From contig CAJNYD010000039.1 in NCBI GenBank assembly GCA_905331295.1, positions 348,734 to 401,530 on the forward strand: a stretch of DNA of 52,797 nt, read 5' to 3'. A model generated the notes under the pieces. That model had not been told where the DNA came from. It ran no database searches and saw only the letters and a list, made by a program, of their open reading frames with translations. The translations under genes and the position numbers were made by a program. Source of the DNA: Rotaria socialis (lineage: Eukaryota). This document shows positions 1-52,797 of the stretch, one piece after another; the stretch's first letter is position 1; every line of letters begins with the position of its first letter.

Positions 1-546
1 TTGGAACCCTCAGCACCTCAGCACCTTTTCAGCACCTCAGCACCCGCTCAGCACCAGCTCAGCACTTGTGGGCGCTGTGAAGCTTAGAAAGTTAGACCAT
101 AAATATTAATTGAGAAGTTGCTTATCAATAGGGTAACACTATTCAGATTCAGTGTTTTTGCTACAGAAAAATACTGATTTATGACTGACAATACCATAGC
201 ACTTGTCCAATACCATTTCAACACTCTTTGGTCCTTAAAATATATTCAGTAATGCGTAAACGTTTCACAAACGTCTATTTATTATCAATGATATAGAAGA
301 AACTTTGCTTCTCTGACAACTACTATATGAAAATATTAAAATTTCATAAAGGAAATGTCATAAATATTCTATAAAAAAAATTCGTATGAAGAACAACGTC
401 GAAAACTGTATGAAAAATCACAACAAGAAAAGCGACATGAATAACAATAATATGAAAAACAGTAACATGAAAAGCTATATGAGGAAACATATGGAAAAAA
501 AAACTGAGAAAAGTAATTTCAAACAAAATATATTTCATTTTAGTTC

Positions 547-3083
547 TTATTCCCGAACGCGAATTAAACGATCACTTCACAGTCGTTGTTTATCTGTTGT
601 AAGCAACCAGCAAGATGTTTGCTTGTGTATAAATTTATATGATGAACCAATACGTATTCCAAAATATTTCTTTGATTGTTGTGGATTGATTTTGTCGTAT
701 ATACGACAACCATTCAATTTTGTTTGTGCTGTATGAGGTACATCAATTGCTATTACATTTTCTTCCTCTTCCTCTTCGTCATCAGTATTATTTGGTGAGA
801 ATTGATCTTCATTATTCAATACATCTGACATACTATTTGCACTATATAAATTCTCTTCATCAGAATCTTCATCCGAACTATTATTATCAATTGTATAATC
901 AATCCTTTTTGATGATGATCTATTTAAAATTGATCTTGTAAATGTACTTAAACTTGATAAGGTATAGATATTTTTTGCTTTCAAAAAATCAGTCATATTG
1001 ACCATTGAAACATACTTTTTAGCTTCTTCAAATGCATTTTTGATAATAATTTCAATATCAATCTCTGTTAAATTCAATTCATTAATATGATCTATTGAAT
1101 AAGTACATGTATCTTTATGATTTTTATGATGTTGTGGAAAATAAAACTGGTATTCTCCTATTTGTCCACCATGATTTTTAATTGAGTTGATAATCGATAT
1201 TTTTTCGCATCGCTTTAAAAATGATTTTACACTAAAATGTGTATTTGAAGAAAATGAACCTGATAAAGATCTAGCGATTCTGAAAGTATTTTCACATATC
1301 TGTGAATTGAAAGCAAATGTATTAAGTGCATCAACTGGTAATTTGTTTTTGATAACTGAAAGTATTATAAAAAGTAATGTATGAGCATTTATTTCAATGC
1401 ACCAAAAAGTTGGCTTGGTGATAAAAGTATTTTTTTAAAAATCTGATAGAGTTTCTGAATTATTATTATCATTTTCTAATTCTAAATATTCTATCCATGA
1501 AAACCAAAATCTACATGTAAAAACGACAGTCCATATGTGAAATAGTCGTTGTTCGATTGTTGTTGATCTTTCAATAAATCCAGCAATTATTGATCGTAAT
1601 AAAGATAAGTATACAAATGTTCCTGTAGCTTTTTCATTTTTCTCTAGTAAATTTAACACATCTTTAGAAGATATTCTTAAGCATGATGCAAAATTTTGAC
1701 GATCTTTGGGATCGACGTCACATTTAATTAAAGTGTGCTCTATTTTGCTTTCTAATTCAATTAAATCAAATACATCATGAATATCAATTGAATAAGATCC
1801 TATTTTCATATGTGCTGTTTCAGAAAGCAATTGATTTCTAAATTTTGTAGCAATATGAATACCATCTTGCATAAAAAAAAGAATTTGTTGTTCTTCCATG
1901 AAAAACCAAGACCATTGTTTTGGAATTTTTATATGAAATATATCTTTATATTTTAATATATTAAAATTTGGTAACGTTGCGAAAAAACGAGAACATAACC
2001 TCATTGCCCTGAGAAAACGTGAATCAGCATCAGTACTAAAACCTATAACATGTATATCTTGGATCAAACATTGATGATAAATGAATAACCACCTTTTTAA
2101 GATTTCAATTGCTTTTGCTTTATTATTAGATCCGTAAGCTGTCAAAATAAATGGTGGATCAGATAATACTAAAGATTTTAACATATAAAGATTAATAAAC
2201 TTCGCTTTATCGATTTCACTAAGCCATAATTCTAATTGTTCGAAATTTTCTGTCTGAAAAAAATTCGACTGTGCTACTCCATCAATTAAAGGTGAAGAAA
2301 AACCAATAAATGAATTTGATGTTGCATCGTAATCTATGCGACATATTGAACTAGTAGCATCTTCGGCTATAAATACATAATTACATTTATTAGGTTTTAA
2401 ATGTTCTTTTATTAATTGAAATCGAAATTCGCTTTCAATCATTCTCATTTCTTGATTTCTTATCAATGATTCTACATTTGAAATGTGAGGTAATGATCCG
2501 AATAGATTTAAACGAACAAAAATTCATAACAATTTCTACCTCCAAAAATATATATTAATAATGCAAATTGTTGAATATGTATGTCATAACTATATTTATT
2601 TTTTGTTGTTTTTAAATTTTGAAAAATATTTATAACCCATGGAATAAGAATAGGAACATTATGTCCATCGGATAAATTAGATGTTTGATGTTTTAACAAC
2701 TCGATTAACTTTTTTTCTATATCATTTTCTATAAAATTATTTGATAATTCACGATTATTCACAGACAAAGTTTTTTTTGCTTGTACTAAAGATAATAAAT
2801 GCTCTAATAATTTTCGATGACCAAGTCGAAGATGAAAATTTCCATCACTTGTCGTAAAACCAAGAGACTTTTTTAAACCTTTTAACTCATCGATTTCGAA
2901 GGTGAGTACTTGTGTCAATTGATCTATTGTTATAGATGATAACGATGACATTTCTCGAATTGCCTGAACTTTAAATAGTTCACTTAAATCTTTATCTAAT
3001 GCAATTTCAATAAAATCATAAAATTTATTAAGACTTAAATTCATCATCTCATCTGTTAATTCTTTAAGTTGTAAAATATTCAT
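547..3083 (-). pseudogene. P-element-like DDE transposase, frameshifted as assembled
   Basis: Joining ORFs 2508-3083, 1435-2466 and the open frame 1434-577 gives GGRNCYEF.RLNL..SLP, VFIAEDAT (D), IGFSTDAD (D), QDGIHIATKFRN, DPKDRQNF, FITKPTFWCIEINAH and FNSQICENTFR (E). Frameshifts fall in homopolymers at ~2520 and ~1435; an in-frame TGA at 577-579 precedes SDRLIRVRE*. Confidence 0.85.
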
Positions 3084-3499
3084 AATTACTGTTGAAGAAA
3101 TATAAATATTGTTCGCTGTAGTAAAATACTATTGTGATAAAAAGTAAATAGATGTAAATAACAAATCTTTCTGAAAGCGTGTAAAAGAGTCTGTTCAAAA
3201 TGAATTCAACAATTCTTTATTCTAAATCAATAAGCTACAAATATAAATAATTTCCTATTAAATACAAAAAAAAACAGTATATATTCTTTTTATTAAGCGA
3301 TTAAGCTCATGTAATATAAGCGAAAAAGAAATTTACTATGAATAAAATACAACGAATTCATATACAATAAATAAAAAAATATATATTTCTATGATGTTTT
3401 CATATGGCGAAGTAAAAAAACAATATAGCTTTTGATAAGAACTATGAGGAATATCATTCATTTTTAATGTTGATCAACATGTTTATTATTTGACAATGA

Positions 3500-4492
3500 C
3501 TATGACGATGAAGATGATGATTTGCTCTTTTTTAAGACATTTTCTTTTGTGTTCAAAGTTGTGTGTCTTGGTGGTGACCGAGTTCGTTTTGACGAAGAAC
3601 TATTTGATCGATTTGCAGAATTTCCGTTATTAATTGAATTATTATATTTTTCACGTATCTAGATGTATAAAAATTCATCGAAATTTTATCTTTAACACAA
3701 GACATACTCACAGTCATTGACATTGCTAAGCACTGTTTTTCCTTTAAGTGCCGACAATATGCTGATAATTTAAAAACACCTGTTGCCATTAATGGCAAGC
3801 TGAATCGAATACGACATTTACAATATAAAATACACGCATATGTATCATTTATAGATTTATTGATTTTCCAAAAGATAATGAGTACCTTCAGATAAGAATA
3901 AATCATTATTATTGTTATACGTACTCCACCATTTATTTATCCGTTGTCCAATATCTGTTATATGATCAATATCATTTAAGCGATTTTGTGTTAATTGTAA
4001 TGCTAATTGTGTTGGTGGTGCATCACTAACTGGTGAAGCAGCTATTGTTGGTGGTACAGTCATTTCATTTTGTGATTGAATTCGACCAACAGATTTTAGT
4101 GTATCAACATTGGCTGATGTACGTTTAGTTGAAGTTCGATTTTTTCTCTTCTTCTGTTCTTCTCGCTTTACGTTCAATAACTTGATCAGACTATTAATTG
4201 CAAGTTTAACACCCAATTTTATTTCATATTTGCCATTACTAATTTTGAAACAACATAATTGTCGCAGTTTGTTAATTTCTTCAGATTCTTGTTGGAAAAT
4301 TAATAAGATATCATCACATGACGTTTCAACAAGATGTAATCCATTTCTGATGGCTTGAAAATTAAGTAAAGCAGCAAGATCATCGCCATATGATTGTTGA
4401 ATATAATCATGAAATCGTTCATTATTGTAATTGAAAATATCATCTGGTAAATCATTTTGATTTATATTTCTCGATAATGATGATGACGACAT
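3500..4492 (-). CDS. Transposon accessory ORF (helical N-terminal domain, Cys/His-rich C-terminal part); one apparent frameshift and one probable intron
   Basis: ORF 3857-4492 continues after a 1-nt slip (~3866) into INKSINDTYACILYCKCRIRF...AYCRHLKEKQC. A GTGAGT donor at ~3710 and an acceptor at ~3660 lead to a Ser/Lys-rich tail ending TAG at 3500-3502. Confidence 0.6.
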
Positions 4493-4980
4493 GAGCTAAA
4501 ATATTTATCTGAAATAAGTAACTTTATCATAAAAAATATCAAGGAACGAACAAGCATACTGCTATATTACTGACAATATGCCATATTTAAACAATATGAA
4601 AAAAAAGCATTTCATCCCATGGAACAAATAAGAGTTCTTAAAGTAACTGAAAGATATTTAACGGAAGTTCCTCTCTTTTTTATATCAGAAAAAAAGCACA
4701 AAAACGAGATTTTTTGAGTAAGGAAATTGAATTAGAATCAGACAGTTTTGTAAAATGGGTAAATTTCTGATTGAACACTTAAAGAGTTCGCTAGTATTGA
4801 AGTACAACAATGAATCTGATAGAGAGCGCTCTTAATCAATCACAATGTAGTGGTTTAGTTTATGTGGTACCCTAAAAAAAATCAATTGCCACCTCAGCAN
4901 AAACACCAAATCTGAATACTGTTACCCAATTGCTAAGCAACTTCTGAATTAATATTTATGTTCTAATTTCTTAATCTTCA

Positions 4981-5146
4981 CAGCACCCACAAGTGCCGAG
5001 CAGGTGCTGAGCAGGTGTTGAGTAGGTGTTGAGTAGGTGCTGGGCAGGTGCTGAGGTGTTGAGGTGCTGGGTAGGTGCTGGGCAGGTGCTGAGGTGTTGA
5101 GGTGCTGGGTAGGTGCTGAGGTGCCAGGGTGCTGGATGCCAGCACT
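4981..5146. repeat. Subterminal tandem repeats (AGGTGCTG / AGGTGTTG units); mirror copy at 8-66
   Basis: Directly visible 8-10 bp degenerate units inside the TIR. Confidence 0.9.
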
Positions 5147-5522
5147 TACCCCCTTGCATTTTAAGCGTTTCACTTCTTACTCGATGATTGCGAATATAGT
5201 TTCATACGAAGAAAAAAGAATAAGCTCATGAAGGCTATATACGTGTCATTATATGAAACAAAGTTGAGTAATAACAGAACGCAGCGAATCTCTTTCAAGA
5301 AAAATGAGTCAGGCTGCTAGACATTAATAAGCAATAATATACTAAAAGGATGGGGACGAATGGTGAACTCTTGACATCTTTCCATTGATGAAAAATTCTT
5401 TATTACAAGCAATTTTATTTATTTATTAATTGTTTTTAAAACATTTAGAAAAATATGATTTGAGTTTCACTCGTTTTCGCTATATAAATAATAGTAATGC
5501 TAGAATTGTAGGGAATCCAAAG

Positions 5523-6876
5523 TAGTGGCGGAGTCAGGATTTTGGTTTAGGGGGAGTGGAACTCCATCTTAAGTTTTCCAAGTCACTTCTTATTCTTGCT
5601 CGCGTATTCGTTTAATATATGTATCAACATATGATCAGATTCTATTTAGAATTTATTTCTCATGACTTACACATTAACACAATCCTACTATTTTTATCAG
5701 TGATGGAGTCAGGATTTTTCAGTACATTGGATATCAGCTTCAGAGCATGGGACTCAGATCACGAGCTTTTATTAAAAACATTTGCGATTGCAGTTTGTGG
5801 GAAAACTTTTATTTTCTGAGCTTACCCAGAAATTTTCTTTTGATGCTAGTAGTAGTCCGTTTTTTGAATTTTATAGTAATTTACATCGAATTTCATAGGC
5901 AAATATGAAATTTCACCTAAAAATGTGTATCGGTTCAGATGTTATATGGTTTTAAATTTTTATACGCGTAGCTAAAATTTTAGCAAAACTTCAAAACGGT
6001 ATAACTTCTGAACCAATGCATATTTTTAGGCGAAATAAGAAATATGCCGATGAAATTCGATGTAGCTTACTATAAAATTCTAAAAAACGGACTACTACTA
6101 GCAGCAAAAGAAAAATTCTGGGTGCGCTCAGAAAACAGAAGTTTTTTCACAAACTGGGAAGGTCAAAGTTTTTGATAGAAGCTCATCATTTGGGTTCAAT
6201 ATCATCCTCCATTATGTTTCATCAGGGTCCCATGCTCTGGAACTGAGATCTAATGTACTGGAAAATCTCGGAGCCGCAACTGATTTTTGTTTTATTACGA
6301 ATATTCAGACAACTTTTTCATAATTTATGTTGAATTATCTTTCTATAACCAATGCGCTAAGATCACTAAGTGTCTCATCATCCATCGAGTTTTGAGCGTA
6401 GTTTTTAAACAATTTCATTTTTGAAAACGATCTTTCACATGCAACGAACGAGACAAAAAATGTGGTAGGGCCTTTGATCAAAGCAACAGTTGAAGGAAAT
6501 GCTCTTTTTTATTGGCTTTTTTTGATTCAGTATATCTATCATAGTTATCAATTTAGTATCTTTAATCACGGGTTTTGTAAGAGAAATTTTCTTGTGTATC
6601 GCATTTTTCTCCAACGATATATGATCAATTAACGGTTCCAACATTTCAATGTCGAAATTTTTTTGACTAGCTGGAGATAAAGAGGCGCCCCTGTTTGCTA
6701 ATTGAAAGCTACGACAAGAAAATAGTTTTTTTACTTCGACAAATGTATAGTCAATTGCTGAAAAGTACATAACTATTCTTAAATTCTCCAGGAGAGCTCG
6801 ACATTTTCTAGGGAAAACTCAAACATTTCTAGAGGGAGTCCAGCTCCCCCAAGCTCCTCCTCTGGCTCCGCCACTA
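5523..6876. mobile_element. Non-autonomous hAT-like element
   Basis: Ends are TAGTGGCGGAGTCAG and CTGGCTCCGCCACTA. The 8-bp flanks ATCCAAAG / ATATAAAA match only partly (decayed TSD?). Confidence 0.6.
5696..6284. mobile_element. Foldback/MITE with ~270-bp imperfect inverted arms, nested in the hAT-like element
   Basis: Arms pair throughout, e.g. CTAGTAGTAGTCCGTTTTTT vs AAAAAACGGACTACTACTAG and CAGAGCATGGGAC vs GTCCCATGCTCTG. Centre at ~5960-5985. Confidence 0.85.
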
Positions 6877-6894
6877 ATATAAAATACGTACATT

Positions 6895-7635
6895 ATGAAT
6901 TGCTTTGGTGGCATCGATAGTTCATTTAGAGACTTCCACCTCTTTGGTTATCGCAATGAGAAACTTGTTCCAATTGAAAAAGAGCTCGAACCTATCGAGC
7001 CTCAAATTGATGAATTACCGTATTATATAAAGATAGCTAAATGAAACTGTCATTATCCATCAGAACATGAACTAATGCCTGATCCAGCAGCTGCTGTTTA
7101 CATCTATACAATGGAATGGCCTGATACTACTTTGTATCGTGTATTAAATAGAGCGCTACGATCCGAAAAACGACAAGAAGTTAAGGTATGGCTTCCATAT
7201 CTAAAGTTATTTGATGCAGCATTGAATAAATTACCTGCTGTGAAAGAGGCAGTATGGAGAGGTGCACCACTTGATATTGGCAAGAACTTCACCAAAAATC
7301 AAATTGTAACATGGTGAAGCGTTAATTCATGTTCGTCATCAGTGGACGTTGTCAAAGGTTTTCTTGATAATAAAAAAAAATCAACGCTTTTTATGGTTAA
7401 AGTTATAAACGGAAAATAGTTTCTGGATATACAGAATTTGAAGCAGAAGATGAAGTTATTTTACGAATGGGTTCACAATTTTGCGTGAAGAGTGATCCAT
7501 TAGAACAATCTAACGGTTCATACCTTGTGCATTTAATTGAAATTAATAAAGACTTAGATCAACCATTAGCATCAGCTATGAATGACATAAAATTGGCAGC
7601 AGTAGTAGTACAACCATCAATTAAAACTACATTAA
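6895..7635 (+). pseudogene. NAD+-arginine ADP-ribosyltransferase (R-S-E class) pseudogene
   Basis: AAVYIYTMEW..LYRVLNRALRS..YLKLFDAALNKLP, VWRG, SVNSCSSS and EAEDEVIL motifs. In-frame TGA stops at ~7042 and 7315 plus frameshifts; GTAAGT donor at ~7636. Confidence 0.85.
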
Positions 7636-7697
7636 GTAAGTTATTTCAACTTTTTCTCGATTCAATAACGTTTTATATGATATACATATATATATAT

Positions 7698-7833
7698 ATG
7701 TTGTAGTGGAAATTAAAATTCAGTAGAATTTAAAATCCTACTAGTAGAAATTGAAATTTTAGTTTCTACTATAGGTAAAATTCAGTAGAATTTCAATTTC
7801 TACTAGTAGAATTTTAATTTCTACTGCGACATA
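7698..7833. mobile_element. Small palindromic MITE inserted in a (TA)n tract
   Basis: ATGTTGTAGTGGAAATTAAAATTC pairs with GAATTTTAATTTCTACTGCGACAT; (TA)n on both sides. Confidence 0.75.
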
Positions 7834-10800
7834 TATATATATATATATATATACGCTAAATAATTTTAAAAAAAAGTCGGAATTCTGATTAGTGTATATA
7901 TGAATAAGACAGAATTCTGTAAGAATGCTTACTTTTGCTTGAATGAATTTTTTACGAGAATTGCTTTCATCAAGAAAATTGCTCGATCGAATTTTACTGT
8001 TTTAACATTCTAAGATAATTTGACCAGCCTGCGAATTCGAGATCAAACAGTTCTAAAAAATCAGGACTATCGTCAGAACCTGATTAAATTAAGCCTCAGT
8101 TTTGCCAAAAGATATTGTCTTGAATCGTTTTAAATTTATTAATTATATGTCGTCAGATTTACTGAAATCTTAGTTCATAAAAGGGTTCGACGACATACAG
8201 ATGAGAGTTCAGAGAGTCTTTTTGATTGCAACTCTTAACCTTTCACATATATAAAGCATAACCACATCTAACTAAGAAAAGATTTAGCATAGTATTATAG
8301 CATAATGAAAATATCTTGATCTATTTCTCATAGAAAAAGACTACAATGGAAAATGAATTCAACTTTTAAATCTAGCTAAAGAGAAATGAATACGACATAA
8401 TCTAATATGATTGAGAAATATTTTAACAAATAAGCGTACAACTTTGATCACTGTATAAAATAAATCGAATAAACATAATTATTAAATTCATTACTATGAG
8501 CAGTTAGTCACTGATCCATGATACCAAAATCAATAGAAACGATATTTTAGTTGAGAGTTTCATATTAACGAATGAAATCATAACCAATTTTTACTAAGAT
8601 GCGCTAAAAGAAAATTCTATTTACTGGGAAAGTTGTCAGTTACAAAAATATATGCTTTTGATGTTGTTTTGCTCAAGTCATATGCAGAACTTAGTGTAAA
8701 ATGAAAGGACACAAATTATATACGTGATTAAAATCTTATTTTTTATTGGTTTTCTCTGATTACATGACTTTCCTTTATTCTTCCGTTTCAACATATTTCC
8801 ATGTATATTAATGTTATAGAAAAATAATACTTAACATTTTGATATCTAGTTGTGAAAAATTTTTTAATTCAATTTTCACTTATGAGATTTTACTAGTGAC
8901 TGTGATTAATATTATAAAAACAAAAGAGTCATTCATTGATTTAAAGAAAACCTACTTAAAAATCAATTCATAACATTCGATGATTATAGTCTAATTCTAT
9001 CTATTTTTCCGATTCATACGAAAGAGACAGATTGGTTGAATATCCAGTAGTACCTGATTGAGTCATAGCTTCTTGTGTAAACAGAAGAACATTTCTTCGA
9101 TTCACATACTCATCTTATTTTTCAATAGAACGATTTTCTTAATCTTTTATGAAATTAACCGTTCATTGATATACTAGAGACTGATGTTTTTGAATAAAGT
9201 ATTGAAAAAAGCTAACCTGTAAATTAGATATAGTAATTACTTTAACTCAAAGAATATTTTTTTAAACAAATAGTATAGGTTTGAGTAAATTGGGCCAAAT
9301 TTATTCATGAAACTTTTCTTTGTTGTTATGTGATCATAACTAATCATTTCAACTTATAGTTTCCTCTGTAATTTATAATCTTACGGATGTAAGTCGGATA
9401 ATTTTTATTGATATATTAACTACCTTTGGCTTTTATTTTTGTGAATATATTATTTATAGGAACTATAAACTTGATCAATTTCATTAAATATTGTCGAGAT
9501 TGAAGAATCTGTATCTTTAATTGATTTCTCTAACTTTTGGAATTCATGCATTTTTTTACTGCTAACTACTCATAGAGTTGGAACGTTCTCATTCAAAAAC
9601 TATTCATCAAACATTACTTTTTAGTCACGATTTCCTTCTCAGAAATACTACTTCACATTATGAATAGTTTAGTTCTGTCTGTCTTCAGTGCAAGAGAACA
9701 ATGCCAAGTCTTTGATTGCTTTCGTTTCTTTTACGTTATGAGAGACTAATTTCAAGTTAGGGTGTATGTTTTGCTATGAATGTGCGTAAATTAAAAGACA
9801 ACCTTCACGCTCATACTCGCACCCATAACATTGTGAAGTCCTCACAAACTCTTAAACTATATCACTGTATGAAAGTTATTGCATACACGTGTTCTACTTG
9901 TGGTTTCTCTCTATCAATATAATAAGAGTGTGGATGTACAAAAAGAAAGAACTTAAGCTCATATTCACCACAAACTACGCCCAAAAAATCAAAAGTATAG
10001 AAAATAATATCGAAAAGAAACGACATTGAAACATGGGATAGGCAAGAGTCTACTCTTCACGTGCACAGTTTCCTCCAACTTCCTTATATGCACCATAAAT
10101 ATTGGTTTACCACTATAAATTATGCTGAAATCTGTGTAAACCTTTGAATTGACTTCAATCAAAATCTCTTGAACCCAACCACAAATTGATGAAACTTGCT
10201 CATACATCATGAGTATTACTTTATCAATACGAAAAAAAGAGAAACGAAACTATCTAGTCATTAACCATCCAATCGTAATTAAGATCGAGCTTAATTTCAA
10301 GACCAATAGTTGTACTCATACTTTTATTTCATCAGCTCAAATCTATCTTAAGCAAAACTATCTGGCGTTAAAAGCTCATGCCCCCCCCCCTCCCCCGTAT
10401 AATCAATTTCAGTAACTTTTGTGAAAGTAAAATAATATTTTATTAAAATTCTTTCATACGATTTATTTCATTTGTGCGCTCTCATTGACCAAATCTTATA
10501 TTAAAAGACTGTTTTCTCATCAACTTTTACCATGATGGTAATTCGATCACTGAAGAATTCGCAGAAACGGCCATAATATGCTGGCGGGCATACACAGCGA
10601 GTCTCATTTAAATTGATAATCGTTACACCTCGATTACAGGCGTAGGAGTAGCTTATTGGCACTTCTTTTTCCTCTGGATTAACCGTCATGCCTGACAGTT
10701 TTCGTCGCTCAACTACTAGCGTGTTTTTAGGAGAATATCATTGGGGAAAGTAAAACTTTATAGTTGTTTCTAGGAAATATTTTTTCTTACGGCGATATAA

Positions 10801-11857
10801 CATACCGTTGGTAGACAAATCAGAAGGACACCAGTACTCGTCCGCTCCATGTAGACAGTCTTGTTGCCTATTACATCTTCCATTCGTCACACAACGATTC
10901 TCTTCAAGACAAATGACGTCATTATGGCCAGAGCATAACGTGCTCGTGTCTCTATGGTTAGAACAAAGGATCAAAGTGCAGTTATTCTTATTCTTTGGTT
11001 GGCAAACAAATGGATGTTTCATTGTAAAATTTCCACAGGGCAGCTGATAACCCAACATATCTGATATGGAAGATCGTACTTTTAAAGAATTTCTCTCATC
11101 ATAAGCATTGTAACAGTCTTCAATGCCATCCCCAAGTTGAGTTAGATTCACACACGGACGATTGGTTTTAATATCCAATGGGTTCGATACTTGAGACAAA
11201 AAACAACCAAGTTCAACAGATGCACTACATTTATTGGAGAATGTTGAATTTAAATATCGTTTCCGACATGAATGAAGCAGCACCGCTATATTGGGGAGAC
11301 GAACATTACGAGAATGAGATAATTGATCTTCCATCAGAACAAAAGCCTCCTCGTCTGAAGCATCCATGCAATCCCATTCACCATCACAAACCCATTCAAG
11401 TTCGATACACTGTCCTGTAAGGCATTGATATTGGTCATCTAGACACGTCCAATTTTTACATAAAGAAGGCGATTCATCCAACCCGCTATATAAGTCCCAG
11501 AAGCTATTACAATATGACCGAAAAGGTATCTGTTGGATTGTTGTTCTTTGTTCATCATTAGTATGCAACATGTTTTCAGAAATATTCTTCATCGATGATT
11601 TTTTTTATGTATTCTTTTAGACGGTGACAATCGGAAAGATCACTTTTTTGACATTTAGTTGTTTCCAGAGAATCACCAATTCCATACCATATTTGGTCAT
11701 ATTTATTTGAGCATCGAGACACTCCTGCCCCCACCGATAATGATGGAAGACATTCATGTTCATTATCAAAACATTGAAAACGATGTCGTCCAGCCTGTCC
11801 TTTACGATAAGCGTTGTCAGAAATCAGATCTTCATCTTCAACAGTTAGGCAATCTCT

Positions 11858-14032
11858 GGGGTTGGCGGATAACGTCGAAAAGGAAAACGCCGAAAAGGAA
11901 AACGCCGAAAAGGAAAACGTCGAAAATAAAGTAGGAAAGGAAAACACCGAAAAGGAAAATGTCGAAACACAAAAAGAGAAAAGAGGAAAATGCCGAAAAG
12001 GAAAACATCGAAATCTAGAAAGAAAGAGAAAATTCGAATTCTTTAAAGATGTCAGAGACGATATAAACTGCTATTGCCTTTTCTCATCGTGATTGGTCAT
12101 TTGTTGACCTAGCGCAATGGATACTATTTATTTAACACTAATATTTGCACACAAAAATATATTGCGTAAAAATGGATTTAGAGAAAAATCTATGAAAAAT
12201 CAGCACTCTGATTTGCTGTTTGGTACGTCTAATAAAGGCAAACCAATAATAATATATAAAAATTACTTTTTCAAATGCAATAAGACTACTGAATCAAAAA
12301 ATATTGGGTTTGCAATGAGAAAGCATGTGGTGTGTACGTACATACGAACATCAATGGTGAATTTATCTGTATCAAAGGTGATCACAATCATAGTTCTAAT
12401 CCTGATGAAGTAACTGTTACGCTGCTACGAGGCAAAATGAAAGAAAGAATACTTGCTGAAACCACCTCTATAACCAAAATATATGATGAAGAAATTGTGA
12501 AAGCGAATATTTCAAAAGGAGCAACAGCTTTGATACCAACTGTAGTTGAATTTAGTAAGTAATAGTTATATCTATTAAACATCACAATTTTTCTATTATT
12601 AAGGGTCAAATATGAGTAAAGCAAGCCGAAAGAAAACACCTGTAATTCCATCGAATTTTATGTTTGAAATTCCTGATTTATATCAATCAACATTAACAGA
12701 AAAACGTTTTTTATTGATAGATATTTTCCTTAAACGAGGTCAAGATCGTATTTTAATTTTTGCGAGTGATCAACAATTAAAGCTACTATACGAAAGTAGT
12801 ACAATTTTTATGGACGGAACCTTTGATATTGCACCTGCTCCTTTTAAACAAGTTTACTTGATACATGGCGAAAAATTTGGTCAAGGTATATCTTAAAAAC
12901 ACATGATATTTTGAATTTTCGAAATGATTCAATTTTGTTGAAGGATTACCCGTTGCATTTTGTCTCTTGTCAAATAAACGTGGTAGAACATACCTGGAAT
13001 TATTTGAACGACTAAAGGAACAGGCTATTTTTTTGAAAACCAAATTTGATCCAAAACGTATCATTACAGATTTTGAACCTTGTTTGTTACCAGTTATACA
13101 ACAAGAAGTAACTATTGTTATGTTAATAATACATATTCATCTTGTTTATATTTTATTTGTAGTTTCCATTTGCTATTCACTCTGGCTGTATGTTTCATTT
13201 TAACCAAGCAGTTCACCGAAAAATCACTGATCTAGGTTTAGCAAGTGATTATCTACATAATGAAGCCATTCGTAATCAATATCGACAAATCATGGCTTTA
13301 AGTCTTATGCCGATAGAGCAAGTGCATAGTCAGTTTCAACGTCTGGAAACAATTACATCTGCAGCATTAAGTGATTTATTATTATACTTTAAAAATCAAT
13401 GGGTACATGGCGTTGTTCCGATTTCAATGTGAAATTTTTTCGACGTTATTCATCATACTAATAACATATCGGAGGGTAGATTAATATGTTTCATGAATGT
13501 ATCCTAAAGTTCTAAACTATATTATTCTTTATTATAGCGTATAATCTTAGATTCTCCATTCGACTATCCAAGAAGCACCCGAATATATGGTGTTTTATAC
13601 AGTTGATTCAAAGTGAGCATGTTCGCTTTGAACACATTTTAATTCAATTAGAAGCTGGTGCATCTCCACCAAAGCAATCAAAAAAAACCATTTCCTTTCA
13701 AAAAAGATTTGAAACTGTAAAATAAAGATTCATTCAACAACAGATAAACGCTAATGAACTTTTATCAAGTCTATCCTTATTAATTGGAAAGAAAAAACAA
13801 TAAAACGTTATGCTATAGTATGGAAATTTTCTTTGTAGTATAATTAAAGCAACATCAATCATAATGATTAATCAATACAATTGATATTTAGCTTTCGATA
13901 TTTTCCTTTTCGACATTTTCCTTTCGATATTTTCCTCGACAAAAAATTTTTTTTCGATATTTTCCACTTTCCTTTTTTTCGACATTTTCCTCGCTTTCGA
14001 CGTTTTCCTTTTCGGTGTTTTCCACCAAGATC
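11858..14032 (+). mobile_element. Mutator-like (MULE) transposon
   Basis: TIRs built of CGAAAAGGAAAA repeats (11858-12010; inverted at 13893-14032). Target duplication CAATCTCT at 11850-11857 and 14033-14040. Confidence 0.93.
12117..13803 (+). pseudogene. FLYWCH-MULE transposase, intron-containing, inactivated
   Basis: FLYWCH-like KGKPIIIYKNYFF..YWVC..C..HNH; FMDGTFDIAP, IITDFE, GCMFHFNQAV and TNNISE motifs. Four short GT-AG introns. Frameshift at ~12300; stops at 13430 and ~13722. Confidence 0.9.
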
Positions 14033-15218
14033 CAATCTCTAATCCCATCACGAATCCGATATTGAGAGATACATGCTCCACTATCGCCACATGCATTAGG
14101 ATGAACAGCGTATGGTTGACCATCGAATGAAAACGAATTATTCCAACAAAACTTGTCATATTTCAACGTTGAATTAAAGTCTTGGTGTCCAAATTTGAAA
14201 AACTGAGGATCACAAAGCTTGCCACTGAGTAGAGGAGGGATTGCCAGCGCTCCGCTGAAGCGTAATGGAATAAAACTTTGCATTGTAAAATGAAATCCTC
14301 GACATTTTATATTTCCATCAAGCGTAAAAGTGTTGATAGCTACTTCGTCCCAGACACCAATGCTATTATAGAATAAAAGGATGTTTGCATTGATCAATCC
14401 TGGTGGTGGATACAAAATAAAACGTCCAATGTCTTTATACACTAGTGAAATTATTTGTGAACAGTTCTCACGATTGCATGGACAATCTCGCTCGAACGCA
14501 TCTGAAAAATAGCATTGAACTAAATATTGACACTTTTTTCGTCAGTTAATGTTGATGAATCCATTGCGCTCCATGAAGGATAGCGTAAATCATTATAGTT
14601 CTCGTCTGGCCAACACAATCCATTTTCAAGCGTCCACGCTTGCTTGTGCAGACTCACTTCACACATATAGTTTAGATTACGCTTGCTGAAACAATCATTA
14701 TCTGCTGGAAGAACTCGTTGAAATGCCATTCAAGTTATCCAATCAACACATTGTCCATCGCCACATGAGTACATTGAAGCATGACAAATATGTTCATTAT
14801 ATTCCATTACATTTGGATTGAAAGAACATGATTCACCCCAGTTGGTCAAACGTTCATCACTCCAGTCCATACAATCAAAATCACCTTTAAATGTGAACAG
14901 TACTTTTATACGACGAGATCGTAATAATTCTATGAAAGGCTTTAGTACGATTCTGTATAATTGGGTTTGTTTTCGTTAAACTATCTAAATTCTTTTTATG
15001 GTAAAATACTGCAATATGTAGCTTTTTTATTAAAGCAGAAAAAAAAGAAACAGTGATTTTAATTTTAAAAAATAGTTATATGCATCAATAAAAGTATTAG
15101 AAAATGTTTTATTAAAACAGTTTCTAATTGAATGCAGCAAAACCTGCTATATATATATATGTTATCAGTCAGAAAAATCTTGCAGATGTCGTAAATAATC
15201 ACTAAAAATACAAAGTAT

Positions 15219-18200
15219 TCATATTGTCTTTGTCTTATTTCGTGATCGTTTTAATCGTTGTGCTATTGGCTTTTCTGGGCTGGCTGAACGTTTTCGTGAT
15301 ATAGAACTAGATTTTTTCTTATTGTTTGTACATAAATGATTCGATTTTGACGAGTTTGACTCGACATTGTTCAACGTGCGTTTGGTATGTTCACTTGTAA
15401 TTGGTTCAGATAAAAATTCTTCTTCCGGCTTCTCTGGTGTTGCAATTTGTATAATTAATGGTGGATCAATAGGTGATGATAAATTAGATGATCGTGATGT
15501 TTGTGTTGTACATTTTTCCATGTTAATATAGGCAGTTGGATTTGTACTGATTGTTGTTGAATTTTGTGTATCATCTATGTAATATAAGTATGCATAATTA
15601 AAAGTAGTTCTTATGTATCACATATTACGTACCTATGTTTCTGATAGAATTCTCTTGGTAGCTGTTATCAAATGATCGATTACCATGACCACCTTCAATT
15701 TCTTTTAAAACACCTATAGTAGTTGTTTGTGTATTATTAGTTGTTGAGATAGTTTTAACAAGTTGAATATTTCCTGTACGTTCTTTTTTATCAATATGAA
15801 AATTCCATTGTTTTAATGCAAGTCGTAATTGTTTCGAAAGAATGCTTGACTCTTGTAACAATATTCCGTACAACAAATGAATAACTCGGTTGTGCGTGCC
15901 AAATTGTAATTCGAATATGACATATAATGAAATGACAACACTTAATGCTTGATTTATAGATTTTGTTTGAGTTATCATATCAAAATCCAAATATATATAA
16001 AAATTATCGTCTGTTATTTGTATAGTTGGTCGAGGACATGCTGGTTCCTGTACGATGAAAAAAAGATATATTTATGAACACAAAAGATTATTGTTAAATG
16101 CATCATATAAGATTAAAATGTTGTCTTTTACATTACCTTAGTTTTTAATAAAAATTTAACACTTACTTTATTGCGTAATAAATATTGCCATGAATCTTGA
16201 AAATGTTTAGTTAACAGTTTGATCAATCGTACTGTGGGAAGATCTAAACAGTCATGACGAAAAATAAAACATTTGAAAACATTCCATAATCTAACTAGAT
16301 ACTTACCATTTACATAACTTTCGTTGTCGGGAACCATAACAAGTAATTTTTGCAACGCATTTTCTAAATTTGATTCAATGTCAACATTGCATAGATATTG
16401 AATTTCGTCGAAAATCTTAAAATAAAATTAACTATTTAGTTCAATAAAATCACTGTAAGATCTATTAAATGATTAAGCAATTCTTCAAATCTTATCAAAT
16501 AATGTAAATATGCTTACTAATACAACATGATGATAACCAGGATATTCTTGTAACACTTCTTTTGTTGTATGAGTTTGAATAAATTGTCTACGAACTACCA
16601 ATGTTTTCTTCCATGCGATTCTAACTTCATCAAAATTTACTTTTTCGTGTGATAACTCGTTCTTCATGAATTGAATACTTTTATTTAAATCGTCAGGATC
16701 ATCATGAAGATCAATTTTATTCCAAAAATCAATAGGAACCTTTAATAAAAAAAAATTCTTTACTCATATTAAAATAAAAAGTTTTAGGAAAGCTTACTTC
16801 ACGACGGGGTGCAACTATATTATCATTTCCTTTTATTGGGCGACCATAGGTGCTACTATGCTTGAGTTTCATTCGTTGAACTTGTTCAGATGTTTGTTGA
16901 AGCGGACGACGCTCTCTTTTGAATTTAGATTTAAGACATTCGATCCAATCGTTCTAGAAAAATAATCAACTTCAGTCTAATGATAAAATGTCAAAAAACG
17001 TTAGACTCTCATTCTAAGTTTGCAGGAACGGCGCGAAGTAATAAAATTATAGGGGGGTTACTTGAAAACGGAGGGTTTTTCTTCAAAAATCGGAGGAAAT
17101 CAATAAAAATCTCTTCTATTTTCTTCAAATCGGAGAAAAATTAAAACAAAAATTTCCAAAGTTGGGGGAACCCCCCCCCCCTGTTCGCGCCGTCCCTGTA
17201 AACTTGGCACTCTACGTTGTTGACAAAGTTTCGAGAAAAGTAGATAGCCATCACGAAATTGTTTCTTGCATGTATTCAACATTCTGAGAATTTTATCTTC
17301 ATCAATTAATGACTAACCTATGAATATAATATCTTACATACGGAGAAAAGAAAAAAGTCTATTCAGCATTTGGTAATAATTCAAATCTACTAGTTCTATT
17401 TGTCCTGTAAGTGTATATACTCTCTAATTATATTTTTCTACGTAATCAAGGTCTGTTTTCGTTACTATTATCAACAGTTTATTTACCAATGCTTGAGTAT
17501 CATTATGAATATTAAACAATTTCAATGTTGCAATTGCCATTGATCTATATTGATTCGAATTCGGATAACTAAAATAGAGAAAACAGTGATATTATTTCTT
17601 CTTACAGAATAACCATGATTACTCACAGCAAAGAATAGTTTGTTGTAACATCTGTAAAAATAACATCAAGTAATAGTCGACGTGCATTTGTATGACCGCC
17701 GAAATGACTTATTTCTCCTTTATCTATAAATTGTTGAATTTTCAATGGTAAATCTGGTAACGTGTACACATATGGAAAAATAGATTCTTCATTGTCTTCA
17801 TTGTTGTCGTTTTCTTGACATTCTTTTGGTGATTTAATTGTTTCTTCATTTATAACTTCGGGACTTGGTAAAGAAGTTGATTGAAAAGCATCACCTTGAT
17901 AATTATTTGAATGTGTAATTGCCGACGCTGTTGCAGCTTGATCAGTAGTACGTTGTTCCATTAATTGTTTTGAACTATTTTCTGATGAATACTCTAAGTA
18001 GTTGTTTGACAAGAGCTGATCACTATTATTTTGACTTGTACCATGAAACAATGCACGATGTTCTGTTAGAAAACGTACACGATCTTTCATTGGTTTAATA
18101 ATTTCATACATCATCGATTGTGGCAAATTAAAAAGTGTATCACCATCGATATCTTCTTCTAAATAATGGAAAAAAAACATTCAAATTAGATAAGCTAGAA

Positions 18201-18260
18201 GAAAAAAGAAATATATTTCTTTGATTTGTATTCCTATACGTTAATAACAATATTTTTCAT
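15219..18260 (-). CDS. Multi-exon CMC accessory protein (SAM domain, SAMD3-like)
   Basis: EEDIDGDTLFNLPQSMMYEIIKPMKDRVRFL (SAM-like), YTLPDLP, DWIECLKSKFKRERR, WKKTLVVRRQFI..LQEYP and ALSVVISLYVIFELQF, on exons separated by GT-AG introns. Exact start uncertain. Confidence 0.7.
17023..17198. mobile_element. hAT-like MITE in an intron
   Basis: TIRs CAGGAACGGCGCGAA and TTCGCGCCGTCCCTG; flanks TAAGTTTG / TAAACTTG (6 of 8 match). Confidence 0.75.
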
Positions 18261-18294
18261 TGTAGAATAATTCTATTTCAATACAGCATGTTTA

Positions 18295-21200
18295 TTAAAT
18301 TTTGTTTCTTTCTTTAGTAAGACGCGAAAGAACATTAACATATGATTTTCTATTCACTTCATATATATCAAGTCCTTTTGCAACTATGCGAATAAGTTCA
18401 TCCGGCTTCTTAATTGATAATAAATGCGTGTGTTCGAGTTCATAAGACCAAAGAGATTCATTGAACGCTACTGTATTCAATTCTTCTACTACTAATAACC
18501 AAACATTATCAACTTGAAAAATGAATATCAAGTGAAAAAATGAGGGTATTTCTTCTTCATGAATGAGATTGTTCACAAACACTGAGTTTTTTACGAACAT
18601 AACATGATTAAATTGTAATCGTTCGTACTCCATAAATAGAGTATGTTGATCAACATTTTTTATATTTTCTTGTAGTAATCTACGAATATCAGCTGGCAAC
18701 ATAAGAAACTGTTTGGTTCGCGACGAATAACCTTCGTTATTTATATCATAATAATTGGACGAAGAAAAAAATAGACACTGGCGTAACTGATGACGCTTTG
18801 ATAATGTATAAAGAATGTTCTTGTAGTTGTTAGATTTAACAGCAAGGCGTTTGAAAACTTGATGTTTTGCTTCAAAACGCATACACCAATGTCGAACGGG
18901 CGGTCCAAACATGCCAATTTGACTTGCGTAATGGATAATCAAATGCACTTTAGAAGTTAAAAAATTAGGTAATAAATGAACCATTAAACATTGAAAACGA
19001 ATAGTTAAAGAATATAAATATGACAGCCATGATTTTCGAAAAGGACAAGCATATAAGAGACTAACTATTTCACGTAAGCATGTATAGACTTCACGAGTAT
19101 CTAATTGTTCGATTATATCAAAAAATATAATTGGAAACAATGTAAATAAGCACATTTTTTGAGATGCTGTTCCAATCAGTTTTCCTTTAGCTAAATGTTT
19201 TTTTCTTAAGATTGGTGGTTTATTTTCTTTGTCGTTGAAGCCATATTTAAAAGATATCAAACGATCTTCAATTTCTCCATATGACAAAAGTCTCTTTGTT
19301 GAGGTTTCTCTTAACATAGCTAATAGAACTTTTCCACACAACCCTAAATAGAAATAGAAATAGCATTTTATTTTGAAAAACTAGTCTTCACTTCATACCT
19401 TCATTTATATCATGCATGATATCGTTTGGCAACGATATAACAGGATGAAAACCAATCAATTTAGATAATGGACTATCATCGACCACGCCACGTAAAACAG
19501 TATGATTATTCAAAGTTAATAATTCTTTAACTAAATTATCGTGCTCATCTGTTGTTCTTAGAGCATGGGAAATTTCATTTAATGGGGTGAATCTTTCATC
19601 ATAATTCATATAACAGTGTCTACAAAAGTAGCCATTACTAAAGGACTTTTGAAAACCGCCTATATCGTTGGAAGCTAAGTGATCCCCGGTAAGAACTGTA
19701 AATACAAAATTTAGTCGACTAGCAGAATTTGGAATACTAAGTCCTCTAGTCTGTAAAATATTAAGATCTTGAACAATTGGATCAAAGAACTTTTTTTTAT
19801 TTGACTTCGTGGATAGATAGTTTGAATTGCACATTGCTATAAGACCGATGGACTTTAACATTGATTTTACAGTATTGGGTAAATCTTCTAATTGAAAATA
19901 AACCATGGTGATTTTTTGTGTATCTTTCTTCGCTCCGATAGGGTTAGTTAATCCAATTTCGTCGATGTACAATTGAAACAATAATGAATCAGGTTTATCT
20001 CGTAAAATAATGTTTTCTTCTGCTTGTGATCCATGACGATAATCATACATAAGATCAGTGTCAACAGCATTACGATTGACTGTTTCATTATAGTTTTTAA
20101 TTAACATATTTAATACATCAGGTTTACTCAACAGTTGTTGAATACTTGATTGTATTGGTATATAAAATGCTACTTGATTAGGATAATCTAACTTTATTTC
20201 TTGCGCCGGATCATAACAAAAATGCTTTTTACATAATTTCAAAAAATTATATTCATTTTTGGTAACATTTATCATTCTCTCTATGAAATCTTTCGAAAAT
20301 CACATAAGCAACTTCGAATATGGTTTCTCATTTGATCATAAAAACTTGCTTTAGACAAAGAAGTTTAAGTGGATGTGGATTGATTACATGATGGAAATAT
20401 ATCAAATTTTATGAAAAAAAATTTCTAACTCTTATTAGATATTGTCATCAAAGTTTCAAAAAAATACATTGTTGACAATATCGACTACACAGAGATAAGG
20501 ATTGAATGGAACAGTAGTTCAAAGCAATCAGACTATATCACATTGAAAACCTTTTTCTCATCAACAAGATACGCTTAGATAAATTAGGAGCACGACTCTT
20601 CGCGAGAGTGCACCGTGAAATAAATCGTGTATTATGCAATGATTCACACAAAATCATAAATGATATTCTTCTCAAAAGTATTCATTACATACATGTCTTT
20701 TGAATAAACATAAGTTAATTCGTGTAGAATTATTATCCAATATAGAATCAAATTCTAAAATGATATTAGAAATATTATTTCTTGCTTTTGTATTTTTGGC
20801 AAGATAGCGGTGTGATTTCTAGAATCTCATTTTGTTGTGATCTCATCTACTTTTCATTTTTGAAATGAATAAAAGCTATATATCAAATTATATATAAATA
20901 ATAAAGATAATCATGATGAACGATTTGTTTTGAATAAAAAACTTCATGTTTTTTGGAATAGATTCGAGAAATTCATTTTGATTCATAGATTAGCGATGAA
21001 ATCAAAATGAGCAGGAAAAAAGTGATCGTTTCATTCCCGAACAATTACTATAACACTTAAAATAACTTTATTTATATCATCTAATGCAAAAACATTTTCG
21101 GTCGATGGAGATTTAGTTGCTCGTTGGTACTGAATAAGTGAACTCTTTATTTGATTTTTTAGTAATTCATGAATAAGTTCAATTAATGATCGAAATCCAA

Positions 21201-21717
21201 ATGTAATTCCTTGAATTATATTTTGCGGTAAAGAATAACCTTCCCTTAAATTTAACAGCAATTCTATATAAAACCTTTCAAATGCATCTAAGTCTATTGT
21301 TTGTTTTGATAGTTGAATTCTGGCCTCTTTTAAAAGTGACCAACAAATACTAGTATCATCGTCTAGTTCTGTTTGCTCATCCTGAAATTCATCTTCTGCA
21401 TCATTTATTTGTATATCGAAATCTAAATACGGAACACCACATGTTGACGATGATATATTGTCACATGCTTCTGTATCAAGTTGAATTGGCTGCCTACATA
21501 AATTCTCATCAAGAAGATTTAAATGTTCTCTATAAATATGGGTTTTATAAGCATTAAACGTTGAATATATCGTTCCACATAGAGTACCGAGTTCACATCG
21601 AATTTTAAAATTAGGCTGACCATTATGAACATACTGTAAATGTTGAAATAATTTACGAAACGTGGGGAACGATCCAGCTTGAATACATAGGGAGCAAACA
21701 TAATCTTGTGATGACAT
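18295..21717 (-). CDS. EnSpm/CMC (Mirage-like) transposase with two N-terminal C2H2 zinc fingers
   Basis: Segments 21717-~21047, ~20284-19399 and 19343-18295 (55-nt intron at 19344-19398). Motifs LYIDEIGLTNPIG, GDHLASNDIGGF..YFCRHC, DIMHDINEG, KVHLIIHY and GPPVRHWCMRFEAKH. Interrupted by ~760 bp at ~20285-21046. Confidence 0.85.
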
Positions 21718-23780
21718 ATCAATATCACTTACTAGTGAAAATATCAAGAACTTGCTTGTTTTTATTAAAAGTAAATAACCATTGTGTTACTTGTGAGCAA
21801 TTCCAGCTACGAGGATCCATTGTATTCGGAAAGCACGATGCGAATAAAAATAATAAAATTTCAAATACCAAATCACACGACAAAATGCTGTAGAACTTCA
21901 ATTACTTCTAAACAAAAAAATGAAATACAATGCAAAAGAAAAACGCATACGGACAAGTTTTTACTATAAATGCCGTAGTTTATTCTGTTGCCTCTAAGAT
22001 ATTGTAAATGTAATTAAACTTAGAATAATCACTCAGAAGAATTGTGAAAGTGAAAACCAATAAATATCTAAACAAAAAAACAAAATTTTGGAGATGTAAT
22101 CATTTCCTGGTAGAAAAGTAATCCAGCAAATTATAGCAGTGAAAGTAAATTTTGAACGATAGCTGGTCTCGTTGCCAATATTGTTAGTTTAGTTTAACAA
22201 GATAATTATATCTAAATGTATTCAACAACTTATGAGGATAACAAAAAATTTTATTGATTTCGGTAGAAAACGGTCTACAATAATCAAGAATCGTTCAAGA
22301 GTATCATTGGTCCCCATTGCACGCAATCATATCCACCATTTAAGGGAGGCCACTTACGTACAGTGAGTTGTTAAAGATGCTGCAATGAGATATTCTCTGA
22401 AATATGAAAGAATTTCATGTGAAACCGTTATATATTCCAACTATAATATGGTATAATACGAAACCCGAAAATGGTTCATACGAAACCTTTTCTGTTTTAA
22501 CTTTTACAGAAGTATGATACGAAACCTCTTTTATTTCAGAACCTTATAACAGTATTACACGAAACCTTTTATGCTACTAAACCTACAAGAGGTTTCGCAG
22601 ATGTATAAAGTACCTCTAAGAGTATAATAAAACACTACTAAACCATAAAGGTTCGGTGCGACACCTTTTTTTTTTTCAGTGCATAGTACAGATAAGTACG
22701 TTCTGGTTACCAGAATCGTACATATTCGATATTCATTAGAACCATTTCGAAAAGTAATTCTGTTTATCAGAAACTCGGAGAGTTGATTCTGGTGACCAAT
22801 AATATTGGTCACCAGTGTTACCAGTACCTAGTATACTGGTATACTGTAAACTAAAAAATAATTTATAGAGTTTAGTGAATAATATTCTAGGAATGCCTAT
22901 ATGAATTCAACGACGAGTTTCTATCTTTTTGAAAATAAACTAACGATATTCTAACTATGATTTAACACAGGCAGTAAATCTGATATTCTAAGGTTTAGAA
23001 AATCTACTATTTTCAAAATAATTGAAATTCGATTAATAAATCATAAAAGTTATAAAATCCATTAGCTTACTCTACATTAATTTTCTTCAAAGTAGAATTT
23101 AAAAAATTACTATGCACTGATGAACCTCTATCTGGGGCCCTGTTCAGTTGTGACTTGAGCAGCATATAGTATTTAAAAAAATCCTTCAACTGAAAAATCC
23201 CTAAATCAAAATCCCTATTTGGTCACCAGAATGGGTCATATTTGTTTTATTCCCCACAAGTGTAGATAAGATGTAGAGATGTGTCTCGGGATTTCAATTT
23301 ATGGGAAATGATAACCAACCCTGGTTACCACATCAATTTTTTTCATAGAATCAGTGTTGGTAGTATCGTGAATAAGAAGAATAGGAGTGGTGCATGCTAC
23401 TGATTATAAATGGTCGTGAAAAAGAATAGTTCCATTATCTCCTTGAGAAAAGCGAGGCTGTTCGTTCACATTCGCCATAATTTTTATGGTAATTCTTATT
23501 GATAATCAGTGAAAGCTATGAATAGCTTGTTTTGCTTTGTTTTCTGTGGTTCTGGTCACCAGACTACCAGTTTAAAATTTTTACATATCATTGATAAGTG
23601 GAATTTTTAAATACTAATTGTAATCCTTCTCCAGTAATTCTCTCGCATTTACCCCATCGAGTGTGTCAGTAAGTCCCGAAATTTGATCGTACAATACATG
23701 TACAACTCAAGTTTTGTAATATGTGCATTGCTACTCACTCTTATCAATAGCATAACAACAGCACAGTTAGTAAAAGTAGT

Positions 23781-24158
23781 GGTGGGTTACCATTTACCCC
23801 CAAAACTGGTTACTACGAATCAATCCCCAAATAAAATCCCCGCTTGGAGCTATCAAATGAATAAAGTGAGGACACTGATTTGGGGATTTTTTAATTGGCT
23901 AAACATAATAAAAACAGCTTTACGATGAATCTGGTGGCCAGAATATATTATGGGTCGCCAAAAGCTACACTTTATAGTAACCCAAGATATAATCTGGTCA
24001 TCAGATTCATCATAGAGCTGTTTTTCTAATGTTTAGTGAATTTAAAAAAATCCCCAAATCAATATCCTCACTTTATTCGTTTGATTACCCCAAATGGTGA
24101 ATTTTATTTGGGAGTTGATTTGTGCTAACCAGTTTTGGGGCAAATGATAACCTACCCA
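23781..24158. repeat. Inverted repeat with ~170-bp arms (probable MITE)
   Basis: CCCCAAAACTGGTTA..GAATAAAGTGAGGA..TGATTTGGGGATTTTTT pairs with AAAAAATCCCCAAATCA..TCCTCACTTTATTC..TAACCAGTTTTGGGG. Confidence 0.8.
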
Positions 24159-24800
24159 TTTTATTTCTTTGCTCAAATACGCGCTGTAAAGAACTAGTAT
24201 TGATCGATACACCCAGCACCTCCTTGTGTCTTTTTTATTTCAGGGTAGAACAATGAGAACATTGAAAAAAGATAGAATGGTAAAATTCTTCTTGTACTTA
24301 CAGGTGCACTAGCCGCTATTCAAATAAACCATGTTGTTTATTCAAAATGATAACAAAATCCTTAAAAGAACATTTCACATGCAAATATTATTGCAGTCTT
24401 TCGTTTGTTCTTCACGATAATTAACTACCATAGTCACGCTGTCACAATGCGTTTCCAAAAGAAAACAAACTAAAAACACCTATAGATAATATTTAGAAAA
24501 ATAATTGAAACAACGGAAGATGGTATTACCATCGGACAAATACTAGTTGATGATGAAAGACAAAAAGGATATAAAGCATGATAGTCTCATTTACACGATT
24601 AATTCATACATCTGGTTGTGCTCAATAGCACTAATTGAACGAATGAAATAGCTAGATACTAAATCTTTTATCTTATATATTCTCGCTTCCGATATGATAG
24701 ATTATTATGCACTTGTTTCAGAAGGTCCATTTAGAGCGTTATGTTTTCAAATAGTTATTCCGTACAATAAATATTCTCAACATTAGGAGTACTGAAGGGT

Positions 24801-25447
24801 NNNNNNNNNNNNNNNNNNNNNNNNNNNNNNNNNNNNNNNNNNNNNNNNNNNNNNNNNNNNNNNNNNNNNNNNNNNNNNNNNNNNNNNNNNNNNNNNNNNN
24901 NNNNNNNNNNNNNNNNNNNNNNNNNNNNNNNNNNNNNNNNNNNNNNNNNNNNNNNNNNNNNNNNNNNNNNNNNNNNNNNNNNNNNNNNNNNNNNNNNNNN
25001 NNNNNNNNNNNNNNNNNNNNNNNNNNNNNNNNNNNNNNNNNNNNNNNNNNNNNNNNNNNNNNNNNNNNNNNNNNNNNNNNNNNNNNNNNNNNNNNNNNNN
25101 NNNNNNNNNNNNNNNNNNNNNNNNNNNNNNNNNNNNNNNNNNNNNNNNNNNNNNNNNNNNNNNNNNNNNNNNNNNNNNNNNNNNNNNNNNNNNNNNNNNN
25201 NNNNNNNNNNNNNNNNNNNNNNNNNNNNNNNNNNNNNNNNNNNNNNNNNNNNNNNNNNNNNNNNNNNNNNNNNNNNNNNNNNNNNNNNNNNNNNNNNNNN
25301 NNNNNNNNNNNNNNNNNNNNNNNNNNNNNNNNNNNNNNNNNNNNNNNNNNNNNNNNNNNNNNNNNNNNNNNNNNNNNNNNNNNNNNNNNNNNNNNNNNNN
25401 NNNNNNNNNNNNNNNNNNNNNNNNNNNNNNNNNNNNNNNNNNNNNNN
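24801..25447. other. Assembly gap (N run)
   Basis: Run of n. Confidence 1.
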
Positions 25448-25671
25448 TCTCCAGACAATTCAGAATGTTCCCCACCAGTCGCTTGACCTGGATCAGAACG
25501 ACGCGGTCGATGATGATGACCACTACCGTGACGATGGTGTCGACCATGATGTGGCGCAGCCGTAGCGAGGCTAAAGCATATCTAATAAAAAGAAGAAGGA
25601 TGTACATATATGCTTGTTGATGCAAACAGGGATCAACTTACTAATGCTATTACGATGAACAACTTTTGCAT
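25448..25671 (-). CDS. Secreted His/Arg-rich protein or peptide precursor (partial; 3' end in gap)
   Basis: Exon 25671-25642, a 60-nt GTAAGT...TTTTATTAG intron, then exon 25581-25448 give MQKLFIVIALICFSLATAAPHHGRHHRHGSGHHHRPRRSDPGQATGGEHSELSG... Confidence 0.8.
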
Positions 25672-26739
25672 GTTTGTGCTGTAGATGATTATGTATCAAA
25701 CATTTCATTTCCGTACCTTTATTTATAGTTGTCAAAGAACTAGGTCGAAAAGGAAAGAAGAAAAAGAATGTACTTTTTTGTTAGATGAATGGAGTCAACA
25801 AGAATTGAAATAGTGATGACGTATATACACGAAAAGGGACATTATTTCGTCACTGGGTGCAATATATTTGGCAAAAAATCCAACCATCTGATAAGTATTC
25901 TTAGGTCATGGTCCGTTAGGCTCTAATATGTATAAAACAAACGAGACCAACAGTGTCACTAATGTTAAATGACTGACTGATGCAAAAGTTGAGCTTCATG
26001 GTAATGCAACCCATACTTCCTGGTGTGTGGGAGGTTGTCCTAGGCCAATTAGACTAGAAGGCGCAACTTAATCGTCGTTTTGCGTTAGCGTGATCCAACA
26101 CTAACTCTGGCATGCTCCAATAAAAGAAAATCATTCTAATGATTATCTAATTCATTCGTCTCAAAAATAATTATTCAGAGCGAAACGTCAAAATTAACAT
26201 TTCTATTCCTCTTATCAATATTATTCAAGTTCTTCCTCTTGAATAATGAAACGGACGGTCAACAGTACTAATTAGAATTGTAGAGTAAAATAAAAAATCA
26301 GTAAATTGAAAAACAATTTATCTGTATTGAAATTAATTGTTGTGCTTGGACCGTTTTTATTTTTTTATTTCGACCACAAGAGCTTTGCTTTAGTTAGTAG
26401 GTCACTCATTGTAACCTCGTTATGCACTTTGAATGTAAGAATATTATTTATAGAAGATGATTAGAAAACGTGGCACATTAACGCGCAACACTATTCATCT
26501 ATGGCAGATGCACACGCATTTAATAATGACGTTGGCGGCAGATGCTGGTGTATTTTAGTCCTAGTAAAATCTGTAAGATTACATTGGTGGTGGGCAGATG
26601 TTTTTCTATGCAAATGCTGGCAAGAGTCGAACAATGATGAAATGATTTATTCTTAAGCTGGTGCGCCATCCATTGTTCTTTTTTTGGAAAGTTTTTTTCT
26701 GAGCATCTCGAGATGAGAAGATCTATTTTTGTATATGGC

Positions 26740-27115
26740 AACCTATGTCAACAAAATAAACGTAAAAATCAGCATATGCATGATTTTCATCGATTCGTTG
26801 CTTCAATAATCGATGAAAATCTGGCAATTATGGTTTTTTATTTGATTAATTTTAAGATTCTAATCGACTTTTTCGCGCATTGGATTCAAAATCAACGTTT
26901 TTTCTTGCTTTATCATCGATTTTCTTACTTTCATCTATTAAAATCGATTGAAAATTAAAATAATCGTTGAAAGATTCTTTTTTATTAATCAATTTGGAAT
27001 CAAATTTTACGAATAGTTAATTTTAATCGGCGACTGATGATTTTCTTCTCGAAGATAATCGATTGACAGTGCTTTCAATCCATATAAATCGATTATATTG
27101 TTTAATCGATTAAAA
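26740..27115. repeat. Transposon-end-like sequence rich in AATCGAT motifs; diverged direct copy at ~28621-28985
   Basis: AAAAATCA.CAT...CATGATTTTCATCGATTCG...AATAATCGATGAAA...TTGATTAATTTTAAGATT is shared by both copies. Confidence 0.8.
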
Positions 27116-27727
27116 TCTTAAATCGAAAAATCATTTACAATACAGTAACATTGATCATGATTTAACGGAATAATTTAGATTTTTGACTCAATTGAAGAAT
27201 TTTAGTGAATATTATCAAACTAACATTCGCAGATGTAGAGACAGCAATTTATAGAGTCATAAACGGCAAATACACTCATCATATTTGTGGGAAGCAAATT
27301 TAACGAACTAAAGTGTATTTTTTTATAACAAAAAATTGTAATCACCTTGCAACAATTGGCAATGATATGTAGCTACTGTCATTGATTATCAGTGCCCCTC
27401 AATAATGATGTCTACTACATATGACATTAGAAATAATTAGTTCTAGTCAATATGTAAATGCATTTGTTGGCATTGATTCGAAGAATTCATCTTTTGGATG
27501 GCTTTCTGATTCACTTTTATCATTATAGAAAAAAATTTTCAATTGATTTCTAAACGCTTAAGTTGTGTGCTCTAAAGACCAATCGAAGTTACTACCGAAG
27601 CAAATACAAGAAAAATATTGATTAGCTGTTTGAACGCTTCGGTTCCATTGATGTTACAGTTTATTTTCTTCTTTTAACAAACAAAATCAAGCGATGAGAA
27701 ATACATGCAATCATTTTTCACAATTTC

Positions 27728-28620
27728 TCACGAACAATGATCAAGTGTCGGTTGTCTGAAGAAGTAGGTTATACCTGCCGAACTTCGAAAAAAGATACTT
27801 TTTTCAACAAAAGCTCTGACTTCTATCGGAACGTAACTCCACTTAGTAGTTGTTGCGAAAAGAATATTGCGGTAAACAAAATTCTCCGTATCATCGATTT
27901 CACAAGTGAGTGGAGTAAGATTTGCGATGTATACGACAAGGAGATGAGGTTCACCATCATCAATGGTAAAAATCGATCGAATTTTACCAGGATGCTGCAC
28001 ATTATCAAAGATAAAAATTATATTTGAGTCATCAGCAGCTTTCCCATCAGCATCGGTACGTGTGCATAAACGAATTCTGCCAACATGAACAATTTGGTAA
28101 TATTTGATTTTGTGAATGGGAAAAGAAGACGAACTAGTGAATCATCCTCTTTTCGTAAGTGACCCAATTGGCAGTGCTTTGAATCATCACTTTTACGGTG
28201 GCAACCGAATCGATTAAATAGATAGTTGGCAAAACTCGAATTCATAAAATAAAATTATTCAAATGGCAAAAATATGCTTCCTGTATTAGATGAAGATTAC
28301 CTATTCATTCTTCTGAATGTCTCCTGGTGCTTTTCGTGATACGCGTCAAAAAGCCTATAGAATAAAAAAAACTTTATCAATAAAATTAAATAATTCAAAA
28401 ATTTTACCCAGTTCGAAAACGAACTGGAACGTAGTGAAAGTATGAACTGATCCGAAGTCGTATATATTGTATTCGATATATGTAACACAGAATGGATGAC
28501 TTGTGCACAGTGTCGTGCATTATAAAGCTTAGGAAAATTGATTATGAAGTTTTTATCAAGACGACTAACAACATCTATGTACGACGAATGAATTTCACGG
28601 CTTTCAGACAGGTGCATCGA
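27728..28620 (-). pseudogene. Decayed C-terminal part of a CMC-type transposase
   Basis: FIINFPKLYNARHCAQVIHSVLHI followed, in a shifted frame, by TFQF..ELG-like sequence. Fragmented downstream ORFs; lies between two copies of a transposon-end repeat. Confidence 0.5.
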
Positions 28621-29420
28621 CCCATGTAAAAAAAACAAGCCTAAAAATCAACATTTACATGATTTTCATCGATTCGGAGTTCCAATAATCGATGAAATTC
28701 TAGTAATTGTGCTTTTTGATTAATTTTAAGATTATAATCGGCTTTTTCTCGTGTTTGATTTGGAATCAATATTTTTTCATCGATAATCGTCGAGTTTTTT
28801 TACTAGAATTGAATAAAATCGATTAATACGAAGTATAATCGCTTGTTTCTGATTACTTATTAATCAGTTAGAATCTATTTTCAGGAATAATCTATTTTCA
28901 AAGGTAACTGATGACTTTTTCAAGATTAAAATTGAATGATATCGATTATGATCTAATAGAATCTGTTATGCTTTGGAATCGGTCATAATTATTAGACTAA
29001 GGAACCTCAGAAACTAGCTAATACTGATTATATAGTCTACCACAATCGATAACGTTCTTTATTCTCTGAAGATGCAGATTTACCTTATCGTTGTGTACAT
29101 GAGTAAGTAAGTTAAGATATGTTATGGGAGCAGTAGGATGCAGTGAAGAGAAATGAATAATAAACTATTCAGTGAAATGGAGACGCGTGTTGATGAATAA
29201 ATCCAGTGATGATGATTACGGAAAACGTTTTTTAGACTAGGAGCTATCTTGCATGTATTTTTATAGAAAAAAGAGTAAAAAGATTTGATTTTTCTTCCAT
29301 ACAAAAATGCACGTCTCTGTATAATGAAAAATCACAATCTATCAGTAACAAAACTTATTAGCGAAGGTTTTTTCATTGTTTTTCACAATCAAACTAATGC
29401 CTCTAATTTAATGTAGAAAG

Positions 29421-29831
29421 CAAGGAGAAACAAATTGATTTCCAGGCATAGAAATCACTAGAAAATCATCATACATTAAAGATGTGAATGACGACTCAGT
29501 TGTTAGAAATTACAAGAAAAAAATGTAAAAAAACGTAAATCACAGAAATTCTCGAATTATATAGCGAAAGGTAATATTGATTTCTATTAATTACTGATGA
29601 TTTTTACTAATTTCCTGTTTTTTTCAGAATGTGCAATGTTTTTAGTGGCCACTGTTGATTTCTAGTGATTTTTCATCATTATTCAACGTTTCTAAACGTT
29701 TCCAATGATTTCTGCTGGTTTGCAATGATTATATAAAAACTGATTTCCAGTCATAGAAATCAAAGAAATCAAAGAAATCAAAGAAATCACGGAGATCAAG
29801 AAATCAGTTTGCTCCCCCCCCTCCCCCCTTG
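29421..29831. mobile_element. Decayed P-like MITE with AGAAATCA repeats
   Basis: CAAGG...CAAATTGATTTC pairs with GAAATCAGTTTG...CCCCTTG; tandem AGAAATCAA at 29756-29790; no TSD seen. Confidence 0.5.
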
Positions 29832-30169
29832 GCTATACACACACCTATGACTATGGACTGAAATTGATGAATTTTGAGGGTAATTAGCACTTGGAAATGT
29901 TGATTATACGATGATTTCACTCGTTATGAATATGAATGCTATGATGATGAACGTTGACAAAAATTTTATCAACATTGCTGGTATCAATGCAGTTGGCACA
30001 CCTTCAACCTCGTTTCTATAATCAGGTCTTTTTGCAAACTATATGTTCAATTTGATTTTTAATTGCGTTTATGTTCTATGTGAAACTTAGCGATGACCTC
30101 TAGAGATATTCTGACACTGAATTTTCAAACGTTAATCAGATTTTCTCTTAGTGAATTAACAGTGATAGC

Positions 30170-30297
30170 CAAGGGGGGAAACGGCAAACTTTTGAACTTT
30201 TGGACTTGAAGTTACTTGAGGTTACTTTAAGCTACTTGTCCTTACTTTGAAGTACTTTGGCGTACTTTTCTACTTCAAGCCCGTCGTTTTCCCCTTG
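30170..30297. mobile_element. 128-bp P-element-type MITE
   Basis: CAAGGGG and CCCCTTG termini with a perfect 8-bp TSD GTGATAGC (30162-30169, 30298-30305). Confidence 0.9.
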
Positions 30298-31533
30298 GTG
30301 ATAGCTCATCGTCGTATTTTATTTATGATTGGAATCGTAACTGTCATTGAATAACTGTTCTATTTAGTAATACAAGCGGAATTCAAATGACTATTTCCAG
30401 ATGAATGCAACTTTATTATGTAAATATTACATTTAAGGTGAAAATAGATGTTGACGTACGATAGCATTTTTCTCTCAAAAGTTTCATGTGATGAAATAGA
30501 TGAAATTCAAATAGTGTAAACATGCAATAGGATGGTGCTTATACTGATTGGTATTTTATTGCAAGCAGGATAAAAAGTACCACTAAAGAATGGTTTCCCT
30601 TCTTGTTACAAAGAAAATACTTCATCTATCAAAAAAAAACAATACTTTTTCTATTCACTTAGAAACCATTACTCCTTTCTGTCTTCCTACTCGCTTGAAA
30701 AAGCCAGCACAATCAATCTAATCCTAGATTACTGTTGAATAAGTGAGTTTTAACAAAAACATTGACAGCGTTAATTGAGATTTCTAAATTGATGGTATTT
30801 GTGGTTAGACTTGACTATCATGTCACTCAAATTATAGCATCAAGAAAAAATGATGGTATACGTTTTACGCGTTTTCAAGAAATTCCCTTCGTTTACATCT
30901 CTGCAGAATAAAATCTTAATGAACACAATAATCCGAATGTACGTAATAAGCAGAGAAAAATGGTGCTTGCCACCTGGTCATCACCATGGAAAGGAATCAT
31001 ATGTGCTCTTACGTAGCAGTTATATTCAGAGACGTCCCCATAGCATGTGTTTTTGCTCATTCAACATGTCAGCAGTGGATACAGCATTGCGTCGTGAATA
31101 TTTTTGGTATCATCTCGGTTTTCGAAAATCATATGGAAAAAAGCAAAAAAATATAACGCTACTAATAAAGAACGAAAATAGGACAGCAATTTTGACTTGT
31201 TTCATTTCTTAATACATCCTTTTACTTTCTCTCCACTTTCGCTTTATTTTCATTTTGCTTTCTGTCACTTCCTATGTACGTTCTGGTGAATTCTGTCACA
31301 TGTTTTTTCTTTATAGAACACAGAAAGTTTGGATCTTTTTTTCTATAATACAACACGTAGAAAACAAAATGTTTTGATATTTTTTTCTTTTCCTTTTACA
31401 AAGAAATATCTTTATTGTCTATGTAATGAGCAGAAATATGTAAATATTCGTCCTCATTTTACTTTTTCAGCATACTAGAAAAATCATCGAAATAATATCT
31501 CTTGCCTTTCTAATTTGAAACAAACTGCACAGC

Positions 31534-33519
31534 ATGTCGACCGAAAAATTTCGACCTCCTTCGATTCCCTTAGTGACTCACACACCTTACTTTAGTATTT
31601 GGTGCATGGCTAACCAGTTGGCCGACGTATGGAGTACACATTGGACGGGGCATAGTCAATCGATGTGCGGCTTAATTCGAATTGACGGATCTGCTCTGCG
31701 TTTTATGGGTTTGCAGCCAACTGACATCCCAGTTCTTACACAAAAGAGTGTAACCGTGTCAGCGACCACAACCACGTTCGAATTTGAAGAGTATGGTATT
31801 GCTTTGAGCGTAGAATTTCTTTCTCCACTTCTGCCGAAAGATCTTGATCTTCTAACTCGACCTGTTACTTATGTGAACTTTACGTTGCATGCTACAGATG
31901 GAAATGAACATTCTGTAGAAATCTATTTCGACAATACAGCAGAATTGGTCGTCAATGACGTTAATCAAAAAGTCCTTGCAGCACAACACAATGTTAAAGA
32001 CATACAAGTACTCTCATTTAAGTCTGTTGAACAGTTGATTCTCGGGAAAAAAGGTGACGACGTTCGAATAGATTGGGGAATTCAATATTTAGCCATACCC
32101 GAGGCCACACAAGGTCAAACGTTTATAGGTGCCACCGAACTAAGCCGTAACACATTCGCTCATCAAGGCATTTTACCAAATTCCAACACGATGAAGTTTC
32201 CACGAGCTGTCAATGATGATTGGCCAGGTATTTCAGCTGTTCTTACATTTAATAAAGTAAGCCGTTATCCAGTTTCTCGTCATTTATTGCTCGCTTACGA
32301 CGAATTGTATTCGGTCGAGTATTTTCATCGCAAATTGAAACCTTATTGGAAGCGGAATGGTCTTCAGATAGATGAACTATTGATAAGAGCAGAATCTGAA
32401 TACGTTTCAGTTCGTAATCGATGCAATGAATTCAATAGAATACTTCGCCAAGAGTTGAATGATCGCGGTGGAACAAAATATTCAAAAATTGCTGAACTAG
32501 CTTTTCGGCAATGCTTGTCGGCTCACGCCATTGTTCAAGATGTTGACGGCACATTACTCATGTTTAGTAAAGAGAATAGCAGCAATGGTTGTATGGGAAC
32601 AATAGATGTAACCTATCCAGGTGCTCCTTTCTTTCTTTATTTCAATTCAGATCTACTCAAGGCTCAAATTGTACCTGTCCTCAACTATGCTGCAAGGCCA
32701 TCTTGGAAATTTCCTTTTGCTCCTCATGATCTTGGAATTTATCCACAAGCAAATGGACAAGTATATGGAGGTGGTGAACATTCAGAACAATATCAAATGC
32801 CCGTCGAAGAATGTGGTAATATGCTTATTCTAACTGCTGCTGTTTGCAAAATACAAAACAAAACAGATTTAGCTGACCAACACTGGGAAATACTACAAAA
32901 ATGGGCACACTATATTTTGCTATTTGGTTTAAATCCATCAAATCAGTTATGCACAGATGACTTCGCCGGCCACCTTGCACATAATGCTAATCTTTCACTA
33001 AAGGCAATTATGGCGATTGGAGCTTTTGCGAAGCTCTGTGAATTGCGAATGGATAAAACGCAAGCAGATTTTTTCTATCTGATTGCACAGAAAATGGCAG
33101 CCAAATGGCTAACATTAGCCGACGATGGTGATCATTACCGGCTTGCATTCGATAGAAAAGGAAGCTGGAGCCAGAAGTATAATCTTGTGTGGCAACAACT
33201 TTTCAATTTCAATATATTTCCCACTTCTGTAGCACAAAAGGAAATTAATTATTATCTGAAGCATCAGAACAAATTTGGTCTTCCATTAGACTATCGAGCA
33301 GATTATACGAAAGCTGATTGGATTGTATGGACGGCTTGTCTTACGAAAACAAAACAAGTCTTTCAAGCTTTTATCACTCCATTATATGATTTCCTTAATG
33401 TTTCCGTCGATAGAGTCCCTTTTTCCGATCTGTATGATACAAAGACAGGTCGGCAAGTGGGATTCCATGCACGTAGTGTTGTTGGAGGAGTATTTTTACC
33501 ACTTTTAAAACCGTTTTGA
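31534..33519 (+). CDS. gtaA: Glutaminase A family protein (GtaA; DUF4964/DUF5127/DUF4965/DUF1793 architecture), intronless, bacterial-like
   Basis: Intact 661-aa ORF with RPPSIPLVTHTPYFSIW, KENSSNGCMGTIDVTYP, APHDLGIYP, MPVEECGNM, QLCTDDFAG, WSQKYNLVW, YTKADW and ARSVVGGVF. Confidence 0.92.
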   Translation: MSTEKFRPPSIPLVTHTPYFSIWCMANQLADVWSTHWTGHSQSMCGLIRIDGSALRFMGLQPTDIPVLTQKSVTVSATTTTFEFEEYGIALSVEFLSPLLPKDLDLLTRPVTYVNFTLHATDGNEHSVEIYFDNTAELVVNDVNQKVLAAQHNVKDIQVLSFKSVEQLILGKKGDDVRIDWGIQYLAIPEATQGQTFIGATELSRNTFAHQGILPNSNTMKFPRAVNDDWPGISAVLTFNKVSRYPVSRHLLLAYDELYSVEYFHRKLKPYWKRNGLQIDELLIRAESEYVSVRNRCNEFNRILRQELNDRGGTKYSKIAELAFRQCLSAHAIVQDVDGTLLMFSKENSSNGCMGTIDVTYPGAPFFLYFNSDLLKAQIVPVLNYAARPSWKFPFAPHDLGIYPQANGQVYGGGEHSEQYQMPVEECGNMLILTAAVCKIQNKTDLADQHWEILQKWAHYILLFGLNPSNQLCTDDFAGHLAHNANLSLKAIMAIGAFAKLCELRMDKTQADFFYLIAQKMAAKWLTLADDGDHYRLAFDRKGSWSQKYNLVWQQLFNFNIFPTSVAQKEINYYLKHQNKFGLPLDYRADYTKADWIVWTACLTKTKQVFQAFITPLYDFLNVSVDRVPFSDLYDTKTGRQVGFHARSVVGGVFLPLLKPF

Positions 33520-34417
33520 TCTTTCGGTCGATATACGTGATTGATTATACGAAAATCAAGAGACTCTTTTTGGCAAAAGATCAATAAAATAGATTCATAT
33601 CAAAGACTATCAGAAAAAATAAATCTGATTTCAAAATTTGAGATTTTATTTAAAAGATATTTATCACACCGATGCAGAATTCGTCGCTACCCTATGTTAT
33701 AATGGGTGTGGGTGTCTTCCTTACCCACACCGACACCCACACCCATCTGTGTTGCCCGTGCACGTTGAAGCTATCTATCAAAAGATACTTTGCTTTAAAT
33801 AGTTTACAAACGTCAGACATAGCAGTAGCTCTATTCCATGTAAAAAATCAAAAACGACGTATGTGTAAAACAATCATGAGGTAGATCATTCGTTCCATAA
33901 CGATATTTATGCTTCCATTAATATTCAAGTTACACAACAACTCTTTTTTTTTATTTATCAAAATTTAAAAATTCATTCAATGGAGACAATTATCCGAAAC
34001 TAGCAAATTTTTACAGCTCTTTTCCGTTTAAAAAATTGTTCTACTACTGGCATTAGGTCAGATGAAGGAGCAATATGAAACATTTTCTATTACATAGTTT
34101 CTAGTACCTTTAGTCCGTTTAGCACACCTATTTCTTCTGTAAGCTTCAGTTTCTTTCGAGTATTTTGCACCTTTGCTACTCAGGACATTAAAAGGAGTAA
34201 AGGAGGAAGACTGATGCAACTCTTAGAGCTAAAATCAAAACGATATAAATTGTTATTTTTCGCAGACCCACTTCAATGAAGCTGCTGTTGGGCAGGGCCC
34301 TTTACTGAAAGGTAGTCGAAGTAGAAGTATTATTCTACTATAGGTTGCAACGGAATCAAATCTATCTAACACTTTCAGACTGGTACCAGTACGGTTCTTC
34401 AAAAATCTGAACCTCTA

Positions 34418-35476
34418 CACTGAAAAAAAAGGTACCATACCGAACCCTAAAGGTTTCCGATTTTTGCAACCAAATCGAAATCCTTTGAGGTTTCGTAGAA
34501 ATTGGATTTCGTAAAAAGCCTTAATTTTAATAGCTGATAACAGGAGTTTCGTACTTGGGGTTCAGTATAATTCACCACGCAATGTTGAATGAAAGATTCG
34601 CCGGGTGCTATGCTCCATTATGGAAGTAGTTTTCCACCACTATCCACTGCAAAACACACCCACTCTCTAAANNNNNNNNNNNNNNNNNNNNNNNNNNNNN
34701 NNNNNNNNNNNNNNNNNNNNNNNNNNNNNNNNNNNNNNNNNNNNNNNNNNNNNNNNNNNNNNNNNNNNNNNNNNNNNNNNNNNNNNNNNNNNNNNNNNNN
34801 NNNNNNNNNNNNNNNNNNNNNNNNNNNNNNNNNNNNNNNNNNNNNNNNNNNNNNNNNNNNNNNNNNNNNNNNNNNNNNNNNNNNNNNNNNNNNNNNNNNN
34901 NNNNNNNNNNNNNNNNNNNNNNNNNNNNNNNNNNNNNNNNNNNNNNNNNNNNNNNNNNNNNNNNNNNNNNNNNNNNNNNNNNNNNNNNNNNNNNNNNNNN
35001 NNNNNNNNNNNNNNNNNNNNNNNNNNNNNNNNNNNNNNNNNNNNNNNNNNNNNNNNNNNNNNNNNNNNNNNNNNNNNNNNNNNNNNNNNNNNNNNNNNNN
35101 NNNNNNNNNNNNNNNNNNNNNNNNNNNNNNNNNNNNNNNNNNNNNNNNNNNNNNNNNNNNNNNNNNNNNNNNNNNNNNNNNNNNNNNNNNNNNNNNNNNN
35201 NNNNNNNNNNNNNNNNNNNNNNNNNNNNNNNATATTACGAAACCTTTCTGAATACGAAACTCAAAAGAGTTTTTGACCAAACCTCTGTGGCAACGTAAAA
35301 TTCGAAGGGTTCCGGACGAAACCTTTTTATATTTTAAAACTCTTTAAAGTCTTTTACGAAACCTTGGATATCGCGAAACCTCATGCAGGTTTCGCATTAT
35401 TCTACTGATACTTATATAGTATAGTAAAACTCGACGAAACCTCAAAGGTTTCGTGTGGTACCTTTTTTTTTCAGTG
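34418..35476. mobile_element. Non-autonomous EnSpm/CMC element (contains N gap 34672-35231)
   Basis: TIRs CACTGAAAAAAAAGGTACCA and TGGTACCTTTTTTTTTCAGTG, 2-bp TA TSD, CGAAACC/GGTTTCG subterminal repeats. Confidence 0.9.
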
Positions 35477-35654
35477 TATCATCTCTGATATTTTTGCATA
35501 CTCAGTGTGAACTGTTTCATTGATTGCGCTAGTCGATAACTGAGAACTAAGAGTTAAGAATTATAGCTCGATGATTATCGGTGAATAAAATTCGAATTGT
35601 TCAATAATAGAAATAATTCACACTGTTAAAGTATATTTTAGAATACGAAGAACG

Positions 35655-38600
35655 CTACAAAACAACACATAAAGACGAATGAGTTTTTTTTGGTGAATTT
35701 GTCTTGTTCTTTAACATCTTCATATGATTCTCGAATGCAGTTTTCAAATTCTTGTTTCGATCCAACAGCACTTTTTCTGGTGGAAAATTTAATTGCCGAC
35801 CATCTCCAAAAATGATCTTGTCTTCACCATCGAAAGCTATTGCGATACCTTGCAGTAGAGTGAGATATATTATCAACTCAAGCCAGTAAACCTGTCCGGA
35901 ATCGAGATAACGCTTCACGAATTCACTGACGGTAAAACCTTGACAATGAACGGCACTATTATTTTTGATATATGATTTAACCTGCTGCACGAAGTTTGCA
36001 TCCCATAATTCTATATTATCAACGCGATATACTATCCTGTCGAAGACATGGGCACTATAGCGACTGCCATCTCTACCTTCCATAGACATCTCAAATTTCA
36101 CCAAGGCCTGAAACATTATATTCGACTTTTTCTCACCAATCTTATTGAAAGTTTCACGAGCGCTGCTTTTAACCTGGCTGTTTTCATCATTAATTGCCAT
36201 CACCAACTTCTGAATGACTTCCTCATTCAATTCCTCATTTTGTCCAATTTTACCAAGCGCTTCACAAGCCATCTTTCTTAGCTCGAAGTTCTCATCGATA
36301 AGTATTTTGGACAATTCGTTCATTACTTGAGTATTCCTTGCTACATTTTCACCTAGCTTGCAGATAGTTTCACAAGCTGCTAGTTTGACATTATCATGGT
36401 TGTTCTGGAGTACTTCACTGAGCCCTTTCATGATATTTACATTGGATGTTGCTTTTCTACCTATCGTAGCAAGGGCTTTGCAGGCCTCTGTTATTATATC
36501 AACATCATTATGTAAGAGTGCTTTTGCTAATCCATCCATGACTTTATTATTGTCTGCTGCTCTTTCGCCTATGGATAATAGAGCTCTACAAGCTGCGATT
36601 ATTAATTCTTTGCTTTCATCACTGAGTGCTCTTCCCAATCCAGCCATGATATGCTTATCGGATCCTGCTTCATCAGCTACACTGCAAATATCTTCACACG
36701 CTTTTCTTCTAACTGCCTCATTTGTATCTTTGAGTGCTTCCCTTAGTTCAGAGATGATCTGTTCATTCGATACTGCTTCATCACCTATCTTTTTGATGGC
36801 TTCATAAGCATTGTATACGACGAGGCAATTGTCGTTGCTAAGTGCTTTTATTAAATCGTCCATAACATCTTCATTGTTAGCTAGTTTTCCACCTACCTCA
36901 CCAAGGGCATAACAGGCCGCTATTTTAACATTGTCGGACTCGTGCTGATCGCCAATTACTTTGCTAATAGAAATCATCAGTCTTGTGTTAGATGCTGCTT
37001 TTTTACCAATCTTACCAATCAATTCACAAACTTTTCGTCTGATCACCTCGTGTCTATTATGAGCTAGTACTTCTACCAATTTATTCATTAAATCTTTGCT
37101 CCTTGCAGCCTTTTCACCTATCTCGCCGATCATATGGCAAGTTCCTATAATCACTTCGACATCAGGATTCATCAGGCTATTGGCCAGAAACAACATGAAA
37201 TTCTTGTTGGATCCAAATGTTTTAGCTATTTCCTGAAGAGCGATGTTGACACGAAATCTTACAGTGTCTCGTTGATCACTGAATGCTTTTAACAGTTTGC
37301 TCATGACTTGTTTATGGCAAACTGCTTTTTCGCCGATCTCAACCAGGGCTTCACACGCCTCTATTACCAGAGTTTCATCTTCATTGCTGAGAAATGTACT
37401 CAGCTTGTCGAATTCTTCGGTAGTGATTTCTTCTCCGTTCTCGACGCTCCAACGGAGTTGATTATATATGCGGTTTCGATCGATGCGCTTTCGGCGTTCA
37501 ATTTTCCAAACAGACCTTTCGTAAAATAACATTTCGCGATCAAACATTGTCTGAGGTATGCAAATTGACTGCTTCGGATAACGAACTGTCTGCAGCATAC
37601 AATGGCGTCCGTAACTTTTTTCTTCCCTAGATTGGCGAATTGTGCGTTCAGAATTGTTCAGTGGATTGATATCAATGGTCACTGCTAATAGATTACGCCA
37701 TTTGTTATTGTACATTTCATCCCACTTTTTTTTTGCGAGTCCAATCTTGACATGTTCATTCGTAGCTATCCCTTCAGCAATTTTATCAAGAACGTCGCTG
37801 GCATAATCTCGAACAATCTGTTCACGATCCTTCAAGGCTTTGACCAGAATAGCGATTAGTTTTTCATTTGCGATTGGTTTTTCACAGCTTTCTACGAGGG
37901 CTTTTAGTGCTGATTTTCTCACGAAAGCTACTTTATCGTAGACTAATTTAGACAGTGTATTCATAATTTTTTGATAGGATAATGCTTTTCCACACATCTT
38001 ACCAAAGGCTCGACAAGCCGCTACTGTAACAGATACGTCTGGGTCATGCAATCCTTTCTTTATTCCAGCTACGATTAGTTCATTCGTTGCTGCTATTTCA
38101 GCTATCATTCCAACCTGATTACATGCCAATTTTCTAATATTGTGGTCCGGATCAATAATTGCATCCCAAAGTCTGCACACAATTTCTTTATTAAGTATTC
38201 CTATGCTTCTAACCTCATCAATCAACTCATTGGAAATTATTGGCTCTAAATCTTCTAAGGAGATGTACTCGGCAGATTGACGCATCAGCGTGCATCCGTG
38301 GATGTTAGGGGGCAGTGTTGTTTCGTGTACCTCTACAAGAGCTAGATAAGCATTAAGCTTTACAATCGGCTGCTGATCATTGCATGCATGCACGAGTCCA
38401 TCCACGACTTTGCTACGCAACCCTTCTCTCGGTATAGTTAGGTCATATTCAGTCACATACCTATTGTCCTCGTTCTCCACATCCACTTGCATGTGCACAT
38501 TAACCATATTGTCTTCGTTGCATGTTACTCTTTCCCGTATATTGCCGAGCGCTTTACAAGCCATTATTTGGACTTCAGAATTTGGAGTTTTTAGTGCTTT

Positions 38601-41600
38601 CAGCAATGCTTTCTTTACTTGTTCATTCGATATTGCTCTATTACCGATCTTACCCAACGCTTCACAGGCTGATACTTTGACCTCGTCGTTTTCGTCATTC
38701 AGTGCTGCTGCTAATGCAGTCATGATATGTTCATCAGATACTGTTCTATCACCGAGCTCACCCACTGCTTTACAGGCTGCTATTTTGACCTCGTCGTTCT
38801 CGTCGCTTAGTGCTGCTGCTAATGCAGTTATGACTCGTTTATTCGATGTTACTTTATCGCCCATTTCACAGATAAGTCCACATGTCCTTCTTCTAATTTC
38901 TGTGTTCTTACAAGTGAGAGACTTACAGAGACCTTTCATGACTCCTGTAGCCGAAGCTGCTTTTTCGCCTAACACACCAAGTGAATGACCAGCCGCTATG
39001 ATAATTCCATCGTTCTGGTGACTAAGTGCGGAACCGAGTTGATTAAGAATTTCTCGATCAAGTGCTGCTTTGCCACTGATGATTTCAAGAACGTAAATCA
39101 CAGCCGTAAGCGCATTATCTTTCCATTGACAAATTGCTTCCCCCAGTTGAGCAAATATTGTATTATTGCGAACTGCCTCTTCAGCGATATTGACAAGAAC
39201 TTCACAGCTCAGTTTTTTTATATCTTCCTTATTGAAAAGCGTTTCTCCTAGACTGGTCATGACTTTTTCATTCGATGCTACTTTCCCACCAACTTTTTTG
39301 ACAGCGTGACAAGCTGCTATTTTGACTTCATCGTTCGGATCTTTTATTGCTTCTGCCAGTGCATTCATGAGTTTTTCACTTGATGCTACTTTCTCACCAA
39401 TTCCACTAACAACACGACAAACCAAAATTTTAAGCTCATCATTTGAATCCTTCAGTGCAGCTGACAATCCGGACATGACATTTTCATTTAATTCTGCATT
39501 TTTACCGATTTTCTCAAGCCCATGAAGTGCCGCTTTTTTGAAGTCAATATTTGGATCGCCCAACATTTCCGTTAGGCGATCCATTACTAGTTCGGTAGTT
39601 GCTTCTTTTTCAACAATTGCATTCAGGGCCGTATGGGCACCGCATCGTACCTGATAACTTTTATGGCTAAGTAAGTCCACTAGTCGACTTTTCACTTTTT
39701 CGTTGGATGTTGCCCTTTCGCCTATTTGGTGGAGGGCATGACAAGCCGCTACTATCACCTCGTCTTTCGAATTTCTTAGCAAATCTTCAAGTTTGGCAAC
39801 AGTTTGTGTGTCCCACAATACTTGTTTGCTTAATTGGGCTATGGCTCTGCAGGCTTCTATTTTGACAACGTCGTTTTCGTGGGTAAGGGCTTTGATCAGT
39901 TCACACACTATATGCTCATTCGATGCTGCTTTCTCACCTAACTTCTTGAGGGCTCCTTGTGCACTAAGTCTAAGATGATCGCTTTGATCACTAAGTTGCC
40001 TGCCGAGTCCAGCCATTGCTTCCTTGTTTTCAACTACTTCTTGACCCAGTTTACTAAGGGCTTCGCACGCACTTTGCCGCACGTCGTCAGTTGGGTCGCT
40101 TAATGCTATGGCCAGTTGTTTTATGATTTGTTTTTTCGACAGTGCTCTTTCACCTATCTTACCGAGTGCTTCACAGGCACTTTTCCTCACATCATCATTA
40201 GGATCACTGAGTAATTTTTCCAAACCTTTCATGGCTTGCCGATTATCCACTGTGTTTTCACCTATGTAAGCGAGAGCTTCACAGGCTGCTATTTTGACAA
40301 TTTCATTTTTATGCATAAGTGTGTCACTTAACCCAACTAGTATTTCTTCGTCACAATCCGTCTTTGCAACAAGACTGATGAGAGCATGACAAACCGCTAC
40401 TCTAACGTCGTCATCTTGTTCATTCAATCCTTGTCGTATTTCTTCAACAATACGTTCAGTCCACTCTACTTTTTTACCTATTTCACCAAGAGCCTCCCAT
40501 GCCAACTGTCGTATGTTTGCTTCTTTATCATGTAATAATTCTAGGAGCAGCTTTCGAACGCTGTCTTTTTCGTTAGCTGTGACGACAAGATGAGCTAGTA
40601 CTATTATTCCTGCTTCCTTGATATCGTTACTTTCATGCGAACAAGTTTTTTGTATTTTTTGGACGAGTAGCTTTGATGGTTGTTGAAACGGTAGCATTGA
40701 TATAAGTCTGAGTGTTTCATAAAGTGTCTTTATATCATCGATTGATAAGAGAGAAATAAATGTGTTTTGTATCTTTTCCTCTTCGAGTAGTCTAGGTTGT
40801 CGTTTCAATGAAGATTTAAGATGATCAATAACCGTATAGTGTGGATCCATGATAGAAATTTGCAGCCATTCAATGGTTGAGTCAAAGAAATTGCTCTTTT
40901 TCTGCGGTTCGAGATGAATAAACGTTCCACCGAAACATTCAATAAGTAGTTTTGTATGCTGTAGTCCTAATAGATCCCTTGGTGTGTCGTCGATGATGGA
41001 GTAAAGTGTAGTTATTTCTTTCTGATCTTCTAAGACACATAGTTCAGAAGTAAATATCAAGACGGGAGTGAGTTGCTGATCATATTTGTATTTTTTGATG
41101 AAATCGATCACTTGTTTTGAATTACTAGAGTCGAGCTGTCGAACCATGTATCGTGCAGCAAAAAATTCTTGAAAACTCCAATGAAGAAAATAATGCGATT
41201 GTTTAGCTAAGTCATCACTTTTAACATTGCTCGGATCAAATGCTTTCAGAATGCCAAATGATAATAGTTCTACATGGTTTTGTAAGGATAATTTATTTTG
41301 TTCAAGAGCTTTTTCGAACATATCGGGCGGGATTGTCATTTCTTTAGATGACATGGCGTAAAAAGCCAATGTTTCATGGAATTGCAGTAGTATTTTTACA
41401 AAAGCATCGCTGGTTTTAGCTGAGGTATTATTCGCTTTCTTACTATTTTTTCTTCCCCTTAAATATCTCTCAGTTAATTGTTGGATCAAATGTGTGTATA
41501 ACGTAGTTATCGTAAAATCATCTGTCTGAAGTTGGTAGTCTCTATTGCCCCAAAAGTTACAAATCAACTCTAGTAATAGAGGTATATGTGCAACATCCCA

Positions 41601-44600
41601 TAACATAGGACGTCGACGTAAAAATTTCACGAGCTCTTCTTGCTTGAAAGAAGTATTTTTGGGCGGTTGTTCTGACTTTTTGTCAATCTGTTCAAAAAAT
41701 TGCGCCACATACCTTGATATATCATCATCAATAAAGCCTATCATTTCCATTTTCACATCAGACATTAGTGGAAAATTCTGCAGTCGACATGTTACTATAT
41801 AATCATGCTGTGTGACGAGCTCGACTGTTTTCTTTAAGTTTTGTGGACCATTCGCCTGAAATTCATCGTAGCCGTCCAAGATCCATAGAATTTTACCTTC
41901 ATTGCATTGCTGATCAAAAAGCTCATAAGTTTCGTTTGATAAGTCTTTACCGTATAAGTATTCAGTCTTTAATAGATGTATTGGTGTGTATTCAATATCC
42001 GCCGAATACCGTTCACTTGTCAAATTACGTAAACAAATTAGAACAACTAGTTCGTACTTGGACCATATTTCATCTTTTGCCCAACGATAAGTAACATACT
42101 TGCAAAACGTTGATTTTCCAATTCCAGTTCGTCCACAGAGCAACAACTTCTTTGCATGATCTTTGTATTTGTCGAAAATACTCTCTGCACTAATGGAGGA
42201 CGTTACACTGTGAATCTTTTGATAAACACTTGACAATTTAGTATTAAATTTTTGTTTTAGAGAGGCGCGTTCTTGTTTGCCATAGGATCTATTCTGTTTG
42301 GTTAAATTCTTCTCTTTCTGTTCTTGATCATCCATTTCAACTATAGCCAAATTGATGAAGTTGTTTTCAATTGAATAACCTTCTCCTTCATTAAAGATTT
42401 TAGGGATGCGACTTTTTTCTTTGTAGTTTCTTTTGATTATATTAATTATCTTAGATAGATCAAGACAGTATTTCCCAGAGTCGTCCTATGAAGAATTAGA
42501 TAGATTCAATTAAGAAAAGAATTCGAAATCCAGCAATCGAAATAATCATCTGACATGTTCTTTAATAATTAATTCAAATAATCAAAGAATATAGCTTTTT
42601 TCATACAAAATATTACCTTATCGAATGGTAAGTCGGGTCTATATTTGATCTATGTGTGTGTACCTCACTGAATTAGACAGTCTAATTTAAGGTTCCAATT
42701 ATTTCGGAGATTCTGTCAAGGAATTCGATTTTTTTCAGTTCGTATTGTGACTAACAACTGGAATGATACATAACGAAATTGCATGGCCTTAGTGAGAATA
42801 TCTTATCCAATTCTATGTATCAGAATATTTTGATCAACATCTAGTTATCAGGACGTGTATACAATAGCTACGATAAAGTTTGAAAGTAACATTAACAGAA
42901 CACTTATCATCAGTAACAAGACTTCACTAAACAATGTAAAATATTTAAAAAACTTTTTCCATTTGAAAATCTAACAACAATTTTTTCGTACTGCTTTTTT
43001 TTTCGAGGATATATCTCAAGTGTTCATTGACTAGTACTAATATCGGATGTCCTAGGAAGAACAACTTTCAAGATTTTACTGATATCTCCGTCAATTGTTA
43101 TTGGGTTAGGGATAAGTTTTGTTTTTTAAAGATTCATCTCGATGTCCTCTGCTGAAGCCAACAATTCAGATTTTATGCAGATTTACTTTGGATCAGTATT
43201 AAAACGGAAAGGAGAGATATTCAAAAACTAGTTTTTTGTAAATATGAAGACGACGATCACTCGAGCAAGATCAGTGAGGATCTGAATCGATGCGTGAGAT
43301 TTAATACTTCAAAAGTGTATGTGAGATGATTCTAAGTACCAGCTCTATTCATTTATAAATATCATTGGATGGGTCCACGTTTAACTCGAACTACTAAAAT
43401 TATTCAAAAATTCAAGCATAAGCGCATCAAAAACAAGAACCTCATTAGAACTTTAGTCAATGAATATGGGATTTCTAAAACAAAGGTGCACCGAATATTG
43501 TGACATATTCTGAGATGTTATGCCTAATCGACAACAATCAAATCAAAGTAATCCGAAAAACACAATAGCAAACGAAAAACGCTTATTTTTAGATGAGCAA
43601 ATGAGAAAATGTCAATAGATTATAAAATTTCTAAAAAGAATGTATTTGGACAACTAACTGGGCTGAATTAAGTCAGAAAGTTTTCATGAAAAAGAAGCAC
43701 AATTTTTCTTAAAAAGGCAACGTCTGGTAGGTTGCTTGCTTGAAAAGAATGATTCTCTTGCTCTTTTTTACTAAGACATAGTAGCGCATTCTGGATATAT
43801 CGAAAATGTTCTATCGATAGCCGTAAAATATGAAATTACAACTTTTGAAAAGCAATTGACAACTCTAATCAAAGAATATTCGACAGGATATTGCTTCGCA
43901 ATTTTGGTTGTCCTGAAATTCTCGTTTAAAACGAATTTTCGATAATGGTAAATCTTTTTACTAAATTAGTCATAACTTTGCAGAGCACAAAAGGCAGAAT
44001 ATCACAACAAAATTAGTTCTAACGAATAAAAGATGGTAAGAGGCTCATTCTTCCTGGGATACCAGATGCATTGAAATCACGTTCGCCACCAAAGTTACAA
44101 TTTTTTCACAATCGATGAAACTATGAGATTAAATTACTAAGTTAAATACAGGAGGGCGAATCTTAGCGTGATTAGACTAAACACACCCAAGTTTTACAAT
44201 GCTATTCATTCTGAGATATTTTTACATCAGTGACTAGCCTGGATGAAATTCACTGTATTTCGAAATAGTTGAATTTACATGAATATTCATCCTTATATCA
44301 ACTGGCTTCGGTAACTTCACTATATTCGAATTCTAAAACGAAATTCATACGTTACCGATAATCTTTCAGCCAATAATTTTGCTATTCTTGCTGGCATTTC
44401 AGCTATTTTATTCAATATATCCCGTTGATCTTGCCGGGAATTTATTTTATCCATAATAGACACTTGAAACATAATCAAACCACACGATGCTTTCAAATTT
44501 TTATTTAATTTCTCTATATCTTTTGCTGCTCCTTTGTGAAATAAGAATTTAAATGGTTTAAATGCTTTTCTGTGTTTTTCGTGGAATACTTTGAATACTT

Positions 44601-44859
44601 CAAGATCCTCGATTAATATGTTCAATGACTTTTTTAAACTGTCTTTTGAATTCATAGTTGAATCTGCCTCCGCAGAACTGTTGGTTTCCATTATTTCCTC
44701 AAAATTTTGTAACTTTGGTAACTCATCTTTAATGATATCAACTTTTGCAATAAGCCGTTTACATTCTTCATTGTTTTCTTTGTATCCTTCGTAGGCTTCC
44801 TTTAGGTACATTGCTAAAGAGATGCCACCTTTTATTAGACCGACAACTGAATCTGCCAT
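35655..44859 (-). CDS. NLR-like protein: MLKL/HeLo-like N-terminal helical domain, NACHT NTPase, HEAT repeats, C-terminal CaaX (~2455 aa)
   Basis: Proposed exons 44859-44356, 42649-42617 and 42485-35655, all phase-0 GT-AG joins. Walker A GRTGIGKS, Walker [25 protein letters not shown] and [12 protein letters not shown]; many ~39-aa [20 protein letters not shown] repeats; ends CVVL*. Confidence 0.88.
43100..43900 (+). pseudogene. Decayed Tc1/mariner-like relic in the NLR intron
   Basis: Broken HTH-like translation [37 protein letters not shown] at ~43371-43520; shares a 20-bp segment with the MITE at 45684-45703. Boundaries approximate. Confidence 0.45.
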
Positions 44860-44930
44860 GCAAGACAAGGTTTTCTAAAATTCAAAGAAGTTAAAGATGT
44901 AAAAGCGACGATAACCGTAGTTTACGTTAT

Positions 44931-45020
44931 CGGTCACTTCTGGTAACCGCACCTGCGGTTACCAGAAGTGACCGGTGAAACAGTGATGATACAACGGTGA
45001 TAAATTATCACCGTTGCATC
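44931..45020. repeat. Two adjacent hairpins (21-bp and 12-bp perfect stems)
   Basis: CGGTCACTTCTGGTAACCGCA-CC-TGCGGTTACCAGAAGTGACCG and CAACGGTGATAA-A-TTATCACCGTTG. Confidence 0.95.
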
Positions 45021-45703
45021 TATAACAGAAATGCTCGAAATCCAAGACATAATGCACTTTTCAATTGGAAACACTCCATGAGTGCCCTAGGCAAACGTCT
45101 TGTAAGCAAGATCTTGGTCAAGATACAAGGTACAGATATGTTAATGGATCTTGGGAATTTAGGTACAAGACAACTGTATTATCTTGTACCCAGGATCTAA
45201 TTTCAGATCTTACATAAGAATCCATAAAATCTTGGATCCACAATAAAATAAAACCTGTTGCATTCTTTAAAACGTTTTCAATTTATTTTCATTATTCCTC
45301 TCGAATAACTCCAGCAAGTCAGATGTTGGGATCTGACTGGCTATAAGTTGGTCCGATATCCGTCGGACCAATTAGGAAGTCCTCTCTCGATCATCGATCG
45401 AGATCAGCATTCTCTCGAATAATCGAGAAGTAGTTAAGAAAAAAAAGTTTTGAAGATTTGTGTTTCTTATGTTCAATCATGCTGTTTATATAACGGGTGA
45501 TCGAAAAGTTTTCGCACAAGATTGAAATTCATATTTCTCTTGTTCTACTCATGCTTTGTTTCTGTTTTTTTACACAAAATACACACACTGTGGACCTCTA
45601 AAGTTGCTTAATAAAATTATCGAAAATGGTTCTTTTATCTCAGTGTTCTCCTAGAGTTATTCGAAGGTCCTTTTTTTTCGTTTGGGATAAGTTTTGTTTT
45701 TTA

Positions 45704-46001
45704 NNNNNNNNNNNNNNNNNNNNNNNNNNNNNNNNNNNNNNNNNNNNNNNNNNNNNNNNNNNNNNNNNNNNNNNNNNNNNNNNNNNNNNNNNNNNNNNNN
45801 NNNNNNNNNNNNNNNNNNNNNNNNNNNNNNNNNNNNNNNNNNNNNNNNNNNNNNNNNNNNNNNNNNNNNNNNNNNNNNNNNNNNNNNNNNNNNNNNNNNN
45901 NNNNNNNNNNNNNNNNNNNNNNNNNNNNNNNNNNNNNNNNNNNNNNNNNNNNNNNNNNNNNNNNNNNNNNNNNNNNNNNNNNNNNNNNNNNNNNNNNNNN
46001 N
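45704..46001. other. Assembly gap (N run)
   Basis: Run of n. Confidence 1.
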
Positions 46002-46260
46002 TTTTACTGTAGAAATAAATAGATAGATTTTGAGAAATAAAGAATTAATTTATGAAAAAGAGAACATTAGCAAACACGGTCATTTCTAATAGGGTAATGA
46101 CAAATTTCCTTGAAACAACATAGATTTGGAGGTAGCAATAAACTTTTGACAACTTCCAGTTGCGGCCCGATCGATTTTCAATTGCCCAATACAGCCCATG
46201 TCTCAAAATAATTTAGCTGGGAAGCGGTCCAACGCTCAAAAAATCCTAGCTACGCCACTG
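46002..46260. mobile_element. Right part of a hAT-like element (left end probably in the gap)
   Basis: Ends CTAGCTACGCCACTG, the reverse complement of CAGTGGCGTAGCTAG; similar to the termini at 5523/6876. Confidence 0.5.
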
Positions 46261-46262
46261 AA

Positions 46263-46897
46263 AGGGAGACTGGACTCTTCGCATAAAATACTGATTTTCT
46301 TTGTCCAGTTTATAGAACACATAAAACTGCATATAACCTGAAATTTTCTCGGTTGGCCAATATTTTTTGGCGTTGCTATGACTTTCACAAGTTATCCAAT
46401 CGTTTTAGGTCGCCAAGCAGCGTGGAATTTTGAAAAATTTTAGCATCCAAATTTTTACCCCAATCTTTTCATGGTTTGATAGAGAAACAAAAATTATGCA
46501 TACTGTAAAATTTTCGCGATGATTGAATGAGTAAATACGGAGTTTTGTCAAAAAGATATTTCTCATCCTTCAAAATTTGGACAATGAAAGACAGACTTTT
46601 CAGAAAAGTAAGTATTTCTCAGCAAATCATTATCCAATCACCGCGAAAAATTTACCGTATGCATAATTTTTGTTCCTCTATCAAACCATGAAAAGATTGG
46701 GATAAAAATTTGGATGCTAAAATTTTTCAAAATTACATGCTGCTTGGCGACCTAAAACGATTGGATAACTTGTGAAAGTCATAGCAACGCCAAAAAATAT
46801 TGGCCAACCGAGAAAATTTCAGGTTATATGCAGTTTTATGTGCTCTATAAACTGGACAAAGAAAATCAGCATTTTATGCGAAGAGTCCAGTCTCCAT
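46263..46897. mobile_element. Foldback element with ~270-bp near-identical arms, Kolobok-like (TTAA target)
   Basis: GGAGACTGGACTCTTCGCATAAAAT... is inverted at the right end and followed by TTAA (46898-46901). Confidence 0.8.
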
Positions 46898-49327
46898 TTA
46901 ACATTCATCTTGTCCAAACGAAAAAAAAGGACCTTCGAATAACTCTAGGAGAACATTGAGATAAAAGAACCATTTTTGATAATTTTATTAAGCAACTTTA
47001 GAGGTCCACAGTGTGTGTATTTTGTGTAAAAAAAAACAGAAACAAAGCATGAGTAGAACAAGAGAAATATGAATTTCAATCTTGTGCGAAAACTTTTCGA
47101 TCACCCGTTACAGCTGTGCATGCATTGAAAAATGGTGAATGACTAGTGAGCATGTAAATACACGAATGATGTCGCTTTCTCTTTCGTTCAAGATCTTATC
47201 AGAAGATAATAGTACACGATATTTTTTCCAAGATCTTGCCAAGATCTTAAGTACAGATTTATCTGATACAGCCAAGATATGTGCATACAACTTATCTTTC
47301 CAAGATCTCGATAAGATCTTGCTCACCGATCCCGATATTTAAAGATCTTGCTTACAAGATGTTCGACTAGGGTGGCGACTACTGACACCTAGCAGCACTC
47401 TCCAGTTCTGAAAAAGTCAATTTTGCGATATTGGTAGGAAATGAAAAGAATAAAGAATAATTGTACGGAACAAAACTATCTGAGTATTCGTCTTTATTAG
47501 GAGCCAATAAAGAGAAACGAGAATTAGAATGAAAAACAATGAAAGAATCCTACCTGAAAACAGAAAAATAAGAATCTTGAAAAAACATTAAGAAGAAAAA
47601 AATCAAGAAAGAATGAAAAAAGAATTTAGAAACGAACTAAAAGTTCAGAATAGAAGAATCGTTTCTGATAAGGTTATTCTTACTTCATCAGTCAAATTTA
47701 GATGTGCATGGTTCTTGTTAGAAGTACACTATTTTTTTCCAGTCAACACTCTACTCTGATTATGTTGAACGTGGAAAAAAATCTTGTCAGAATCAAACGG
47801 AGATCATTAACTTTTGTAAGAATTACTATCAAATTGTCAGTTTTCGAATAGCGCTCATTCAAACTCGAATGTTTCTATCTGATGTCAGTATTAAACTCAT
47901 CGTCTTTTTCTAATTGGTGACGTGATTCTCGAATTCTATTTATATCCGAACTCGAATTATGTAACTGATGTTGAAATATGGTTCGTTTGAATTTCTAATA
48001 ATCGTATAGATGAATATTGAATTCAAGAGTATGATGACGAAAGTTATGCTCCCATACCTGGAAAACTTAACGGCGAATAATGAAGTGGTTTAACGGATAA
48101 ACGACTACTGGTATTGAAGTGACACGTATGAAACTCATACAACGAAGACATCCACGTTAAATAAACCTTCACATACGAACACGCTCGCATGTTATGCCTG
48201 AGCTCTCTCACTTCATTACGACATCACTTTTTCGTTCTTTCATCGTTACCATAACGTTATGTCTTTTCATAATGATTTTAGAAGTCGCCATTCTCCTTAT
48301 GCTAATACACACATTTTCATCTGCTTACTACTTGTCGAAACACAAACATCGATCAATATAAAACGATGCTTGTTCGCCATAGCAACTCAACTTATATTGT
48401 TGATTCCGAATCCAAACTCTCGACTGCTATAGCACAGATGAAGTGTTATTATATTTGTTTTTTTCTTCTTCTGTTCTATTAGAAATATTCTTTCTGTTTC
48501 TTTGCTGGAACAAATTTTGTTCGTTCTCTTTTGTGTTCTAGGGTGTGGGTGTTACATTTTTAAAAATGACACCCACATCCACACCCACGTCAGTTAATTA
48601 ATTATAAATCTATGAAAGTATATATATATATATATACGATCTGAAACGGAAACTGAATTGAAATAGTAGCAAAATAATGCTTGTGTAACAGCTGAAATAC
48701 TTTTTTAAAAATAACCTTTAGATGTTTGTCTTAGTAAAAAACGTATTTAAAAGGGTTTATTAAAGGGTTTATGGCAATTTCACATACGGAAAAAAGGGTT
48801 TATTATACGTTGCACTTTCATCAACCCTATTTGGGCTTATTATTCTACGAATTTATTTACAGTGCACACCTACACCCACACCACACCCAGTACTGGAGAT
48901 CATAAGCACCACACTTTGCCATACATTCGTCTTTCCATAAAATTTCGACAGTATGCTGTTTAGAAATTGTCGAGCACAGCATATTTTACTGGATGTTTTA
49001 TGATCATTTTGCAGGCTTTGAAAAGCTCTATCTGCAGGTTATTAGCGGATCCGTATAATGTGTTGCTGGCTGCTACAACAGTCGCGGCAATGTATGTTCT
49101 ATTGTAGAGATCTACTGTTTGTAGACGGAGACTAAAATCTTTAGAAAATGTCCTGTAAAAGCTCAGAATCCTGTACTCACACACAGTACAGCGTGAAATC
49201 GTAGTGAGAACTGATTTTCATTTAGGGCCGTTTTGTGTACAAAGTGTCCCCCTCCTTTGTGCTTCTTGATTATTTCGTGGTGTGTATGAATTTTTTTAAA
49301 AAAAAGAAAACGAAAGTATGTGACTCT

Positions 49328-52128
49328 TCACATTACACAGCAGTCTTGAAATTCAGCTAACTCTCGTACATGCAGATTTTTTATATTTTTTTCAATCGAC
49401 GCTGCTATTGAAGTGTTCTTGTCTTTTCGAGTTAATTGTAATGCCTTGTCGTAAAATGCTAACGCTTGTTTGTAATCACGTAGTTTGTAATAAACAAAGC
49501 CAAGAGTATTGAGAGAGATTGCTTGATTATGAAAATCATTCTTCGGACAAATTTCCAAAGCAGTTTTTAAATTTTGAATTGCCTTTTCCCATTGGCCTGT
49601 CTCCACATAGCTTGTGGCAAGTGATGAATGTGTTAGTGCTAGAGTTTTGTGGGTTGGTGGCATTGAACTCTTGTAAATAGAAATAGTTTGTTCGTACATG
49701 TGTAATGCTTCTGAATGATCCTTGCGGGCACTAAAATAGGAACCCATCGAACAGTACGACATAGCTATATAGGGATGACGAGCAGGTAAACAACGCTTCC
49801 TGATAGCTAGAGCTTCTTGAAGATAGAAGAGCGCTATGTTGAAATCATTTGTTTTCAAATAGCAAAGACCCAGATAATCATATGATATTGCTGTATCGAC
49901 ATGATTATTGCCCAGGTGTTGTTCTCGAATGACTAAAGCTTTCTGATGAAATTCGAGAGACTTTTCCAGATCTTTCATTTGCATTAACAACCATCCAAGA
50001 TCACTATATGTCATTGCAATATTGACATCATCACGGGGTACTTGCTTTTCTTGCAACAAAAGTGCAATATTATAATGTTCAAGTGCAATGGAAAAACGGT
50101 TTGATTCACGATATGCATACGCTAGGTCGTTGTGAATTATCGGTAAATCCTTATGATCCGATGGTAATTGATTAAGCAGTTGGCAATGATAGACAACTGA
50201 ACTGTCAAAATGTGACATGCAGGCAAGTAATTTTCCATAAGTGGAGAAAGTCATTGTGCCATGAGAACATATATTGTCTTTGACATAGTCGACCAACATT
50301 TTGATCTAAATATCGAAAATGAAGTGAAGTAAATGGGATTTTACATACATTTAGAATTTACTGAATGAGACTTAGAGTTGTATTTCTGCGATAGCCTCTC
50401 TTTCGAAAAAAGAATCCTCGAGAAAAAACACATTGAGCTCGACACACAGTTTGTATATGCTTACTTGTGGATCATCATCAATTGTACACATAACCAGTTT
50501 GATGCGCCATACATTCGATGAATCGAATATTTCTTCTGTGATTGAATCGATCCGAAACATTGTACCCATACTCAATAATATTTCTTCTTCATCAGGAATG
50601 CAGCTATGTTCTTTGATATTTGCAAAAGGCGTACCTGCTGCTTGCGCAATGCGGGTATCTATCACCATATCGAATAGAACAATGGCAAAGCCTGGTTCTG
50701 ACACTACATCTCGCATAAAACAAAATTCATCTCTTGATGTTGACACAAAACTATTCATAGAAATAATTCCTCCCATATTGACACGTAGTTTTTCCATTTC
50801 AGATATAGCCACGAGTTGACCACGATACACACGAAATGAGAGTGAACTGTCGGCTATAGGTGTAAACAAATCATTTAGTTGTTGATGGACATCGGTAATA
50901 AACGAGCGAAACTTGAAAATAATATAAAAATCTTGCGTTCTTAATGCTTGATTGAGTAATTTATAGAAACATACATTTCGTGTGAACCAACGAATTGCTT
51001 CACTCGCTGTGTATTTATTTGAAAATTCTTCAATTAATTTGATCTGTTGTTTATCTTTCTTGTATTCTCGACGGCATAGAGAAATCAATTCATTTTGTGC
51101 TTCTTTCTCCAATTTTGGCATATTAATGAGAACATTGGTTAATATTTGAAGCCAAATAAAAGTAGTTTTTTCTTCAATTAAATCTCGTGCTGAGTTATTT
51201 TCAATATTTTTAGTAAATATACTGAACATCAGCATTTTGTCTCTCTTGATAATGTCAGTTTCATTTTCCATGGTGTTGAATGGTGATGTCTAAATAAAAG
51301 CAATGCTATTATCAAACATAATATATCTTTTAATGTGTTTGATTGATTGTGGCATATGTTTAGAAGTGCTGCATATTTCTTTTGATCACAGGCAATGATA
51401 AGTATTATAGTTCTGATTTATGGTAAAAGCTGTTTGGGAGTTTTTCATTTTATAATTTTGATCAAAAATTGCGCTGAAGTGCTTCTTTTTGATGGAATGA
51501 AATGAAATGAAACGAAAATATTGACTTTTTATTCCAACTGATTGATACTTGTAACAAATCGAATTCTGATTTAATAAGTAATTTCTCGTAAAATATCTTT
51601 TTGATGTGAAAAATGCTTCATCTCTCAAATCTATAAAAGATGCCATCCGATTTTATCAGATTCTGTTTGAATCTGACCAACCTTTACATTTATATATTTG
51701 ACTATTAACATTTGAAAATAATACGAAGTGAAATATATGCAAATGATCACTATTTCTACCTCAGTTGTTGTTTCGTTCAGTTCAGTAGTAAGTCGCACAA
51801 TTAGATCATTTTCTTGATCGAATATCTCATCGACTCCAATTTTACCACGTTGAGTTGTCCACGTGATATGTTCACTTGCGTCACAACAATAGATATAAAT
51901 GACTCGCAATTGCGGTAAAATATCAATTAACTCGGCTGTTTGGCTGTCGAACGAGCCAGAAATAATCAGTACCACATTATTATGTGCGGAAGATATTGAG
52001 CAAATGCTATCCACACAATCGACGATGCTTGAATAGGTACTCAAATCTGGTACTATTTTACGAAGACGTTTGGGTACTGTTGAATCTTTGTTCTTATCGA
52101 GCCAAACAACTCTTATAGGCATTGGCAT
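49328..52128 (-). CDS. ADP-ribosyltransferase-TPR protein with an N-terminal alpha/beta domain and C-terminal CaaX (~720 aa)
   Basis: Proposed exons 52128-51760, 51289-50465 and 50305-49328 (phase 0). ART motifs LLNQALR, RVYRGQ, SFVSTS and DEEEIL; kinesin-light-chain-type TPRs (AMTYSDLG, AISYDYLG, AMSYCSMG, AISLNTLG); ends DCCVM*. Confidence 0.88.
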
Positions 52129-52751
52129 GGATGCCGTTGTTTAACAAAAATATACGTTAGATGAAAAATTCAATAGATATTGATTGCTTTTTTTTGTTTT
52201 GTTTGTGTTGTACCATGAAAGCAAAATTTCACATGGGCGTATGCGAGCCGGAGAAAAAAATATTTTGATTTCTTCATATAATTAAAAAATAAAAAAAATA
52301 CATATGCAATCTTTTCGAAAATAATTCATTAAAATCAGTGCTGGAGTGCATTACAATTTATGTTTCTTAAGGTAAATCTACGTCATTGATACAGTCATCA
52401 TCCGAAAATTGAAATCTTCATTCTGTTTTTATTCAATCTAATCTGCAAAAATGAGAGCTAATACTACCAATGAATTCAATATGTATGTTGTTTATTTTGA
52501 ACAATAACATTTGCATCTAGTTGAATATAATCATTCATGTATTATCTTTATGTGTATGAAGAAACAAAGAGAAATTAACAAAACAGTTCAGTAACATCAT
52601 CGGCTGGAAAACATGAAAACAACATGCCCTTTCAGAGCTGAGCAAGTACGGATTTTCTCGAGTAGGAGTACGAGTACGAGTACCAATACTAATTATTGTA
52701 TCAGTAAGACTAAAAGTTTCCAAACTAGTTTGTAAAAAATGTACACTTAAT

Positions 52752-52797
52752 CAGGGGTGTCGCGAACAACTGAATACTGGGTGATGAAGGGGGGGGG
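52752..52797. mobile_element. Possible left end of a hAT-like element running off the window
   Basis: CAGGGGTGTCGCGAA followed by a G-run, like the MITE at 17023. Confidence 0.3.

What the first reader, a model, noticed from the sequence alone, without database searches (positions are those of the whole stretch)
35655..44859. Spliced NLR-like gene with an MLKL/HeLo-like N-terminus, NACHT and a giant HEAT array
Seen: the separate 182-aa ORF at 44320-44868 joins the 2231-aa ORF in frame through a 33-nt micro-exon, with all junctions phase-0 GT-AG. Its sequence ([46 protein letters not shown]) fits the xxNxxxCxRLxxxVxxLxxxLxxL pattern of MLKL four-helix-bundle and HeLo-like membrane-damaging domains. 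Known: effector-NACHT-repeat layouts with HeLo/4HB effectors and non-LRR sensors are typical of fungal and bacterial NLR-like cell-death systems, whereas animal MLKL carries a pseudokinase. Inference: a single-chain resistosome-like receptor in an invertebrate, possibly of horizontal origin.
Basis: partly seen in the sequence, partly recalled or inferred. Interest (0 to 1): 0.85.

Follow-up and report, generated by a model that had tools for sequence, protein, structure and literature searches.

The report
Rotifer fungal-style sense-and-kill immune receptor
A bdelloid rotifer gene encodes a NACHT ATP switch with a long, variable HEAT-repeat arm and is likely spliced to an upstream helical domain predicted to belong to the membrane-puncturing MLKL/HeLo family, which would give this animal an all-in-one immune receptor of a kind described in fungi and plants.

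Summary
The window matches Rotaria socialis. Public models split the locus into a 179-aa and a 2226-aa gene. The 50 codons before the first Met of the NACHT exon are conserved coding sequence. A homologue, P0158, is one continuous helical-domain–NACHT–HEAT frame, joined at the equivalent phase-0 point with no spacer. The micro-exon is not needed for frame, and its acceptor ranks 69–73 of 102. No RNA was available. The N-terminus is a predicted four-helix bundle with weak but consistent links to MLKL_N and SesA-type families; fold searches were inconclusive. Relatives carry TIR, ART, ART+TIR or caspase heads instead. Their NACHT groups with bacterial sequences, but horizontal origin is not shown (AU p 0.05–0.4). 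Public variants differ in HEAT number and at a hypervariable patch. Function is untested. The scan reported a similar bdelloid gene on other DNA (e1-2578143).

The parts
44356..44859 (-). Exon 1, 168 codons: predicted four-helix bundle (about aa 5-137, mildly hydrophobic first helix) plus a further helical stretch; likely MLKL/HeLo-like effector
   Evidence: homologues
44320..44355 (-). Read-through tail (11 codons + stop) of the public 179-aa model; interpreted as the start of the intron after a phase-0 GT donor
   Evidence: 6 of 7 stand-alone homologous ORFs have Val (GTN) at the equivalent place
42486..44355 (-). Inferred 1870-nt phase-0 GT-AG intron (direct join, preferred model)
   Evidence: a 1646-nt intron splits a TIR domain in relative L058
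42617..42649 (-).
42336..42485 (-). First 50 codons of the NACHT exon, before its first Met: conserved pre-NACHT segment that needs an upstream exon
   Evidence: 40.6 bits vs best of 500 shuffles 9.9; acceptor rank 3-6 of 102
41154..42134 (-). NACHT module: Walker A GRTGIGKS (42134), Walker B ILDGYDE (41882), VTCR (41795), HIPLLL (41588), [12 protein letters not shown] (41189)
38502..40550 (-). HEAT block 1, 17 scored 36-aa units (a 107-aa gap leaves room for two more)
38620..38833 (-). Two 108-bp HEAT units 83% alike; four other public versions of the protein have 72 more residues here, in two different arrangements
37743..38174 (-). HEAT block 2, 4 units
37419..37748 (-). 110-aa non-HEAT insert with no Pfam match; holds a 57-aa hypervariable patch (37461-37631)
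   Evidence: 16 of 33, 16 of 31 and 17 of 27 differences to three variants fall in the patch, p < 1e-16
36210..37406 (-). HEAT block 3, 10 scored units
35655..36209 (-). C-terminal region and stop codon; no Pfam match above cut-off in the last 157 aa (35658-36128)

Best explanation
The locus encodes a NACHT switch with about 31 HEAT repeats and is likely one spliced gene of about 2444 aa whose first exon adds a predicted MLKL/HeLo-like four-helix bundle, so it would work as a single-chain sense-and-kill immune receptor. Inferred mechanism, by analogy with fungal all-in-one and plant RPW8-type NLRs: the HEAT arm holds the NACHT shut until a foreign ligand, or a pathogen-altered host protein, binds it or its variable insert. 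Nucleotide exchange then lets NACHT modules oligomerise, and the clustered bundles release their first helix into a membrane and kill the cell or open an ion channel. Shown: ORFs, NACHT motifs, HEAT array, a family with exchangeable heads, variation among public versions. Inferred: splicing (about 0.85; direct join preferred, micro-exon about 0.2), MLKL/HeLo kinship (about 0.75), membrane damage and immune role (untested), bacterial origin of the NACHT (about 0.65).
For: Splicing: the pre-Met segment is conserved coding sequence with no in-frame Met. P0158 is identical to the stand-alone ORF P0140 for 188 aa and then continues into NACHT-HEAT; its next 21 residues align without a gap to the first 21 of the window's NACHT exon. 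P0024, P0025 and P0137 have 22 residues there. Exon 1 is homologous to the P0024 head (SW 85 vs shuffles 31.7 +/- 5.8, 0 of 2000 as high). The window NACHT groups with the 4HB-bearing NACHTs in four careful trees, weakly (87/63, 95/87, 82/70, 80/54). Head identity: Pfam MLKL_N over aa 13-124 (E 0.011), also in homologue P0141 (E 0.044). Atlas gives 0.95 to fungal clusters carrying PF17111/PF17107, and 0.91-0.92 to MLKL_N clusters with RPW8 at 0.88 for the P0024 head. Both models give four long helices. Role: 23 of 28 bdelloid-type relatives carry TIR, ART, ART+TIR or caspase at this position, 2 carry the bundle, 3 none. Repeat-number and patch variation resemble fungal NLRs (PMC13449251, passages).
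Against: BRAKER models made with RNA-seq hints (PMC7943196, passages) leave the two ORFs separate in every public version seen (5 of 5 in each cluster). The donor at 44356 ranks only 32-47 of 121 under a small model trained on phase-2 introns, and a phase-2 donor at 44351 ranks higher. 14 short ATG-bearing first exons could also feed the acceptor. Relatives with no upstream effector exist (L007, L040, L042). The Pfam MLKL_N score (15.7) is under its cut-off (27). The head profile did not align with the MLKL_N head of fungal P0053. The window/P0024 grouping was unresolved in three fast trees. AU tests do not reject bdelloid plus other-animal monophyly (p 0.4, 0.05, 0.39).
Confidence: 0.55

Rival explanations
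1. The gene is fused as proposed, but the bundle is a signalling or oligomerisation scaffold that recruits other effectors (such as the family's TIR, ART or caspase members) and does not damage membranes.
For: Family matches are below cut-off. The first helix is only mildly hydrophobic (mean 0.47, moment 0.32). Killing is not established for all members of the superfamily, for example the Goodbye-like domains (10.1101/2022.03.16.484565, passages).
Against: The bundle starts at residue 5 with no N-terminal extension, as in MLKL/HeLo-like heads. The other heads at this position are enzymes of cell-death or defence type.
Confidence: 0.25
2. The two ORFs are separate genes, as annotated: a stand-alone 179-aa bundle next to a head-less NACHT-HEAT sensor that starts from a short exon, perhaps working as a sensor-effector pair like fungal HET-S/NWD2.
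For: All public models are split. The 11-residue tail is identical in R. magnacalcarata (weak, about one change expected). 14 alternative first exons. Relatives without an upstream effector.
Against: Continuous homologue P0158 and fused models P0024/P0025/P0137 break at the same point. Sister genes show the same split-or-fused ambiguity between assemblies (fused in 3 of 4 and in 6 of 13 models, one unrelated member dropped). No shared amyloid-like tag was seen by eye at the facing ends (not tested with a tool).
Confidence: 0.12
3. The gene is a decaying or non-immune member of a repeat-rich family, and its variation reflects drift, gene conversion or assembly error.
For: Long branch of the window NACHT. 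One public version is cut short at 1775 aa with an out-of-frame tail. The variants are gene models, not phased alleles.
Against: 6.8 kb of open frame, intact Walker A/B, exon 1 91% identical in a second species, and changes concentrated in one patch rather than spread out.
Confidence: 0.08

Closest known systems
Fungal all-in-one NLRs with HeLo-like / BaMLKL / SesA heads (Wojciechowski et al., 10.1101/2022.03.16.484565; review PMC12881547; passages read)
   Same: Helical head + NACHT + non-LRR repeats in one chain, and exchangeable heads. Fungal P0053 (Gryganskiella) carries MLKL_N + NACHT + HEAT by its precomputed Pfam list.
   Different: Animal host. The NACHT is in a bdelloid clade apart from the fungal/Mycoavidus clade. 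The head did not align with that of P0053. Repeats are only 29% identical on average, so there is no array-wide high internal conservation.
Bacterial NACHT (bNACHT) proteins with HEAT sensors (Kibby et al., 10.1101/2022.07.19.500537; passages read), here those of Chlamydiae, Coxiellaceae, Jidaibacter, Mycoavidus and uncultured Gammaproteobacteria
   Same: Closest non-rotifer NACHT modules found (up to 32% identity); many carry HEAT arrays. L081 is sister to the bdelloid clade (99/93, 99/95).
   Different: The rotifer genes have spliceosomal introns. No bundle head was found in the 53 bacterial loci, apart from one weak 14-bit hit in L085 that was not followed up. Their known heads include trypsin-like, ankyrin and pentapeptide domains.
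Plant RPW8-type (CC-R) NLRs and resistosomes
   Same: 4HB head on a STAND ATPase; the Atlas places RPW8 clusters at 0.88 for the sister head.
   Different: NB-ARC and LRR instead of NACHT and HEAT (own knowledge).
Animal MLKL
   Same: Weak match to Pfam MLKL_N across most of the domain.
   Different: No pseudokinase; activation would come from the attached NACHT rather than from RIPK3.
Animal NLRs (NLRC4/NAIP, NLRP; coral and amphioxus NACHT proteins)
   Same: NACHT with an NLRC4_HD2-like motif (E 3e-4).
   Different: HEAT not LRR; no death-fold head; they sit on a separate branch in all trees (6-10 animal-type rows, no vertebrate rows).

Membership tests
NACHT-class STAND NTPase / NLR-like protein | NACHT domain above Pfam cut-off with Walker A and Walker B | tested here: met
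   PF05729 39-41 bits vs 26.7; [15 protein letters not shown]
NACHT-class STAND NTPase / NLR-like protein | Helical/winged-helix modules after the NTPase | tested here: met
   HIPLLL and [12 protein letters not shown] motifs (their naming is recalled); NLRC4_HD2 E 3e-4, below cut-off
NACHT-class STAND NTPase / NLR-like protein | C-terminal superstructure-forming repeats | tested here: met
   HEAT_2 E 1e-107; 31 units of 36 aa
NACHT-class STAND NTPase / NLR-like protein | Ligand- and nucleotide-dependent oligomerisation | not testable with these tools
   needs biochemistry
All-in-one HeLo/MLKL-like NLR | Effector head and NACHT in one chain | tested here: inconclusive
   No RNA for this gene; strongly implied by P0158, P0137, P0024 and the conserved pre-Met segment
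MLKL/HeLo/RPW8 four-helix-bundle superfamily | Sequence-profile membership | tested here: inconclusive
   MLKL_N 15.7 bits vs cut-off 27; Atlas 0.95 to clusters where PF17111 is on 16-29% and PF17107 on 13-26% of members; sister head 0.91-0.92 to MLKL_N clusters
MLKL/HeLo/RPW8 four-helix-bundle superfamily | Four-helix bundle of MLKL topology | tested here: inconclusive
MLKL/HeLo/RPW8 four-helix-bundle superfamily | Extreme N-terminal helix that targets and permeabilises membranes | not testable with these tools
   first helix starts at residue 5 and is mildly hydrophobic; activity untested
Animal MLKL | C-terminal pseudokinase | tested here: not met
   no kinase family among the Pfam hits shown for either exon
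Animal NLR (NACHT-LRR) | Leucine-rich repeats | tested here: not met
   HEAT/ARM-type families, no LRR family among the 25 of 26 shown
Horizontally acquired bdelloid gene | Nested among non-metazoan homologues with animal monophyly rejected | tested here: inconclusive
   sister L081 then P0030; AU p 0.4, 0.05, 0.39

The most novel reading that the evidence does not exclude
Bdelloid rotifers took a bacterial NACHT-HEAT receptor, added introns and expanded it into their own NLR system, in which TIR, ADP-ribosyltransferase, metacaspase-like and MLKL-like pore-forming heads are swapped onto one sensor chassis. This gene is a self-contained animal resistosome whose HEAT arm changes repeat number and carries a fast-changing bait insert, giving an asexual animal a fungus-like way to diversify pathogen recognition.
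Probability: 0.35. Interest if true: 0.88.

Novelty: new variant of a known kind. Interest (0 to 1): 0.64.

Why it matters
[quoted passage not shown] They count 120 and 133 TIR proteins (treated as putative TLRs) and 101 and 70 caspase-like proteins of obscure origin in two Adineta species (10.1101/2021.09.04.458992, passages). This family offers a home for some of them as heads of intracellular NACHT-HEAT receptors, and adds an MLKL-like head wired directly to a sensor. I found no such layout described for rotifers or other animals in the searches made. It bears on how long-asexual animals keep up with pathogens, and is cheaply testable. It also shows that public gene models cut the head off this gene.

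Tried and rejected
No own genome is held. RNA: no RNA holder listed; the one run offered laid only a 41-base fragment; this is not evidence either way. Exon 1 found no relative among longer proteins, only itself at near length, and none in metagenome contigs; the profile search was needed (10 hits at E <= 0.001, two of them in the query). No bundle head lay upstream in any of 80 metagenome loci, the best 80 of 95. Foldseek gave no match at E <= 0.001 for either model; MLKL, RPW8 and HeLo structures were not among the 50 rows listed by VIA-align; sequence searches of the PDB gave only helical noise. P0030 found no genome. Withdrawn: the 6.9-kb caspase-to-NACHT intron called for L069/L075; other genes lie between and the real upstream exon is ART; the splice model was rerun with the correction. 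Dropped from splice training: duplicates, five phase-1 calls and two poor-donor calls. The idea that all heads share one intron phase is rejected: ART heads join in phase 2 (9 distinct introns, 49-391 nt), bundle heads in phase 0. L081 nested inside the bdelloids, but a tree with it outside had the higher likelihood. No AATAAA/ATTAAA follows either stop, so this does not discriminate.
Full report
Source and annotation. The long ORF matches a Rotaria socialis protein at 100% over the searched part. P0081 equals the window's translation from its first Met. The upstream ORF is the separate 179-aa model P0109, with a 91% identical R. magnacalcarata version. Those genomes were annotated with BRAKER and RNA-seq hints (PMC7943196, passages). 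The gene lies between N gaps at 34672-35231 and 45704-46001 and contains no N.

The observation. No RNA run could test this, so I tested it by comparison. First, the NACHT exon begins right after an in-frame TAG and has no Met for 50 codons. Those codons score 40.6 bits against a profile of relatives built without them, against 9.9 for the best of 500 shuffles. They must be entered by splicing, so the public 2226-aa model is truncated. Second, exon 1 is homologous to the head of P0024/P0025, public Rotaria models in which that head is fused to NACHT-HEAT; these sister genes are fused in 3 of 4 and 6 of 13 models. Third, a profile search of 1.84 billion representatives gave 10 hits: the window's ORF, P0024, a further fused R. 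socialis protein P0137, and seven stand-alone ORFs of 154-197 aa. Six of the seven end in Val plus a short unrelated tail at the point where fused models continue, as expected for read-through of a phase-0 GT donor; the seventh, P0141, has the Val a few residues later. The window's ORF ends the same way. P0158, in the cluster of P0140, is identical to it for 188 aa and then runs on into NACHT and HEAT, 1018 aa on a 3706-nt contig. That it derives from a spliced transcript is my inference. Its first 21 residues after the break align without a gap to the first 21 of the window's NACHT exon. This supports the donor at 44356, the acceptor at 42485 and a direct join.

The micro-exon. A weight matrix from 24 distinct introns of related genes, all phase 2 and therefore biased, ranks the acceptor at 42485 3rd-6th of 102, the micro-exon acceptor 69th-73rd, the micro-exon donor 2nd-18th of 121, the donor at 44356 32nd-47th, and a phase-2 donor at 44351 3rd-12th. 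133 frame-compatible internal exons and 14 ATG-bearing first exons can be drawn in the interval. The micro-exon is possible but no better than chance; a 22-nt version fed from 44351 is another option.

The head. Pfam gives MLKL_N over aa 13-124 at E 0.011, under cut-off. The Atlas gives 0.95 to fungal clusters carrying PF17111 and SesA; that PF17111 is the Helo_like_N model is recalled, while the link of Helo_like_N and SesA to MLKL is in passages of 10.1101/2022.03.16.484565. The sister head goes to MLKL_N, MCAfunc and RPW8 clusters. Two low-confidence models show four long helices and match generic bundles only. Kinship with MLKL/HeLo is likely, not proven.

The family. Of 28 bdelloid-type proteins (P0002-P0029; the unnamed ones assigned by tree), 18 have TIR, 2 ART+TIR, 1 ART, 2 caspase, 2 the bundle and 3 no head in the model (TIR and caspase checked by Pfam). 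Of 80 metagenome loci, 29 have ART+TIR, 28 ART, 18 TIR and 5 none within reach. The bundle type is a minority branch: the window NACHT joins P0024, P0137 and P0158 with weak support (80/54; 87/63, 95/87, 82/70 with P0024 alone).

Origin. Bdelloid NACHTs form one clade (96-100% bootstrap). Its sister is a gammaproteobacterial protein, L081, then the unnamed P0030; further relatives are from Chlamydiae, Coxiellaceae, Jidaibacter, Mycoavidus and Mortierellaceae fungi. Coral, amphioxus and unnamed animal-type rows lie apart, but holding them with the bdelloids is not rejected (AU p 0.4, 0.05, 0.39). The trees are unrooted, near-duplicates were left out, and no vertebrate NLR was included. Kibby et al. 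place even mammalian NLRs beside Rickettsiales (passages), so bacterial neighbours alone do not date the transfer. I put a separate bacterial origin at about 0.65.

The sensor arm. 31 units of 36 aa fall in three blocks, with a mean identity of 29%. The four other public versions have 72 more residues at a 108-bp tandem pair, in two arrangements. Three of them differ from the window at 27-33 residues, 16-17 of which lie in a 57-residue patch of a non-HEAT insert (p < 1e-16). This fits a surface under diversifying or balancing selection, or a converted tract; only proteins were available, so selection was not tested.

Mechanism and verdict. The layout matches fungal all-in-one NLRs, whose HeLo-type heads attack membranes through their first helix (PMC12881547, passages). 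I infer ligand sensing by the HEAT arm, NACHT oligomerisation and membrane damage by the clustered bundles; none of these steps is shown. It is a member of the NACHT STAND class, not of animal NACHT-LRR or MLKL families, and probably works like a fungal HeLo-like NLR. Nine literature searches were made (listings only unless noted) and none listed a description of this rotifer family. The Nowell preprint has no occurrence of NACHT or NLR, and PMC7145615 and PMC11291939 mention bdelloids only in their references (passages). The library lacks most subscription journals. The scan has already noted an MLKL-like NACHT in another bdelloid genome, which I did not check. Rated a new variant of a known kind, interest 0.64.

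Noticed in passing
window:31519-33519 +: 666-aa uninterrupted ORF with GtaA_6_Hairpin, DUF5127 and DUF4964 (glutaminase A type); recalled as fungal/bacterial, so a horizontal-transfer candidate next to the NLR-like gene.
   Followed up: no
window:49328-52140 -: ORFs with ART (ADP-ribosyltransferase) and TPR domains, probably one spliced ART-TPR gene upstream on the same strand; possibly another defence gene.
   Followed up: no
window:45085-47372: Nested inverted repeats just upstream of exon 1 (arms of 268, 121, 98 and 31 nt, 90-98% complementary), like fold-back or MITE elements; they span an N gap.
   Followed up: no
window:44874-44890 -: Acceptor-like pyrimidine run ending in AG 15 nt before the exon-1 ATG, suggesting a 5' UTR intron or a trans-splice site.
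   Followed up: no
window:10738-11604 -: ORF with an LDL-receptor class A repeat.
   Followed up: no
window:17623-21786 -: ORFs with weak DUF4218 and C2H2 zinc-finger hits, possibly a transposon remnant.
   Followed up: no
L081:1763-9181: 2472-aa gammaproteobacterial NACHT protein with pentapeptide repeats in its N-terminal part, the closest non-rotifer relative found; direction of any transfer unresolved.
   Followed up: partly
L093-L097, L105 (one Chlamydiales genome): Tandem array of many near-identical NACHT-HEAT genes within about 45 kb.
   Followed up: no
L044-L046, L053, L065, L027: Several ART-TIR-NACHT-HEAT genes lie on the same metagenome contigs, so the family clusters in bdelloid-like genomes.
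   Followed up: no
P0140 / P0158: A 7-residue repeat (T-A-E-N-T-Q-Q type) is expanded in the linker just before the exon junction.
   Followed up: no

Follow-up and report, generated by a model that had tools for sequence, protein, structure and literature searches.

A probable C-terminal prenylation signal on an NLR-like NACHT-HEAT protein of the bdelloid rotifer Rotaria socialis

A 52,797-nucleotide stretch of Rotaria socialis DNA (contig CAJNYD010000039.1, positions 348,734 to 401,530; "the window" below, in whose numbering positions are given) encodes a large NACHT-HEAT switch protein that ends in the CaaX box CVVL. On balance we think it likely that this protein is geranylgeranylated at CVVL and would thereby be fastened, by the distal end of its HEAT array, to the cytosolic side of a membrane, where it is predicted to watch for infection, and that the anchor is an address module for the sensor (ancestral or repeatedly gained, and lost or replaced in most paralogues) rather than a specific part of a pore-forming machine. 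The protein is probably an immune sensor, the case for such a role being one of architecture; the term "NACHT" does not occur in the available portion of a bdelloid infection transcriptome preprint.

The longest open reading frame of the window (42485-35655, minus strand) translates into 2276 residues, and its product from the first Met onward is identical to database protein P0004, whose cluster has five members, NCBI giving the name Rotaria socialis to four. In order, the product comprises a NACHT domain, a HEAT-repeat array ~1,500 residues long, a conserved domain of 130 residues and a short tail. The features of the gene, all on the minus strand, are as follows:

44356-44859, minus strand: likely first exon, an open exon that ends in the phase-0 donor G/GTAACG and encodes a 168-residue four-helix-bundle head, an MLKL/HeLo-like candidate
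42486-44355, minus strand: putative phase-0 intron, G/GTAACG ... TCTTCATAG/GAC, with matching donor and acceptor phases, linking the upstream exon to the NACHT exon
41691-42146, minus strand: NACHT NTPase core, residues 114-265 (Pfam NACHT E 8.9e-10, above the cut-off)
36105-40712, minus strand: HEAT-repeat array of ~1,500 residues, the putative sensor (Pfam HEAT_2 E 9.7e-108)
35706-36104, minus strand: conserved C-terminal domain of ~130 residues, helices plus a three-stranded sheet (101 hits, 53 clusters)
35670-35705, minus strand: Lys/Ser/Thr-rich linker before the Cys, predicted to be unstructured (AlphaFold2, 39-row alignment)
35655-35669, minus strand: CaaX box C-V-V-L plus TAG stop, from the translation (Cys codon 35669-35667, stop 35657-35655)

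Comparison with nine relatives shows that the NACHT motifs are intact (Walker A GRTGIGKST, Walker B WILDGYDE and the sensor-1 Arg), as is the winged-helix motif FLHWSFQE, which lies farther along than the NACHT core, and a PDB sequence search gave weak matches to NLRP9 and NLRP5 (E 0.002-0.01). The 23 Pfam matches to the long-frame product include no LRR family, and the repeats belong to HEAT/ARM families only; because HEAT repeats stand in place of LRRs, the protein is by its domain matches an NLR-like STAND receptor and not an NLR in the strict sense (NACHT plus LRR). The repeat array has two peculiarities. At about window position 38600-38800 (minus strand, approximate) the window allele is 72 residues, or two HEAT units, shorter than the three other cluster members compared (2226 versus 2298 aa), which may be repeat-number variation in the sensor or assembly collapse; and two ~100-residue non-HEAT inserts, at approximately 37420-37750 and 38250-38500 (minus strand), interrupt the array and are possible integrated domains or read-through introns. 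The C-terminal domain was modeled by AlphaFold2 on a 39-row alignment with a mean pLDDT of 83. Fold searches with it gave no Foldseek match under E 0.001, a best Z of 6.9 and Atlas scores of 0.77, a sequence search with the C-terminal 157 residues alone recovered only their own cluster, and none of 196 pattern matches in viral contigs was a relative; such blank or weak fold, sequence and viral-contig searches are compatible with relationships that may exist.

The C-terminal CaaL box of the original prediction is real in the translated frame, where CVVL immediately precedes the TAG stop, and the same end is common to four of the five cluster members, the fifth being a shorter model that diverges mid-HEAT (the 21 residues quoted in that prediction extend to 35720, a few bases past the 35715 it gave). 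The box fits the GGTase-I substrate rule in having Cys at -4, an aliphatic a2 and Leu at X, and rotifers are assumed to have the standard animal prenyltransferases. According to the available text of PMC1175975, GGTase-I prefers Leu or Met at X, some Leu-ending boxes are farnesylated too, and the PrePS rules call for a CaaX box with about 11 small, flexible, hydrophilic residues upstream. A predicted flexible linker of ~11 residues agrees with this spacing here, in that the last helix of the AlphaFold2 model stops 11 residues before the Cys, the last 8 residues have pLDDT values below 50, and the linker is composed mostly of Thr, Asn, Ser, Pro, Lys and His, with Leu at -1. The 17 residues preceding the Cys include five Lys and no acidic residue (net +5), just two of these Lys being in the last 11 and none adjoining the Cys. 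A candidate for the polybasic second membrane signal that had been claimed is present in this protein, but a net charge of +4 or more occurs in just two of the nine CaaX carriers described below, and the basic patch is modest and not conserved in the family. By chance about 0.12% of family-like tails should have an end of the form C-x-[VIL]-[LMF]; 4 of the 1,559 window reading frames of at least 20 aa have one, two of the four being real genes.

With the NACHT region as query we retrieved 59 proteins, 1263-4022 residues long, and 13 of them, the window protein included, have Cys at -4. Relatives from locus searches (25 bacterial-genome loci and the best 80 of 98 metagenome loci) and from a profile search (nine proteins) were added, and our census of the family, which is incomplete, is made up of these NACHT-region, locus and profile searches. 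Only stop-closed sequences with the C-terminal domain entered the tail count; the 101 hits fell into 53 clusters at 80% identity. P0043, which is probably a bacterial row, is in this set, as is at least one partial model (P0033), and a last intron could go unseen at those ends that come from open frames or prokaryotic gene callers. Cys is found at -4 in 9 of these 53 non-redundant relatives (8 of 52 without the window protein), whereas its frequency over the remaining 29 tail positions is 2.1% (binomial P 1.8e-6, with no correction for kinship). The nine boxes are CVVL, CMIL, CVVS, CNIM, CTCF, CILL, CTLL, CIIL and CSLM; a2 is V, I or L in eight of them (background 0.26) and X is L, M or F likewise in eight (background 0.21). 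Ser-Ser stands just upstream of the Cys in seven of the nine carriers versus 2 of 44 non-carriers, and all nine have tails that reach at least 8 residues beyond the C-terminal domain, Cys at -4 being present in none of the 26 short-tailed members. Three carriers have a second Cys just upstream of the box that could be palmitoylated. The original prediction was to fail if homologues lack a Cys at -4; among them the terminal CaaX is recurrent and canonical, though 44 of the 53 relatives lack it, including the best-scoring NACHT hits P0008-P0012, and the window gene's nearest tree neighbours (P0037, P0042 and L095) are without it. A chance tetrapeptide is rejected by the enrichment of Cys at -4 and the canonical a2 and X residues in relatives. 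We are reasonably confident, on these sequence comparisons, that the tail is a selected prenylation signal.

Other kinds of ends are found in the family as well. A hydrophobic, transmembrane-like segment, a possible tail anchor, replaces the tail in two members (L041, 10992-11474, and L086, 7332-7874; also P0077), and the strongly basic tail of L074 (~4930-5016, net +9) ends in TCSS with Cys at -3 and may be what is left of a CaaX or an anchor that works by charge alone.

The history of the box was followed on a NACHT tree of 51 rows, which contains 45 of the 54 rotifer-clade rows (nine near-duplicates without CaaX were dropped) and six outgroup rows; a wider 93-row quick tree omitted six fungal and three short rows. 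In the 51-row tree the rotifer clade has support of 100/100, and its sisters are the gammaproteobacterial genome rows L001 and L002 together with P0043. This nesting among bacterial rows suggests that the NACHT-HEAT family was acquired horizontally, from a donor that is unsure because of the long branches. These sister rows have weak C-terminal-domain matches and no CaaX, and since L001 and L002 lack it, descent of the CaaX from the closest relatives in bacteria is unsupported. A bacterial origin of the metagenome loci was rejected, since they show GT-AG introns in the TIR head and L026, the one locus viewed gene by gene, has intron-split neighbours.

The CaaX carriers do not sit together in the rotifer clade but are dispersed close to its base. 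On the quick NACHT tree they need 4 changes versus 6-9 in 300 shuffles, and their placement as a single clade is rejected (AU p 1.5e-5). A two-state model on the quick tree favours a CaaX root by 5.0 log-likelihood units, with a loss-only model equal to the best gain-loss model (lnL -12.39 for both); under equal-weight parsimony the root state is tied in 270 of 300 bootstrap trees, and once a gain is charged twice as much, 286 of the 300 give a CaaX root. An ancestral CaaX that was lost several times is thus favoured over repeated gain by likelihood and by weighted parsimony, and either history, an ancestral tail with repeated loss or repeated gain, implies selection.

In the mechanism that we propose, GGTase-I would add a geranylgeranyl group to the Cys of CVVL, as Leu at X suggests, the five lysines would make acidic membranes, for example those of the cell surface (plasma membrane) or of endosomes, the preferred site, and the prenyl group would hold the end of the HEAT array at the cytosolic face of that membrane. 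Binding of a ligand to the HEAT array would lead to ADP/ATP exchange and oligomerisation of the NACHT domain, and this would cluster whichever head the paralogue has: TIR, ADP-ribosyltransferase or, here, probably the four-helix bundle. In most paralogues the anchor would have been lost or replaced, twice by a hydrophobic tail.

The original prediction gave the anchor a more specific purpose, the pre-positioning of a pore-forming receptor; spelled out, the lipid would station an MLKL-like protein that upon activation would oligomerise and perforate the very membrane holding it. We think this unlikely. The long frame begins right after a phase-0 acceptor at 42486, the donor of the intron upstream of it is similar to TIR-intron donors in related loci, and the four-helix exon likely belongs to the window gene. 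The 168-residue head resembles the N-terminus of paralogue P0037 (BLASTP E 2e-5, a score reached by 0 of 2,000 shuffles), which stands with the window gene in one four-row clade (98/93) of the 51-row tree. In a single-sequence model (pLDDT 66) the head folds into a four-helix bundle with one further helix, and its best Pfam match is MLKL_N (E 0.011). Among its Atlas neighbours, which score 0.94-0.95, PigL_N accounts for 24-29% of members and SesA for 13-26%, both being N-terminal domains of fungal NACHT proteins; these likenesses, and that to P0037, favour a pore. However, the MLKL_N match is sub-threshold (15.7 bits versus a cut-off of 27), the NCBI gene models start at the NACHT exon and omit the head, and ~2,200 residues separate the lipid from the head. 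A fold search with the head found generic four-helix bundles (best Z 12.7) and no MLKL chain among the best 50 matches, and a PDB sequence search found one weak apolipoprotein match. The head is possibly MLKL/HeLo-like on these matches; that it is a membrane-damaging four-helix bundle is a suggestion that we make tentatively.

Heads vary among members of the family, being TIR_2 (PF13676), ART (PF01129) or four-helix; CaaX carriers whose head can be identified have mostly TIR (L032, E 5e-18; P0021; and P0040, by its locus), while CaaX is absent from P0037 and P0038, the two complete relatives whose head is likewise four-helix. The anchor does not depend on the type of head and is therefore not tied to pore formation as had been proposed; for the family as a whole, an address for the sensor is a better account than a pre-positioned pore, though the window gene may combine both.

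An improbable alternative is that the motif has no function or is decaying. It would then be a remnant, surviving here by accident, of an ancestral tail that the family at large is losing and that may have come from an effector secreted by an intracellular bacterium. Most paralogues do lack the motif, and the loss-only model above fits equally well. CaaX-like boxes also end some non-rotifer NACHT-HEAT proteins that group with gammaproteobacterial rows, namely P0045, P0046 and P0048 (CSIQ) and P0049 (CKIL), all four with trypsin-like heads, and locus L011 (7743-11798, CTIS). To our knowledge bacteria have no CaaX prenyltransferases. Hosts prenylate bacterial effectors (PMC2916131, in the part available), and these non-rotifer proteins could be host-prenylated effectors of intracellular bacteria. 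But the nearest bacterial rows, L001 and L002, are without the motif, the box is found in 1 of 19 closed NACHT frames of the bacterial loci versus 6 of 193 other frames, and the window gene sits on a branch of about one change per site and yet has kept a perfect box and Ser-Ser spacer, both of which neutral decay would erase.

There is a very small chance that in this gene CVVL comes from in-frame reading of the last bases of a 61-base intron, in which case the mature protein would end otherwise and have no CaaX. The DNA of the tail does look like a 3' splice site (a branch-like CTCAT, a T-rich run and TGT GTT GTT TTG TAG, with GTTAAA 61 bases upstream), T-rich acceptors easily translate as Cys, Val and Leu (Cys at -4 in 68 of 1,016, or 6.7%, of acceptor-like controls), the linker alone is only modestly like other tails (~2% of controls match its score), and AATAAA is absent downstream of the stop up to a transposon-like insert; but the candidate donor would be T/GTT, whereas all 10 readable TIR-intron donors in related loci, read by eye, start with GTA after G or A, the NCBI gene models retain the tail, and in a profile made from eight other tails the window tail outranks all 1,016 acceptor-like in-frame TAG controls, only 2 of 27,273 stop-terminated 12-mers not scoring below it. 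The CaaX relatives for which DNA is at hand (L026, L029 and L032) end in TAA and use different codons, and a splice-acceptor artefact across the family was rejected on account of these TAA ends.

The surroundings of the gene gave some further observations. The transposon-like insert (window 34401-35493) lies ~165 bases downstream of the NACHT-gene stop. It has inverted repeats (34401-34457 and 35436-35493) on either side of an assembly gap and resembles a non-autonomous DNA transposon of 1.1 kb. An intronless glutaminase GtaA-type gene (31519-33519, plus strand; DUF4964, DUF5127 and six-hairpin) is a neighbour of the NACHT gene and was likely acquired horizontally. A neighbouring intron-split gene (49328-52140, minus strand) has an ART domain and TPR repeats and ends in the CaaX-like CCVM*; none of 10 TPR frames in related loci has a CaaX-like end, and this one may be chance or mark a second prenylated bdelloid family.

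Taking the sensor-address reading further, we can sketch a scenario to which we give somewhat less than even weight. Bdelloids would have taken the NACHT-HEAT chassis from intracellular gammaproteobacteria, added the CaaX at the root of the family and expanded the repertoire, with independent exchange of the head, which may be TIR, ADP-ribosyltransferase or an MLKL-like bundle, and of the membrane address, which may be a geranylgeranyl or farnesyl group, a hydrophobic tail or nothing; these would be the first prenylated NLR-type receptors, and in the present gene the lipid anchor would be coupled to a membrane-attacking head. The analysis exposes a sizeable, apparently undescribed bdelloid NLR-like gene family nested among bacterial sequences, which bears on how asexual bdelloids detect pathogens. 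No paper on bdelloid NACHT-HEAT proteins was found in the literature searched, where bioRxiv supplements may list such architectures. That no C-terminally prenylated NLR is known, as the original prediction had it, agrees with our search, in which no C-terminal prenyl anchor on an NLR-type receptor was found described, most subscription journals being outside its coverage.

Several known systems share part of this design. Fungal NACHT-HEAT/ARM NLR-like proteins (P0051-P0064, with HeLo-like, PigL_N or SesA heads) have the same tripartite layout of helical head, NACHT and HEAT/ARM, but they form a separate clade in the 93-row tree and no fungal-named hit ends in a CaaX. Known routes of NLR-type proteins to membranes are S-acylation, N-terminal lipids and transmembrane heads. 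Bacterial NACHT-HEAT proteins resemble the rotifer family in combining a variable effector, NACHT and a repeat sensor; bacterial NLR-related NACHT proteins include HEAT among their repeat types, and repeated transfer from intracellular bacteria to eukaryotes has been proposed (Kibby et al., bioRxiv 10.1101/2022.07.19.500537), in a paper whose main text, as far as available, has neither "rotifer" nor "prenyl" and whose supplementary table may list such architectures. NLRP3 is S-acylated at the membrane (PMC11392533, partial text) and anthozoan connexin-NLRs have an N-terminal transmembrane domain (bioRxiv 10.64898/2026.06.13.731801, partial text). Both are NLRs at a membrane, like the rotifer protein, and NLRP3 pairs its lipid with a polybasic patch; they differ in their LRR sensors and in the means of attachment, which is a reversible S-acylation inside the protein or a transmembrane domain at the N-terminus, whereas the prenyl group predicted for the rotifer protein would be C-terminal and irreversible.

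The tails of Rho/Rac proteins and K-Ras4B consist of a polybasic stretch plus a CaaX. The rotifer tail is like them in having a CaaL box after a flexible Lys/Ser-rich linker and unlike them in that only two Lys lie in the last 11 residues, away from the Cys, and in that the cargo is a solenoid of 250-270 kDa rather than a small GTPase. Among cell-autonomous immune proteins of vertebrates, GBP1, GBP2 and GBP5 are prenylated. ZAP-L and OAS1 p46 are also prenylated vertebrate immune proteins (PMC7756014, partial text), and a review of inflammasome modification treats prenylation, in its available part, for small GTPases only (PMC9253692). In ZAP-L, OAS1 p46 and the GBPs, as is predicted for the rotifer family, a cytosolic immune protein is brought to a membrane by its C-terminal CaaX, and here as there only some isoforms or paralogues have the motif; these vertebrate proteins differ from the rotifer protein in having no NACHT switch or HEAT array, and their prenylation is experimentally shown where that of the rotifer protein is predicted. 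If the prediction is true, the rotifer family would parallel these vertebrate proteins, in which gain or loss of a CaaX sets the site that a sensor patrols.
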